Below the pieces are notes generated by a model that did no database searches, was not told the origin of the DNA, and saw nothing but the letters and a program-made list of their open reading frames with translations. Of a DNA stretch of 64,000 nucleotides, positions 1 through 64,000 are shown one piece after another (positions within the stretch are counted from its first letter, which is position 1; every line of letters starts with the position of its first letter). A program made the translations under genes and the position numbers. The DNA comes from Candidatus Obscuribacterales bacterium (GTDB lineage Bacteria > Cyanobacteriota > Vampirovibrionia > Obscuribacterales > Obscuribacteraceae). The stretch is taken from assembly GCA_965228855.1 (NCBI GenBank), contig CBDDIJ010000003.1, forward strand, positions 3,392,001 through 3,456,000, read 5' to 3'.

Positions 1-981
1 CTTCAACGAATCCAGATGTTTGTTGATTTGCTCGACTTCTTCTTTGGAGAGCTTAACCCGGTCTGCGATCATGTTTTCTTTGCACTGCTGGGCGTCGCGT
101 GCACCAACAATTGCCGATGTTACACCCGGCTGAGCGATAGTCCAGGCGATAACCAACTGTCCGAGCGTCACATTGTGAGACTCGGCAATGGGTTTGATAT
201 TTTCAAGGAACGCGTTGACGCGCTTGATGTTTTCCGGCTGAAAATGTTTTTCATTGGCGCGGTGATCGCCTTCTTTGAACTTTGCGTCCGGCTTGAATTT
301 GCCTGTAAGCAAGCCGCGTTGAAGGGGACTGTAGACTATCACGCCGATGTTTTCCTTTCGGCAGTACGGCAGCACATCTTTTTCGATGTCGCGGAGAACC
401 ATACTGTAGGGAGGCTGATCGGAGGCAATTGGACAGACCTTGCGAGCTCTCTCCATATCTTCGACAGTAAAATTACTCACGCCCGCCGCCTTGATTTTGC
501 CCTCTTTCAATAGTTGGTTGAGCGCTTCCATGGTCTCCTCCACTGGAGTCGACGAGTCGCGCCAGTGGCACTGATAGAGATCGATATAGTCGGTTCCCAG
601 ACGCTTGAGACTTTGTTCGCATTCATGAATGATGCTCTTTTTGCGAGCGTTGCGATAAATTGTTTTTGCGCCATTCTCCTCGTCGTCCCAATCGAAGAAG
701 TGCTGACCTTCAGTGGAGTCCCATCGCAAGCCGAATTTCGTAAGAATCTGCACTTTATCGCGCTTACCTTTTATTGCCTTACCAACGATTTCCTCGCTGC
801 GACCGTATCCATATATAGCTGCAGTGTCTATCGAGGTTGCACCACCTTCAATACTAGCGTGAATCGCTTCGATGGCGTCCGTCTCTTCTGCGCCGCCCCA
901 CATCCAGCCGCCGATTGCCCAGGCACCAAAAATGATTGCGGAGACCTGAACATCGCTATCACCCAACTGTCGAACTTGCAT
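1..981 (-). CDS. Aldo/keto reductase (3' end runs off the window)
   Basis: Absent from the ORF track because there is no stop in the window. Manual translation from ATG 981 (GGAGG RBS upstream) gives MQVRQLGDSDVQVSAIIFGAWAIGGWMWGG...IDTAAIYGYGRSEEIVG...ILTKFG...SLKRLGTDYIDLYQCHW...GKIKAAGVSNF, with the AKR D-Y-K-H tetrad motifs. Confidence 0.95.
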   Translation of the reverse strand, partial: MQVRQLGDSDVQVSAIIFGAWAIGGWMWGGAEETDAIEAIHASIEGGATSIDTAAIYGYGRSEEIVGKAIKGKRDKVQILTKFGLRWDSTEGQHFFDWDDEENGAKTIYRNARKKSIIHECEQSLKRLGTDYIDLYQCHWRDSSTPVEETMEALNQLLKEGKIKAAGVSNFTVEDMERARKVCPIASDQPPYSMVLRDIEKDVLPYCRKENIGVIVYSPLQRGLLTGKFKPDAKFKEGDHRANEKHFQPENIKRVNAFLENIKPIAESHNVTLGQLVIAWTIAQPGVTSAIVGARDAQQCKENMIADRVKLSKEEVEQINKHLDSLK

Positions 982-1021
982 CCCAACCTCCTTCTCTAGT
1001 AGTTGAACCCAGTACCGCTGC

Positions 1022-1037
1022 TTGCGAACGTTCGCAA
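1022..1037. promoter_or_regulatory. Perfect 16-bp palindrome TTGCGAACGTTCGCAA between the RND gene and the AKR gene
   Basis: Seen directly about 40 bp upstream of the AKR start; function (operator or hairpin) unknown. Confidence 0.35.
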
Positions 1038-1054
1038 ATGCGCGCGTGGTTTAA

Positions 1055-4000
1055 TCAATGACGGTCCGAATGCACCACATCCGGCTCAGTCTTCTCTTCA
1101 GTGTCTATGGATTTCTTCGGCGCATTTCCCGTTTTTTTGAAAAGGTGAGCGATCGAATCCTTTAGAACGTAAACAACCGGAACAACATACAAGCTCATGA
1201 TCGAAGAAACGATCATTCCGCCGCACACCGCCGTTCCCAGAGAGTGACGGCTGTTTGCACCAGCGCCTTCAGCGAAGACCAGAGGAATAATACCCATTAC
1301 GAAGGCGAAGGTGGTCATGAGGATAGGACGAAGTCGGATAGTTGCCCCCTGCACGACTGCCTCGTGAGCAGGAAGCCCTTCCCGCTTCAAATGATTAGCG
1401 AACTCGACAATCAGGATCGCGTTTTTACAAACCAAACCGATCAGCATCACAAGTCCAATCTGACAGAAAACATCGTTCTGCAAACCTCGAAGGTATTGGG
1501 CGGCGATGGCTCCGAAAAGTGCGGTAGGAACTGTCACGAGGATGATGACCGGATCAGAAAAGCTCTCGTATTGTGCAGCGAGTACTAAAAACACGAATGT
1601 GATACCGAGTCCGAACAAAATAATCGCTTGCGAGCCGGCCTCGATCTGTTCAAGAGAAATACCCGCCCAACGATACGTCATCGTGGCTGGAAGGACTTCA
1701 TTCGCCAGTTTTTCCATAGCCGCCATCGCCTGCCCTGAGCTGAATCCCGGTGCAGCGGATCCGTTGATCTCAGTTGCGCGGAAAAGATTGTAGTGGTTTA
1801 TGGATTGAGGAGCTGTGGTCTCTGACAACTTGACGAGGTTCGATAGCGGTATCATCTGACCGGACATGCTCGTGACGTAGAACTTCGTGATGTCGTTCGG
1901 ATTGGAACGGAATTTGCTATCAGCCTGCACGTATACGCGGTAAACGCGAGTACCGATGTCGATATCGTTGACGTAAAAGGAACCTATATAGGTTTGCAAC
2001 GTATCGAAAATTTCGGCAAGATTGACGTTGAGAGTTTTAGCCTTATTGCGATCAACCTCGACTTGCACCTGTGGACTGTTTGCTGCAAAGCCGGAAAACA
2101 CGCCAGCCAAGCCAGGCGTCTGGTTAGCTTTAGCACAAATTTCATTGGTTGCTTTTTCAAGGTCACCAATATTGGTACCACTCTGGTCCAGGACTTCAAA
2201 AACGAAACCACCGAAGTTTCCCAACCCTTCAATCGCAGGTGGATTGAACGGTATGACGCGAGCGTTGGTCACTCCCGCCAGCGGCCCGCGAACTCGATTG
2301 ATTATGGCGTCCAGGGATTGATCATGTCCGCGCCTGTGGTCCCATGGATGCAGGTTCGAGAACAAGATGCCGTTGCTTGGCTTATTGCCAGCAAAACTGA
2401 AACCAGCAACACCGAACGTTGAATGAATTTCGGGAATTCCCTCGAATATCTTCTCGACTTTCTTGATTGTCTCGACGGTGTAATTCAGCGAAACCCCCTC
2501 CGGGGCCTGAACGAGGGTAATGAAATAGCCCTTGTCCTCATCGGGAATGAAGGAACTCGGAACAAGCTGAAATAGATACCAGGTCGCTGCCATCGTGGCC
2601 ACGAATAAAATCAAAGCAAACGCTTTCAGTTTTAACGTCCATTCAAGCGTGACTCGGTATGCATCCTTTACAAGGTCCAGCAATTTGTTGAATGAACGGA
2701 AGAAAAAGTTGTTATTGGCTGCATCATGATCTTCGGCTTTGAGCCACAGAGCAGAAAGCGCCGGGGTTAGAGTCAATGCTGTGAATGCTGAGATCGAAAC
2801 AGAACATGCGATGGTCAAGGCGAACTGCTTATACAACTGACCGGTAGTGCCTGGAAAAAATGCGACCGGAATAAATACGGCGACAAGCACGAGAGAAATC
2901 GCGACAACGGCGCTTGCAACTTCACGCATCGCTTCTCTAGCCGCGTTGAACGCAGAAAGGCCTCTCTCCGCCATCAGCCGGCTTATGTTCTCAATTACAA
3001 CGATCGCGTCGTCAACCACAAGTCCGGTGGCAAGCACTAAACCGAACAACGTCAGGGTGTTGATTGAAAAACCAAGAGCTTGCATGCAAGCGAACGTTCC
3101 GACAAGCGAAACGGGAATTGTGAAAACAGGTATCAGGGTACTGCGCCAGTTCTGCAAGAAGACAAAAATAGTCAGAACGACAAGACCAATAGCCTGGGCA
3201 AGTGTAAACAGCACTTCGCGTATCGATTCGGTAACAGCGAGCGTCGTGTCAAAAGCATATTCATATTTGATACCAGGCGGCAATTTCTTTGCCAGACGAG
3301 CCATCTCGGCGCGCACGCCTTTTACGACCTCAAGGGCGTTCGAGCCCGGACGCTGCATGATGCCGATACCAACTGTTTCCTGTCCGCGATACCTAACAAT
3401 AGTTTGATAGTCCTCAGCGCCCAGTTCGGCTCGACCAATATCACTTAAGTGAATGATGGTGCCATCCTTGCCAGTCCGGATGATCAAGTCCTCAAACTCG
3501 GCTGCCGACTTCAATCGACCGAGCACACGCACGCTCATCTGATACATTTGACTTGATGGATTGGGCGGCTGTCCGATTTGACCGGCGGCGACCTGAACGT
3601 TCTGTTCTCGAATGGCGTTCACGACCTCTCGAGTTGAAACCTTATTTTGCGCCATTTTTCGAGGGTCTAGCCAGATGCGCATGCAATACTTTCGTTCACC
3701 AAATATGATGACATCGCCGACGCCGTTTACGCGCTTCAGTGCGTCCTTGATATATACATCGGTGTAATTGCTCAAGAATTGCGAAGTATATTTGTCACCA
3801 GGAGCGGTTAATCCGATCGCCAGAAGAAAGGCTGATGAGACCTTTTCGACCGCAACGCCGGTTCTGCGAACTTCGTCTGGAAGCCTTCCTTCAGCTTTAG
3901 CGACTCGACTTTGAACATCGACTGAAGCCAGGTCGGGATCGCGTTCCAAATCAAACGTAATACTGATCTGGGAAGTTCCGTCATTGCCGCTTGCCGATGT

Positions 4001-4237
4001 AATGTACTTGCCCTGCTGAATACCGTTGACTTGCTGTTCCAGAATGGTCGTGACAGCGGATTCCACGACTTGAGAATTGGCGCCGATGTAGTTTGACGTG
4101 ACAGTAACGCGCGGCGGCGCTACTTCCGGATATTGCGAGAGTGGCAAAATCGGAATACTGACGGCACCGGCAAGGACAATAATGAGCGCACAAACCGTTG
4201 CGAAAATCGGTCGCTTGATGAAGAAGTCTAGATTCAT
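1055..4237 (-). CDS. RND efflux permease, HAE1/AcrB family
   Basis: MNLDFFIKRPIFA start (GGAGA RBS), GLVVDDAIVVIEN, GLVCKNAILIVEFA and RLRPILMT motifs; about 1060 aa. Confidence 0.97.
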   Translation of the reverse strand: MNLDFFIKRPIFATVCALIIVLAGAVSIPILPLSQYPEVAPPRVTVTSNYIGANSQVVESAVTTILEQQVNGIQQGKYITSASGNDGTSQISITFDLERDPDLASVDVQSRVAKAEGRLPDEVRRTGVAVEKVSSAFLLAIGLTAPGDKYTSQFLSNYTDVYIKDALKRVNGVGDVIIFGERKYCMRIWLDPRKMAQNKVSTREVVNAIREQNVQVAAGQIGQPPNPSSQMYQMSVRVLGRLKSAAEFEDLIIRTGKDGTIIHLSDIGRAELGAEDYQTIVRYRGQETVGIGIMQRPGSNALEVVKGVRAEMARLAKKLPPGIKYEYAFDTTLAVTESIREVLFTLAQAIGLVVLTIFVFLQNWRSTLIPVFTIPVSLVGTFACMQALGFSINTLTLFGLVLATGLVVDDAIVVIENISRLMAERGLSAFNAAREAMREVASAVVAISLVLVAVFIPVAFFPGTTGQLYKQFALTIACSVSISAFTALTLTPALSALWLKAEDHDAANNNFFFRSFNKLLDLVKDAYRVTLEWTLKLKAFALILFVATMAATWYLFQLVPSSFIPDEDKGYFITLVQAPEGVSLNYTVETIKKVEKIFEGIPEIHSTFGVAGFSFAGNKPSNGILFSNLHPWDHRRGHDQSLDAIINRVRGPLAGVTNARVIPFNPPAIEGLGNFGGFVFEVLDQSGTNIGDLEKATNEICAKANQTPGLAGVFSGFAANSPQVQVEVDRNKAKTLNVNLAEIFDTLQTYIGSFYVNDIDIGTRVYRVYVQADSKFRSNPNDITKFYVTSMSGQMIPLSNLVKLSETTAPQSINHYNLFRATEINGSAAPGFSSGQAMAAMEKLANEVLPATMTYRWAGISLEQIEAGSQAIILFGLGITFVFLVLAAQYESFSDPVIILVTVPTALFGAIAAQYLRGLQNDVFCQIGLVMLIGLVCKNAILIVEFANHLKREGLPAHEAVVQGATIRLRPILMTTFAFVMGIIPLVFAEGAGANSRHSLGTAVCGGMIVSSIMSLYVVPVVYVLKDSIAHLFKKTGNAPKKSIDTEEKTEPDVVHSDRH

Positions 4238-4250
4238 CGTTCTCCTCGCC

Positions 4251-5477
4251 TTACGACGCAGGGCTGATTGGCGAGCCATCAGCCAGGTTCATAATTCCGG
4301 ATGTGACGATCTGGTCACCAGCGCTAACGCCGGTAATGACCTGGTATTCATTATCTTTGATAGGTCCGAGTTTGACCGCGCGCTGCGAGGCTGTCAATTT
4401 TCCATCGTTGCCTTTTTTGGCGACAAACACAAACTCCTGTCCACTAAATCGGCTCACGGCGGTGACAGGTATGGTAACGGCGTTCACACGCCCCCAGATA
4501 ATCCGGCAGTTAGCGGTCTGCCCGGAACGCAGTCGACCTGTAGCATTCGGCAACTCCGCTTTCACTAAGACGGTTTGTTGGTTCGAATCGACCTGACTGG
4601 AGATGAAAAAAATCTTTGCGGCCTCGACGGTTTTGCCGGTATCATCCACGATATCAGCCAGCAATCCGATTCGCAGCTTAGATGAAATCGACGTAGGCAC
4701 ATTTACATAAACTTCAAGAGGTTTCGTCTGGTCAACCGTCGTGAGGGTCGTTTCCGTCGTCACATAGTCACCGATGCGAACCGGGACGTCGCCAACCATT
4801 CCGGCAAACGGCGCTCTGACCGTATAGTACTTGAGTTGCTCCAGCTGCTCGTGTTTTGCCGCTTTAGCCTGGCTGATCAGTTTGGCAGCCCGCGCAACTT
4901 GAGCCTCCTGAGCGTTTATCTGTGCATCCACAGCTTCAAGTTCCGCACGACAGATGGAAAGGTTGTTGCCTTTTTCATCTTTGCTCTCAGCTGAAACAGC
5001 ACCGTCTTCCAGCAAAGCCTTATATCTCTTGAACTGGGTCTCGGCAAATTGCAGATTGGCAACCTTCGTCATACGGCTTGCCTTCAACGATTTGAGAGTC
5101 GCCTCAGCGTTCTTCTCCTCTGCGAAAGCCGACTCAATGGCGGCATCGGTATTCTCGACCAGCGTCTCCTGTTTGCTCTTGTCGAGAACCATTAGCGGTT
5201 TCCCGGCAGCGACAAGGTCTCCGCTTCGCGCGTTGATTTCGAGCAGCCGCCCTTCCACCTGCGGCTTTAGATTCACCGATTTACGAGACTTCAGGGTTGC
5301 AACGAAGGTTGACGCGTCATCTAAAGTTTTCTCAGAGACGGTCTGGAGTTGCACAGGCATCGCCGGTATAACTGGTGGCGCAGCAGTTTGCGCCGAAGGA
5401 GCGCAGCCCTGAAGCGCGATACAGTTCGCGAAAATTAAAGCTGATAGTGTGAACCACTTAAGGTTGAAGGATGCCAT
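4251..5477 (-). CDS. RND efflux periplasmic adaptor (membrane fusion protein), probable lipoprotein
   Basis: Lipobox-like LQGC, lipoyl half-motifs (LKPQVEGRL, VRAPFAGMVG), coiled-coil hairpin; directly upstream of the RND permease. Confidence 0.95.
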   Translation of the reverse strand: MASFNLKWFTLSALIFANCIALQGCAPSAQTAAPPVIPAMPVQLQTVSEKTLDDASTFVATLKSRKSVNLKPQVEGRLLEINARSGDLVAAGKPLMVLDKSKQETLVENTDAAIESAFAEEKNAEATLKSLKASRMTKVANLQFAETQFKRYKALLEDGAVSAESKDEKGNNLSICRAELEAVDAQINAQEAQVARAAKLISQAKAAKHEQLEQLKYYTVRAPFAGMVGDVPVRIGDYVTTETTLTTVDQTKPLEVYVNVPTSISSKLRIGLLADIVDDTGKTVEAAKIFFISSQVDSNQQTVLVKAELPNATGRLRSGQTANCRIIWGRVNAVTIPVTAVSRFSGQEFVFVAKKGNDGKLTASQRAVKLGPIKDNEYQVITGVSAGDQIVTSGIMNLADGSPISPAS

Positions 5478-5660
5478 ATTCGGCGCCTCGCTGGGAAGCC
5501 CGGTACGAAAAGTATACAGCGGCTGGCTGTCGTTATGATCGGGATGTTAATTGGATTTTTGCCAGGATTTGTGCCAGTTTCGCAACCTTTGCCACAGTCA
5601 TTTTCTCCAAATGGCGCCAAGAATGTACAATTACGGTTTCTTTCTCCACGGTTTCGCAAC

Positions 5661-6932
5661 ATGCGGACAGTAATGCGGAAGCCTCACATACACCTTCAAA
5701 ATTCAAAGAATTCCGCTACAACCACGGATACAATCGACAGCAATCGTCGTTTCGAACGAAACGAGCTGACCTGGACCGGCTACCTTTTATATGGATACTG
5801 GTCGTACTTGTGGGCAGCATTTGGCGCATTCGTGCCGTTCCTGATTTCCGAATTCAAGATAGACTACGCGACGGCAGCTTTGCACTTCAGCGCTCTGGCC
5901 TTCGGTCCGTTTGTCTCGGGATTCTTTGGCGATAAGATTATTCGAGGCTTGGGTTTAGCCAAAACCATCAAGCTCGGAATTGTGATAATGCTCGGCGGAG
6001 CCCTGCTCACCATAACCGGACGAGAACTCTGGTGCACCATATCCGGTGCGCTACTGATTGGCTTTGGCGGCAACATCATGAGTCAATCGCTCACATCATC
6101 AATGTCGGAACGCTTTGGAAAAGAACGCGCCATCGGTATATCCGAAATTCAATTGATTGGCAGCGTGTTCACCCTGCTCGGTCCGCTCGTAGTCAGTACG
6201 GTCTGCAAGTTCGGACTGGGTTGGAGAAACGCGCTCGGGTATTCATTGGTCGCCGCCTTGCTACTTTTGGTCGTCTGTCGTAATTCGTTGAAACAACTGC
6301 CCACGGCATCAGAACAGAAGAAAGCAGCGCAACTCTCATCCAGATTGTCACCAACCTACTGGCTGTTTTTCACAGTTATATTTTTCAGCGTTGCCAGCGA
6401 GTGGTCGATCGCATTCTGGTGCCCGGAATTCCTTGGTAAAACGTTCAATCTTTCCAAACCAGACGCCGCTTTCGGCATGAGCCTCTTCGTGTCGGCAATG
6501 ATCGCAGGCCGAATGCTCGGGCCGAGACTACTGAAATACATTTCGGAATCAAAACTGCTTGCAACGTCGGCAACGCTCGCCGCTGCAGGCTTTCTAGCCT
6601 TCTGGCTGGCACGAGATCTGCCTGTCAACTTGATTGGTCTATTCATTCTTGGACTGGGCGAATCGAATGTTTATCCGCTTTGTTTGTCTCAAGCGATTGC
6701 CTCGAGCTCTGGCACGGTAGAAAAAGCAGCCGCTCGCATGTCACTAAGCACGGGCAGCGCCATCCTGCTAGCACCTCTCCTTCTGGGTATGCTGGCTGAC
6801 AAAATCGGCATAAAAAATTCGTATGGCATGATTGCATGCAGCCTGATTTTGGCAGCTATCTCAGTCGTAATAGTTCAAACATTCGCCATGAAACAAAAAG
6901 GCGAAGCACCGGCTTTGCAAACTGCGACTTAG
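5661..6932 (+). CDS. MFS transporter
   Basis: About 12 hydrophobic segments, motif-A-like GFFGDKIIRGLG and GMLADKIG; start uncertain (ORF opens at 5535). Confidence 0.88.
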   Translation: MRTVMRKPHIHLQNSKNSATTTDTIDSNRRFERNELTWTGYLLYGYWSYLWAAFGAFVPFLISEFKIDYATAALHFSALAFGPFVSGFFGDKIIRGLGLAKTIKLGIVIMLGGALLTITGRELWCTISGALLIGFGGNIMSQSLTSSMSERFGKERAIGISEIQLIGSVFTLLGPLVVSTVCKFGLGWRNALGYSLVAALLLLVVCRNSLKQLPTASEQKKAAQLSSRLSPTYWLFFTVIFFSVASEWSIAFWCPEFLGKTFNLSKPDAAFGMSLFVSAMIAGRMLGPRLLKYISESKLLATSATLAAAGFLAFWLARDLPVNLIGLFILGLGESNVYPLCLSQAIASSSGTVEKAAARMSLSTGSAILLAPLLLGMLADKIGIKNSYGMIACSLILAAISVVIVQTFAMKQKGEAPALQTAT

Positions 6933-6972
6933 GACTGCAACGTAGAACTGCAACGTTGTACAGCAACGTTGG
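6921..6972. repeat. Four imperfect 13-bp tandem repeats (core ACTGCAACGT)
   Basis: actgcgacttagg / actgcaacgtaga / actgcaacgttgt / acagcaacgttgg between convergent genes. Confidence 0.7.
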
Positions 6973-6982
6973 AATTTTGCAA

Positions 6983-8758
6983 TCACCTGGTTTCGCTTAC
7001 CGAGCTTACCTCGCCAAGCCCCGTCTCACCGACCGCCCTGATTCTAAAATAGTATGAGGAGTCTACGTTCAGTGAGTGCAGCGCTTGCTTAGTGTCATAC
7101 ACAAGTATGGAACTGTACAGCTTGTCCGGCTTAACACCGAAGGTTACTTCGTAAGCGTAGGCGTTGGGAACTTTGTCCCAGGTAAGCATTACATTGCGGC
7201 GGTCCGAATCATTGCGCACAACGTTGAAGTTATCTACACTGGCGGGCACCGCGCCTGGTGCTCGCCCAAAAACGCGAAGATCGCTAATGGCAAAGTGTCC
7301 AGTCGGCATTTCTAGATTTACGAGTTTGAGAAATTGCGTACGAACCGGCTCGGACAGTTCCACATAATCGTGCGGGACGTCCCTGGTGTTTTGACTTTTG
7401 TCGACCAACAATGTCCAATCTTTCCCATTCTCAGACTGGAAAATTTGATAGCGATGTTTCACTCCGAGATGTTTTTTTCGAAATGCGACGGCCTCGTCTG
7501 CATAGTTTATTTGTATGGCGTGAACATCGCAAGGCTTGCCGAGGTCGACTGCGAGAAACTGGTCATCATCTCCACTGGGCGCGGTCCAGTAGGTTTTAAT
7601 ATCCTCATCGAAAGCAAGGGCGGTATCACTAAAATGCTGTGATGCCCATGATTTTTTCTTATAAGAGAGCAGCGTCCAGCCCTTAAAAGTTTGCTGTTGA
7701 TTGCGTTTTCCGGTCGCGAGGGTCTGAGGGTAATCACCGAATGCGGTGTTAGCCCACATGACGCCATCCTTATCGACTCCGGCAGGAAATAAACCAAGGC
7801 GACGCTCAAAGGTCTGCTTTACGCTGATGACCATGGTGGCGACGTGCCAAAGATTGTCGAACCGGTCAGTGAATGTAGAACCGTGACCTGCACCGCGGGC
7901 GAAACCAGTCGGCTTCCAGGAAAACGGATTGTGCTCCTGATATGTAAACGGTCCAAGCGGCTTATCGGAAACGTAGACGCCATCACCATAGACATTCCAT
8001 TCGGTTCCCGGCGCACCATACTGCAGGTAGTACTTTCCGTTAACCTTATTGACCCAAGCACCTTCCATGAACGGATCCATCTTGCCATTCTGGTTGTCTT
8101 CACCGAACTGCTCCCAACCGTGCTTTTTCGGATCGAGCTTCAACAACTCAACGCGATTTCCAATCGCTTTATAGCCATTATCAGGATCAAGCTCGACGCC
8201 ATAGAGCGGATACAAATTGCTTGACCCCCAGTAAAGATAAAGCTTACCGTCATCGTCTTCGAAGAAACTGGGATCCCATGCCTGAATCGGAAATTCTTTG
8301 ACAGCCTCGGTCCATTTATTGCCAGCCAGATCCGTACTCAAGTACAGAGGCATCGTGTCTTTCTCCGTGAAACACGGCAAAAACAGGACGCCTTTTTTCG
8401 TTGGCCAGGCGCCCGGCGCGCAAACATCGTCCATGGATGCGTTCTGTTTAAAATTATGAGGAATAAAGTTCCAGGTAGCCATGTCGTTTTTCGAGCACCA
8501 GTATCCCTCCTGGTTCGTTGAAAACAGGAAGTACTTTCCTTTGTACATGAAAGCGACGGGGTCAGCAGTGGACCGATGATTCAAGCGCTTGTCACGAGTA
8601 TGGAGTTCGAAATCGTAATCCAGGTTCATCGGATTGCAGAAGGTAGTCGGCACTTCCAGTACTTTTGGTTTCGCCAGTGCTGGAGACGAAGAAAGGGAGA
8701 CTAGAACGACGGTAGATAAGAGCGTCTTATTTATTGCTGACAATCGCATGAAAACCAT
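6983..8758 (-). CDS. Secreted GH43 glycoside hydrolase with F5/8 type C (discoidin) and FN3 domains
   Basis: Signal peptide; STADP, WDPSFFEDDDGKLYLYWG, FMEGAW and GAGHGS GH43 motifs; LAVDLG...YQIFQSENGKDW discoidin; C-terminal YYFRIRAV FN3. Confidence 0.92.
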   Translation of the reverse strand: MVFMRLSAINKTLLSTVVLVSLSSSPALAKPKVLEVPTTFCNPMNLDYDFELHTRDKRLNHRSTADPVAFMYKGKYFLFSTNQEGYWCSKNDMATWNFIPHNFKQNASMDDVCAPGAWPTKKGVLFLPCFTEKDTMPLYLSTDLAGNKWTEAVKEFPIQAWDPSFFEDDDGKLYLYWGSSNLYPLYGVELDPDNGYKAIGNRVELLKLDPKKHGWEQFGEDNQNGKMDPFMEGAWVNKVNGKYYLQYGAPGTEWNVYGDGVYVSDKPLGPFTYQEHNPFSWKPTGFARGAGHGSTFTDRFDNLWHVATMVISVKQTFERRLGLFPAGVDKDGVMWANTAFGDYPQTLATGKRNQQQTFKGWTLLSYKKKSWASQHFSDTALAFDEDIKTYWTAPSGDDDQFLAVDLGKPCDVHAIQINYADEAVAFRKKHLGVKHRYQIFQSENGKDWTLLVDKSQNTRDVPHDYVELSEPVRTQFLKLVNLEMPTGHFAISDLRVFGRAPGAVPASVDNFNVVRNDSDRRNVMLTWDKVPNAYAYEVTFGVKPDKLYSSILVYDTKQALHSLNVDSSYYFRIRAVGETGLGEVSSVSETR

Positions 8759-8860
8759 ACTCGCAATTGGGAGTTATCCATGCGATTTTAAACGACTGGA
8801 AACCAAAATACCCGTATACTATCGACATCAAAAACCCCGTGGATAGCCAGGAGAAGCCAA

Positions 8861-9352
8861 GTGAAGCGTTTTGTTGTCATGTCGTTAATTGCATTAAGTG
8901 TAGCGATTCCAGGAGCAGCGGTTTTGGCACCATATGCAATGGCAGGTGAAGCACCGCCAAAAACAGTTTTTAAAGACAAGACTCAGCGCGCAAAACTTTT
9001 AGGTAAACACATGTTGTCGCTGCAATGGTTGCAATTCCAAAAAGCGATGTATGGGACAGCGACCATTGAAGACAGAGGCGGGGTGCTGTACTTGAAAGGC
9101 GAGCAAGTTAATAAAGGCAAAGAAAAGGGATATTTGAAAGTCGAGGGCCGAATCACGGAAGTCGGTAAAAATTCATTCAAGTTTAACGGCACAATCAAGA
9201 CCAGCGTCAGTCACATCAATAACGGCGAAGAGTGTGTGCGTGAAGGAGACATGAACTTTCTTGCCAAGGGAGCGCGCAAGTACTGGCGCCTTCAGGAGAT
9301 GAAAAGCCCTTGCTCTGAAGTCACCGACTATGTCGATGTGTACTTTCACTAA
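8861..9352 (+). CDS. Secreted hypothetical protein
   Basis: GTG start with GGAG RBS, clear signal peptide, beta-rich body with two Cys. Confidence 0.8.
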   Translation: MKRFVVMSLIALSVAIPGAAVLAPYAMAGEAPPKTVFKDKTQRAKLLGKHMLSLQWLQFQKAMYGTATIEDRGGVLYLKGEQVNKGKEKGYLKVEGRITEVGKNSFKFNGTIKTSVSHINNGEECVREGDMNFLAKGARKYWRLQEMKSPCSEVTDYVDVYFH

Positions 9353-9369
9353 AGTTGAGCAGAAAGTTC

Positions 9370-10377
9370 TTATTTCATGATGTCATCAAGAAAGGTTCCA
9401 GAACCGGATGCTGGAGAAATTCTGATTTGCCGCTTAGACATCTCGTAGAAATTTTTGAGATTATCGTCGAGTTTTGATTCGACTCCGAGACGTTCTCTCA
9501 GTGCCGAAGTTGTCCTCCAGCTAGCAACGTCCTTTGCGGTAATACCAGCCGCATTTTCATGAAAGGTCATTCGGAATCTACCCAATCCTATATTTCGGAT
9601 TGCACCGTCAGCAGTATCAAAGCTTGTCAGCAACGAATGGTTGGCGATCATACTGTTAAACATCTGACGCTCTCCGGGGTCGGACGCCTTTGCGGACTCA
9701 CGTTGCAGGTCAGAGATTTTCAGACCAGAGTTAACCGATGGATCGTCCAGATCGGAGAAGTGCTTATCCAGATATTTCATCTCCGAGTCAGCGACACTCT
9801 TGGAACGAAGTTCGTTAAGATTGACACCAATCTCCCTGAGCTCTCGGCGAGATAAGCCTGGGAAACCATCACCTGATTTGGGCAGCTCAGACATATGCTG
9901 GCTCAAGTACGAAAGTATTGCTTTCTCTAGCGGCCCCGCATCTTGGCGGCTTTGTGCATAAGACTCAAATTGCAGAGCAGTGAGACCGTCATTGTCGGTA
10001 ATCTGATCAAAACGGTCCGTCAAATATCCTACCGAGGCGAAAGGCAACGCGGCTTTCGTCAGCGGACTGTCAGCTATTTCTTGAGACGTCTTATCGTCGA
10101 GAAAAAACGTTTTGTTGAAGTAGGGTTGGTCCGGGTAGCGTTCAAATCCGTTTATCGATCTGATGTTCTGAACTCTTCGAATTTCTTCCGGCGTTGTAGG
10201 ATTTTCTCCCAGGTAGATCAAACCGCTCGCCAACCGGTGGCTACCGCCACTCTGCGAATCTTCGTACAGGCTCAAAGAAACTCTAAGCGCCAGATCCGTA
10301 GTTGTTCCATTGTCACCGTTCGAGCCATCTGAAACGTTTTCAGCTTTTCGATGAGCTAACATATCCGGACCAGTCAT
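9370..10377 (-). CDS. Hypothetical protein with degenerate EF-hand-like motifs
   Basis: 335-aa ORF with GAGGGG RBS; recurring motifs FDQITDNDGLTALQF, GDGFPGLSRREL, FSDLDDPSVNSGLKISDL, GITAKDV. Confidence 0.7.
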   Translation of the reverse strand: MTGPDMLAHRKAENVSDGSNGDNGTTTDLALRVSLSLYEDSQSGGSHRLASGLIYLGENPTTPEEIRRVQNIRSINGFERYPDQPYFNKTFFLDDKTSQEIADSPLTKAALPFASVGYLTDRFDQITDNDGLTALQFESYAQSRQDAGPLEKAILSYLSQHMSELPKSGDGFPGLSRRELREIGVNLNELRSKSVADSEMKYLDKHFSDLDDPSVNSGLKISDLQRESAKASDPGERQMFNSMIANHSLLTSFDTADGAIRNIGLGRFRMTFHENAAGITAKDVASWRTTSALRERLGVESKLDDNLKNFYEMSKRQIRISPASGSGTFLDDIMK

Positions 10378-10570
10378 AGCACGCCCCTCACGCCCTAACG
10401 ATCACATGATACGTGCGTGAAGTCACCGCAGCGTGACTGCGGGAACTACGAAAACAGTCCAGCAATCACCGTTTCGAAAGACGATTGCGACAAACGTCAG
10501 CTTTAATTTACGATGATTTTTTTCCTGCGATATTCGGAATTGCAGTAGATTTGAAACTTAACGAGCTCGA

Positions 10571-11857
10571 TTAGCCCATGTAGCGAAAATGCCATGGATC
10601 ACCTTTAATTTGTCCGTTACCATCGCCGTGAACGAAGCCGGCAGCAAGCAAATATGGTTTGGCTTTACTGTAGTTTCGAACGTCAATCGCCTCACCGGTT
10701 TCATGATTCGATGTGCCGGGTTTCGCCACTGGACTCTTGCCTTTCAATTCGCGGTAAAGTTGCGCTTGCTCCTGGTACGAGCGCCCAGCTGATGAAACAT
10801 CGATCTTGACGCCATCTCGAGCGGCTAGTTGCTCGGCATAAGCGAATGCCTGTGTGGCCTCTGGAGTGAGGCGCATGCTCGCAAGTTCCGGGTCTGCGTA
10901 GCGCTGGTAGTCAGACTGCGAATAGCGCTGTTGTTGCGGCTGGTAGTCATAGCTGTAACCGTGGCGATGTTGATGGCGACCGCGGTTTTGGTTTTGCGAA
11001 TAGTCGCCTTGATTGCTAAAACGATGGTGACCTGGAGAAGTCCATCCGTTCTGTTGCTGTATGCGGGCGCGATATTCCTGTTGCATCTGCCACCGATCTT
11101 GCGGCGACATTTGATACTGCGTATTGCGTTGTTGCTGTAGCCATGCCAGTTCTTGCTGGCGCTGGTAGGCTAGCTCTTGCTGTTGGCGCTGCCAGGTGTA
11201 GTCCTGGGGTTGCTGGTAGTCATAGCGTTGTTGTTGATTACGATAGTCCTGGGTTTGCCAGTAGCCACCATAATTACGAGTCTGATTGTAGGCTTGCTGC
11301 CACTGGTCTTGCGCCAGATACCTTGGATCTTGCTGATAGTAGCGAGAGTCCTGCTGGTAGTAGCGCGAATCTTGCTGGTAGTAGCGCGGGTCCTGCCGGT
11401 AGTAGCGTGGATCCTGTTGGTAGTAGCGTGGATCCTGCTGGTAATAGCGCGGGTCCTGCCCCTGCCAATTGCGCTGGCCGCCACGATAATAATCACCGCC
11501 GTTTTGACTTGAAATTATGACCGCAATACCTTCGCTGGAGCATGGCTGCCTGTAAGTATTGTAGCCATCGCTTACGTTTTGATAGTCAACCGCACGAACT
11601 CTCGTGATGGTCTCACCGTTGCGTCCGTAGCTGCGCTGCGCTTCGACGTCAGAGCCGCGTCCTTTCTGCTCGTAATTATCTACCAGCGCGATGAGCTGTT
11701 TCTGCGCATCGGGGTAACCTTGCATCTGGAGTAAGTCTTGTTGCAGTCGCTGAACCGCAGAGTGCGCGTTGCCGTAATCCATCTCTTGAGCGATGAACTG
11801 GGCTTCTTGCACGAGCGGGTTTTGCCGCGATTGCGGTTGATACCGTTCGTATGTCAT
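10571..11857 (-). CDS. M15 family (VanY-like D,D-carboxypeptidase) metallopeptidase with Gln/Tyr-rich repeat region
   Basis: C-terminal SAGRSYQEQ..LY, AKPGTSNHETGEAIDV (SxHxxGxAxD) and DPWHF. Confidence 0.88.
   Translation of the reverse strand: MTYERYQPQSRQNPLVQEAQFIAQEMDYGNAHSAVQRLQQDLLQMQGYPDAQKQLIALVDNYEQKGRGSDVEAQRSYGRNGETITRVRAVDYQNVSDGYNTYRQPCSSEGIAVIISSQNGGDYYRGGQRNWQGQDPRYYQQDPRYYQQDPRYYRQDPRYYQQDSRYYQQDSRYYQQDPRYLAQDQWQQAYNQTRNYGGYWQTQDYRNQQQRYDYQQPQDYTWQRQQQELAYQRQQELAWLQQQRNTQYQMSPQDRWQMQQEYRARIQQQNGWTSPGHHRFSNQGDYSQNQNRGRHQHRHGYSYDYQPQQQRYSQSDYQRYADPELASMRLTPEATQAFAYAEQLAARDGVKIDVSSAGRSYQEQAQLYRELKGKSPVAKPGTSNHETGEAIDVRNYSKAKPYLLAAGFVHGDGNGQIKGDPWHFRYMG
11315..11461 (-). repeat. 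Seven 21-bp coding tandem repeats (QQDPRYY)
   Basis: GQDPRYY QQDPRYY QQDPRYY RQDPRYY QQDSRYY QQDSRYY QQDPRYL. Confidence 0.95.
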
Positions 11858-12047
11858 TTTTTCAGTTAAGTGCAGCGTTAAGGCTTTAAATAGCGACCTC
11901 TATTCTACGAAAACCAGCAACGATGTCACTTGGGGAAATTACGATATTGCCGAATATTTTTTCCTTAAACCATTGGCGCGCAGGAGTTCACGGAAGACCA
12001 TGCCACCGCGCCTCAGGCGCCTTGAACTTTCGAAGCCTGACGGGAGG

Positions 12048-12734
12048 CTACTTATAGGACTTGCAAGTCTGCTCCGCAATTTCCATGATGCGTTTGCAGC
12101 GTTCCTCGGCATCGCGATTGATTTCCGCCTCACGGTCGTCACTTATATCGTATTTCACAGATCCGTCCGAATGCCTAAACTGTTGGTTGGAATTCTGTTG
12201 CTCATTCTTAATTTGCTCCGCAGCCTGACTGCGAATCGCAGCACACTCTGCGCGAGCTTTGGACATAATCTCGTCCCGCCGCTTAGCGCTACCAGCAGAG
12301 GCTTTAGCGGCCTCGGCAGCCGCAGGGCTGTATGCGGCACTCGAAGAACTGGAAGAAGATCCACTTGAGCCACTACGTGCGGTACCAGTTGCTGAACTAC
12401 CGGCAAGCATTTTATTCACGCGCTCCAGGCCCTCGCGGCATCGACGCCCGATCTCCGGGTTAGTCGTAATCTTAGAAGCGGTGGTAAACTCGGTTCGCGC
12501 GCCCTGCAAATCTCCCGTAGCCATCATCGTACTAGCCAGGTAGAAGTGAGCCTGCCATGACATTGGAGAGTTGCGCGCCGCAGTTTCGAAATGAGGTTTG
12601 GCGCCTCTGTAATCTTTGGCGTTATAAAGTTTGATCCCATCTTCTAAACTCCCGGCATGTGCTGATTGAACCGATGATGCGATACAAAAAACGAGCGCAA
12701 GGTTAGCGCTGAAAACACCAAATTTTGTCTTCAT
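12048..12734 (-). CDS. Secreted TPR protein
   Basis: Signal peptide; GIKLYNAKDYRGA and AHFYLASTMMATGDLQGA TPR helices; Ser-rich linker; helical C-terminus. Confidence 0.82.
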   Translation of the reverse strand: MKTKFGVFSANLALVFCIASSVQSAHAGSLEDGIKLYNAKDYRGAKPHFETAARNSPMSWQAHFYLASTMMATGDLQGARTEFTTASKITTNPEIGRRCREGLERVNKMLAGSSATGTARSGSSGSSSSSSSAAYSPAAAEAAKASAGSAKRRDEIMSKARAECAAIRSQAAEQIKNEQQNSNQQFRHSDGSVKYDISDDREAEINRDAEERCKRIMEIAEQTCKSYK

Positions 12735-12895
12735 CTAAGAGCTCCGGAAGTAGAATCTGAGTTCATATATACCATGAGGCATTGAAGTCAAACAGCTGTG
12801 CCGATTCGGATTATCACCGAACTCGAAGCGAAACTCTTTAATCGCCTGAATCAAACTGGTTCAAACGAGCGCGTGCTCTTCCCGGGCGCATCGAC

Positions 12896-14152
12896 TCAAG
12901 CGATGTTGTACTGGCGTTGCGGAGTTCGCAGTATAGTGCGCACAACGGTCACATCATCGGTTTCCGCTAGCTTTAGCATAACTTTAGTGGTTTCGTCAGC
13001 AGCATCGAGCTGTTCGAGACAGAGCTGAGTTACGGCCAGTGTGTCCAGATCACTTAAGGCACACCGTACCGAAGTTTGTTCAGGCAATCGACGATAAACT
13101 TTTCGAACATGAGCGGACATCATTATTAATGGCATAAGCAAGCGCAAGAACACTATGCCTGGAAGAGCCAGCAATCCCATTGTCCATAGAGCATATGGCT
13201 CCGCAGGTCCTCGATGGTGTGGTCCTCTAAGCGTCGTATAGTGACGGTCATGAATGCCCATCATTCGTCCCACGGAATATATCGAACGATAATTCCGCCG
13301 GCGCACCATGGGCTCCATATGTGATACCGTCGATAGTGCCTCTGAAAAATAGCTGTAACTGTCAGCTCGATCGCCCATCAAATGATTGCAATATGACAGT
13401 TGGGCGAGCGTATCTATGTATCCTGCAGATGCACCAAAATCGCGATAAATATCGAGAGCATTCAAATATCGGCTCTCTGCGTAATAGACTGCTTCAGCGG
13501 CTTCCGGGGAACCGAATGGAGATGTGCGCATAAGCTTCAAGGAATTGTCGCCTAGCTGCTTGAACCGCCGCGCCATTTGTCGGCTATCAAATCCATAAAC
13601 ATTAGCGATTGCATCGTTAACCGCGCGTGTCTTCTCGCTTTCATAACGACCAGGAGTGAGCGGCTCAACGTCTCGTTCGTTATCGAATAAGCCGACTAGC
13701 GTCTCGTCATTCCAGGAAGTAGAAACGCGAACAGCCTTTGAAATTCGCTCGCCAGTCTCGTACGCGCCAAGACTACAGGCTGTAAACGCAAGGTGCTGGC
13801 CGGCAGTCCAGTACAAGCCATAAACAGGAATAGCCGTCACTGTCAGTACGATGGCCACAAGCATAAAGTCGGCCATGCGAATTAGTGGATTGGATAATCC
13901 CAGATGCTCTCTGGCTATGACTCGGAAAGTCTCCTTCCATTGAGCTTTTCGTCCCAAGCACATTCGACCGACGGCCTGCGGAAGGAGACTGAATAATCCT
14001 GCCAGAGTCGCAGTTATCACAACGTAAGTACAACCCGAAAACGCTCCAATAATTCCTTTCTGCAAATAAAGGAATGGAATTGCCGTCGTCGAAACGGCGA
14101 ACCAGCTGAAAAGCCAGACATAAGAGCAGCGAACCAGCAAGCTCGTGATCAT
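12896..14152 (-). CDS. Hypothetical membrane protein with TPR-like helical region
   Basis: Three N-terminal TM segments, AESRYLNALDIY TPR-like helices, one further TM. Confidence 0.7.
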   Translation of the reverse strand: MITSLLVRCSYVWLFSWFAVSTTAIPFLYLQKGIIGAFSGCTYVVITATLAGLFSLLPQAVGRMCLGRKAQWKETFRVIAREHLGLSNPLIRMADFMLVAIVLTVTAIPVYGLYWTAGQHLAFTACSLGAYETGERISKAVRVSTSWNDETLVGLFDNERDVEPLTPGRYESEKTRAVNDAIANVYGFDSRQMARRFKQLGDNSLKLMRTSPFGSPEAAEAVYYAESRYLNALDIYRDFGASAGYIDTLAQLSYCNHLMGDRADSYSYFSEALSTVSHMEPMVRRRNYRSIYSVGRMMGIHDRHYTTLRGPHHRGPAEPYALWTMGLLALPGIVFLRLLMPLIMMSAHVRKVYRRLPEQTSVRCALSDLDTLAVTQLCLEQLDAADETTKVMLKLAETDDVTVVRTILRTPQRQYNIA

Positions 14153-14377
14153 AAGTTATCCCATGCGAGGCGCGACGCGCGCTGAAGTTTCTATTGTAAG
14201 CCCATTAACGAAGACGCACAACCCCTCAAAAGCCGCGCTGAAAGCCAGCGGAAGAAGTTTAAATCCGTCATTGCTGACGCCCGAAACTAGTTGCCCTGAT
14301 TCATCGGAGGCTTCATCCTAAATAGACCTGTCAGACGAGTCGGATGGAATGTCTCCTCTCCTTATCCAGGAATCTAA

Positions 14378-15745
14378 ATGAAACTCGAGCTTCTAAAGTC
14401 CTCTCTCCGTTTACGGGCGAACATGTGCCTGTGCGCGAGCATCAGCCTAACCGTTCAAGTCGCAGCACAATCAGCCGCGCAAGCCGCACCGCACTCAGCC
14501 GCAGCGACGCAATCGGCGGCTCAAGCCGAGTCGCAATCAGCAGGCCAAGTCGCGGCGCAATCAGCAGCCACGACGCAATCGACCGGTCAAGCCGAGCCCC
14601 ACTCAGCCGCAGCGAAGAATGATGTGCCACCTGGGACCTTACAGGTTAAAACCGTTCTCGACGACAAAAACGTTGAACTCTACTCGCCCCGGTTCATTCC
14701 TAAATCAGACAACCTGGTGATCGTCAGAAAGGCACACGAGCCCGATTATCACGAAGCCGAAGCGTTCTCCAGCAAGGAGTTGGAAAAGGGCAGAAATCAG
14801 AAAGATACGAATCCACGCTGGGCGGACCCTGAAATTACGGTGATCTCAAACAATGGCTCAGCACGCAAAATCATCGACTACGGCTGGTGTCCCGAACCCA
14901 ATGCCAACGGAAACAGAATCTATTACATTCATCAGCTCAAGCCAATCAGCGGCTTAAGAGTGCTAGCCGAAAACCAGAAGGGCAACGAGTTGTACTCATA
15001 TGCCATCACAGACGGCAAGAAGCAGCTGCTTGTAACTCCAAGCCTTGGTTACATCGATAGTCCTATGCCGCACCCTACTGAGGATAAAGTTGCATACGAG
15101 ATCAGCGACAACACCAACGGCGCATATGGCGGAGCCGTCGGTATCGGAGTCTTCGAAGAGTCCAGCGGAAAGGCGCTCACTTTGCTGGAACCGGCGAAAC
15201 ACTTCAAACTCTATGATCTTGTAGGACCTACGTCATGGATTCAATCCAATCTCGTGACCTTGCGCAAGACACCGCAAGAAGGGGGCACCTGGCTCGCAGA
15301 CTCATACAAGTGGGATATTCTGCGGCTGGCAAACGGAACACAAACTTCTATTTACGCCAGAGAACAGCCAATCAAGATTCACGAGAAAATACTTCGCGTC
15401 GGCACTACACCTGACGGCAATATTGAACTGATTGACGACGACAATCTCATCAAACTCAGCATTGATGGAAATGTCATTGAATCAGTTCCCTTGCCAGAGA
15501 CACGAGGTTTGTCGAGTCCGAATAACAAACTAGAAGCAATTCTCACAGAGGACGATGCCGTCGAGGTCACCGTCATAGCAACGGGGAAAAGGTACAAGCA
15601 AAAACTTCACGGTCAAGTTCAGACTTTAGAATGGTCACCGGACTCTAAACAGCTCGCAGCCGTCGTCACAAAGAACAAGACAAAGAGCGGCATGGACGTT
15701 TTCGACCGCGATTGCCTGATGTTGATTTCAATGCCGGAAAAATAA
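14378..15745 (+). CDS. Secreted beta-propeller-like (TolB/PD40-like) protein
   Basis: Signal peptide, Ala/Gln/Ser linker, YSPRFIPKSD, SSPNNKL and LEWSPDSKQLA blade motifs. Confidence 0.7.
   Translation: MKLELLKSSLRLRANMCLCASISLTVQVAAQSAAQAAPHSAAATQSAAQAESQSAGQVAAQSAATTQSTGQAEPHSAAAKNDVPPGTLQVKTVLDDKNVELYSPRFIPKSDNLVIVRKAHEPDYHEAEAFSSKELEKGRNQKDTNPRWADPEITVISNNGSARKIIDYGWCPEPNANGNRIYYIHQLKPISGLRVLAENQKGNELYSYAITDGKKQLLVTPSLGYIDSPMPHPTEDKVAYEISDNTNGAYGGAVGIGVFEESSGKALTLLEPAKHFKLYDLVGPTSWIQSNLVTLRKTPQEGGTWLADSYKWDILRLANGTQTSIYAREQPIKIHEKILRVGTTPDGNIELIDDDNLIKLSIDGNVIESVPLPETRGLSSPNNKLEAILTEDDAVEVTVIATGKRYKQKLHGQVQTLEWSPDSKQLAAVVTKNKTKSGMDVFDRDCLMLISMPEK
14456..14615 (+). repeat. Imperfect coding repeats (QSAAQ / PHSAAA)
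   Basis: QVAAQSAA occurs twice and PHSAAA twice in the N-terminal linker. Confidence 0.65.
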
Positions 15746-15966
15746 GCTGTCGACCTAGCCTGTAGCAATCGAACCACGCTGGAAGTGACTATGCTTCGGC
15801 AGTCGAGATAGGTCATGGCCGGCTGCGGTTGCTAAGACTGGGCTTAAGAAAAGTTCCGGTGAGCGGGCGAGAGTCACCCAGGTATGAACAACAGATCAGA
15901 TTCCCCGGTAAAACGGCAATAACAAATCACCAGCGTACGATCAACAGATTCCCCGATTAAGGAATA

Positions 15967-16015
15967 AATTTCACCCGGGTAAAATTGTGGTATAGTAAAT
16001 TTACCCGGGTAAAAT
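15967..16015 (+). promoter_or_regulatory. Promoter with two palindromic operators TTTMACCCGGGTAAAA-like flanking an extended -10
   Basis: AATTTCACCCGGGTAAAATT (15967-15986) and TTTACCCGGGTAAA (16000-16013), centres 30 bp apart; TGgTATAGT at 15988-15996 between them. Confidence 0.75.
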
Positions 16016-16056
16016 ACTGCTAAATTAGGGAAGGTTGAAGGTGTAAGGAGATGGAG

Positions 16057-16650
16057 ATGCTTAGAAACAGATACTGCGCGGCTTTTGCGGCAGACAAACA
16101 TCAGATTGCCTCGGGCGATCTGCGCGAGGTGGCACGCGCAACCAAAGAATTCATAGATTCGAATCCCACTTCAAGCGTTCTAATTTTCGATGCAAACAGC
16201 GAACTCGTCGAAATTGACTTTCGAGGCTCCGCGGAAGACGTCCTAGAGCGAATTCGCAAAGCTCAAGGGCCGACGCCGGCGACCGAAAACGAGGTGAAGC
16301 CTGGTCCCGGGCGCCCGAAGTTGGGAGTGGTATCAAAGGAAGTGACACTGCTTCCTCGTCATTGGGAGTGGTTGGCTACTCAGCCAGGAGGCGCATCCGT
16401 AACTATCAGAAGGCTGGTAGATGCGGCCCGAAAGCAAGGCGAAGAGCCAGATCGCGTAAGAAGGACCAGAGAAATCGCATACAAGTTCATGTCAGCAATG
16501 GCAGGAAATGAGATCAATTTCGAAGAAGCTTCGCGCGCTCTTTTTGCGGGAGATGAGAAACGTCTCAAAGATCTGATAAAAGGCTGGCCGGTCGATCTTC
16601 GCAATCACATAGAGTCTTTGCTGGACACCACTAGCGGTGCCCATCCTTAA
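16057..16650 (+). CDS. DUF2239 family protein
   Basis: Signature GPGRPKLGVVSKEVTLLPRHWEWLATQPGGASVTIRRLVD...FMSAMAGN..FEEASRALFA; AAGGAG RBS favours ATG 16057. Confidence 0.9.
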   Translation: MLRNRYCAAFAADKHQIASGDLREVARATKEFIDSNPTSSVLIFDANSELVEIDFRGSAEDVLERIRKAQGPTPATENEVKPGPGRPKLGVVSKEVTLLPRHWEWLATQPGGASVTIRRLVDAARKQGEEPDRVRRTREIAYKFMSAMAGNEINFEEASRALFAGDEKRLKDLIKGWPVDLRNHIESLLDTTSGAHP

Positions 16651-16654
16651 AAGC

Positions 16655-16690
16655 TCAACCCGCGCTCTTCCTCCGAGGAGCACGGGTTGA
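16655..16690 (-). terminator. Probable intrinsic terminator between convergent genes
   Basis: About 16-bp imperfect inverted repeat TCAACCCG...CGGGTTGA followed on the minus strand by GCTTTT. Confidence 0.6.
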
Positions 16691-16713
16691 TCGATTCTCA
16701 ATGCTGTGAAAAC

Positions 16714-18435
16714 TTACCTTTGAAGCAGATTGTCCGCTCCTACGCCGCCGAGTACGACAGGTGCTGCGTCAGTTGCGCCGGTATCCGTCTTCGATGGCTT
16801 AATGCCAACATCGCCCCAGGCTTGCTCGAGTTTGGCGACGGCATCCGGGTGACCGAGACGCTTGGCCGATTCGACGGTTTCAAATGCGAATTGTGCAAAG
16901 CTGGGCGATGAACCTGCGGCCTTCCGTGCGTCGTACCAGATTTTCGCTGGTGTCTCATAGGCTTTTCCGCCCATGGCTTCCGCAAAGAGAGCGAATGCAC
17001 GGTTTGGAATTCCAGAGTTGTAGTGCACGCCGCCGTTGTCACCGCGGGTGTGATTGTAGTCCTTCATGTGCGCAGGCTGCGGGTCTTTACCGATCGCTGC
17101 ATCATCATATGCGGTACCAGGTTTCTTCATATCACGCAGAGCTCTGCCGTTCACGTTATCCTTCCAGATACCCTCACCGACAAGCCAGCTTGCTTCATTG
17201 GCGTTCTGCCCGCGAGCGCGCTGCTCGACCAGTGCTCCGCCTACATCTGAGATATGTTCGTTGAGTGCGCCAGGCTGATTGCGATAAACCAGTTTCGACT
17301 CGAACTCAGTCACACCGTGTGTGATCTCATGTCCGGTTATATCTCTCAGCACAAATGTTTTGAACGGGCTCTGAGTGCCGGGTTTGCCGTAGAACATGCC
17401 TTCGCCATCCCAGAATGCGTTTTCATAATTCTGACCATAGTTTGTGGTCGAGCGCATCTTCATGCCCTTTCCATCGATGGAATTTCGGCCGTGCACGTCA
17501 GTGTAGAAGCCTCTTACGTCGCCGGTAAAGTCGTAGACGTTATCAACGTCGGCGTTTCCGGTCTTTGCCTCGCCCTCGACACGCGCGCGAGTGCCTACGC
17601 TCTCAGTACCTTTCGCGTCAAAGACCTCTCGTGCACCTTTGTAGTCCACTTGAACAAAACCTTCTCCGGGCTGCTTCGGTTTGAGGTTAGCGGCAAGCGA
17701 CTCGGTCTTGTGAATTGTGTCCGTCCAGACCTTATCTTTGGTGTTTTTCGCCAGAGTCTCCAACAGATAAGGTGGAATGACACCGGCTCTGTGACCAGGC
17801 TCAAGTTTCATGAGAGGCGAACCGACACCAAGTTGCTCGAAGGCGGCCGTTCTTATTGTGGCATTCGCGCCATCATATTTAGTGTCAAGCTTTGCCCACT
17901 GATTATCCCGCCAGTTCACAAACGGTTCTGCCGCTTTCGTACTGAGAAGTCTTGCAGTCCCCATGGAGCCTAGCTTGGCACCAATACCACCTTCCACTGC
18001 AGCGACCGGCAATCCGCCGACCATATCACCAAGATGTGTGGACGCGAGATCCATTTGAAGCATGTTCGTCGCTGTTCCAGCCTGCCAATAGGACTCGACT
18101 AGCGGTTTTCCTACGAACCAGGCACCCAGCGCACCAGCCGCGACTTTTCCAGCGGGTCCGGTAGCCGGCAAGAATGCTTTGGTCGCAACACCAATAGTGG
18201 CGCCAATTGCCAGGTTCGGCATGATATTTCTGGGATCGAGAGAGTGCACGAAGCCGTCCGGCACCTTCTTGATGCCATTGACGGTGTTATCCCAGAGGCG
18301 GTCGCTGAGCGCCGAGGGCGCAGGAGCGAGGGCATCCGCCAGTAGATGTTGCCTGGACTCGTTACTTACCTGATGATCAATAATTTCTTGTACGCGCGCG
18401 GCTTTGGAGCCGTCTCCGGCATCGTTTTGTCCCAT
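16714..18435 (-). CDS. M4 family (protealysin-like) metalloprotease with long N-terminal extension
   Basis: IPPYLL propeptide motif, ENAFWDG, HEITH, ALNEHISD, GGVHYNSGIPN; start chosen at the ATG with GGAG RBS. Confidence 0.92.
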   Translation of the reverse strand: MGQNDAGDGSKAARVQEIIDHQVSNESRQHLLADALAPAPSALSDRLWDNTVNGIKKVPDGFVHSLDPRNIMPNLAIGATIGVATKAFLPATGPAGKVAAGALGAWFVGKPLVESYWQAGTATNMLQMDLASTHLGDMVGGLPVAAVEGGIGAKLGSMGTARLLSTKAAEPFVNWRDNQWAKLDTKYDGANATIRTAAFEQLGVGSPLMKLEPGHRAGVIPPYLLETLAKNTKDKVWTDTIHKTESLAANLKPKQPGEGFVQVDYKGAREVFDAKGTESVGTRARVEGEAKTGNADVDNVYDFTGDVRGFYTDVHGRNSIDGKGMKMRSTTNYGQNYENAFWDGEGMFYGKPGTQSPFKTFVLRDITGHEITHGVTEFESKLVYRNQPGALNEHISDVGGALVEQRARGQNANEASWLVGEGIWKDNVNGRALRDMKKPGTAYDDAAIGKDPQPAHMKDYNHTRGDNGGVHYNSGIPNRAFALFAEAMGGKAYETPAKIWYDARKAAGSSPSFAQFAFETVESAKRLGHPDAVAKLEQAWGDVGIKPSKTDTGATDAAPVVLGGVGADNLLQR

Positions 18436-18827
18436 GTTTAGCATCTCCGCAAAGGCTTTATAGACGCGACAGGCTCGAACGACCACAAACCAGGGTGCCT
18501 GTCGTTTGATTTCGTATTCATTAGCGCCACCGATTGCAGAATACGATACGTTACGAGACATGTCGAGTGGTGGAATTACGTTTAACACATTAATCCTCAA
18601 AACCCTGTACTAGCAAGAGTTTTCGCCGTTGTGATATTGTCAAAATTCTCCGTACAATGGAGCTGATCACAAGTCCCACACAAGTTCTCGCTAGTTCAAA
18701 AGAACTATCCCGGTGACACAGACTATTGCAATCACTGCGGATTCATTTAAACTCGACCGATGATTTCCAGAACCCGGCCGACACGGCCAAACAAAATGAA
18801 TCACGCATTCATATATACAAAAGGATA

Positions 18828-20723
18828 ATGAGCGAACAGGACACAATAACAAAGGAGATGTTCGCGTCATTAGTATTGAACCTGCTAAGCGAGGCAGGTG
18901 AATCCAATTGGGCCGTTAGCTATAGTAGCTTTTCAGTGGCTTCGAACAATGGCGAAGGTCCTCAGTTCATGAGCCTCGCGCGTATGTATCACGAGTACCT
19001 GACACTCGAAAGTCCCGACAACTTTCTTACTCTGAATAAACAAATCAATCTTTTGTTGAACGCTCGTCACTCTAATCGCGAGATGGATACGAAACTGGCA
19101 TCGCTTTTGCCATGCGTGCGCACCCTCTCAAGTTTTCAGCAAGCAAATATCACCTTTCGGAAACAGCCGTCGTATTCCGCCGAGAAAGAGATCATATTCT
19201 TTCCTTACGCAGAAGTTCTGGCTATGGGTCTTGTTTTCGACGATCCTGAGACGATGAAGCATCTGCGCTTTATCGATGTCGAGGAACTCGGACTGGAAGT
19301 CGAAGATGCGATAGACATAGCCGTGGGCAATTTGCGTACTATTAGCGCGGGTCCAATGCGAGTAGTGCAGCCCGGTTTTTACACATCGCCATGGAAAGAC
19401 TTTTACGACGGTTCGCGCTTGATGCTGCCGGAACTATTCGAAGAGCTTGAGGTAGCGGGCGATGTGGTAGCCCTTTCGCCTGCGCCGGATGCCCTCTTTG
19501 TTACAGGCTCGAAGGATTTGATTGGTTTGGAGCTGATGTCCGCACTCGGTCAAAGCCTGATGCGTCACCCCCGTTCAGTTTGGTGCATGCCGCTGGTGTT
19601 GAAGGATGGCGTTTGGCAGGCATTCGTGGTCCAACCTGATGATGCCGCATTTGATACCATCAATACTTACAGAATGAATGTGCTCAACAGTTTATATCAA
19701 TCACAAGAAGGTATGCTTGAAGATGTGGCGAAGGATACTGGCGCATTTATCGCTCCATTTGTAATTGAAACGGATGCAAACCGCGATTATCTGTTTAGTA
19801 AAACGAATGTGATTGAGGAAAAGGTTTGCATCATACCGGAAGCAGATGTAATCGAGTTCTTCACACGGGAGCATAGTGGTATCCGCGACTGCGTCGGACG
19901 CGCTCCGCTTGAAACTGTTTCGCAAATCCTCGGCGATAAACTCGTGCCGGATACGGCCTTTCGGCCAAAACGCTGGCACCTGAGCCAGTTTCCATCGAGC
20001 GATGATTTGCGCGCGATAGGCATGATGCCACCACATCAATCCCCGCTGCAATCAACGACGGTAGCTGACCTGACCGTGCTCACTCGCTTGTTCTCGCTCC
20101 CCGTACCGGAAGGGACTAGAATAGATTCAGCACTACGGTCAAACAACGACAACAACGAACTATCAATCGACTTTGTGATTTCATGCACGCCGGTTGATTT
20201 GAGTGCATTCTACTTAAAGCGATTGCCGATAGGTAGCTACATGATGATTGGGACGGAACAAGGCGATTTCCATGTTGCTGAATTGATTGGCGCCGGCTGC
20301 AAGAGAGAGATCTGGTTTGGCCCAAGTAGAAAGCGAGGTGAGACGCTTCTGCGCTGGGTAAAACGTTTAAACCTAGACACACCAAGCGTCCTCACGGCCC
20401 TGACAAAGCAGACAGACGAACTCTATTCCCTCGAACAGCTCTTTGAGATGTCGATTATCAATGATTCCAGCCCGCAGGGTGATCTGCGAATAACCGAGAA
20501 AAATGTGCGTCAAAACTTCATCACTTCGCACAGTCCTGAAGCAGTTACAGAATTCTTTCGCTGCCAGATGTCGGCGATGAAAACGGTTTACATGCAGCCA
20601 GAGCACGGGAGCCCCCATTTGATTCTCGACCCGGCGCTCGGAATATCCGTCACGGTAAAGTCGAGCCAATCATCACAAGGGACCCAGTACTGGCTCTCGA
20701 AAGACTTGAAATCCACTAAATAG
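18828..20723 (+). CDS. Hypothetical protein with DUF1444-like central region and two repeated C-terminal domains
   Basis: LVFDDPETM..., AVGNLR, YDGSRLMLP and VALSPAPDALFVTGS recall DUF1444-type proteins; family call tentative. Confidence 0.6.
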   Translation: MSEQDTITKEMFASLVLNLLSEAGESNWAVSYSSFSVASNNGEGPQFMSLARMYHEYLTLESPDNFLTLNKQINLLLNARHSNREMDTKLASLLPCVRTLSSFQQANITFRKQPSYSAEKEIIFFPYAEVLAMGLVFDDPETMKHLRFIDVEELGLEVEDAIDIAVGNLRTISAGPMRVVQPGFYTSPWKDFYDGSRLMLPELFEELEVAGDVVALSPAPDALFVTGSKDLIGLELMSALGQSLMRHPRSVWCMPLVLKDGVWQAFVVQPDDAAFDTINTYRMNVLNSLYQSQEGMLEDVAKDTGAFIAPFVIETDANRDYLFSKTNVIEEKVCIIPEADVIEFFTREHSGIRDCVGRAPLETVSQILGDKLVPDTAFRPKRWHLSQFPSSDDLRAIGMMPPHQSPLQSTTVADLTVLTRLFSLPVPEGTRIDSALRSNNDNNELSIDFVISCTPVDLSAFYLKRLPIGSYMMIGTEQGDFHVAELIGAGCKREIWFGPSRKRGETLLRWVKRLNLDTPSVLTALTKQTDELYSLEQLFEMSIINDSSPQGDLRITEKNVRQNFITSHSPEAVTEFFRCQMSAMKTVYMQPEHGSPHLILDPALGISVTVKSSQSSQGTQYWLSKDLKSTK

Positions 20724-20827
20724 AACCGGCTCTTGGCAGGAAGAAACTGCGCCAGCCCCGTGAATGAAATTGCACACAACGAGGTACAATCTCATCGAGT
20801 CGAGGTTCTCCTCATAGGTGTTTTAAG

Positions 20828-21688
20828 ATGGCTTTTAAGAAACGGATAGCACTAGCTCTGGGCATATTTCTAACCAGTCAATCTAATGCGGCACTCGCAG
20901 TAATGACCGCAGACGATAAAGGGAATCCGGTTGTTCAACAATTGATCAACCGTGCAGTTAGTTTTGCCAAAGCCGGACGAACGCAAGAAGCTGATGAAAA
21001 CTACAGATCTGCGTACAAACAAGCGCAAATTTTAAAGCTTCCGGAAGGCTGGCAGACCATTCGAATCTACGAGGGTTTGCGCGACCTGAATTTGAAACAA
21101 AAGAAGTACGATCAAGCAATCGAGTATGCAAAAAAGATTACTCAGCTGGATCAAAATCGCTTTGGCGAACAGAACATCCTGGTAGCCGAAGATCAAAAGA
21201 AAGTTGCCGACTTGCAATTCGAACAAGGGAAGTGGGATGAAGCCAGGCAATCATACTCAGATGCGATTGCCACCGCGACTGGTGCCCCTTCTTTTGGTTA
21301 TGGTTTTGCAGGAGTCAACGCCAAAGATCCCGTAGCCCACGCAGCAAAGGTGGCGTCGAACCAGAACGCAAAACGCACGCTCCTGACCTATGCTTATGAT
21401 GGGCTCACCAAGTGTTTGGATAAACTCGACGATATCACGACAACAGAAGACTTGTACGTCTCAACCATTCATCAGTTGTCGCAAGTGAAGGATACCGAGG
21501 TGCCGAAAAATGGTTTGCGAACAATGGTGCTCAGCAGATACCATGCCTATCTCGACTCGATACAACGTCCGGATGATGCGATCGCGCTGGATACGGAATT
21601 GACGGAGATGAATCGTAGACAAGAAGCCAACCGTGTTTACGAGGCTCCGAAATTTCGACCCGAAGGTGCGCCGATACCTGGCAGATAA
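20828..21688 (+). CDS. Secreted TPR protein
   Basis: Signal peptide; KYDQAIEYAKK and QGKWDEARQSYSDAI TPR helices. Confidence 0.82.
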   Translation: MAFKKRIALALGIFLTSQSNAALAVMTADDKGNPVVQQLINRAVSFAKAGRTQEADENYRSAYKQAQILKLPEGWQTIRIYEGLRDLNLKQKKYDQAIEYAKKITQLDQNRFGEQNILVAEDQKKVADLQFEQGKWDEARQSYSDAIATATGAPSFGYGFAGVNAKDPVAHAAKVASNQNAKRTLLTYAYDGLTKCLDKLDDITTTEDLYVSTIHQLSQVKDTEVPKNGLRTMVLSRYHAYLDSIQRPDDAIALDTELTEMNRRQEANRVYEAPKFRPEGAPIPGR

Positions 21689-21724
21689 CTTCAGAGCACT
21701 TCGAACCGATTTCAGAAACTTCCG

Positions 21725-23320
21725 CTAATCGCGCTCGCGCTCCGAACTTTCCTCGCGTTCACGCTCGAGTTGGTGCCGACGCGCCTCGCGCTCGCGCTCG
21801 AGCTGGTGTTCACGTTCCTTACGTTCCTTTCTTTCTAATCGCCGACGCTTATCTTCTTCGTCGTCATCGTCATCATCATCGTCGTCATCGTCGTCATCCT
21901 CATCTTTGTTTCGTTCCGAATCAGTCGCACGTCTACTACTTCTCTCATTTTCTTCTTCTCGCTTCAGATTTTCTTGAGCCTTCTCTTCGACAACTCCATT
22001 ACTACGTTTGAAATCGTCGGTTCCGACATTCCCGCTAGCCGCATCGCGTTTTGGCTTACCGGCATTTCTCAAGACCGTACGAGCAGCATCACGCTCTGCG
22101 GCTTCCTTCTCCTCGCCTGCCTTTTCCAGCGCCGCTTGCGCAGCCGCCTGTCGTGCAGCTTTATCAAGCTCGGTTGAAGACAGATCGTCGGGCAACGCGG
22201 GAGTCTGCGTTTTTGAAACAGGAGACTCAACGGGCGACGCGAGAGTCGGCGTTGTGGAAACCGGAGACTCAACGGGCAACGCGGGAGTCTGCCTTTTTGA
22301 AACAGGAGACTCAACGGGCGACGCGAGAGTCGGCGTTGTTGAAACCGGAGACTCAACGGGCGACGCGGGAGTCGGCGTTGTGGAAACGGAAGACTCGACA
22401 GGCGACGCGGGAGTCGGCGTTGTGGAAACGGGAGACTCGACGGGCGACGCGGACATCGGATTTGTCATCGTCGCCGGACTCGGAGTATCTGCAATCACCA
22501 GTGGTGGCACAACCGGCTGACCCATCTCATGAATCGAAGCAATAATTCCGCCTACCGGCTCATATGTTTTAGGTGCAATAGTGGAATTGACATTCTTTAC
22601 GACCCCCATTTTGCCCGCGCTGATAATAGATTCATGGTGACCTTGAGCGTTGGCCGGTCCGAAAGAACAACCAAGGAGATTGACCCACATGTTCTTCTCG
22701 ACCGAGTGAATTTTGAATCCCTTGATCTCAGTGGCCCTTACGGTGCCATCGGCATCCTCTACGATTTTGAAAGTGCACTCTTTCTCAAGACCCATCTGAT
22801 CGATTTTGTCGCTGTTCAACGTCTTTTCGAAACGCTGCGGGAGAGCAATTGTGACAGCGTAACTCGTCCCGCTCTTTAAAATGGTGATGACAGCAGAATT
22901 ACCTTTGAGCGTGTTGGCCGAACCCGGTCCTAACTTATCGAGATCGACGATTTTGCAATCCTTAGATAGTTCGAAGAACTCGGAGTTAACCTCTGGGTCG
23001 CCGGACCCGATTGCTTTGCAGATGGCAATCGCCTTATTGAGATGCTGACCGGCTTCACCGTATTTCTGATTGTGCCTGCAAGACTGCGCAAGACGCTTCA
23101 GGGCGATCGCGTAAGTCTGATTGTCCGTATTGCCGGCGCTCTCCAATTCCTTCACGGCCTTCAAGAAACTAGCTTCAGCTTTAGACCAATCACCTGAATC
23201 CGCGGCTTGCTGACCCGATTGAAGATATTTATCAGCACGTCCGACCTCGGCAGAGACTTCCGAAACACTCATGCAGAGAAGCAAAGCTATGCTCACCGTC
23301 GACCAGTAATTTCGCTTCAT
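21725..23320 (-). CDS. Secreted TPR protein with Pro/Ser/Thr tandem repeats and charged poly-Asp tail
   Basis: Signal peptide MKRNYW..., TPR helices, beta domain, repeats, Asp run and RE-rich C-terminus. Confidence 0.82.
   Translation of the reverse strand: MKRNYWSTVSIALLLCMSVSEVSAEVGRADKYLQSGQQAADSGDWSKAEASFLKAVKELESAGNTDNQTYAIALKRLAQSCRHNQKYGEAGQHLNKAIAICKAIGSGDPEVNSEFFELSKDCKIVDLDKLGPGSANTLKGNSAVITILKSGTSYAVTIALPQRFEKTLNSDKIDQMGLEKECTFKIVEDADGTVRATEIKGFKIHSVEKNMWVNLLGCSFGPANAQGHHESIISAGKMGVVKNVNSTIAPKTYEPVGGIIASIHEMGQPVVPPLVIADTPSPATMTNPMSASPVESPVSTTPTPASPVESSVSTTPTPASPVESPVSTTPTLASPVESPVSKRQTPALPVESPVSTTPTLASPVESPVSKTQTPALPDDLSSTELDKAARQAAAQAALEKAGEEKEAAERDAARTVLRNAGKPKRDAASGNVGTDDFKRSNGVVEEKAQENLKREEENERSSRRATDSERNKDEDDDDDDDDDDDDDEEDKRRRLERKERKEREHQLEREREARRHQLEREREESSERERD
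22190..22453 (-). repeat. About 6.3 copies of a 42-bp coding repeat (PASPVESPVSTTPT)
   Basis: Visible in DNA and protein; units 3-4 and 5-6 form a higher-order 84-bp duplication. Confidence 0.95.
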
Positions 23321-23524
23321 AGGACCTCTTGACACAATCCGGGTGATACTTTGAACCGAATATTCTACCCGAAGAAGATCACCCACCCCCTGAGGTGCCA
23401 CAGGCACGAGGTTTCAAAAGATCATCCCTGCCAGTCACCCAAATTAGCGATTTAAAACGGTTCACAAAACTGTACTGTTGGGTTATGGCAAATTTCAGCC
23501 GACCGGAAACCGTGCAGGACAGTC

Positions 23525-25039
23525 ATGGAAAATGTGGAGATATTTATGCATTCGACAGATCCTATTTCGGTGCTCCTGGTAGAGGATCAAAACTTTCTCA
23601 GGCTAGGAATAAAAACCTCAATCCTCTCAGACCAATCAATTTCGATCGTCGGCGAAGCTACCAATGGCGAAGAGGCAGTCAGTAAGGCGATAAACCTGAA
23701 TCCGGACGTCATCCTCATGGACATCGGTATGCCGGTAATGGACGGAATTGAGTCATCGCGAATGATCCGAAGAAACAACAAACGATCCAAAATAATAATG
23801 CTCACTTCTAATGACAGCGACAGCGCAGTTCAATCAGCATTGTCGTCGGGAGCTAGCGGATATTGCCTTAAAGATGTCGACGGAGAGCGGCTCTGCTCCG
23901 CCATCAAGGCGGTGCACCGCGGAGACGTCTGGCTCGATTCAGGTATTGCCGACAAGGTTTTAAACCTTTGCGCTCGTAGTGGGGCACACGCGGCAGTGGA
24001 ACAGTTGGAAGGAACGGTCAGTTTGAGCGACTTGGAACGAGAGGTTTTACAGATTCTTCTATCGGGCGCGACGCCGCAAGGCATAGCCAAAGACTTGAAC
24101 ATCTCGGATGGAATTGCCAAGTCGAAGATACTCAGTATTCTAAATAAGTTGTCTAAAGGCGGCAGCGATACCGACTTCACCACGAACACCGACACCGTCA
24201 AAACTAGAGCTGTTCAATCCGGCGAAACACTGAGTGACAAATATGAACAATGTGGCGTTCTCGGACAAGGAGGCATGAGCGTTGTCTATAAGGCTAGACA
24301 CAGAATGCTCGACAAGTACTTTGCGATTAAGATTCTTTCGGAGAATTTTCACCATGGCGCTTCGTTTGAAGCACGGTTTATGCAGGAAGGCAAAATTACA
24401 AGCCAGCTTTCGCATCGAAACATAATCGGAATTCACGATGTCGGATTTACTGCCTACGGTGCACCGTTCCTCGTGATGGACTTCGAAAGTGGGCCCACAC
24501 TGGCCGACATACTGGCTAAAGAAAAGCAGATTAAAGAAACCTACGCGCGTCCTTTATTCAAACAAATCGTCGACGGCCTGGCGCACGCACATTCGCGGGG
24601 GGTTGTGCACCGCGACATAAAACCAAGCAACATAATCCTTTCGAAAGGCGAAGACGGACATTCGACCGTGAAAATATTGGATTTTGGCTTAGCCAAAATG
24701 ATTGCGCAAGATCCATTGCTAGACCAAAGTTTAACGCAGTCAGGGCAAGTCTTCGGCAGTCCAATTTACATGAGCCCCGAACAGTGCCGAGGTGACCTCG
24801 TCGATCAAAGAACGGACATTTATGCGCTCGGATGCCTGATGTACGAAGTTATTTGTGGAAAACCTCCGTTCAAAGGTGGCACCGCTATTGATACCATGAC
24901 GATGCACCTGAGTGAGGAGGCAGCACCGCCGGATCAGAGCCTTTGCTCTCCGACCATGCGTGGAATCCTTTACACGTGCCTGCGCAAAAATCCCAGCGAA
25001 CGCTTCAGTAGCGTCAGTCAAATTCGCGAGCTGCTCTAG
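23525..25039 (+). CDS. NarL-type response regulator fused to a Ser/Thr protein kinase
   Basis: REC (LLVEDQ, ILMDIGMPVMDG, LTS, YCLK), LuxR-like HTH (LSDLEREVLQIL), kinase (LGQGGMSVVYKA, AIK, HRDIKPSN, DFG, YMSPEQ). Confidence 0.93.
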   Translation: MENVEIFMHSTDPISVLLVEDQNFLRLGIKTSILSDQSISIVGEATNGEEAVSKAINLNPDVILMDIGMPVMDGIESSRMIRRNNKRSKIIMLTSNDSDSAVQSALSSGASGYCLKDVDGERLCSAIKAVHRGDVWLDSGIADKVLNLCARSGAHAAVEQLEGTVSLSDLEREVLQILLSGATPQGIAKDLNISDGIAKSKILSILNKLSKGGSDTDFTTNTDTVKTRAVQSGETLSDKYEQCGVLGQGGMSVVYKARHRMLDKYFAIKILSENFHHGASFEARFMQEGKITSQLSHRNIIGIHDVGFTAYGAPFLVMDFESGPTLADILAKEKQIKETYARPLFKQIVDGLAHAHSRGVVHRDIKPSNIILSKGEDGHSTVKILDFGLAKMIAQDPLLDQSLTQSGQVFGSPIYMSPEQCRGDLVDQRTDIYALGCLMYEVICGKPPFKGGTAIDTMTMHLSEEAAPPDQSLCSPTMRGILYTCLRKNPSERFSSVSQIRELL

Positions 25040-25270
25040 GAGCTTTGAACTTTCTCATTAAGTTGCACAGGCATTACAAATAGATGCTTTTCAGGCTTTT
25101 GTCGAGTACAATCTGACAACTCCTGGCGTTTCTACTGAGTTCAAACTCATCGGGCGAGTTCGCCGATAAGCGCGTGTTTTTGCGTTCGACAGTGAGCGCA
25201 ACTATGGAAAACCGCGCCGACACTTTCCCCGTGAAACAGCTGGAACCATTCGTCCTTTGGGAGGGGCATA

Positions 25271-28200
25271 ATGAGTTGGCAAAGTACGCCTGCGTCTAGA
25301 AGATTGGTTTTAACATCGATGTTCTGCCTGGTATCCACTCAGCAGGCGCATGCCGCCCAGGAGCAACTCGGGAGACACAATAGCGATCACGCAGCGCGAG
25401 CACAGAATCAGCTCGCCGCGGAGGCGCGACGCGAAGCAATGGAGCAAGCTCGCGAAGCACTGCACGGCGCTCGGGAAGCCATGAATAACGCTCGCAGGTC
25501 GCAAATAGAATTGCGAACTCCTGGTTTCAACGCCGTTGAGAGTAATCGTGCCGCACGCATAGAGCTCCGCGAAGATTATCGCCAGACACGTAGAGAATTG
25601 CGGCTCGAACATACTCTTTTGCACAATGCATCGCGTGACGCAGGAAATAAAACATTGGCGAGTTCCCCGCGTCTCAATTCAAAGTCTAACGAATCGGCTG
25701 GAAGTAAGCACTTAAACAAGAGTGCGGGTCGTACTTCAACGCGAGAGACTCGACCGCCGAGCGCTGTCAGCACCATATCCGATACCGGCGCTCTCGACAG
25801 AGTCATTGATCTGGATTTGACCTCGGCGGACTCGAACATCGTGCTTGGGCGAAAAATGTTTCGCGGCGAAGATTCGGTAACTATAAGAGTAGGTGCCGAG
25901 GACAAAACCTTTTCAGCCGGATCACAAGTTACCGCAGCTGAGTATGTCGCAATTCGGCAAAAACTTGACGGCGGCTCGCAGCTTCTGGAACTCAACGCTC
26001 AAGGTTCAGCGATCGGCGGCTCTTTCGAACTCGATACTGTAGTATCGCGGCAAGTGGACGACCTCGTCATTCCAGCGAATGTGTCCGGCATCGAATATTT
26101 CACGCGCAACAATTCCACCATTCGCGTCGGCGGCGACCTCACCAATTATGGTTCTCTGATAGCGGCCTCCGCTAAGAAGAATGTTGACAGTGGCACTATC
26201 GCCGGCAACAACATTTTCAATATGGAAAACGGAATCATTGCAACCGGATTTCCTGAGCAAATGGACGTTACGATAATTTCGGGTGGCGGCGGAAGCATCG
26301 ACATCGGCGGAGGCTCCCCACAACCAGAACAACCGGAGCCACAGTTCAGGAACTCACTGAACTTGAATTTGACTCTGAAAGCCGACGATGACATCGTTAA
26401 TCTCGGGAAAATCGCAAGCAATCGCGCAATTAACATCGAAGCCGGTGGCTCAATCGTTAACGGGACTGCAGGACAAGTCAGCTACGAACCGATAGTAGAA
26501 CCACCGACCGGACCTTCGGACAACGGGTCAATTATTGCAAGCGGTTCTATCACTCTCATCGGTTCCTCTGGTGGTGGCATAAACCTGCCGGGCGGCAAAA
26601 TCTACTACCTACAGGATGATCCGGTCTACCGTCAACGCGAGTTATTAAACGGGTCAATCACCGCCCGCGGTGACATCAACCTCTCATCCGGCAACGGCAG
26701 CTTAACCAACTACGGAAATATTACCGCTGGTTCCAACCACGAATATCCACGCGACATCAACGTAACCACTCCCGGCAAAGCAACGGACGTCAATATCGAG
26801 GGGACAGGCGGAGTCTTCAGAACAGACTTCGGCAACATCAACGTGCGCGACGCATCCTACAAAGGTGCATCGAATATCAACATGGTCGGCGGAGACTATC
26901 TCTCGAAACAGCTCAATCTATTTTCGGGAAGCGGCACCATTGAAGGAAACGTCGGCAAAGTCACCGGAACATTGAATACTGTCGCCGGCATCGAGCACTT
27001 CTACGCTGCGACTGAAATGCTCACTATTGGCAATAACTGCATAACCGGAGATCCGACGTTCGCGAACACTACCGGAGACATTCAGATTGTCGGATTAAAC
27101 ACCTTCGGCGAAGCGGTTGCATTTCTTGCAAATGGCAACATCACCGCAGACAGTAGCGCGCAAATAGTCGCAAACGGTTTCAACGTTTATATGATCGCAG
27201 GAGCAGCGATAACGGTGAGCGCAGGTCCGGAAACAAACAGCGTTCCCGGCACTGCAATTGGCGCGGGAACCACAGCAACAGTAGATTTCAGCAACGGCAA
27301 CGGTGGGTCAATAAATCTGTCGACCAGTAATGCCGGCACCATAATCGATACCAGCAGTTCCACCGGCAACGGCGGCGATATCGTTCTTGCCGCGAGAAGC
27401 AACGGCACAGTCGGCGGTTACGTCGTGCTAGACGTTGGCACGACGATCGATTCGAGCTCGACGTTTGCCGATGCGAATGGCGGAAGTATCACTGTACTCG
27501 CCGGCGCCAATCCAGTCACTGCGGCCCCGAGCATTCAAGGTGGTAATTTCCTTTCGAGCGCGCTCTCCGGGACCGGCACCGCGGGCACCATCACGTTAGC
27601 CACAGCGCAGCCGACAGCGACAGGCGGCACCTCTATCACGTTCGACAGCTTCGGTCAGGTGACAGCAGGCGGTCCGGTCGTTGCTCAAGCTCTCGCACCG
27701 AACGCTCAAATCAACATTGGAACCGTAACCGCTCAATCGTTTTCATCAGCCAATACAGTCAATATATCCGCTGGAGACTCCGTTATCACTGGAGCGATCA
27801 CTGCAGCAAATGATGTGACTATTTCAAGCGGAGTCAGCATCGACGCGTCCTCGATTGTATCTGGCGGCAACGTATTCCTGACCACTCCAGTGCTAATAAA
27901 TGATGGCACGATTACTTCCAGTAAGACGGGCGGATTGATTACGGTTCAAAATGCGGCCGGTCTATCACTGGGTGGAACAGGCAGCATCTCGCTAACTGGC
28001 GGCGGTGCCGGCGTCATCCTTCTCGACGCGGGAGCAAACAATGCACTGGCATTTACCACGTCGCATACATTCAACCCCGGCGCAAGCGGCTCACTGACCT
28101 GGCTTTCAGAAGATGAGGGTGGCTCTATCACGATCGCTCCAGCAATCACGCTGACCGTGAACGATGGTGGCACTCTGAACATCGGAACACCGAAACTGCG

Positions 28201-31200
28201 CTTCCTTGGCAACGGCTCGCTAATCGACGCAGCCATGGCCTCGACTATCAATATAAACTCCGGTGGGGGTCCGAACTCGCTTACGATAGAACTCCCAGAT
28301 AACGGAACAGCTACGATTGTCACCACAGGCGGCACCATAAACATCGAGCCGACTGACGGCATGGACTTGTCCTTCACCAATCCTGGTGGCACCGGTCTAG
28401 CCGAGCTGAATCTGAACGGCGGTCCCGTTTTTACTGAAACATCCGCAGCCTCGACCTTTGTGAATGAAGGCGTGGCCTTGCGCTCCAATAATGCGCTTAC
28501 AATGGACGCGGGAAGCGGCGGAGGAATTAACGGATACGGTTTTCAACCCTACGTTGGCGATTATTTCAATGGCAATATGTTGCCGCAGTTTAACGCCTAC
28601 GACTTAGCCACTGTAAAAGCGCTTCTTCAGCAGTTAAAAGACGATGGCATAACAAATGTTTCCACCTACGGTCAGGGTAGTTTCACTTTCGCTGGAACGT
28701 TTTATGGTCCCGATACCTCCTCGGCAGGGTCGAACAAATACATAATTCAAGCAGCATACGAGCTTGGAATGACGGTCTCCGCCGGCGCGTTTCAACAAGA
28801 TCTCGTCGGCGATAATTTCGATATCAACAAAACTAAAGTCGAAATTCAATACATTCTCGACCAGGCGCAGAAATATCCTGGCACAGTGAAGGAAATCATT
28901 GTCTGCAATGAGTCGATTATGGGTTTAAACTCAACCAATCAACTCATTCAGCTGATTAGTGATGCCAAAGTCATGCGCGATAACACACCAGTTTCGGCGG
29001 GCTCAGATACAAAATTCAATGCCTCGACGCTACCTATTACGACGAGACAACAGTGGGGTGCGCTCGCCGGTGTGGATTCATTGCCGAATGGTGACCCGCT
29101 TAAACCAGTAATGAAGACACTGGTCACCACAGTCGAAGGACATATTTATGGAAATATGTATGCGTACTTCGACGGAGCACTCCCACAAAGTTATAACACC
29201 GCACCGGACGGTCAAACGGCTTTCGTCACGGCTGTCACCAACAGTATGACGGGAACGCTGAACGCGTTTCGAACCGCCTTTTCCAATCAGGGCGTAGCGA
29301 CGGAAATTCGAATCGGTGAGACTGGCTGGCCGAGCCTCGGTCTTAGACTCGGACCGCTTCCTCCGGCTCCGGCTCTTGGTGATTTGACTTTGGCGAAGTG
29401 GTACTACCAGGCTATGCGTGAGTGGGCTGCGACAGCAAACGTCACCACTACTTACTTCCAGAGCTACGATCAACCGTGGCAAACAGTTCCACTAGCAAAT
29501 GTCCCGACCAGCGTCGGATCTAGTGAGGGATATTTTGGTTTGTACCGGGCTATCGGAAACAACACAACGACGCAATTCACTTTGACAAGCATAGAATCGA
29601 AATTCGGTCCTGGTGCGGTCAATTCGCTGGGCAGCAACACTCGTATGCTCTCGAACGACGGTATAATCGCCGCCAACAATGTGTCAATAGCGACGCAACG
29701 CTTAGACAACGATGGAACGATATCCGCATTGAGTTCAACAGGCGGAGTTGCGGTGAGTAGCGTTACAGATCTAGCAGTGGTAGGGTCCGGCACGGTAAAT
29801 CGCACCGGCGGCGGTACCGGTGGAATTTCATTCACCTCGGCGGGAGCCAACGACATCGTCGTCGAAGGAAATCACACCTTCGACGCAGGGGCGGGAAATC
29901 CGGTCGCATTCAATGCTATCGCAGACGGCGCCTCATTTACTCTTGCCCAGGGCGCGTCGATCAATCTGCCGACCAACAATACCGCATTCAGTATCAACGC
30001 AGAACATATCATTTATAACGGAACGATCAACGACAATAGTATCGTCAATCCCGGCACAACTGTAACCTTCAACTCTGCAGATTCAAGCACGATTTCGAAT
30101 AGCGTCGGTGACCTGGATCTGAAAGGCGTTACAGTAAACGTTGCTACCGGCCATCTCGCCATACTAGCGAAAGGCAGCATCATTAACACAGGAGAGACCG
30201 CAAATATAAACGTCTCTTCCAATGTTGGTGCTGGCGGTAACGTTCTTATGATTGCCGGTCATAGTTTCCAAACTATCGATTTGGACGGAGAAGATGCAGT
30301 CTACGCCCTCGATGATGTAAGTACGTCGTCCGGTAATGTAGTTCTCACCGCGGCGGGTCATGAGATAAACATCAATACCTCGGGCGCGACAGATGCAGGC
30401 AACATCGAAATTTATGCAAATGGTTCCATATCGCTAAATAACATCACCGCAACCGGTGGCACAGGTAGTGGTGGCAATCTTACGATCCGAGGCTCCGGAA
30501 TTACAGTTCAGGGAGCGATCGATACGGCGGGCGCAACCGGCAGTGGAAGCGGCTCCGTAGACCTGCAATCGGGCGTTGTCGTACACAGCGGCGTTGATGT
30601 ACATGGTGGCAGAACCGAAAGCGGTACATTCTCGTTGGCTTCGTTTGCAGGAGATATTACTGTCGGCGATATTGCGACCAGTGAAGGTTCAGTAAGGCTA
30701 CAAACAGATGGAACCGGCACAATCAGACTCACTGGCGCGACGCCCGTGGCTCACGACATCAGTTTATTAGCTGGAACTGGAACGCTTGATCTTCCAACGA
30801 ATACAATAACCGCAGTTGAGGACACTGCAGGAAACGGCGGCGAGGTTCGCGTCAGTGCCTCTGCATTCACAAATCCGGCCACAATAATATTGAATGCAAT
30901 AGGCACTAACACTGGCGGTGCCGCGCATTACATAAACACATCAACAACAGCGCAGCAGCTTGATTCGACAAAAGTCCAGATTCACGCAAGAGGAGCTAAC
31001 GGAGGCTCCGCAGAGATCACCACGGGTGGTGACCTTACAATTGTGTCAGACGGTATCTTTGATGTTCAGCCTACTGGTGCAAATGGAAACGGGGCAGCTA
31101 TCAGTATTACTGCTGGTGCACTCGCGCCGGGCAATCTGCTCGTGTCCGGCAGCTTAAACGCCGGAGCAATGGGAACCGGCATCGGCGGCACCATAGAGCT

Positions 31201-33760
31201 AAACTCTAATTCTTCAGCGGATTTCGAGATCGGAAACTTCCGATCGAGCAATGGACTGACAGGCAGTATCGTGACTCAGGGAGCAGGCACGTCAACACCC
31301 GCATCTCTGCTCATCACAAATAGAGGCGGCGGCATCTACATCAAAGACATCTTGCCGGTCACTAGCAATTTGACTCTCAGCACCACGGGCGCAACAGCGG
31401 GAGACATAACCCTAAAGAAAGAGGTAACCGCAGCCGGGCATCTAACGATTTCGCTCGGGGGCACCGGACGTTTACAGTCAAAACTCTTGAGCGCAGACAC
31501 CATCCAACTACAGAGCGATTCTTCGAACATATCAGCGACGCTCCGAACCGATAGTCTGTCGGTCGCCTCTGGTGGTTCTGTCACTCTAAAAGTTATAGAA
31601 GACCTAAATGGCCCGCCGCCGGGTTCTCCTTTTTCGATAACAGCAGCGACAATCGCAGGCGATTTCAAAATTAGCGTTCTCGATGACATCCATGTCGATG
31701 GAGACATTGAAGCAGCCAACGTTTCACTTACTGCGAAAAATCATTTTATATACGCAAACGCAAACATCACGGCAAACGACACTAATGGTGTCGCCAGCCT
31801 CTACGCCACTGGCGCTATCGACGGACCAGCAACATCCGCAGTGATTCAAGCAAGCAAAGTCGAACTGATTGCAGGAGGAATCGGTGTAGGAAATTCGGTG
31901 CGAGTAAACACATCTCAACTCATCGCAGAAAGCGACGACGTTGTAAACGTCAACAGTGTGGGTTCCGCGTCCTTAAATCTCACGAAGGCATCCGCAAACA
32001 GCCAGTTCAACCTGACGGCATTGGGAACAGTCACCATCGCAACGAATATAAAATCAGCGACGAGCATTCTGGTCGACACCACTAGTGGTGCAGGCGATAT
32101 TCTTCTAACAAAGCGACTCGGTGGGTCAAACTTACAGCAGCTCGATCTAAGATCCGGCGCCGGCGACATCACGGGAGGAACAGCAACAGCCCTCAATGCG
32201 TTCATATCAACCACCGCTGGCGATGTTGGAACAGTCGGCAATCCGCTCGATCTCGAAGTGAGATACCTCACGGTTAACTCCGGCGGTTCCGCGCACATTT
32301 CAAATGCGAGCAAAAATTCACAGCTCGGCATCAGCAGCTCGTCAGGTGATTTCGTTTACGAAAACAAAGGCAGCGTTGCCTTGGATGACGTGTCAACCAC
32401 AGATGGCGCGATTCAAATTACCGCAAAGGGTCAGCTCGATGTTCTCGGTGATCTGTTGGCGAATTCAAATGGAGCCGCGGGTACTGCTACAATCACGCTC
32501 CAGTCGATTCCGAACAAGCAACGCGGTGTTCGTATTGACGATGGCAGCATGGTTGAAACATCCGGCGTGGGCGGTGGCGACGTCAAAATTTTTGTCGGTA
32601 AAAAGGAGCCGGCATGGACAACATCCCTGCCGGATGGTGCCAACGGTAATTTGGTCGTCACCACATCCGGTGGCGGTCAGGTATTCGTGAATGCAGATAC
32701 GGTTGAAGCCGCTGGTCCGGTATTTTTGAATGCCATCGGCAAAAATGTGTACATCTCAGGTGCTAGCGCACGAAACAAAGTCACGATAGGTGTCGGAGCC
32801 GTCATTACAGCGGACCCGCCTGTCACGGAAACGACCTCTTTAGATGTACTGAGGTCATTGGAACCTGCGAAAGTTTCATCGACATCAGCTTCTATTGAAA
32901 ACGAGCCGAGATTCACAGCATCGACGACACTGCCGCTTGAAACAGCGACATCTCAGGCTCTGGGTGTCGGGCTGAGCCCGAATTACTTGAACACTTCGCT
33001 TCTGAATCAAAGCACGAACGGTTCGGTTGCTATCGCATTGAACGGGGACGGTATGGAACTCGCGCGTTCGAATTCGCAAGGAGCGACCAGTTCGGTTCTA
33101 ACCACCGACTCGTTTAGAAACTCCGTTCTGGAGACCCCTTCTGTGTCAGCGGCACCGGAAGAGACTCAGTTCCTCGGTAGTACTGGTGACCGTTACAAGA
33201 ATGTCGACGCTGTTCTTCACTACGATGCGACGACCAAACACGTTATGGTTGAAAACAGCAACAAACTATTTGCGCCCGTAGTTGATACCACAGTAAACAC
33301 GCCAAACGGAACCGTTTCAATCGCGAAGAATTCACTGGTACTAGTAATGGTGCAACCAAATTCAGTGTCAGTCTTCGATCTGCATGATGAACACAAAGGA
33401 GCCGTGCGGATCTCCGAGGGAACGCATTCATTCACTTTACACCCTGGGCAACAAGCTACCATAACCAAATCTTCGGCAACGGAATTCCATGCAATAAATC
33501 CATCTGAACATTTCGGCTACCGGCACATGAGTCGAAGGGCGTTCGGAGATGCTTCATTCTTGTTCTCATCTGACGTTTCAATCCCGAGCATGATCTCAGC
33601 GACTAAACCGTTGAAGAGCCTGCTTAAATCAAACCACAACGTAGAACGAAGGATCGCAAATCAAATGGTAAAAACGGCAGCTGTTCTTACCGCCATAGAT
33701 AAGTCGACTACGCCTTATGACACCATGCCGCATCCGCGATTAATGGTCTGCAACAAGTAG
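25271..33760 (+). CDS. Giant secreted adhesin/haemagglutinin-like protein with embedded GH17-like domain
   Basis: 2829 aa, signal peptide, Gly/Thr/Asn-rich beta-helix-like repeats; IIVCNE and IRIGETGWPS clan GH-A motifs at about aa 1086-1426. Confidence 0.85.
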   Translation: MSWQSTPASRRLVLTSMFCLVSTQQAHAAQEQLGRHNSDHAARAQNQLAAEARREAMEQAREALHGAREAMNNARRSQIELRTPGFNAVESNRAARIELREDYRQTRRELRLEHTLLHNASRDAGNKTLASSPRLNSKSNESAGSKHLNKSAGRTSTRETRPPSAVSTISDTGALDRVIDLDLTSADSNIVLGRKMFRGEDSVTIRVGAEDKTFSAGSQVTAAEYVAIRQKLDGGSQLLELNAQGSAIGGSFELDTVVSRQVDDLVIPANVSGIEYFTRNNSTIRVGGDLTNYGSLIAASAKKNVDSGTIAGNNIFNMENGIIATGFPEQMDVTIISGGGGSIDIGGGSPQPEQPEPQFRNSLNLNLTLKADDDIVNLGKIASNRAINIEAGGSIVNGTAGQVSYEPIVEPPTGPSDNGSIIASGSITLIGSSGGGINLPGGKIYYLQDDPVYRQRELLNGSITARGDINLSSGNGSLTNYGNITAGSNHEYPRDINVTTPGKATDVNIEGTGGVFRTDFGNINVRDASYKGASNINMVGGDYLSKQLNLFSGSGTIEGNVGKVTGTLNTVAGIEHFYAATEMLTIGNNCITGDPTFANTTGDIQIVGLNTFGEAVAFLANGNITADSSAQIVANGFNVYMIAGAAITVSAGPETNSVPGTAIGAGTTATVDFSNGNGGSINLSTSNAGTIIDTSSSTGNGGDIVLAARSNGTVGGYVVLDVGTTIDSSSTFADANGGSITVLAGANPVTAAPSIQGGNFLSSALSGTGTAGTITLATAQPTATGGTSITFDSFGQVTAGGPVVAQALAPNAQINIGTVTAQSFSSANTVNISAGDSVITGAITAANDVTISSGVSIDASSIVSGGNVFLTTPVLINDGTITSSKTGGLITVQNAAGLSLGGTGSISLTGGGAGVILLDAGANNALAFTTSHTFNPGASGSLTWLSEDEGGSITIAPAITLTVNDGGTLNIGTPKLRFLGNGSLIDAAMASTININSGGGPNSLTIELPDNGTATIVTTGGTINIEPTDGMDLSFTNPGGTGLAELNLNGGPVFTETSAASTFVNEGVALRSNNALTMDAGSGGGINGYGFQPYVGDYFNGNMLPQFNAYDLATVKALLQQLKDDGITNVSTYGQGSFTFAGTFYGPDTSSAGSNKYIIQAAYELGMTVSAGAFQQDLVGDNFDINKTKVEIQYILDQAQKYPGTVKEIIVCNESIMGLNSTNQLIQLISDAKVMRDNTPVSAGSDTKFNASTLPITTRQQWGALAGVDSLPNGDPLKPVMKTLVTTVEGHIYGNMYAYFDGALPQSYNTAPDGQTAFVTAVTNSMTGTLNAFRTAFSNQGVATEIRIGETGWPSLGLRLGPLPPAPALGDLTLAKWYYQAMREWAATANVTTTYFQSYDQPWQTVPLANVPTSVGSSEGYFGLYRAIGNNTTTQFTLTSIESKFGPGAVNSLGSNTRMLSNDGIIAANNVSIATQRLDNDGTISALSSTGGVAVSSVTDLAVVGSGTVNRTGGGTGGISFTSAGANDIVVEGNHTFDAGAGNPVAFNAIADGASFTLAQGASINLPTNNTAFSINAEHIIYNGTINDNSIVNPGTTVTFNSADSSTISNSVGDLDLKGVTVNVATGHLAILAKGSIINTGETANINVSSNVGAGGNVLMIAGHSFQTIDLDGEDAVYALDDVSTSSGNVVLTAAGHEININTSGATDAGNIEIYANGSISLNNITATGGTGSGGNLTIRGSGITVQGAIDTAGATGSGSGSVDLQSGVVVHSGVDVHGGRTESGTFSLASFAGDITVGDIATSEGSVRLQTDGTGTIRLTGATPVAHDISLLAGTGTLDLPTNTITAVEDTAGNGGEVRVSASAFTNPATIILNAIGTNTGGAAHYINTSTTAQQLDSTKVQIHARGANGGSAEITTGGDLTIVSDGIFDVQPTGANGNGAAISITAGALAPGNLLVSGSLNAGAMGTGIGGTIELNSNSSADFEIGNFRSSNGLTGSIVTQGAGTSTPASLLITNRGGGIYIKDILPVTSNLTLSTTGATAGDITLKKEVTAAGHLTISLGGTGRLQSKLLSADTIQLQSDSSNISATLRTDSLSVASGGSVTLKVIEDLNGPPPGSPFSITAATIAGDFKISVLDDIHVDGDIEAANVSLTAKNHFIYANANITANDTNGVASLYATGAIDGPATSAVIQASKVELIAGGIGVGNSVRVNTSQLIAESDDVVNVNSVGSASLNLTKASANSQFNLTALGTVTIATNIKSATSILVDTTSGAGDILLTKRLGGSNLQQLDLRSGAGDITGGTATALNAFISTTAGDVGTVGNPLDLEVRYLTVNSGGSAHISNASKNSQLGISSSSGDFVYENKGSVALDDVSTTDGAIQITAKGQLDVLGDLLANSNGAAGTATITLQSIPNKQRGVRIDDGSMVETSGVGGGDVKIFVGKKEPAWTTSLPDGANGNLVVTTSGGGQVFVNADTVEAAGPVFLNAIGKNVYISGASARNKVTIGVGAVITADPPVTETTSLDVLRSLEPAKVSSTSASIENEPRFTASTTLPLETATSQALGVGLSPNYLNTSLLNQSTNGSVAIALNGDGMELARSNSQGATSSVLTTDSFRNSVLETPSVSAAPEETQFLGSTGDRYKNVDAVLHYDATTKHVMVENSNKLFAPVVDTTVNTPNGTVSIAKNSLVLVMVQPNSVSVFDLHDEHKGAVRISEGTHSFTLHPGQQATITKSSATEFHAINPSEHFGYRHMSRRAFGDASFLFSSDVSIPSMISATKPLKSLLKSNHNVERRIANQMVKTAAVLTAIDKSTTPYDTMPHPRLMVCNK

Positions 33761-33822
33761 CAAAACTATTTGCGAGAACTTAAAGACAGCAAAAATCGAA
33801 CGTTGCTGTTCCAACCACTCGG

Positions 33823-35484
33823 TTATTGTGGAACTGTACTTGTGACTCCAGCGATGCTTTCAGCTCGCGATTTGAACTGAATCCTTTGATCGTTCTGTCC
33901 CATGTAATACATGAGGTCAGCGTTTCTCTGTAGATATGGCATCAGCGAAATCGAGTTCGGTCCATAGTACTCTTCAGCGAGTCGAAGCGCTTCTTTCAGC
34001 ACGGGCTGAGCCTCATCGTACTTCTTCTCCATTACCAGAACATTGCCGAGAGCGAATGAAAGTCTGGCCTCACTGCCGTTTCTAGAGGGTTCTTTCTTCC
34101 AGAAATCGAGAGCTTTTCTATAGAGGGCCTCGGCTTCTTCATACTTTTTCTCTTTGATCAAACACTTCGCAAGTTTATCCATTCGCGGAAAAATCTTGCC
34201 GTAATCATCAGGCAAAACGCGCTCGGTGTGCTCAAGCGCATAGCGATACATGTTCTCAGCCTCGCTATCCTCATTCTTGTCCAAACAGATCGTACCGATG
34301 CTATCGAAGCTGTTTGCCAGCGACAAATGTTCTTTGCCGAGCACAGTTTCCTTGATATCTAGCGCTGCCTTGTATAAGCGATCGGCCATCTCGTAGTCTT
34401 TCTTTGCGCTAAACTGATTGCCGAGGGCGTCACAAGTAATTGCCCACTCAATGATAGGATCTCGCATGGACGGAGCGGCTTGTCCAGCCCATCCAGTGAG
34501 CGGCTGACCCTTCTTCAAAGTAACCGGGCCTTGAGCGCGGTTTCGACTTTCATCAATCCGGCCTTCCACAAAGTTCAGAAGCTGATCCGCTAAAGGCGCG
34601 GCTTTTGATGCAGTTCCATTTTCCAAGTAAAAACTGATCAAGTGACCAAGCGAAGGAATTATTTTTCCACTCTCGTCATCAATCGCACCTTCCTTGACAC
34701 GGAGCGCCTCTTCCAGCAACGGCTCAGCTTCTCCGAAGCGACCGCGAATGGTGTAGAGGCGAGCAAGCTCGTCGAGACTTCTGGCATATCGAAGGTCCTT
34801 GTCGCCAAAGACAACACCTTTTGTAATCGCTTGCTTCAAAGTACGCTCAGCGACTCCATATCGACCACTATCAATAGCTTCGGAGCCCGCTTTGTGCAGC
34901 GCAGCCCAACCATTATCGGGAAGCGCTTTGGCAGCATCCGCAGATTTAGCTATGCCCGTGGCAGCAGGTTTTACAGTTAACGCTTCAGGCTTTGATATTA
35001 CAGCCGCAGGTGTCGCAACGGTGCTGGCAGTAGTAGATCCCAACCTTGCAGGAGAGGAAACCGGTGTCCGGCTTGGAGCAACTGGAATTTGACCGGATGA
35101 TGAACGTTGGACCAAAGGCTGATTCTGCAGCGCTGGAACCGTACCCGGTCCCGGAGCCTGAGTTTGCATACCGACTGCACCGATGGGAGCAACCGGCTGG
35201 CGGCGAACCTCGGGCGCGGTTTGAACTACTTGCTGCCTCACGGTCGACGGCAGGCTTTGTTGTTGAGCTTGAGTCGCAGGTACCGGAATAATCAACTCAT
35301 CCGGCACGTCGAGCGGCAGTGTCTGCGGGATTGCAGGAGGAGCAGACTGATTGCTTGCTCCGGGCATCGGCACGTCCGCTTTCGCGGCGCCGGACAATCC
35401 TAGAAACAGGGTCAGGGCAAGAGGGATTAGGTTTCTGCCTGCAGGTACGAGAGGGTATATAAAAGACGTATATTGTGCTTTCAT
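33823..35484 (-). CDS. Secreted TPR protein (kinesin-light-chain-type repeats) with Pro-rich linker
   Basis: ARSLDELARLYTIRGRFGEAEPLLEEALRVKE and related 42-aa repeats; signal peptide. Confidence 0.9.
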   Translation of the reverse strand: MKAQYTSFIYPLVPAGRNLIPLALTLFLGLSGAAKADVPMPGASNQSAPPAIPQTLPLDVPDELIIPVPATQAQQQSLPSTVRQQVVQTAPEVRRQPVAPIGAVGMQTQAPGPGTVPALQNQPLVQRSSSGQIPVAPSRTPVSSPARLGSTTASTVATPAAVISKPEALTVKPAATGIAKSADAAKALPDNGWAALHKAGSEAIDSGRYGVAERTLKQAITKGVVFGDKDLRYARSLDELARLYTIRGRFGEAEPLLEEALRVKEGAIDDESGKIIPSLGHLISFYLENGTASKAAPLADQLLNFVEGRIDESRNRAQGPVTLKKGQPLTGWAGQAAPSMRDPIIEWAITCDALGNQFSAKKDYEMADRLYKAALDIKETVLGKEHLSLANSFDSIGTICLDKNEDSEAENMYRYALEHTERVLPDDYGKIFPRMDKLAKCLIKEKKYEEAEALYRKALDFWKKEPSRNGSEARLSFALGNVLVMEKKYDEAQPVLKEALRLAEEYYGPNSISLMPYLQRNADLMYYMGQNDQRIQFKSRAESIAGVTSTVPQ

Positions 35485-35621
35485 GAGATCGCTCGGCTGG
35501 TTTCAAAGGTTATTCTAATCAAAAGATCAGAAAAGTGCCTTAGCGTTATAACAGAAACCGACGTTCCGAAAGCTTTCAGTTACTCGTGATCACAAGCTGC
35601 TGAACAATGCCGAACATCTTC

Positions 35622-36239
35622 TCACAGCCGTCTAAACGAGCCATTCGCTATAGCGTTGAAGAACGCTTGCTCGTGGCTCCGGATCTCCGCGTAAGTGCCC
35701 TCGAGCCACATGTAACCACAGCCATTATGTGTCGGTGCCGTAGCCATCACCATGAGCGCCTCCCGTTTGCTCGGGGCGCCATTCGAGCCGATGAATTTCA
35801 ACTTGGCAACAAGCCTGGTAGTGCCGCCGATGGTGCGCATCTCCCATTTGCACTTATCCATATCCATGACGCTGCCTTCACGACAAAGCGCGCCACCATA
35901 TACGAAGCACTGACAAAGTGCACCATATACGAGACCATCATCGGGCCCACCCTCTTCGCCGTGAATATTTAGCAGTCTCGAAGGTTCAGCCTCGGAAAAG
36001 GTCTCCGAAAAGATGCGTTCCATCTCCTCTATATCGTCGTCCATCAGGGCTTCTGATGCCTGCTCGTAACAGATACGCACGTTGGAATTTGGCAGTTTGA
36101 ACTCGAGATAGTTAAATTCTTGCTGCTGCGGCGTCGCTTTCACCGGAGCAAAGCCGGCTGGAATAGTCATGCTTTCGATGCCACCATGATTGGTGATGGT
36201 CGATTCGCTCACTGCGGTGCCTCCCGATTTTTCGAACAT
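35622..36239 (-). CDS. Hypothetical acidic protein
   Basis: 205-aa ORF with AGGAG RBS, co-oriented and downstream of the large 36347 gene. Confidence 0.72.
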   Translation of the reverse strand: MFEKSGGTAVSESTITNHGGIESMTIPAGFAPVKATPQQQEFNYLEFKLPNSNVRICYEQASEALMDDDIEEMERIFSETFSEAEPSRLLNIHGEEGGPDDGLVYGALCQCFVYGGALCREGSVMDMDKCKWEMRTIGGTTRLVAKLKFIGSNGAPSKREALMVMATAPTHNGCGYMWLEGTYAEIRSHEQAFFNAIANGSFRRL

Positions 36240-36346
36240 GGATTCATCTCCTAATTATGATGTTAAAACCGGTTTCTTTCAAAGTCTTTGCGCACATTTA
36301 TACGAAAGACATTTCCAGGACGTTTTCGGAGCCGGACCGTGACCAT

Positions 36347-39300
36347 CTAACTGATCTTAAGAATTCCGTTTAAATACTTGCGTCTTCTTGCAGTATCGCT
36401 GTCGATTGCTTCAGTCATCTCCTCCTGAGCATCGCGGAAAGCCTGCAGTTTTTCTTGTTCCTCTTGTTCGAGTTGACGCTTGGCGCGCATATTGCGTATG
36501 AGCTGGTCGTCATTGCCGGAGCAGCTAAACTCGCAGCAGCCACCATCACATCCACCGCCGAAGCCGCGGAACAAACGAGGGAATAATCGAGGGAAGAAAC
36601 GTCCCGGTCGCCAGCGGCCGCCGCCGCCTCCCCAGCCACCGCCATCATATCCACCCGGGCTCGGGCCGATCGGTTGATCTTTGCACTCCGGCAGATCGAT
36701 GTCCGGGTTGTAGCGCATTCTGGTGCGTTGCACGTTCCAACTAGCCAGGTCAGTCACGGTACCATTGACGCGGCGTCCATTGTCACCGTGCTGCATACTG
36801 GCAACAAGCTTCCATTCGTTGCCATGTTTTTCGAGGGCACCAAGATACATGTGACCAGGCATCAAGCAGACGTAGCCGCCCTTCGTCAGAAGTTCTTGCT
36901 TCATGCTCGCACTAGTCATAGCGGATTCGCCCGTGACTTTCCAGGTATCGCCGGTGATTTTCTTCATTGCATGGTTCATAGCAGGTGCTGTGCCACCACT
37001 CGCGCCGCGATCGGTTCTACGACCATCAGCGGAAAGGTATGCCGCAACGCTGGTGAGAATTTCGGAGACGGGACTGCGTTGTGTATTGCCGCAGTTTTCA
37101 ATCGTCCAGTTGCCGCCTTGATTGGTGAACTTCAGCAAGTGTTGCGGTGGAGTCCACTGCTTGCCTTCCAGGTCTGTGTACTTGCCGGTGAGCGACAGTT
37201 CTGACAACATAGAAGCCATTTTGTCCGGATACTGAATGATACCGCAGTAGACACCACTGATCATCCAGCAGCATCCCCAGTTGCCCTGGTCATTTGCTTT
37301 CACCGGAGCAGCCATTGCGAACGCCATGTTCTCTACCAACTTGGCGCGCGTCTTCAAATCGTACTGAGCGTTCGGTGCGTTTGCATCGAGCATCTTCGCC
37401 ATGTGGTCGTATGCTTTCGAGATCTTCTGATCCCATTCTTCCATCGATTTATTCTGGTCCAGACCGCCTGCAACTTGCGCTTCAACACGCTCTTTGCCAC
37501 GTTTCTCAAAACGATCGAGAATAATCTGGAAACGTTTCTTCTGCGCCTCATCCAGATGTGACTCCATGAGTTCGGTCAGCCGCTCGCGCGCTTCTTCGAC
37601 GCTATCGGAAAATCCGCCTTCTGCGCCGCGATCACCGACTTTAGCAATCTTGTCTTTGCCCTGGCTGTCGATGTAGTTGTAGGTTCCGTTGTCGTTCAAC
37701 CTGACGTTATGACGAGCTGTAACTTTTCCATCAGGACTGACTTTCGCCCAAGAATTACTCCACTGACCGTTCTCAGGTACACGCCGGTATTCGTCAACGA
37801 CCTTCTGTCCGTTCTCCGTCGGCTTCGAGTCGACGTATCCGATTGCCTCACCGCTAGCATCCCGAGAGAACGTGCGCATGTGCCCCTTAGGACTTACGAC
37901 TCTAGCGAGATAGTCCTTACCGTTTATCGTTTCATACGACTGCCAGGAGCCATCCGCGGTGCTGGATATTTTCTGACCGTCGGTATCGGTATAGAACACT
38001 GCACCATCTGCGGTAGCACGCATATCCTTGCCGGCAATGAGTCGGGTTTCGCCCGTTTTTCTGGTTTCATTGACAGAAACGAGCTTGTTGCCGTCCCAGT
38101 TGAATGTTCTAGTGACACCACCGTCTTTAGAGGTAGTTCTAACAACCTGTCCGGCGGAGTTTACTTCTGACATCGAACCATCGGCGTTCTTCACGACACA
38201 CGAACCGTCGAGATTGATCGAATGGACGGCACCATTTCCATCGGTGATTTGCGTCATGCCGTTGACCAGGGTTTCGATTTTTTGAATCGGTTTATGTCCA
38301 GCTTTATCAGGCATGTACATATTGGACATTGTGTCGAGCGAATATTTCACTTGCTCGCCGTTCGCCAGCGTTTCAGTAATCTGGGTAGCTTGACCGCCAA
38401 GCTGTCTCTGAATATCGAGCTTGGTGCCATTTTGACGCTCCAGCGCAAGCAAGTTGCGATTCATATCAAAGATAGCGCGAGAACCTTGTCCGTTGTCCTG
38501 GAGCATGTATTGCGAACCGTCCAGTTTGAAAACGGTCCACAGCCCATCCGTGTTTCGTCCGTGAACGGCGCCTTCCTTATATGCGTAGGTACCATCCTTG
38601 CCAACAGCGATTTCGCCGGTCCAGTGGTCCTGAGATATTACATTCCCATTAGCATCGGTAACCGAATATTTCCATTGATTGGTGTTGCCCTCGCGCTCGT
38701 ATGTGTGAACGCGTCCATTTTCAGCGCTACCAATCTGGGCACGCGTCACCTGTCCGGTCTCAGGACTGTACTGAATTCCATGTACTCTTAAACCGTTTAC
38801 GTCCTTCAGCTCGGTAAACCGGCCTTCTTTATCGAATTGGAAAGAAGAGCCATTAGGATTTTGATTAAGCTCCAAGCCACCACCGGTGATGGTGTGCTTG
38901 ATGTTGTCGGCGGTAGTCCACGTGATATTTCCATTGTCGGCAACTTCGATACTGGAGCGTTCTTGCGCAGGATTTTGATTGGAAACCCACTTGTCTCCGG
39001 TCTTGACCCAGGATACAGACTTTCCATCAGCGCTCAATTCATTGACTTGAGTGAGTTCGCCTTTTTCTCTCACGCACTCGACGCGAGACTGATCCGGTCG
39101 AGTGACTTGTTGTACAGAATTATCGTCGTTGAACGAAACACGCGCGCCCGATTGAATAGTACGTTCGATTTGAATGCTGCCGTCAGCTTTCTCTGCGCGC
39201 CACTTTCCTTCGTTGTCTAATTGAAAAGATAAAACTCCGTCCTTAGTGAATTGGATGTCACCAGGAAGTTCAGCACGTAGACCACCGATCTCCGCGAACC

Positions 39301-39913
39301 ATTTTTTGCTTTCCGGATCTCTGGAAAAAACCGTCTTCGTCGGCAGCCCATCAACTCCCTTCTCGATGGTCTCGATGCGGTTGAGCTGACCATTTTCGTG
39401 CTTGAAGTTTCTGACTTTACCATCAGGATATTTGATCGTTTCAATGTCACCGGTTTCAGGATTCTTATTGATCGACCAGTTGTTCGCTTCAGTGCCGGAA
39501 TCAGTCGTTACGATGCGGCCCTTGCCGTCGGTAATTTGAAGGGGAGAAGTCCTTTCAGAGTCATGTATACCGAAGCCGGGTGTGAGCTTGTCGGCAGTAT
39601 TATTGCGGTAATCGAGAGTAAAGAAGATCGGCTCTTCACCGATATCGTTTATATTGATCGGAGCGGTGTCACTGGGAGTAGTGGCATCGCCTCGAGCTTC
39701 GGGTTTGGGATAAGTTTGCTGTGCATTTGCATCGCCGGCGGTCTGCCCTTCTAAAGACAGTGACTGAAGCGGTACTGACGCAGCTGTGCTCAGATCGCTT
39801 TTGGTATCAACCTGAGTCGCTGGCGTAGATTCAAACGCGTACCGTGAAGAATCCGATTTACGACCGGAATCGCTGGGCGTTGGCGTGGTGTTTTCTAAGG
39901 TAGGAGACCCCAT
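36347..39913 (-). CDS. Large beta-repeat (YD/RHS-like) protein with C-terminal putative papain-fold cysteine peptidase
   Basis: Many xxxDG turn repeats (IKYPDGKVRNF, VTRPDQSRV, VVSPKGHMRTF); DQGNWGCCW and later PGHMY; no signal peptide. Confidence 0.68.
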   Translation of the reverse strand: MGSPTLENTTPTPSDSGRKSDSSRYAFESTPATQVDTKSDLSTAASVPLQSLSLEGQTAGDANAQQTYPKPEARGDATTPSDTAPININDIGEEPIFFTLDYRNNTADKLTPGFGIHDSERTSPLQITDGKGRIVTTDSGTEANNWSINKNPETGDIETIKYPDGKVRNFKHENGQLNRIETIEKGVDGLPTKTVFSRDPESKKWFAEIGGLRAELPGDIQFTKDGVLSFQLDNEGKWRAEKADGSIQIERTIQSGARVSFNDDNSVQQVTRPDQSRVECVREKGELTQVNELSADGKSVSWVKTGDKWVSNQNPAQERSSIEVADNGNITWTTADNIKHTITGGGLELNQNPNGSSFQFDKEGRFTELKDVNGLRVHGIQYSPETGQVTRAQIGSAENGRVHTYEREGNTNQWKYSVTDANGNVISQDHWTGEIAVGKDGTYAYKEGAVHGRNTDGLWTVFKLDGSQYMLQDNGQGSRAIFDMNRNLLALERQNGTKLDIQRQLGGQATQITETLANGEQVKYSLDTMSNMYMPDKAGHKPIQKIETLVNGMTQITDGNGAVHSINLDGSCVVKNADGSMSEVNSAGQVVRTTSKDGGVTRTFNWDGNKLVSVNETRKTGETRLIAGKDMRATADGAVFYTDTDGQKISSTADGSWQSYETINGKDYLARVVSPKGHMRTFSRDASGEAIGYVDSKPTENGQKVVDEYRRVPENGQWSNSWAKVSPDGKVTARHNVRLNDNGTYNYIDSQGKDKIAKVGDRGAEGGFSDSVEEARERLTELMESHLDEAQKKRFQIILDRFEKRGKERVEAQVAGGLDQNKSMEEWDQKISKAYDHMAKMLDANAPNAQYDLKTRAKLVENMAFAMAAPVKANDQGNWGCCWMISGVYCGIIQYPDKMASMLSELSLTGKYTDLEGKQWTPPQHLLKFTNQGGNWTIENCGNTQRSPVSEILTSVAAYLSADGRRTDRGASGGTAPAMNHAMKKITGDTWKVTGESAMTSASMKQELLTKGGYVCLMPGHMYLGALEKHGNEWKLVASMQHGDNGRRVNGTVTDLASWNVQRTRMRYNPDIDLPECKDQPIGPSPGGYDGGGWGGGGGRWRPGRFFPRLFPRLFRGFGGGCDGGCCEFSCSGNDDQLIRNMRAKRQLEQEEQEKLQAFRDAQEEMTEAIDSDTARRRKYLNGILKIS

Positions 39914-40338
39914 GAGCACATATCCATCTAGTTGAGGGTGAAGAAAGAAGAAACTGGTCAGCACGAACCCGAGCGGTCGCGGGACCACTAGCCACCCGGC
40001 GTTCCGGGCGAAATAGTAAGCGGGGTTTGATGCATTTCAGGTTACAGACCGTTTGTGATTTTTTAGTGCTAAAAAGCCTTTGATATTGAGGTTTTTGCGG
40101 TTTCTCCCACCCTCTTCATGGGTGAATTACGAAACAAAAATCACGAACGAAAGCCTAATGCAACACAGATCTCCACAGTTTTTGCAAACCGCATTACCAA
40201 TATCAAAAGTTTCCAAGCCTCGACCCCAATGATGAATGCGACTTGATACAAAGGAGTGTCGACTTTACAACAAAAAAGCGGTTCCCCTTGCCCTGGACGG
40301 ACAGTTTCCGTTTTTATCGATGCTTTATACTGTCTCCA

Positions 40339-41400
40339 GTGAAACATCAAACGTTGAAGGGTCTACTCTCCATTTTGCTCTCTGCCGCGACACTTTCGTT
40401 AACGGCAGAGGTTGCCTCATCCGCTATCAAAGAAAAGCATCCTGGAATGGTGCTCATCCGCGGTGGCACTTTCACCATGGGCGGTATCGGGAAAGATGCG
40501 AGAGCCGATGAGTTTCCGAAGCACAAAGTTTTGGTCAACAGTTTCTGGATCGACGAAACGGAAGTGACCAATGCACAATTCAAAAAGTTCGTCGATGAAA
40601 CAAGCTACGTGACCACCGCTGAGCGAAAAATCTCCTGGGAGCAAATCAAAAAGGATCTGCCACCCAATACGCCGCGTCCCAAAGACGAGGATTTAGAGCC
40701 AGGATCACTGGTGTTCAAAAAACCGGAAAAGCCCATTGCCGACGCCAGAAATTATTCGCAGTGGTGGAGCTGGACAAAAGGCGCTGATTGGAAACATCCT
40801 TACGGACCCGATAGTTCTATAAAAGGAATCAGTGACCATCCTGTCGTGCAAGTTTCCTTCGAGGACGCCAGCAAGTACGCAGAGTGGGCAGGGAAGCGGC
40901 TGCCGACGGAAGCTGAATGGGAGTACGCTGCGCGTGGCGGTGAGGAAGAAAAGGAATTCGTGTGGGGCGACTCTCCAATCGACAAGCATAGATGCAACGT
41001 TTGGCAGGGCCGCTTTCCGACTGTCAATACAAAGGATGACGGATACGAAGCGACGAATCCTGTAAGAGCCTTCAAGCCCAATGGATATAAACTGTTCGGA
41101 ATGGCAGGCAATGTTTGGGAATGGTGCGCAGATCGCTACCATCCGTCGTATTACGAAGACGTGCTAAAGGCAAACGAAGACGGCGCACCTGCCAACAATC
41201 CAACCGGCCCGGTCAACGGTTTTGATCCTCGCCATCCTAATGCGCAAGATGTGCGCGTGCAGCGCGGTGGATCATTCTTGTGCAACGCCAGTTACTGCAG
41301 CAGCTACAGACCCAGCGCACGCATGAGCTCCACACCAGACTCTTCATCCTGTCACGTGGGATTTCGCTGCGTCAAAGACGTGACCTCCCCACATCCGTAG
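40339..41400 (+). CDS. Formylglycine-generating enzyme (FGE/SUMF1) family protein
   Basis: GGTFTMG, ETEVTNAQF, HPVVQVS, RLPTEAEWEYAARGG, MAGNVWEW, RGGSFLCNASYC..YR, GFRC; signal-peptide-like N-terminus; start uncertain (ORF opens 40243). Confidence 0.93.
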   Translation: MKHQTLKGLLSILLSAATLSLTAEVASSAIKEKHPGMVLIRGGTFTMGGIGKDARADEFPKHKVLVNSFWIDETEVTNAQFKKFVDETSYVTTAERKISWEQIKKDLPPNTPRPKDEDLEPGSLVFKKPEKPIADARNYSQWWSWTKGADWKHPYGPDSSIKGISDHPVVQVSFEDASKYAEWAGKRLPTEAEWEYAARGGEEEKEFVWGDSPIDKHRCNVWQGRFPTVNTKDDGYEATNPVRAFKPNGYKLFGMAGNVWEWCADRYHPSYYEDVLKANEDGAPANNPTGPVNGFDPRHPNAQDVRVQRGGSFLCNASYCSSYRPSARMSSTPDSSSCHVGFRCVKDVTSPHP

Positions 41401-41443
41401 ATGACCCATCGATGGATGAGCTTTCCACTTTGTTTGGTTGAGT

Positions 41444-44400
41444 CTACTCAACGATGACGTGATCGCTTCCGCTCCGTCCAAAAGTCTCGGTCATATACAT
41501 TTCCTCGACTTTTGTCGGGGGTACGATGTAGTCACCAGGAGTAGTGGCGCGAACCAGATACGTGTAGTCGTATTTGCCTGCGAAAAGCAGTGATTGAAAC
41601 GCTTCTGCCTGATGATCGCGTAAGTTCTGGTGTTCAAACCATGTCGACGGCCACCACCAGATAAACGACTCGAAAGTCGGAAGGATCTTACCGCGCGACC
41701 GCGGTCCGCCGGACGGTTTCGTGCTGGTCGCATTAGGCGGAACTTGCGTCCTACTTCCGGAAAGGTCCGGATTGAGGGGTTCCGTTCCAGCGGCAAGCGG
41801 GTCCATCATAGCCACATGATATCGTGCTCCCGGTGTGGAGAACTTTAGCTTCACGCGCACAGTTGAGCCACTCTTGAAGTGCCAGACCCCATCAGCATCT
41901 TTCTTAACTTCATCAGGGTCATCAACAGCCTCATATGTACGCTCGACCGAGAAGCCGTAATCGGCCGGTTTCAGAACAAGGTTCTTCGGAGCATAGTCCA
42001 AACCAATTCTGTAATAGAGGCGCCCCGGTCCCACTTTGTTTATTACAACCTCGCTGTCGTCGCGTTTAGCGAGGAAGCTCATCGGAAGTTCGAGAGTTTT
42101 TGTCTCAGTCGTTCTTCCGGCAAACTTCTGCAGTCCTACCAATGTGTCACCAAGCCATTCCTGGCTTTCGAAATTTGGCGTTTGATTTTCATATGTATTG
42201 AAGTATCTATCGAGCGCCTGCAGTATGTAACCGTTTTCTTGTGTTCCTTCCCACGTACCGTTTTTACGATGCGCCAGAAGTCCCTTCACCATCTTCGGTA
42301 TCAACTCGCTCTTGGGCTGATCTTCCATAAGCGCCTCGAGAACAATCGCATCGGTTCTTCTCGGAGAGTAGAAGATGCAATATCCCCAGCCACCATATCC
42401 ACCGTCGTTTGCGGATGCCGTCGAGGCTGTTTCCTTGATGCTCGCATCGAATAATTTGCGAATCATCGCAATCTCGTTAGCAGAGTCACTGTCATGTGAG
42501 ATGACCGGTAGCAACCAACCAGCTGTTTCCAGCGAGAGATCAGAGGAAATCTTTTCGCTCGACAGTTTCGCAAGCGGAACCGGTGGATCAAACGGAGGCT
42601 TATTATCCTTCGAGTTGGTCTGCGGTTTCAACGCTCGATGAATCAAGCGTCGTGCAGCAGAAGCGTCGCTGTCCTTCATACGGTAGCGAACGTTCAAAGC
42701 ACGTGCTTCGATGCTTATTTTCGTACGCTCGCTATACTCTTTCGGAATGTGTTGCGCGATGTTCTTCAAGTAGTTTCTGCTCTTGGTTAAAACTTCCGCG
42801 TCGACTTTGAAGTCTTTCTCGCTGGCAAGACTCAGAGCTTGAGCCACTTGAATCGAGACATAGGGCCAGCGAGTCTGCTCGCCCAACTTCCAGAGACCAA
42901 AACTACCGTCTGAATTTTGACGCTTAACAAGTTCGGCGATGTCCTTGTTAACGAAGTCTTTGAACTCAGTTAGCGCGGCGCCGTCTAGCTTACCGAATGA
43001 AACCAGCACGTCCTGCAACGAGAGCATCGCGATCATGCGAGACGAAAGTTGTTCTGAGCAGCCAAAGCTGTAGTGCTTTAAGTAGAAATATGCATCAGTG
43101 AGAGCCTGAACAGCGGTGCTGCTCGTCGAGATGGATAAACCACCGACTTGCTCATAGACATCTTTGGGTCTGTCGAGCTTTTGCAGTATCGCGCCTTTAT
43201 CGATTTGTCCGTAAGCGGCAAATGATTCCTTGGTGGCAGGCACCAATATTGGTATCGAGAAGTCTGCGGCATCAGTGGCTGAGCCGGAAACAGCCGCGAC
43301 CTGGAAGTTAGCCTTGCCCTCATCTATGGTGGCAACTGGGAAGCGTACTTCAACTCTATCGTTCGCGGGAACCTCAACGATCTTGCCAGCGAATTCCGTT
43401 GTCTTCGAGACGGAGGTCGGCTGGGACGTTTTGTCGGTCGTGGAGTTCGACGACGCGTCGGAACTTGAATTCGGGCCGGAAGACGAGTCCGAGCTGGATG
43501 TCGAATTTGACTCGGTATCGCCGGGCTCTTCTTCAACAGTGCTCTTCGGCGTCTTCTCATAGTCGCGCGTCGCGGACACGTTTGTTAGCTTTGCATTATC
43601 CGCGCGAATAACGACTTCGACTTTCAGAGGCTTGTCAGTCTGGTTCTGTAGCACTACCGGCAGTTCACATCTATCACCGAAGTGCAGGAAGCGAGGCGCC
43701 GATGGTTTCACCATGAGTGGCAGACGAGCGGTTACGTTAGACTCAGTAGAACCGAACGCGTCGTCACCGGAGACTGCGGCGGCCATGATTCTGTAGCGAG
43801 TCAGGCTGTCCGGCAGATGCAGTTTTGCTTGCGCCTTGCCGTTCTCATCAGTCGTGATGAAGGGGACGTAGAGAGCCAGGGCGTTGAAATTCGAGCGAAC
43901 ATTGATCGGTGTATTGTCATCCATCGGAGCGGACCCCGGAGCCATCGCAGCCTCGGCACGCATAGATTTGCCCATTGCAAGACCCGCGTCAGCGCTCTGC
44001 GCTTCCACCTGGAACAGGTTCGCTTCTCGGGATGCGGCGAGCCCGGCGTTAAATTTCCACCCGTTCCGAGCACTCGATTTCATCAGGACAGGCGCTGCTG
44101 CTGGCATGGCGCCGCCCACTTGCCTGCGCTCGTTCTCGTCCTGCATCTGTTCCTGAGCAGGTTTAATCACATACTGCCTGAAGTAAGCGTTCTCGACAGA
44201 GCTCTGAGCTTCAGGATAGAACACATCCATCGGGTCTGGCCAATTGTAGCCGGCTAGGGCGAGAATCGATTCATCAACGACGACCAGTGTGACTTGACCA
44301 TCCTTGACCGGCTTTCCTTCCGCGTTTTTCAGATCAATATCAATAGTGGTATCACCACCAGGTGAGATCTCGGTCTGAGCAGCATTGGCTTTTAGAGATA

Positions 44401-47400
44401 AGGTGCGCGCTCGTGGCGGCACTTTCAGTTCAATGTTTCCAGCCGCAAAAGCAGAGTTCTTGCCGGCTACGTACATCTCCACAGTGAGGTTTGGATAATA
44501 GTCTTTGATAATCGGTATCTTCACCGTTTTCGAAGACGAATCCATGTCTAGAGGAAGTGTGGATACGATCGAATCGCGACGCACAGTGACCAATCCGTGA
44601 GCGGGATAGAACGGCGAAGAAACCAGAATCTCGGCAGTATCACCTGGTTGATATTCTTTCTTATCTGGAATGACTATCAGGTTTTCCAGCTGCGCTTTTC
44701 TCGCTTCAGCGGGAGTGTCGCCCTCTATCCAGGTGGAAACTTTTGTAAGGTTGCGTCTGTTTTTGCCATCGAATACGGTGGCAACCACATAGTGCTGCCC
44801 TCCTTGTTTAGGCATCAGGTTTATCAGCTGAGGGTGATCGCTGGAGGAAATATTCTGGCGAGTGACCTCAACCTCCTTGCCATCTTTGTCAATGCGAACC
44901 AGTTTCAAAACAGCCTTACTGCCGGTTCTCACCTTGCCATCAAGGTCCGTCGCAATTACGCGCAGATCAACGGCTTCACCTTTGCGGTAAAACCATCTGC
45001 CCGGCTTGACGCCGATATAGGTGTCGGAAGGATGTACGAGAACGGACACTTTGTCGGACCAGCTCTGACGATTTACATCGACGACCGTCGCCTCGCAGCT
45101 AGCCGACATAGGGAGCGGTTCCTTAAAACTGTCGAATTTCAGCTCTACTGTGTTGACGCCGGCTCCATCGGTTTTACCATTGACGATTTTGGTTTCCTGC
45201 GGCGCCATGCCGCCCGGCGGGAAGATACCGCGGCCGATACCACCGCGATGATAATCCATCATGGGCCTTGCCCAAAACGGACTGCCGTGACCAAAAGAAA
45301 ACTCACTCCATCCTGGCGGTGCATACTGGGTCTGCGATGCCGCAATCGACCAATTGATAGGCGCATCAGTCAAGGCGCCCCCAGCATAATACTGAGTTTT
45401 CGCAGTCAACGAAGTGGTATCACCAAGAAGCATCGAAGTTCCAAGCGAGGATGAAACCTTCATCTCGAATTCCGGACGGCGAAACTCCTGTATCTTCAAC
45501 TCAACATAGGCGGTCTGCGTGCCTGAATTAAAGTAACTGCTCATTGTCGTTGGTTGTTCGGTAGGGGAGAATTTGAAGCTGCCCTCGGACTTCGCTGTGA
45601 TTTGCAAATTCGCGTTTCCAAGGTTTATCTTCTCCGGAATCTTGGTTTCAAAAGTAAACGCACCAGTGGCGTCAACCTTCGCATCTCCCTTCACAAGCTC
45701 GGTTCCATCATATCCATTTATCTGATAGGAAACAGAATCAACGTGAGACGGCACCAACTGCAGTGCATCATTTTGAGTGAAACGCAAACCTCTGGTCCAA
45801 CCACGAACAGTGACAGTTTCACCAGGTTTATACAACTGCCGATCGGTGACGGTATACCACTTAAGCTCAGGCGGACGCTGGTTGTATGACCAACCAGAAT
45901 GGTATTGCGATGCAGGCACGAAAGCGACATCGTCGCCTTTTTTCGCCATAAGCAAAATTGATTTTTCCCAGTTGTCCGAGATGGGCAACTTTGCTAAGCC
46001 GCTCGCATCGCTTACGGCGGTGTTTTTACTCTCGAGAACCGAGAGCTCTGCACCTGCTACTGGAGAGCCATCAGCCAGAGTCGTCACAAGACCAACCATG
46101 TTGCGTCCCTTGAACGCATCAACACCAAGCTTCGTTACCTGAACCCAGGAGTTGAACTGTTGGTTGTAGTTTTTGGGAGCTCCGACAGTTTCACCACGCA
46201 AGACAAACTGCCCAAGACCGTTCTTTAAATACGGACTGAGGTCGAAGTCGAATTGAACATCCTCATCTCCTACCTTAAACGTTTTGGAACCGACTTGGGT
46301 TCCAACTGAAAAATCTCGGTTGTAATGGTTACCGGAAAACGTCTTCCAATCTGAAGGTGAGACTTTGAAAACAGTGACCTTCACTTGGGGCACGGCTTGC
46401 GCATACATCGTCACCACCGGTTTTTGACCGAACGGGATGGTGTTCATCGCATCCATCTGACGCAGTTGCGTATTGAGCGCACCGGTTGTGAAACTACCGA
46501 CGACATCTCGGCCGAGAGTCTGACCGAAGGTGTCGACCATCTCTTTATCAAAGGTCACCGTGTATTTTGTGAACGGCTTCAATCTTCCGCGAAGCCAGAC
46601 TTGCGCACCGCCGACTTGCCACTCCGCATCTTTGACTTCAGGAGTAATCTTGATCATCTTCTCGTCGAATTTGCCCTTCGAATTATCGATTGGGTTCGAG
46701 AAAAGAAATGCTCGATATGCCCAGCGCTCAGCCGACACACCTGGCTCCGGAGATCGGACCAGTTTGAACGCACCATGAATTGAGACCGTGAAATCCTGCG
46801 ACTTCGCCGTTTTCAATGGTCCTTCCGCAGACGGAATTCCAGCTGGGAATGAAACCTTGACGGACGTTCCCAGAGGAAGCGGATTGGCAGCCTGGAAGGC
46901 TAGCCACTGATTCTTCGGCAGATTGCTCACGAGAGACTTGCGAGTCGGATCCTTCTCGACTGTCTCATCATCGACTTTTCGCACATCAAAAGTCTGATTG
47001 CCGGCCGACACCTTTATCATTTTGAAAACAGCATCGCGATCAATGTCTTGATCGAAGATTGCCACCATTATTGGTGACTGTATTTGAGGTCCGCCCTGCG
47101 GGTAGAAATTTTTCACGGTGACAGTCGGCGTCGTCATCGTCCACGACATCGGTTTCTCAGCTTTGGAACCGGTGGTGGATTGCGTTCCGGCAGGAACGGT
47201 AATTGTGTACTCGGTAGACTTTGGAAAACGCCCACGCTCAGGTTCAAACAGAACAGTTTGAGTTCCGGCCCACTTATATTTACCGGCAGGCTGCGGTTTC
47301 ATCTGCACGGCGGGAATCGTGTCAAAAGCGCCAACCTCTGAGATCGGCACCATCGGCTGCGAAAAGGTCATCGCATATTGAGTCACTTCGTCGACCACAC

Positions 47401-47857
47401 CGCTATGGCTGACGCGCATGACAGAAAGCGGCGTTTTCGATTCATCGACCACCGGCTTCTCACGCGGCGTCGTATCTTTCGGAGGGAACGTTTCAAGAGT
47501 TTGAATACCGGGGATCTTCGGCTTGACCAGCGAATCCTCAGGAATTACAAAAGCCTTCTTATCAACTTTTTGCAGGGGCGATAAACGGTTTAAAAGATCC
47601 AAAACGCGCTTTGCCGGCAGATCCTCCGCTGGTGCGGACGGAACGCTCTCACCCTTTTCGATAGGTGTCTGACTTTCCTTTACGGAAAACGATAATTCGG
47701 TCTTGGGCTCATCGGCATCCGCAGATTTTTCCCCAGTGTCGGCTGCCAGCGCTTGCATATGCTGCATTGGAATCACGTTAAACAGCATCAAGGTGATCGC
47801 AAGGTAAGAGCAGATGAAGTTGGAAAGTTTTTTGTCCCTGTACATGCGTCGACGCAT
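41444..47857 (-). CDS. Bacterial alpha-2-macroglobulin with N-terminal Ig-like domains
   Basis: TDRQLYKPGE (MG2), EFRRPEF, LPDSLTRYR, thioester motif FGCSEQ, RATTPGDYIVPP..EEMY; GGGGGAGG RBS before ATG 47857. Confidence 0.95.
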   Translation of the reverse strand: MRRRMYRDKKLSNFICSYLAITLMLFNVIPMQHMQALAADTGEKSADADEPKTELSFSVKESQTPIEKGESVPSAPAEDLPAKRVLDLLNRLSPLQKVDKKAFVIPEDSLVKPKIPGIQTLETFPPKDTTPREKPVVDESKTPLSVMRVSHSGVVDEVTQYAMTFSQPMVPISEVGAFDTIPAVQMKPQPAGKYKWAGTQTVLFEPERGRFPKSTEYTITVPAGTQSTTGSKAEKPMSWTMTTPTVTVKNFYPQGGPQIQSPIMVAIFDQDIDRDAVFKMIKVSAGNQTFDVRKVDDETVEKDPTRKSLVSNLPKNQWLAFQAANPLPLGTSVKVSFPAGIPSAEGPLKTAKSQDFTVSIHGAFKLVRSPEPGVSAERWAYRAFLFSNPIDNSKGKFDEKMIKITPEVKDAEWQVGGAQVWLRGRLKPFTKYTVTFDKEMVDTFGQTLGRDVVGSFTTGALNTQLRQMDAMNTIPFGQKPVVTMYAQAVPQVKVTVFKVSPSDWKTFSGNHYNRDFSVGTQVGSKTFKVGDEDVQFDFDLSPYLKNGLGQFVLRGETVGAPKNYNQQFNSWVQVTKLGVDAFKGRNMVGLVTTLADGSPVAGAELSVLESKNTAVSDASGLAKLPISDNWEKSILLMAKKGDDVAFVPASQYHSGWSYNQRPPELKWYTVTDRQLYKPGETVTVRGWTRGLRFTQNDALQLVPSHVDSVSYQINGYDGTELVKGDAKVDATGAFTFETKIPEKINLGNANLQITAKSEGSFKFSPTEQPTTMSSYFNSGTQTAYVELKIQEFRRPEFEMKVSSSLGTSMLLGDTTSLTAKTQYYAGGALTDAPINWSIAASQTQYAPPGWSEFSFGHGSPFWARPMMDYHRGGIGRGIFPPGGMAPQETKIVNGKTDGAGVNTVELKFDSFKEPLPMSASCEATVVDVNRQSWSDKVSVLVHPSDTYIGVKPGRWFYRKGEAVDLRVIATDLDGKVRTGSKAVLKLVRIDKDGKEVEVTRQNISSSDHPQLINLMPKQGGQHYVVATVFDGKNRRNLTKVSTWIEGDTPAEARKAQLENLIVIPDKKEYQPGDTAEILVSSPFYPAHGLVTVRRDSIVSTLPLDMDSSSKTVKIPIIKDYYPNLTVEMYVAGKNSAFAAGNIELKVPPRARTLSLKANAAQTEISPGGDTTIDIDLKNAEGKPVKDGQVTLVVVDESILALAGYNWPDPMDVFYPEAQSSVENAYFRQYVIKPAQEQMQDENERRQVGGAMPAAAPVLMKSSARNGWKFNAGLAASREANLFQVEAQSADAGLAMGKSMRAEAAMAPGSAPMDDNTPINVRSNFNALALYVPFITTDENGKAQAKLHLPDSLTRYRIMAAAVSGDDAFGSTESNVTARLPLMVKPSAPRFLHFGDRCELPVVLQNQTDKPLKVEVVIRADNAKLTNVSATRDYEKTPKSTVEEEPGDTESNSTSSSDSSSGPNSSSDASSNSTTDKTSQPTSVSKTTEFAGKIVEVPANDRVEVRFPVATIDEGKANFQVAAVSGSATDAADFSIPILVPATKESFAAYGQIDKGAILQKLDRPKDVYEQVGGLSISTSSTAVQALTDAYFYLKHYSFGCSEQLSSRMIAMLSLQDVLVSFGKLDGAALTEFKDFVNKDIAELVKRQNSDGSFGLWKLGEQTRWPYVSIQVAQALSLASEKDFKVDAEVLTKSRNYLKNIAQHIPKEYSERTKISIEARALNVRYRMKDSDASAARRLIHRALKPQTNSKDNKPPFDPPVPLAKLSSEKISSDLSLETAGWLLPVISHDSDSANEIAMIRKLFDASIKETASTASANDGGYGGWGYCIFYSPRRTDAIVLEALMEDQPKSELIPKMVKGLLAHRKNGTWEGTQENGYILQALDRYFNTYENQTPNFESQEWLGDTLVGLQKFAGRTTETKTLELPMSFLAKRDDSEVVINKVGPGRLYYRIGLDYAPKNLVLKPADYGFSVERTYEAVDDPDEVKKDADGVWHFKSGSTVRVKLKFSTPGARYHVAMMDPLAAGTEPLNPDLSGSRTQVPPNATSTKPSGGPRSRGKILPTFESFIWWWPSTWFEHQNLRDHQAEAFQSLLFAGKYDYTYLVRATTPGDYIVPPTKVEEMYMTETFGRSGSDHVIVE

Positions 47858-48141
47858 GGCGCCTCCCCCGATAAGTTCCTTCAACGGTGCATTGTAAACC
47901 CCTTGACCAGTGAAACTGCCCATTGTTTCCCGCAACAAGCAATTCCAGGAAAAACCCCAGGTGTCTGCACAGGTAAGGGATAGAGCCATTGAGCGCTTGA
48001 CAATAACCCAAAAGCAGTCCGAGATCCGAGAAATTCCCGAAGCGCGAAGCGGCTAAGTGAAAGTTCCCTAGACCTCAGTTTTACTTGTCCTGAACACTCT
48101 CACATGGTACCGTTTTGGTCCCGGAATGAGTGCTTACTGCC

Positions 48142-49293
48142 ATGGACCGCAAAGCGGACACCGTAGAGGAAAAAGAAGTCCCCGTCGACGCGAATATTTT
48201 CCCTTTGGACCGATACAAACCTCTAAAGGAAATCGGTACTGGAGCAGAAGGCTTGGTATTTCTTTGCCGCGACAGGCTACTCAAGAAGAAAGTCGCGATA
48301 AAGTGTTTGAAAACCCTGACGCCGGAACATTTTGTCAGCCTCCAGCGCGAAGCTAAAGCAACCGGTCATCTTCAACATCCCAACATTGTAACTGTTCTAG
48401 ACTTTGGTGCGGTGAATGGTCTAGCACCATATATGGTTCTAGACTATGTGCGCGGAACAACCATAGAGCAGATTATCAAAGAGACCGGTCCCTTGAATAC
48501 GGATGCAGCTGTAGCTGTGATAAAGCAGACAGCAAGCGGATTAGCACATGCTCATCACAAAGGAATTTTTCATAGAGATATTAAGAGTTCCAACATTCTC
48601 GTGGTCGACCGCTCTCAAGACGACACTGGTAGCCAGAATCTTAAAGTCAAAATTGTTGATTTCGGTTTAGCGACTGCTAAACACTTGAATCAGGAACCGA
48701 CCATTCTGCATGGACGAACAATCGTCGGTACCCCCAACTACATGCCGCCGGACCAGGCGCTCGGCTACACATACGACGAGCGCAGTGAGATGTATTCCCT
48801 TGGATGCGTTTTCTTCGAAGCACTCACCGGAGTGCCACCATTTCAAGGCGATAATGCTTTGGCAACGATAAACATGCACGCCAATTTGCCAACGCCTTCA
48901 TTGAGAGATCGCAACAGTAGCCGACGATATTCAGCCGCTCTCGAAGCAATTGTGGCTAAGTGCTTGAACAAGGAGCGCGATCAAAGGTTTCAAACAATGG
49001 AAGAGCTGCTTGAAGCGCTTAACGGTTTGAATACACGAACAGTGATGACCCAGGAAATAATCAAACCAGTGCTTGTCACCACAGGCGGTTTCATGCTACC
49101 TAGCAATTCGAATATCAAAGACCCAGGTCTTGGACCGGAGGGCAAGAGGCCGCGAGAGAGTTATGCTCAAACATTCCTCGGAATCTTTATCGCTCTCTTT
49201 ATAGTTGCACTCGCGACCTTCGCAATCAACCAGATGATGAAACCCTCGGAAATCGGCAAACGCACAAAGCTCGAATCGATTTCGACCTTCTAA
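48142..49293 (+). CDS. Membrane-anchored Ser/Thr protein kinase
   Basis: IGTGAEG, VAIK, HRDIKSSN, DFG, GTPNYMPPDQ; single TM near the C-terminus. Confidence 0.93.
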   Translation: MDRKADTVEEKEVPVDANIFPLDRYKPLKEIGTGAEGLVFLCRDRLLKKKVAIKCLKTLTPEHFVSLQREAKATGHLQHPNIVTVLDFGAVNGLAPYMVLDYVRGTTIEQIIKETGPLNTDAAVAVIKQTASGLAHAHHKGIFHRDIKSSNILVVDRSQDDTGSQNLKVKIVDFGLATAKHLNQEPTILHGRTIVGTPNYMPPDQALGYTYDERSEMYSLGCVFFEALTGVPPFQGDNALATINMHANLPTPSLRDRNSSRRYSAALEAIVAKCLNKERDQRFQTMEELLEALNGLNTRTVMTQEIIKPVLVTTGGFMLPSNSNIKDPGLGPEGKRPRESYAQTFLGIFIALFIVALATFAINQMMKPSEIGKRTKLESISTF

Positions 49294-49340
49294 CTAACTT
49301 CAGGCGTAACCGGCGTGAAATCCGGGTTTCAGCCTTGAAA

Positions 49341-49739
49341 TCACTGACGGCAAATTATTTGGGAAGAAACCGCTCGAGCCTGAAGTCCCTTTTGCAACAC
49401 CGACACACTTTTCTCCGGGTCACAACTTGTCCCACACGTAAAGCAGTCCCAAAAGACCTTCTGCACTTCAGGATACGTATGGAGACTCGCATGGCTCTCA
49501 GCGAGAACGACGACCACTGTCACTCCCTGTGGTTCAAACTTTTGAGCACAAACATTTAGTACCGTCGCACCGGTAGCTTCAGCAGCCGAGCCGGCCAGTT
49601 CTCGGAGCGCGTCCATATCATTTAATAGATTGGGACTGCAATCGTTCAAGGTCAGCAAGAGATGTCGTCCACTCGCTTCATGCGGACCAGGCTGTTCAGT
49701 CTGAGCTTCTGATTGTGATTGCGCCGTCGTATTGATCAC
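49341..49739 (-). CDS. speD: S-adenosylmethionine decarboxylase proenzyme family (pyruvoyl-dependent)
   Basis: GRHLL, FEPQGVT, LAESHASLHTYPE (E-S cleavage site), DCFTCG; start uncertain (ORF opens 49811). Confidence 0.88.
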   Translation of the reverse strand: MINTTAQSQSEAQTEQPGPHEASGRHLLLTLNDCSPNLLNDMDALRELAGSAAEATGATVLNVCAQKFEPQGVTVVVVLAESHASLHTYPEVQKVFWDCFTCGTSCDPEKSVSVLQKGLQARAVSSQIICRQ

Positions 49740-50186
49740 CAACACACCGATTTCGAAATGAGACCTGCGAAAACCAAGCTGGAAGCAGTATACCGCGGCA
49801 TTTACACCCACTCAGGGAGCCAGCGTGAAAAAAATAACATTATCAGTAGCAAGCTCGGAGAAGAAACTCATATCCGTCACAATTTAATCTTTCAGACTCC
49901 CGAATCGCCGGTCGGCGAAAGGATTGGGCGGCTGCGGCGCAGGTCCTTCAACAGGATTGCAAAGCCGAAATGCAAAACAGAGGTGGAAATTCCAGAAATG
50001 CCAAAGGTCTGCGAACTGAAAAGAGTTTGAAAGAGTTGCCTTGATAAGTTGGAAGTAGCTGGAGCGGCGGAAGTGAAGCCTTAGAGGTGAGGCACAGCTT
50101 TTTCGAACACGAGACGCCTTCTATTCATACGTGAACGATTTCGCTGCCTTCAGCACCAATTTAATTTAGAGAGTGGAGGTTGACCT

Positions 50187-50393
50187 ATGTACGCAAAATC
50201 TAAGGAACTGAAAAGAAGGATTCCGGTCCGTTATCAGTGCCAGGACTGTGAGGCATTCTTCACAGCTAAGGCGAGCGCTCAGCATTGCCCATCTTGCTCT
50301 TCGCGGGAGCGGGGCAATCTCATCATTCTGCATATGGAAAATGACATCGAGACCACTGAATGGCTCGAACTCATAGATTTTTCCGCAGGCTGA
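50187..50393 (+). CDS. Small zinc-ribbon protein
   Basis: GGAGG RBS; YQCQDC...HCPSC. Confidence 0.75.
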   Translation: MYAKSKELKRRIPVRYQCQDCEAFFTAKASAQHCPSCSSRERGNLIILHMENDIETTEWLELIDFSAG

Positions 50394-50409
50394 TAGCCTG
50401 AGACAGCTC

Positions 50410-50478
50410 GCTACATGTCAGGGCGCATTGTTTGAATTCACACCATGCGATTCCCCAGGCGATGCCCCTGACAGTAGC
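50410..50478 (+). other. Long imperfect RNA hairpin
   Basis: GCTAC(A)TGTCAGGG(C)GCATTGTTTG pairs with CAGGCGATGCCCCTGACAGTAGC, about 23 bp with two bulges and G.U pairs. Confidence 0.6.
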
Positions 50479-50533
50479 CCTCTTGTGCACTTAAGGTTTA
50501 AACTTGAAATGAACCTTACGGCACGATAGTACG

Positions 50534-51193
50534 ATGAAGATATTGCTTATCGAAGATGACGACCTGGTGGCGGACTCGCTTGCTCGTGCATTGCGGGGTA
50601 GTGGCTATGTCGTCGATTGCGTTGGCAATGGAACGCATGCAGAGACTGCGGTCAAAACCGAGCCATATGACGCAGTTATCCTCGATCTCGGACTGCCCGA
50701 GATGGACGGGCTTGAGTTTTTGAAACGAATTCGCGCAAAAAAAATCGGAGTTCCGGTTCTCATTCTCACGGCAAGAGATAGCTACGAAGAGCGAATCGAA
50801 GGGCTCGATTGCGGCGCAAACGATTATGTGACAAAACCTTTTCACCTTGGAGAACTGGAGGCCCGCGTCCGGGCGTTGCTCCGGCTGAGCGTTTCCAACG
50901 CCACCAGCGTCAGTGTGGGTGAGCTGACCTTCGATACTGTTCGCAGAGTACTGCGAAAAGGCGATGAGCTCATCGAGCTGTCCCCCCGCGAATATGCGGT
51001 TCTCGAGATTTTAATTCATAACATCGGTTCGCTCGTCACGAAACAAAAAATGGCCTCTCTGCTAAGCGACTGGGATGCAAGTGTGACATTCAACGCAATC
51101 GATATCATCGTACACCGATTGCGGAAGAAGCTCGAACCGTATGGTTTGAAACTGCAAACAATTCGGGGGCTAGGTTTCCTTGTCGAGCCGTAA
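50534..51193 (+). CDS. OmpR-family response regulator (TctD-like)
   Basis: LLIEDD, ILDLGLP, LTARD, KPF, winged helix HRLRKKL...TIRGLGF. Confidence 0.95.
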   Translation: MKILLIEDDDLVADSLARALRGSGYVVDCVGNGTHAETAVKTEPYDAVILDLGLPEMDGLEFLKRIRAKKIGVPVLILTARDSYEERIEGLDCGANDYVTKPFHLGELEARVRALLRLSVSNATSVSVGELTFDTVRRVLRKGDELIELSPREYAVLEILIHNIGSLVTKQKMASLLSDWDASVTFNAIDIIVHRLRKKLEPYGLKLQTIRGLGFLVEP

Positions 51194-52577
51194 AGCGCAT
51201 AGAGGCTCAATTCGCAAGACATTGCTTCTCTGGTTACTCATACCACTTGTATGCTTGTGCTCGCTATCAGCATTCGTGGCTTATCGACTCGCAGAGAAAT
51301 TTGCAAATGAATCTTACGATCGACTCCTTTTGAAATCGGCTGAATCCATCGCCAGCAGGCTAGGAAGGAATGAGGCCGGGGTTGTCGTTGTAGACTTGCC
51401 ACGCGCAGCACAGGCAATCCTTCGACACAATCTAAAAGACGAATTCTATTACCAAATCGCCGACAGCTATGGTCACCGATTGACCGGCGACGCAATTCTT
51501 CCACTTCCTCAAGATGTTTCGGACGCCGGGCCGCGTTTCAAATACACAGTAATAGATGGTCAGCAAATTCGCACCTGCCGAATCTCTGTTGCGGTCAGCC
51601 CCAGTGACGACATCATCTGGGTGCAGGTTGCCGAAAGTTTGAACAATCGCCGCCGCTTTTTGGAGCAAATTTTCTTGAGCATTTTGGCACCGCAGTTGAT
51701 GCTCGTACTATTGGCGAGCCTCTCCGTCTGGCTTGGCGTCAAGCACGGTCTTGACCCGCTTGAGAGACTCGGGAAGTTGCTTAAATCAAGAGGTGAACTA
51801 GATCTATCCCCCGTAGAAATTGGTGAAACCCCAGCGGAATTAGAGCCGGTTTCCACGGCTTTGAATAAACTTTTTGCAAACGCAAACAATCACATTCACT
51901 TGCAACGACAATTTATCGGCAACGCCGCTCACCAGCTCAGAACACCGGTCACCGCGTTGAAAACATATGTCGATTACGCAGAAAGAATCAAAGACACCGA
52001 AAAGGACACACTCGACACTGTATTGAAACAAATGTCGGAAGCTTCGAGCCGCGTGGCTCACATGGTCAACCGTTTATTGAGCCTTGCGCGCTCGGAAGAA
52101 CACGATCGCAAGGACATCGAGAACATGGACTTGACCGAAGCAGTAAACGACGCGGCTTCAAACGTTGTACACGAAGCGCTCAGCCGTGGAGTCAACATGG
52201 AATTCGACCTTCCCGAGACACCAGTGATGGTGCGCGCAGATCGAGGAGACGTCGTCGAAATGTTGACGAACCTTTTCGACAACGCCATTCGATATACCGC
52301 GCCGAAAGGCTTTGTGGAAGTTAAAATCGAGCAAGGTGAGCAAATTACGCTCACCGTTGCTGATAACGGTCCTGGAATCGCCGATTCCGAAAAAGAAAAA
52401 GTTTTTCAACGCTTCTACAGAATCCCTGGAACCAACGGTTCCGGATGCGGACTGGGTTTGTCCATTGTGGGCGAAGTAGCAAGTACTAACGATGCAAACG
52501 TAGACGTACTGGACCGTCCCGACGGTGGCACTATTTTCCGTGTCATTTTTCCCGCGGTCGCAAATTACGTGGATTAG
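51180..52577 (+). CDS. Sensor histidine kinase (TctE-like, 2CSK_N sensor)
   Basis: Two TMs, YDRLL, FIGNAAHQLRTP H-box, NLFDNAIRY, DNGPGI, GCGLGL; overlaps the regulator stop. Confidence 0.95.
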   Translation: MSSRKAHRGSIRKTLLLWLLIPLVCLCSLSAFVAYRLAEKFANESYDRLLLKSAESIASRLGRNEAGVVVVDLPRAAQAILRHNLKDEFYYQIADSYGHRLTGDAILPLPQDVSDAGPRFKYTVIDGQQIRTCRISVAVSPSDDIIWVQVAESLNNRRRFLEQIFLSILAPQLMLVLLASLSVWLGVKHGLDPLERLGKLLKSRGELDLSPVEIGETPAELEPVSTALNKLFANANNHIHLQRQFIGNAAHQLRTPVTALKTYVDYAERIKDTEKDTLDTVLKQMSEASSRVAHMVNRLLSLARSEEHDRKDIENMDLTEAVNDAASNVVHEALSRGVNMEFDLPETPVMVRADRGDVVEMLTNLFDNAIRYTAPKGFVEVKIEQGEQITLTVADNGPGIADSEKEKVFQRFYRIPGTNGSGCGLGLSIVGEVASTNDANVDVLDRPDGGTIFRVIFPAVANYVD

Positions 52578-52678
52578 CTTGCCACCTGCTTTACGGTTGA
52601 TAGCGCAGACAGTGCCGGAAATCTTGGTGAAATTTTCCGGAGCTACAATGTGTATAGACAACAAGTAAAACCGAGGCA

Positions 52679-52903
52679 TTGAAGGCATTGCGAAAGGCTG
52701 CCAGTCGCATCGAAATCCAGGTAACGAATTCCGCGAAACTAATTCTGTTTTCGGTCATGAGCTTGATAGTGGCTCAGGTGATTGGATTTGCAGTGTACGA
52801 GCACTGGCGCGACGGCGTTGCGGGCACTTTTGTCGGAACAATTGGCTACCTGACCTTACAACTTTTAACGTGGATGAGATATGGAAACCGCAAAGATGAA
52901 TAG
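52679..52903 (+). CDS. Small two-TM membrane protein
   Basis: TTG start after GAGG; two hydrophobic segments; overlaps the next gene. Confidence 0.55.
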   Translation: MKALRKAASRIEIQVTNSAKLILFSVMSLIVAQVIGFAVYEHWRDGVAGTFVGTIGYLTLQLLTWMRYGNRKDE

Positions 52904-53228
52904 GATATCCGCAACCGTTGAAGATTTCGTGAGGAAGCATATTCGCTCAGTATGGCAACTCGAATTGCTTCTACTCATAAAATCAAGCAAGAAACCGCTA
53001 AATCTCAGCGAGATTGCGAACGCTTTATACCTGACGGACGAAATCGTATCGAGCGGTTTAAAAGATTTCGAAAGGTACGGGCTGGTCGGTCCGTCTTACA
53101 TTGAGCCGCATTCTTATGTATTTGCACCACGAACTCCTCAGCTCCGCGAGGCGGTGGAACAAACAGGAAAGGCTTATGGCGAGCGCCGCGTTGCTATTAT
53201 CAATCTGATTTTTTCGACTGCGAATTGA
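52896..53228 (+). CDS. Hypothetical winged-helix-like protein
   Basis: FVRKHIRSVWQLELLLL...LSEIANALYL...LKDFERYGLV pattern. Confidence 0.7.
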   Translation: MNRISATVEDFVRKHIRSVWQLELLLLIKSSKKPLNLSEIANALYLTDEIVSSGLKDFERYGLVGPSYIEPHSYVFAPRTPQLREAVEQTGKAYGERRVAIINLIFSTAN

Positions 53229-53273
53229 AACGACTTTTCAGTTTCAACTTCTGAATGCCAGAGCATTACCCCG

Positions 53274-53882
53274 TCAATCAAGCTTATTAATCCAATCAAC
53301 ACAAATCTCAATTGCCCGATCTTCGGACTTCGGCTGAAATGAATGATCACCGGGAATCACTTCTGATGTGAGCGGAGCGCGAATGACTTTCTGCACCTCC
53401 GCTAGCCTATCGAGTGGACAGAGCTTGTCCTTATCACCCGTGATGAAAAGCATCGGCACTCGGATATTTTCCAGGTGCGTCCAATCGCGTGGTTTTGATT
53501 TCGGGGACATGCCAACAAGTGGCATTCCATAGAAAGCCAACGCCTTGATATCATCCCGCTCGGCTGCGACGTAGGAACCAACCCGGGCCCCAAATGACTT
53601 TCCAATTAGAATTGGCTTTCCGAACTGTTTCATGAATTCAATAGCATGCACGAGTTCGGGCTTTTCGTTCTTTCCGCCGGCTGACGGTGCCGGCTTCTTT
53701 CCTATATAGCTAAAATTGTAGCGGAGTACTATAAAACCCAGATCCGCCAGTCGCGATGCCGTTTTCTCAAGTATTGCCGCATCCATTCCGCGTCCGGCAC
53801 CATGGCTGATGATTACCGGTCCACGCTCGTTGGCACCGGATATGATACCGTCCAGTTCAAAAGGCACTATCGCTTTAGTCAT
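53274..53882 (-). CDS. Alpha/beta hydrolase (KANL3/Tex30-like)
   Basis: HGAG, GKSFGAR nucleophile elbow, GDKDKLC, GDHSF. Confidence 0.9.
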   Translation of the reverse strand: MTKAIVPFELDGIISGANERGPVIISHGAGRGMDAAILEKTASRLADLGFIVLRYNFSYIGKKPAPSAGGKNEKPELVHAIEFMKQFGKPILIGKSFGARVGSYVAAERDDIKALAFYGMPLVGMSPKSKPRDWTHLENIRVPMLFITGDKDKLCPLDRLAEVQKVIRAPLTSEVIPGDHSFQPKSEDRAIEICVDWINKLD

Positions 53883-54678
53883 TGAACGGCGAAGGAGCTC
53901 CCTCGATTTTTATTGACTCGGGATTGACTCCCCAGGAACGCAGCGTTTCTCTTTCGTCTTTACCGGACTCGCACTTCTTGTACTTTGCCGGAACACCTTT
54001 TACGACACGATCGCACTCAGGCCAAGTCATATGACGAGTTACCACTCCGCGAACCAGACTTAGATAAGTTTTCTTTCCACCCTTTGCCGCACTGGAGCCC
54101 TTCTTCGCAGAGCCTTTTGCCGAGCCGTTCTTACCGCTCGACGAGGTCATTTCATCTTCAGGCGGAAGCTCGCTCAAGTCCACAAAATATCCATCCAGCG
54201 GACCCACGTAAAGTCGGTCAGGTTTCTTCGTCGCAAATGAAACAGCAATTTGATCGCAACGTTCATTCCCCGGATATCCGGAGTGACCGCGCACATACTT
54301 CCATTTGATGGTAGCCGGTTTGACTCGGGCTACCTGACGGACAAGCTCTTCCCATAAATCACGATTGGCGACATCTTTGCCCTCTGCACTCTTCCAGCCG
54401 CGAGAACGCCACCCGAAAACCCACTTCGTGATTCCATTGATCAAATACTGTGAATCTGTATACAGAATAATATCGCCCTGAGGCTCTTCCAGAATCGCAA
54501 GGGCGCGAAGAGCCGCCACCATCTCCATGCGATTATTAGTTGTCTGAGGATTGCCGTCACCGAGTTCATGCACGGTTCCATTCGGTAAAACCACGACGGA
54601 CCCCCAACCTCCAGGTCCCGGATTACCGGTGCACGCACCGTCTGTAAAAATCAAAATATAGCTGGGATCGTATTTCAT
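53875..54678 (-). CDS. rnhA: Ribonuclease HI with C-terminal hybrid-binding (viroplasmin-like) domain
   Basis: FTDGACTGNPGPGGWG, TTNNRMEM, YTDSQY, NRDLW, VRGHSG..GNERCD; tail TWPECDRVVKGVPAKYKK. Confidence 0.95.
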   Translation of the reverse strand: MKYDPSYILIFTDGACTGNPGPGGWGSVVVLPNGTVHELGDGNPQTTNNRMEMVAALRALAILEEPQGDIILYTDSQYLINGITKWVFGWRSRGWKSAEGKDVANRDLWEELVRQVARVKPATIKWKYVRGHSGYPGNERCDQIAVSFATKKPDRLYVGPLDGYFVDLSELPPEDEMTSSSGKNGSAKGSAKKGSSAAKGGKKTYLSLVRGVVTRHMTWPECDRVVKGVPAKYKKCESGKDERETLRSWGVNPESIKIEGAPSPFND

Positions 54679-54705
54679 AAAGTCTCCGAAGAGAGTCATT
54701 ATAGA

Positions 54706-57078
54706 TTAGATCCCATCTCGAATACTGTCGGTCCACATATGTTCATCGTCTAATGTTTCGTAAACCATTTCACCGAAACCGCTGATTCCAGTGCGTCTTT
54801 CAACGATCAATTGACAATAAGGCAGACCCTTTCTGGCACGTTCTGCGTAAAACTCTTTTGCCATCGTTTTCTTGATAGGCGTATCCCTCACGTCAATCAT
54901 CTTTAGACTCTTAACACCGGAGAGATGCATGAGGTCATCGAAAGTTAGTGGAGCATATCGAAGAGCAAGCCTTTCCGGATTCAGCTTGGCTAACTCTCGT
55001 ATACATGATGAATCACAGGGCAAGTGCGAGATACAGATGGTTTTCAAATTTTTCATTTTAGCTATACGATGCACACCCTTCATCGAAAGCCCGGTCTCAG
55101 TCATGCTCAAGCGCTCGAGGTTAGTCATCCTTTCGATAGTATCCAGACTCTTATCTGTCAGCTTTTTGCATCGGTCGAGAGAGAGAAATTTGAGATTACT
55201 CATCGAGGCGAGATTAGCGATGCCGTCATCAGTGATTCCGTCGTTACGGATGAACAGCTCGGTCAATTGAGGCATAGTCGCGAGAATCGCAAGATGTTTG
55301 TCTTCCAGCCGTGGATTCTCGAAGAGACGAAGCGCCTGGAGTGTCGATAGTTGCGCGAGACTCTCTAGATGGCGACCCGACAACTCCAAACTGATGATCG
55401 CAAACGCCACCACCCCTAGTGGTCTCAATTTCAACAATCCGCCAGGAGATATATACCCCTGATCAAACCAGAGACGCTTCGAATCATTCGGATCCTTTGC
55501 ACGAAACAGCTCATCGAGCGCGTCATCGTTGACCTCACCCATATTGAATGTCCAGTGATTGCCGTCAAATTCGTTAATTTGAAATTTAGTTTCAAGCAAA
55601 GTATTTTGCAGGGTTGCCGGACTTGAAGAACTTTCCAGTACCTTCTGATCGACAGTCTTTCCGTTTCTTACGGCATGTTCAGGATTGGGATTGGACAGAA
55701 ATAAACCGAGCGCACAGAGAAGAATAAAACCTACGACAGCACCGATTGCAGCGACATCAGATTTCTCCTTGCTTCTGGCCTCAACAGTCCCATGCGAAGA
55801 CTCAATGGTCTTCGTGCGCATCGCTTGGTGCAGGGCGGATGAGTAATCACCGGCATCCGAGCTTGTCTCGAAGGCTTGCTCTTCGACGGCACCGCTTCGC
55901 AAATCGCGCAAAAGATTTTCCAGATCGTTTTTAACTTCTCCCATACTTTGATAACGATCTTCGGGTTCTTTCGCCAGGCATTTTTCGAGAATTTGATCCA
56001 GTTTCTCAGGATAATGCTTGTCCGAAACCACTTCCGAGAGTCGGGGAATTGGCGCGTTAACGTGTGACGAAACAATTTCCATTACGGTTTCGCCAGAATA
56101 AATTTGCCTCCCGGTGAGAAGCTCGAACAATATACAACCCAGTGAATAAACTTCCGAGCGCCTGTCGAAACTAATTCCCCGCATCTGGTCCGGAGACATG
56201 TAGGCGGGAGTTCCAATGATGCTGGTTCCTTCCAAAATCGTCGGTGTAGTCGTTTCAAACTTAACGCGCGCGACGCCGAAATCCACCAGCTTTGCCGACA
56301 ATCTACCGTTGGATTCCACAACCAGCATGTTGCTCGGTTTCAGATCTCGATGAAATATCTCCTTGGCATGCGAGTATGAGAGGGCATCGCAAACAGAGGA
56401 AATGATCTGCACGATAGGCTCAAGTTCAAGCATCTCATGCCGTTGTACGAACGTTGCCAGATCCTCGCCCCTGATATTCTCCAGCACCATATACGGTATC
56501 CCCGCCGGGGTGGCACCGAAGTCCAGAATTTTGACGATATTTGGATGAGTCAGCTTGGAAATTGCGCGAGCTTCCTGCTGAAATCCGAGCAGTTGCTCAG
56601 CCGACAAATGATGCAAGGTTTTGACAGCCACATAGGTGCCAAGAAGTCTGTCTATGCAAAGGTAAACAGCACCTGAGGCACCGCGTCCGAGTTCACGAAT
56701 AGGTTTGAACCTTTCGATGGGAAAAGAACTCTCAGGCAAATCAAGTCCTTCGAGTTCTTCGCCATGAATTTCAGGACCACTGTCGAACGCCGGAACCTCG
56801 GCACTGGTTCTGGTCACGGCGACATCGACGACGTCCGGAGTCTCACACCGGCATGAATCAGACCGAAAAACGAATTGAGTGAGCGAGCCATCGCGCCCCG
56901 TGCTTACGCGCTTTCGGCATTTACGACAAACTTGAAACCGATGACTATCGGAATCACCAATTGAAGTTTCCGCGGTCTTCAAGGATGCACAATTGCACAC
57001 AAATATCCACTGCGTAAGTGACCCGGATGCGCCTCCGGGTTTAGGCTGCTTGCAATTCGGACAAATTTCGTCGGTCAC
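54706..57078 (-). CDS. Ser/Thr kinase with Cys-rich N-terminus, TM and C-terminal leucine-rich repeats
   Basis: LGRGASG, VAVK, HRDLKPSN, DFG, YMSPDQ; TM; LxxLxLxxxxITDxG LRRs. Confidence 0.93.
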   Translation of the reverse strand: MTDEICPNCKQPKPGGASGSLTQWIFVCNCASLKTAETSIGDSDSHRFQVCRKCRKRVSTGRDGSLTQFVFRSDSCRCETPDVVDVAVTRTSAEVPAFDSGPEIHGEELEGLDLPESSFPIERFKPIRELGRGASGAVYLCIDRLLGTYVAVKTLHHLSAEQLLGFQQEARAISKLTHPNIVKILDFGATPAGIPYMVLENIRGEDLATFVQRHEMLELEPIVQIISSVCDALSYSHAKEIFHRDLKPSNMLVVESNGRLSAKLVDFGVARVKFETTTPTILEGTSIIGTPAYMSPDQMRGISFDRRSEVYSLGCILFELLTGRQIYSGETVMEIVSSHVNAPIPRLSEVVSDKHYPEKLDQILEKCLAKEPEDRYQSMGEVKNDLENLLRDLRSGAVEEQAFETSSDAGDYSSALHQAMRTKTIESSHGTVEARSKEKSDVAAIGAVVGFILLCALGLFLSNPNPEHAVRNGKTVDQKVLESSSSPATLQNTLLETKFQINEFDGNHWTFNMGEVNDDALDELFRAKDPNDSKRLWFDQGYISPGGLLKLRPLGVVAFAIISLELSGRHLESLAQLSTLQALRLFENPRLEDKHLAILATMPQLTELFIRNDGITDDGIANLASMSNLKFLSLDRCKKLTDKSLDTIERMTNLERLSMTETGLSMKGVHRIAKMKNLKTICISHLPCDSSCIRELAKLNPERLALRYAPLTFDDLMHLSGVKSLKMIDVRDTPIKKTMAKEFYAERARKGLPYCQLIVERRTGISGFGEMVYETLDDEHMWTDSIRDGI

Positions 57079-57098
57079 ATCAGCTCCCGTGTCGGTCG

Positions 57099-57938
57099 TT
57101 AGTCAGCGCTCGCACAGCAGCTCTCTATTGCCACTATAACCTCGTCTTCCGATTGTATGTGCGGTCCATGCTCACAATCATCCAGGAGAATGAGTTTGGA
57201 TGCACCAATGTGCTTTGCGAGGTTTTCTGAATTCCCGACCGGCATTAACCGATCGGTGCGACCGGCCAGTATAGTGGTCGGCCGTTTTATTTTTGAGAGA
57301 TATGAAACTCCGTCAAAACCGCGAAAGGCATGCGAGTGACCAAGCAATGCGGCCGGTCGAGTCGGAGTTTCCTTCGACGCTTCGTATATAGCTTTGAACG
57401 CCGGTTGGCAACGCTCGAACGCCTCAGCTGAGTACATCAGCTTCCAGGTGTACATGTAAATGTCCCAGAGAGTTTTCCCTTCCGGATTGGCCAGAGCCGT
57501 CGACATTGCCTTATCAGGTTTAACATAGAGAGAACCACCTGCGGTACCACTCATCAGAAACAAGGACTTAACCATCTCCTGGTGGTCGTACGCATATTGC
57601 AATGCGATGCAGCTTCCCATACTATATCCGAGCAGGTGATGAGAATCGATTCCGAACATATTAATGACTTCGAACAGGTCATCGGCCATCGCCTTGATAG
57701 AATACTCTTCAGCTTGCTTCGGAAGAAAACTCAAGCCAGTACCGCGATTGTCATAAGTAACCACGCAGAAATTCTTGGCTAGTTTTTCGACGAACGATTC
57801 CGGCCAGATACGGAGACTTCCGCCGTAGCCCATCACGAGAACAAGAGTGTCTCCGGAAGTGCTTGTGAATGTTTTTCTGGCGAAAATTCCGCTGGCGGTT
57901 TTCTCTTCGATAATTGACGGCGCGATGCTTTGTGTCAT
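57099..57938 (-). CDS. Alpha/beta fold hydrolase
   Basis: YDNRGTGLS, GYSMG, GRTDRLMP, CEHGPH. Confidence 0.9.
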   Translation of the reverse strand: MTQSIAPSIIEEKTASGIFARKTFTSTSGDTLVLVMGYGGSLRIWPESFVEKLAKNFCVVTYDNRGTGLSFLPKQAEEYSIKAMADDLFEVINMFGIDSHHLLGYSMGSCIALQYAYDHQEMVKSLFLMSGTAGGSLYVKPDKAMSTALANPEGKTLWDIYMYTWKLMYSAEAFERCQPAFKAIYEASKETPTRPAALLGHSHAFRGFDGVSYLSKIKRPTTILAGRTDRLMPVGNSENLAKHIGASKLILLDDCEHGPHIQSEDEVIVAIESCCASAD

Positions 57939-58049
57939 TGATTGGTTCCATGTGAAGCATCCAACATTATAGATTAGCGACCATATCACTCTGGCTGAAC
58001 GCCCAAAACTATTAAGGTAGCTACGTCAATTTAAGCATGGGCGCCGGAT

Positions 58050-58303
58050 CTGCCTCGAATGTACGGATAAAAATACGATTCAGTCAGCTCCATTGGCAGC
58101 TTCAACTGCTGCTGGCATTATGGTGTCCATGGGCGCGGATCATGGCAGAATCGGCATCGCCGCAACTCTACCGCAATCAGGTCGCGCCCCTCAAGGTAAG
58201 CCAAAAGCTATGGTTCGACTCCATAAACTTCGAAGGCAGCTGAAAAGCAACGAACGATGAGCCTTGCAGAACGCTCAAGCTAGCGGTCTCCGCTCATCGT
58301 TCG
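58050..58303 (+). ncRNA. Candidate structured ncRNA / 5' leader with a tRNA-like T-arm
   Basis: T-arm TATGG-TTCGACT-CCATA (58209-58225); long-range pairing 58050-58059 with 58229-58239; stems 58093-58115, 58131-58189 and a perfect 12-bp stem 58251-58262/58292-58303. Confidence 0.55.
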
Positions 58304-58372
58304 AGCCCGAGAAAATATCGCTCGCATTTTGGCTGGATAAAACCAATATGAAGCCTTCAGGAGGTGATTGTC

Positions 58373-59155
58373 GTGGACAAGGTTATGGTTCTTTCTCTTT
58401 TGCTTGCAATTGTTATAGTCGCCGCAGCGGTGAAGTCAGTGCTCAAGCTGTTTACGAAGGTTCTCGTTTATGAAAACGAAAGAGCCTTGCTCTATCGCGA
58501 CGGTAAGTTCGTGAAGACCCTTGAGCCCGGAAAATATTGGTTGTGGAACAGAAACATCCTGATCAAACGTATGGACATTCGGGCACAGTGGTTGCACGTC
58601 GCCTCGCAGGAATTGCTTACGTCAGACAACATGCAAGTCAAAATCAGCCTCGCAGTGCAGTACAGAGTGCTGGACGTATACACCGCCCTGGAGCTGGTTG
58701 AGAACCACTACGCGACACTATATACGATGGCACAGCTAGCCCTTCGCGAAGCAGTTGCACCAATGAAGCTCGACGAGCTGATGATCGCAAGAGATGCGGT
58801 TGCAGAAACTCTATCAAAAGCGCTCACGCCCAAAGCGGCAGAATTCGGAGTAGAGGTGATTTTGGTCGGTGTTCGAGACATAATGCTGCCTGGTGAAGTA
58901 AAGAAGATCATGTCGCAGGTTGTAAAGGCACAGATGGAATCAAAAGCAGCTTTGGAAAAAGCTCGCGGCGAAACCGCTGCATTGCGTTCTCTGGCGAACG
59001 CAGCCCGCATGCTCGAATCAACGCCTGGTTTGATGCAGTTGAGACTGATGCAGTCTCTCAATGAATCTACAGGCAACACGATTGTCTTCGGTGCTACTTC
59101 GAACGGATTGCTTCTGCCGAGCAATCCGAGGAAAACAGACCCAGCGTCGGAGTAG
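58373..59155 (+). CDS. SPFH/band-7 (slipin) family protein
   Basis: AGGAGGTG RBS plus GTG; N-terminal TM; VYENERALLYRDG, QELLTSD, GVRDIMLPG, ARGETAALRSLANAAR. Confidence 0.92.
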   Translation: MDKVMVLSLLLAIVIVAAAVKSVLKLFTKVLVYENERALLYRDGKFVKTLEPGKYWLWNRNILIKRMDIRAQWLHVASQELLTSDNMQVKISLAVQYRVLDVYTALELVENHYATLYTMAQLALREAVAPMKLDELMIARDAVAETLSKALTPKAAEFGVEVILVGVRDIMLPGEVKKIMSQVVKAQMESKAALEKARGETAALRSLANAARMLESTPGLMQLRLMQSLNESTGNTIVFGATSNGLLLPSNPRKTDPASE

Positions 59156-59174
59156 TGATTGAACGGCTATTGCA

Positions 59175-59214
59175 AGCGGAAACCCGTACTGCTGAGGTGG
59201 TGCGGGTTTCCGTT
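59175..59214 (+). other. 18-bp RNA hairpin 3' of the slipin gene
   Basis: AGCGGAAACCCGTACTGC-TGAG-GTGGTGCGGGTTTCCGTT; all non-Watson-Crick pairs are G.U on the plus strand; no U-tract. Confidence 0.7.
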
Positions 59215-59320
59215 CGTCAGACGGGCGTTGCCAGTATGTTTTAATATTGTTTGAAACAGCCGTGAGTGGCGATTCGAGTCGAACCAACGACTTCAGGACG
59301 GATATCGAACCCAGGGAATC

Positions 59321-61906
59321 ATGTCAATCTCCGAAAAGAAATCCACACTTGATACAGGAAAAAACGAAGCGACCGGCGGATTTGTCAGGGTGCGCGGAGC
59401 ACAGCAAAATAACTTGCGCGGCATAGACGTCGACATGCCGCGAAACTCCTTTGTGGTATTCACAGGCGTGTCTGGCTCCGGCAAGTCGTCGCTCGCGTTC
59501 GGCACCATCTATGCTGAAGCTCAGCGTCGCTATTTCGACTCGATAGCTCCATACGCACGTAGACTGATTGCTCAACTGCCAGCACCTCACGTGCACGAAA
59601 TTCAAGGGCTACCACCGGCGGTGGCGCTGAAACAGCGTCGCGCAGAGCCGACCGCTCGCTCGTCCGTGGGAACGTTGACGACATTATCGAACTCGCTGCG
59701 CATGCTCTTCTCCCGAGCCGGAGACTATCCGGACGACGCGAAAGAACGACTAGACTCTGATGCTTTCTCACCTAACACTTTGACGGGCGCCTGCAGCGCA
59801 TGTCACGGTATTGGAATTCTGCACACGGTTTCAGAAGAATCGCTCGTTCCCGACCCGAATTTGACTATACGAGAGCGAGCTGTTGCTGCATGGCCCGGTG
59901 CATGGCAAGGGAAAAACTATCGCGATATTCTCTCGGTCCTTGGATACGATGTCGACAAACCATGGAAAGACCTCCCGAAGAAAGATCGGCAATGGATTTT
60001 ATTCACGGAGGAAAAACCGGTGGTCACCGTTCACGCAGAACGCGAAGCCCATCGAATTCAGCGTCCCTACAAAGGGACCTACATGAGCGCTGCCAGCTAT
60101 GTTCGCCACACATTCAGCACCACCAACAGTGCAACTTTGCGAAAGCGCGTGGCACAATTCATGGACAAGTCATTATGCGCAGTTTGCGATGGAAGACGCT
60201 TGAAACCGGAATCGCTCGCGGTAAAATTCGCCGGTTACGACATATCGCAATTGTCCCAGATGCCACTTGCGGAGGTGTCTCGCACTCTAAAAAACCATTT
60301 GGACGAACTAGAATCCGATTCACCAAGGACTGAGAAACAGAAATCCGCGAAGAGCAAAACTTCACCGAATCCTGGTGACACAAAAGAAGTTGCCGTGACT
60401 ATCGCTCGCGACTTAATAGACCGAATCGGTTTGCTCACGGAATTGGGATTGGATTATTTGGCAATGGATCGCGCAACTCCGACCCTGTCAGCCGGTGAGT
60501 TGCAGCGTTTGAGACTAACGACCCAATTGCGTTCAGGTTTATTCGGTGTCGTTTACGTCCTCGATGAACCGTCGGCCGGCCTGCATCCTGCCGACGCAGA
60601 TGCGCTCTTCAAGATGCTTCTGCAATTGAAGGAAGCTGGTAACTCGTTGTTCGTCGTCGAACACGAGATGGACATTGTTCGTCAAGCGGATTGGGTCGTC
60701 GATATCGGACCGGAAGCGGGCGATGGCGGTGGACACCTGCTTTACAGCGGACCAGTCAACGGTTTGTCTAAAGTCGAAGCCTCGTCCACGAGAAAGTTTC
60801 TCTTCTCTTCGGACGAGGTTGGGAAACGGTCCCCGCGCAAAGCAGACGTCTCACTTAAGCTGCGAGGCATCAATCGACACAATTTGAAAGACCTTGATGT
60901 TGAGTTTCCGCTTGGCGTACTAACTGTTGTAACGGGCGTTTCAGGCTCTGGGAAATCCACACTGGTCAGTCAAGTTCTGGCAGATGTGGTGACTAGCGGC
61001 TTGGGGGCAAAATCGACGCTTGATGAAAGTGACGATGAATCAGACGATGATGAGACGGATGAAGATGTCGAATTTGTCGACATGCGAAAACAGGTTCATG
61101 CCATCGACGGACTGGAAAACATTCGCCGCCTTGTGTGCGTCGACCAGAAACCTATAGGTAGAACTCCGAGATCAAATCTCGCAACATACACAGGTCTGTT
61201 CGACCACATAAGAAAAGCATTTGCCACCACTAGCGATGCCAAAGCGAAGAAGTTCAATGCTGGCCGGTTTTCATTCAACGTCACCGGCGGTCGCTGTACT
61301 ACTTGCGAGGGCGAGGGTTTCGTTTCTGTAGAACTGCTTTTTCTGCCGAGCGTTTACACGCCCTGCTCGGCTTGCGGGGGAACCAGATATAACGAGGAAA
61401 CGCTAGCGATTAAATATCGTGGAGTAAACATCGCCGAGGTTCTGGACATGACGGTTGACTCCGCCAGCGAGTTTTTCACGGAACTGCCGGCGGTGGCACG
61501 GGCGCTAAATACCCTTCGCGACGTGGGGCTCGGTTATCTTCACCTCGGTCAGCCGGCAACGGAATTGTCCGGCGGAGAAGCGCAACGCATCAAGCTTGCG
61601 ACGGAACTCCAGCGAATCCAATCCGGCAACACTCTCTATCTGTTGGACGAACCGACGACCGGTTTGCACCCAGCCGATACACAACGCCTTATGAAGCAAC
61701 TTCATGCTCTCGTTGACAGCGGTAATACAGTGATAGTTGTCGAACATGACATGGATGTCGTCTGCAATGCCGACTGGATCATTGATCTTGGACCGGGTGC
61801 AGGAAACGACGGAGGACAGGTCGTAGCCAGTGGAACGCCGGAGACCGTGGCAAAAGCTCGGGACAGTCGCACCGCACCATATTTGAAACGTAGACTGGGG
61901 AATTAA
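59321..61906 (+). CDS. uvrA: Excinuclease ABC subunit A homologue, class II (UvrA2/DrrC-like)
   Basis: Two GVSGSGKS Walker A motifs, LSAGE/LSGGE signatures, LDEP, zinc fingers; 861 aa and lacking the UvrB-binding insert after LRMLFSRAG. Confidence 0.9.
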
Positions 61907-61963
61907 ACTAAGAACGGCATATAACCTACGTTTCGTCAGTCAGGAACTATTCTTTTGGTTTAC

Positions 61964-64000
61964 TCACCTGGCTTTTGGCGCTTTCGGTTTATCCTCTTTA
62001 GCTGGTTTAGCTTCTTTTGCCTTTCTGGGCTCTTTGGTCTCGGACGCGACTTTGGAGGAACTCTTGTCGTCATCCTCGTTCAAATTGTCAAACGACAACC
62101 GCACTTTCCATTCATCGTTTATGACAAGACGAGCATCGTATGTACCGGAGCCGTCCTTCTTTTTGAATCCCTTGATAGTTTTCGTCGACTTGTGCTTTAC
62201 CAGTTCTTTCATCTGCGAGTCAGTCAAGGTCTTTCCATAACACTCGCGCCAGATACTGAAAGTGCATCCTTCTCGCCATCGACTGCAACCCGCGCCCTTA
62301 GGCGTTTGACGAACATCTCCGCCCTTGCATTGCGGACAGCTCCCGAAACTGGGATAGTTCGAATTACTTTCCGGTTTCTTCCCATTCTTGTCGGGCACAT
62401 AAGGCATCGCCGGTAATTTTGCTGTGCTTGACGTTACAGCCGGCAAAATTCTACGGACAAACTCGGCGATATCACCTTCGAATTGATCGAGATTCAACTT
62501 TCCATCCTGCATATCTGCAAGCCGTTGCTCCCAGGAGGCAGTCAAAGCAATGTCCTTCAAATCGTTGTGGACATGCGCAATTAGCGCCCGGCCCTTCTCC
62601 GTCGGCACCAGATATTTTTTCTTTCGCTCAACATAACCAGTGCGCAAAAGCCGTTCAATAATTGCCGCGCGAGTCGCAGGCGTTCCCAACCCCTTCTGTT
62701 TCATGTAAACTGCAAGGTCTTCGTCATCGAGCTCCTGACCAGCGTTTTTCATGGCGCGCAATAACGTGCCGTCGTCGTATGGTTTCGGAGGGCTGGTCTT
62801 ACCCTTTTTCAGCTCCTCTTTGCGCTTCGGAACATTTTGTCCTTTATCGAGCGCAGGCAATTGTTGCCAATCCTCGGAATCGTCCTTGTCTTTCTTCTCG
62901 CCATCACCGTCGGCGTCCGCGTCTTTACCCTTCTTAGGTTTACTCTTCGCCTTTTCCTTTTCCAGCGCTCTTGGATCAACTTTCGTCCAACCCATATCTT
63001 TGATGATAAAACCGCGCGCACGAAAGTTGTGTTCGCCAATCGAAATTATTGCGGTGGTTTCATCGCGAACTTCAGGCGGCAAAAAGATGCTCAAGAACCG
63101 CGTGGCGACAAGCTGATAGATGTTGCGCTGTCGCTCTTGCAAATTAGCAGGCACATCGCCATATGTCGGGATAATCGCATGGTGATCGGTCAACTTCGCA
63201 TCATCGACATACGCTTTGCTCAAACGCGGACGAATGAGAGAAGCAGTAATTTTTCCAGGGACGATTCCTTCTTCAGCAAAGGCATCTCGGGCAGCCTGGC
63301 TAGTGACGGATTGCTTCAAAACCGCAGACAAAACTCGAGGCAACTCCTGGACCATGTCGGTGGAGATGTGGCGAGATTCAGTTCTCGGATACGAAATCAA
63401 CTTGTGCTCTTCGTACAGATTCTGCGCTATATCAAGAGTCTCTTGCGCAGTGTATCCGAAACGTTTGTTCGCATCACGTTGCAGCGTCAGCAAATCATAG
63501 AGCGCTGGCGGTTTCGTCTTCTTCTCAACGGTTTCAACTGATAAAACCGTTCCGGCCGGTTGCGGTTTTATCGCATCAAAAATCGCTTTGGCTTCCGCCT
63601 CGGTCTTTAATCGAGTCTGAGGTTCCTTGCCTGGCGTGATGTATCGAGCCATGAAACCAGGTTCGAATGTCGCGACAATTTCAAAAAATTCGTTCGTTTT
63701 AAAATTGTCTATTGCGATTTGGCGATCGACAATCAGTGCCAGTGTTGGCGTTTGTACTCGACCTATGGTGCAAAGCTGTTTGTTTATCGAGGTATATGCC
63801 CGCGTAAAATTCAGGCCCACGACCCAATCGGCTTGCGCCCGTGCTGATGCGGCATGTGCAAGATTATCGAACTCGTCGGACGATTTCAGTTTTTTCAACC
63901 CGTCGCGAATGGCATCGGCAGTTAGAGAACTGATCCAGAGTCGTTCTACCGGCTTGGCACTACCGCTCAACTTGTAAATCAAACGGAAGATGTGCTCGCC
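61964..64000 (-). CDS. topB: DNA topoisomerase III (5' end outside the window)
   Basis: GEHIFRLIY at the edge, RLWISSLT, DWVVGLNFTR, GRVQTPTL, ISYPRTES (catalytic Tyr), DHHAIIPT, GLGTPATRA, C-terminal zinc ribbon. Confidence 0.95.
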   Translation of the reverse strand, partial: GEHIFRLIYKLSGSAKPVERLWISSLTADAIRDGLKKLKSSDEFDNLAHAASARAQADWVVGLNFTRAYTSINKQLCTIGRVQTPTLALIVDRQIAIDNFKTNEFFEIVATFEPGFMARYITPGKEPQTRLKTEAEAKAIFDAIKPQPAGTVLSVETVEKKTKPPALYDLLTLQRDANKRFGYTAQETLDIAQNLYEEHKLISYPRTESRHISTDMVQELPRVLSAVLKQSVTSQAARDAFAEEGIVPGKITASLIRPRLSKAYVDDAKLTDHHAIIPTYGDVPANLQERQRNIYQLVATRFLSIFLPPEVRDETTAIISIGEHNFRARGFIIKDMGWTKVDPRALEKEKAKSKPKKGKDADADGDGEKKDKDDSEDWQQLPALDKGQNVPKRKEELKKGKTSPPKPYDDGTLLRAMKNAGQELDDEDLAVYMKQKGLGTPATRAAIIERLLRTGYVERKKKYLVPTEKGRALIAHVHNDLKDIALTASWEQRLADMQDGKLNLDQFEGDIAEFVRRILPAVTSSTAKLPAMPYVPDKNGKKPESNSNYPSFGSCPQCKGGDVRQTPKGAGCSRWREGCTFSIWRECYGKTLTDSQMKELVKHKSTKTIKGFKKKDGSGTYDARLVINDEWKVRLSFDNLNEDDDKSSSKVASETKEPRKAKEAKPAKEDKPKAPKAR

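What the first reader, a model, noticed from the sequence alone, without database searches (positions are those of the whole stretch)
58050..58303. tRNA-like structured RNA directly upstream of a slipin (band-7) gene
Seen: the roughly 430-bp intergenic region holds a canonical T-arm (5-bp stem TATGG/CCATA, loop TTCGACT, G-C closing pair). It is followed by a strand (58229-58239) that pairs with 58050-58059, enclosing about 190 nt like an extended acceptor stem. Inside lie a GGGCGCG/CGCGCCC stem and a hairpin at 58093-58115 whose loop reads either TTCAACT (second T-loop-like) or CTTCAA (one base short of a Sec anticodon loop). A perfect 12-bp stem follows. No normal 76-90 nt cloverleaf can be built. 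Knowledge (recalled, to be verified): band-7 genes have been reported next to tRNA-like ncRNAs in RNA-repair loci with RtcB/TROVE. Inference: a membrane-anchored slipin plus an enlarged tRNA-mimic RNA forming a stand-alone RNP or leader module, with no RtcB or TROVE gene in this window.
Basis: partly seen in the sequence, partly recalled or inferred. Interest (0 to 1): 0.8.

Follow-up and report, generated by a model that had tools for sequence, protein, structure and literature searches.

The report
tRNA-remnant RNA heading slipin gene
A roughly 180-base RNA sequence with a strongly conserved predicted fold and a leftover tRNA arm sits in front of one kind of membrane-scaffold (slipin) gene in at least three bacterial phyla, matches no catalogued RNA family, and is likely that protein's own RNA partner in a response to damaged translation.

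Summary
The element runs from about 58131 to 58311. It has a long hairpin capped by an AUC triloop, then the T-arm, then a three-way junction with a near-invariant internal loop. The 58050-58059 stem and the 58093-58115 hairpin lie upstream of or on the predicted promoter and carry mismatches in a close relative.

Covariance models built without this window score it at 45 and 40 bits. The 3' model hits 93 of 100 slipin loci (58 used in training), with strong covariation. All 41 genome-wide hits precede a short membrane-anchored slipin. Many relatives keep a vestigial anticodon arm. Rfam and ARAGORN find nothing. RtcB lies beside the gene in only 4 of 113 loci. This genome has two RtcB genes elsewhere and no TROVE match. 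No riboswitch-like alternative pairing was detected.

Best reading (0.45): a reduced, stand-alone relative of the predicted b7a-tRNA that likely binds its own slipin. Binding and function are untested. The scan appears to have noted this family before in other genomes (e1-7178068, e1-9519112).

The parts
58093..58124 (+). Predicted sigma-70-type promoter: -35-like TTGGCA; -10-like CATTAT or TATGGT (TATAGT in L001 and run X1).
   Evidence: In the family a TAnnnT box ends 3-12 nt before the first helix in 27 of 61 members, against 3.9 expected. The transcription start is inferred, not mapped.
58131..58189 (+). Domain 1: long irregular hairpin capped by an AUC triloop (58156-58158). The window copy departs from two near-invariant family positions in the central helix.
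   Evidence: Model R2, 45.0 bits with the window held out; covariation; loop census
58190..58208 (+). Linker with a D-loop-like AGGUA. Many relatives keep a vestigial anticodon arm here; this copy has lost it.
58209..58225 (+). Canonical tRNA T-arm (5-bp stem, 7-nt loop)
   Evidence: present in 50 of 62 non-redundant members
58228..58311 (+). Domain 2: three-way junction. Shortened closing helix 58228-37/58305-11; tetraloop hairpin 58239-48; 12-bp helix 58251-62/58292-303; near-invariant asymmetric internal loop 58263-69/58288-91; lineage-specific longer apical hairpin.
   Evidence: Model R1, 40.0 bits with the window held out; covariation
58312..58365 (+). Lineage-specific spacer of about 40 nt plus the Shine-Dalgarno sequence (58360-58365). 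58353-58364 can pair with 58228-58237 and is predicted to hide the SD in this copy.
   Evidence: folding prediction only, and not a family feature
58373..59155 (+). Short slipin (SPFH/band-7), 260 aa from the GTG 7 nt after the SD (the ORF finder's first GTG is 58364). N-terminal hydrophobic helix, stomatin-like fold.
   Evidence: Pfam Band_7 E=2.6e-31; homologues named 'slipin family protein'; model pLDDT 86; best Foldseek match human stomatin E=4e-19

Best explanation
This is a conserved, likely single-fold RNA of about 180 bases, likely descended from a tRNA-like ancestor, that is likely transcribed as the front end of the slipin message and likely serves as the binding partner of the membrane-anchored slipin encoded just behind it. 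Proposed steps: (1) Transcription starts at the first helix (inferred from -10 spacing). (2) The RNA folds into a 5' hairpin, a tRNA remnant and a three-way junction (helices shown by covariation). (3) The slipin oligomerises into a stomatin-type cage on the inner membrane (inferred from the fold) and binds the two near-invariant internal loops (inferred, untested). (4) The complex would hold a tRNA-elbow mimic at the membrane for tRNA- or ribosome-handling proteins during translation stress. Because the last helix ends about 6 nt before the ribosome-binding site, binding would also feed back on slipin synthesis (both inferred).
For: Strict coupling to one protein clade: all 41 genome-wide matches lie directly upstream of a short slipin (28 of 107, 9 of 151, 1 of 151 and 3 of 41 genomes; checked). 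16 of them were found RNA-first, outside the training set. None occurs in the 68 of 107 genomes of the order that lack this slipin, and neighbouring genes vary freely. One fold: the 26 strongest APC-corrected covarying column pairs are all model pairs, and no cross-domain Watson-Crick covariation appears among the top 70. Median folding z is -3.4 and core length is 170-208 nt. Conservation is concentrated in two internal loops and the T-loop. tRNA ancestry: T-arm in 50 of 62; an anticodon-arm-like hairpin in 18 of 40 long linkers against 2.8 in shuffles; a D-loop-like GG motif in 34 of 50 against 11.3. RNA-repair link: RtcR-RtcB-RtcA clusters in L058, L079 and L103. In a quick tree short and long slipins group together against two stomatin paralogues, and long slipins carry tRNA-like genes in RtcR clusters. 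An Anabaena slipin gene is co-repressed with rtcB and a tRNA array by TrcR (PMC10272220). The soluble parts are basic (median pI 9.1; 62 of 109 above 9, against 11% of sampled genome proteins). Extra sequence between RNA and RBS is tolerated (about 40 nt here, about 390 nt in L045). One sludge metatranscriptome gives a 159-nt contig covering only the RNA (weak).
Against: No binding data, and I found no paper showing a bacterial SPFH protein binding RNA. The long slipins that sit with tRNA-like genes are acidic (pI 5.5-6.3, 4 of 4), and one of two stomatin paralogues is also basic. The RNA occupies exactly the 5' UTR (median 19 nt to the start codon), with no conserved terminator (U-run in 14 of 93) and no CCA (2 of 62), which suits a pure cis-regulator equally well. 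Coupling to one gene also follows from shared descent. RtcB is adjacent in only 4 of 113 loci (many flanks are short). An RtcB of the type tested occurs in 27 of 39 slipin genomes against 33 of 68 others (kin-confounded). The T-arm is absent in 12 of 62. Three other RNA runs gave only coding pieces. Whether the Anabaena slipin carries this RNA was not tested.
Confidence: 0.45

Rival explanations
1. Pure cis-regulatory leader: the RNA senses a small molecule, a tRNA-binding protein or stalled translation, and sets slipin translation in the manner of the tRNA-derived yjdF riboswitch, without binding the slipin.
For: It spans the inferred start site to the RBS. There is precedent for a tRNA-derived leader whose T-loop arm pairs with the SD and for cis tRNA folds that raise translation (PMC9142559). 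Where the SD is predicted to pair with the core, the partner is the linker/T-arm in 17 of 20. T-arm:SD pairing beats swapped partners in a 15-locus subgroup (p=0.011). In the window the SD is predicted to be hidden.
Against: SD pairing with the core occurs in 20 of 49, no more than with shuffled cores (54 of 98). The swap test is null overall (p=0.11, n=49) and in the other 34 loci (p=0.87); the positive subgroup is related and was one of three tests. No covarying alternative helix. Never found before another gene family.
Confidence: 0.3
2. A processed, free-standing tRNA mimic that acts in trans as a decoy for tRNA-cutting nucleases or as a cofactor for RtcB, merely co-transcribed with the slipin.
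For: Vestigial anticodon loops, 13 of 18 beginning Y-U-G. Position inside RtcR-RtcB-RtcA clusters and directly behind tRNA genes in L110. The RNA-only contig in run X8. The proposed cofactor role of b7a-tRNA and YrlA (10.1101/312249).
Against: The anticodon arm is undetected in 22 of 40 long linkers and in the window, and the T-arm is lost in 12 of 62, while the non-tRNA domains are kept. No acceptor stem or CCA. No release signal seen. Never found apart from the slipin.
Confidence: 0.17
3. A decayed tRNA or chance hairpins without function.
For: Part of the element is tRNA-derived. The window copy is among the lowest-scoring members (40 bits against up to 101), with a shortened closing helix and changed near-invariant bases, so it may be partly relaxed.
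Against: Compensatory changes in 33 of 38 pairs on a structure-blind alignment, conservation across at least three phyla, and no substitution in 58188-58270 against L001.
Confidence: 0.05

Closest known systems
[quoted passage not shown] The original was not held; seen only through the Discussion of 10.1101/312249, which calls it experimentally unvalidated.
   Same: Non-coding tRNA-related element directly upstream of a slipin; in 3 of 113 family loci it lies in an RtcR-RtcB-RtcA cluster; short and long slipins are close relatives.
   Different: No cloverleaf, acceptor stem or D-arm. Two non-tRNA domains carry most of the conservation. The partner is a short membrane-anchored slipin (hydrophobic N-terminus in 104 of 110), usually without rtc genes. 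Five long-slipin leaders score at most 13.4 bits on the 3' model and match the 5' model mainly through the T-arm.
Pelobacter carbinolicus mutant tRNA-Asn Pcar_R0061 upstream of a stomatin-like gene, rtcA and rtcB (PMC3543383, section 6 read)
   Same: tRNA-derived RNA at the head of a stomatin-like gene, kept by reciprocal mutations; several family members have Asn-type GUU vestigial loops.
   Different: That RNA is a full cloverleaf in an rtc operon; this one keeps only the T-arm and sometimes an anticodon arm.
YrlA / bacterial Y RNAs with Ro60 (PMC4201824 passages; 10.1101/312249 Discussion)
   Same: T-arm-bearing tRNA mimic encoded beside its proposed protein partner; a subgroup has the GG-bearing loop 3' of the T-arm, as YrlA has its D-arm.
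   Different: No TROVE match in this genome, and one in only 4 of 39 slipin genomes. The Ro60-binding motif occurs in 2 of 62. No Rfam YrlA match at the leaders searched.
yjdF riboswitch (PMC9142559; abstract and section 8 read)
   Same: tRNA-derived 5' leader with a T-loop close to the RBS.
   Different: No Rfam match, a different and larger architecture, and no family-wide T-arm:SD pairing.
Eukaryotic vault particle (major vault protein plus vault RNA; search listing only)
   Same: SPFH-domain cage associated with a small RNA; major vault protein is a weaker fold match (E=4e-9).
   Different: The protein is a 260-aa stomatin-like membrane protein, and no RNA homology was tested or seen; analogy only.

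Membership tests
b7a-tRNA system | Encoded next to a Band-7 domain gene | tested here: met
   41 of 41 genome-wide matches
b7a-tRNA system | RNA strongly resembles an authentic tRNA | tested here: not met
   ARAGORN 0 in the window and none on the element in the 58 family loci among 60 scanned; no Rfam tRNA match on it; acceptor-like pairing in 8 of 50
b7a-tRNA system | RtcB encoded adjacent | tested here: not met
   Both RtcB genes are far from the window; adjacent in 4 of 113 family loci
b7a-tRNA system | Match to the authors' own alignment or model | not testable with these tools
   Paper and supplements not held; they may already include such leaders
YrlA / Y RNA | Ro60 (TROVE) gene in the locus or genome | tested here: not met
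   (genome 95% complete; the control rang in 2 of 14 genomes)
YrlA / Y RNA | GNCGAAN0-1G motif near the 5' end | tested here: not met
   Absent in the window; 2 of 62 members
YrlA / Y RNA | T-arm | tested here: met
   Window and 50 of 62 members
YrlA / Y RNA | T- and D-loops form a tRNA elbow | tested here: inconclusive
   GG motif enriched beside the T-arm (34 of 50 against 11.3 shuffled; 4 of 12 where the T-arm is lost), but there is no conserved D-stem and the contact cannot be shown
tRNA / tRNA-Sec / tRNA pseudogene | Cloverleaf with acceptor stem, anticodon arm and CCA | tested here: not met
   the Sec-like loop lies in the predicted promoter
yjdF-type riboswitch | T-loop arm pairs with the SD in an off state | tested here: inconclusive
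   Null overall; weak signal in one 15-locus subgroup
yjdF-type riboswitch | Ligand binding controls translation | not testable with these tools
   Needs probing and reporter assays
T-box riboswitch | T-box antiterminator sequence and Rfam model | tested here: not met
   0 of 62 with the (recalled) T-box consensus; no Rfam match. The AUC triplet is a triloop closed by a covarying pair, unlike an open specifier loop.

The most novel reading that the evidence does not exclude
A bacterial, membrane-anchored counterpart of the vault particle: a stomatin-like cage that captures its own 180-base tRNA-derived RNA through two dedicated binding domains, displays a tRNA-elbow mimic at the membrane during translation stress, and uses the same binding to shut off its own synthesis. 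It would be the first bacterial SPFH ribonucleoprotein that I could find described, and a minimal two-part system in which to test the unvalidated band-7/tRNA-like RNA prediction.
Probability: 0.25. Interest if true: 0.85.

Novelty: new variant of a known kind. Interest (0 to 1): 0.6.

Why it matters
The pairing of band-7 proteins with tRNA-like RNAs in RNA repair was predicted in 2016 and was still unvalidated in the 2018 source I could read. This family reduces the pairing to one gene and one compact RNA with a well-supported secondary structure and a few near-invariant bases. 'Does an SPFH cage bind RNA?' therefore becomes a simple pull-down and reporter experiment. If the answer is no, it is still an uncatalogued cis-regulatory RNA candidate found in at least three phyla.

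Tried and rejected
- Rfam on the window stretch and on 15 + 16 loci: nothing on the element.
- Kissing of the AUC triloop with the domain 2 loop: no covariation.
- Anti-SD role of the conserved CCUCC strand: it reads CCCCC in 38 of 92, covarying with its native partner, and it was the SD partner in 0 of 20 predicted cases.
- T-box-like sensing of tRNA-Ile: no T-box sequence.
- Viral contigs: 2 pattern matches, both inside a long phage gene, with no slipin and no surrounding fold; taken as chance.
- Chloroflexota sample: only the training genome matched, 1 of 151. With 24 candidates scored per genome this shows low sensitivity, not absence; the window's own genome was missed under the same setting.
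- My first SD-spacing count picked SD-like words inside the helix and was redone.
- Sequencing runs gave contigs only, so no ends, strand or level. X1 is probably DNA; X2, X3, X4, X6 and X7 gave no cover of the RNA, which is no evidence.
- The tree is the quick version; the careful search did not finish, and the place of the long slipins is unresolved.
- No complex prediction was run: it cannot take RNA, and a homo-oligomer would pass by likeness to stomatin.
- Literature searches for b7a-tRNA, slipin + tRNA, slipin family + RNA, SPFH + RNA motif, SPFH + rtc genes and band 7 + tRNA-like + noncoding RNA listed no paper describing this RNA. I read listings, not every paper, and the library lacks most subscription journals.

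Full report
OBSERVATION. ARAGORN finds no tRNA in the window, and Rfam has no family match on the element. The downstream gene is a Band_7 protein whose named homologues are 'slipin family protein'. Its likely start is GTG 58373, 7 nt behind a GGAGGT site, giving 260 aa. The closest named record is Ca. Obscuribacterales at 97% identity.

BOUNDARIES. I gathered 113 slipin loci: 3 from named genomes, 30 from the window's order and 80 from metagenomes. Their upstream regions share one structure. Two covariance models were built without the window or its near-twin L001: R1 for the 3' part (58 sequences) and R2 for the 5' part (31 sequences). The structures were set by hand after RNAalifold had found most helices. 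R1 matches 58214-58320 at 40.0 bits, against 11.7 for the next hit, and is the only match in the genome. R2 matches 58115-58229 at 45.0 bits, against 11.5 for the next hit. The paired core is 58131-58311, which folds at z=-2.72.

The 58093-58115 hairpin lies on a promoter-like site. Against L001 there are 12 substitutions in 58050-58130 and none in 58188-58270. A contig of a related strain shows 10 in 58054-58122 and 3 in 58131-58308. In the family a -10-like box ends 3-12 nt before the first helix in 27 of 61 members, against 3.9 expected. The RNA therefore likely begins at the transcription start.

STRUCTURE. R1 matches 93 of the 100 loci given to it. 13 of the 113 were left out as self, duplicates or too short, and 58 of the 93 were training sequences. 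Of the 7 misses, 3 lack upstream DNA, 1 has a 5'-truncated slipin, 2 match R2 only and 1 is a divergent protein. On the structure-blind alignment 33 of 38 pairs show two-sided changes, and the covariation score is 0.589 against 0.239 shuffled and at most 0.183 slid. For the 5' part it is 21 of 27 pairs and 0.383 against 0.185. Model-fitted alignments give 37 of 38 and 25 of 27 (these lean towards the model). With sequence weighting (88 loci, effective number 67) the 26 strongest covarying column pairs are all model pairs. The most conserved positions are the internal loop of domain 2 (three columns invariant in 93 of 93), the central helix and bulge of domain 1, the AUC triloop and the T-loop. 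The window copy is divergent. Its closing helix is shortened, its apical hairpin is lengthened, two near-invariant domain 1 bases differ, and about 40 extra bases precede the SD.

tRNA REMNANT. 50 of 62 non-redundant members have the T-arm. In 18 of 40 linkers of 15 nt or more, a hairpin with a 7-nt Y-U loop precedes it (shuffles: mean 2.8, maximum 7), and the would-be anticodons vary. A D-loop-like GG motif flanks the T-arm in 34 of 50 (shuffles 11.3) and occurs in 4 of 12 members without a T-arm (linker limits came from the model and are rough). Acceptor-like pairing is possible in only 8 of 50, and CCA follows the last helix in 2 of 62. I infer a tRNA remnant set between two non-tRNA domains.

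PARTNER AND CONTEXT. Genome-wide searches with R1 gave 28 of 107 genomes in the order, 9 of 151 in the phylum sample, 1 of 151 Chloroflexota and 3 of 41 Hydrogenedentota. All 41 matches lie directly upstream of a short slipin; 16 were new loci found RNA-first. None was found in the 68 order genomes without this slipin. Sensitivity is limited: known copies were missed. The proteins have a hydrophobic N-terminus in 104 of 110 and a stomatin-like fold. Neighbouring genes are not conserved. RtcB and RtcA each lie nearby in 4 of 113 loci, 5 loci in all, three of them with RtcR. This genome has two RtcB genes elsewhere and no TROVE match. In the order, TROVE occurs in 4 of 39 slipin genomes and 15 of 68 others, and the tested RtcB type in 27 of 39 and 33 of 68. 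Five longer slipin loci from the plasmid collection do not match R1. Two have tRNA-like genes, and they group with the short slipins against two stomatin paralogues in a quick tree.

MECHANISM. Shown: a conserved, covarying fold between a likely promoter and the RBS, tied to one protein clade. Not detected: any alternative structure. The SD pairs with the core in 20 of 49 folds against 54 of 98 controls. T-arm:SD complementarity is no better than swapped partners overall (p=0.11), though it is in one related subgroup of 15 (p=0.011). Inferred: an RNA that keeps one fold, conserves internal loops and follows one protein is most simply that protein's ligand. The basic soluble domains fit this reading, but the acidic long slipins do not. 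The last helix ends a median 6 nt before the SD, so binding could also limit translation. The stress link is indirect. It rests on the RtcR clusters, on a 42-fold rise of an Anabaena slipin transcript when the translational-stress repressor TrcR is deleted (PMC10272220, passages), and on its co-induction with rtcB and the tRNA array in another study (PMC9938897, one passage). Whether that slipin carries this RNA is untested. Expression evidence is weak. In one sludge metatranscriptome the only near-identical piece over 7.5 kb is a 159-nt contig at 58137-58295 (depth 2.8), while three other RNA runs gave only coding pieces. Contigs cannot show ends, strand or level. I put slipin-binding partner at 0.45, slipin-independent cis regulator at 0.30, processed trans-acting mimic at 0.17 and no function at 0.05.

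KNOWN AND NEW. It likely works like the predicted Band-7/b7a-tRNA pair, but it is not a b7a-tRNA as defined in the source I could read: no tRNA fold and no adjacent RtcB. It fails the Y RNA and T-box tests.

Papers seen:
- 10.1101/312249: passage and Discussion.
- PMC4201824, PMC10272220, PMC9938897, PMC6514570: passages.
- PMC3543383: section 6.
- PMC9142559: abstract and section 8.
- Burroughs and Aravind 2016: not held; its supplements could already contain such leaders.

Seven targeted searches listed no description of this RNA. The scan's own notes hold what appear to be the same family in two other genomes and larger tRNA-bearing slipin RNAs in others; these are unchecked notes, not independent support. 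Verdict: a real, uncatalogued RNA family; a new variant of a predicted but unvalidated kind; interest 0.6.

Noticed in passing
G000:C3:724518-727973 (minus strand): An array of 21 ARAGORN-called tRNA genes, with further T-arms that ARAGORN missed; reminiscent of the silent trn array co-regulated with rtcB and a slipin in Anabaena.
   Followed up: partly
L115 and L116 (G000:C3:154342-155637 and C2:961072-962199): Two RtcB genes; the first follows a 144-aa ORF that looks like an archease (recalled, not scanned). Neither has this RNA or a tRNA nearby.
   Followed up: partly
L146:2350-2455: Behind two tandem tRNA-like genes of an RtcR / long slipin / RtcB cluster in Photobacterium lies a three-way junction with the same style of internal loop as domain 2; only 13.4 bits, seen by eye.
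   Followed up: partly
window 58095-58110: A short inverted repeat over the predicted -35 box and spacer, with one compensatory change in two relatives; could be a repressor site.
   Followed up: no
L045:3615-3955: An insertion of about 390 nt with two similar imperfect palindromes, like IS200/IS605 ends (recalled), separates the RNA from its slipin gene.
   Followed up: no
L046, L050, L060, L069, L073, L080, L097, L105 and kin: A subgroup in which the GG-bearing hairpin lies 3' instead of 5' of the T-arm and the T-arm 3' strand can form up to 7 pairs with the SD region.
   Followed up: partly
L110:2-152 and L079:4971-5314: tRNA genes directly upstream of the RNA (L110) or downstream of the slipin (L079).
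   Followed up: no
window 59157-59215: A long inverted repeat right after the slipin stop codon, without a clear U-run; not called by the terminator scan.
   Followed up: no
L062:539-782: Group II intron fragments upstream of the RNA on the opposite strand.
   Followed up: no
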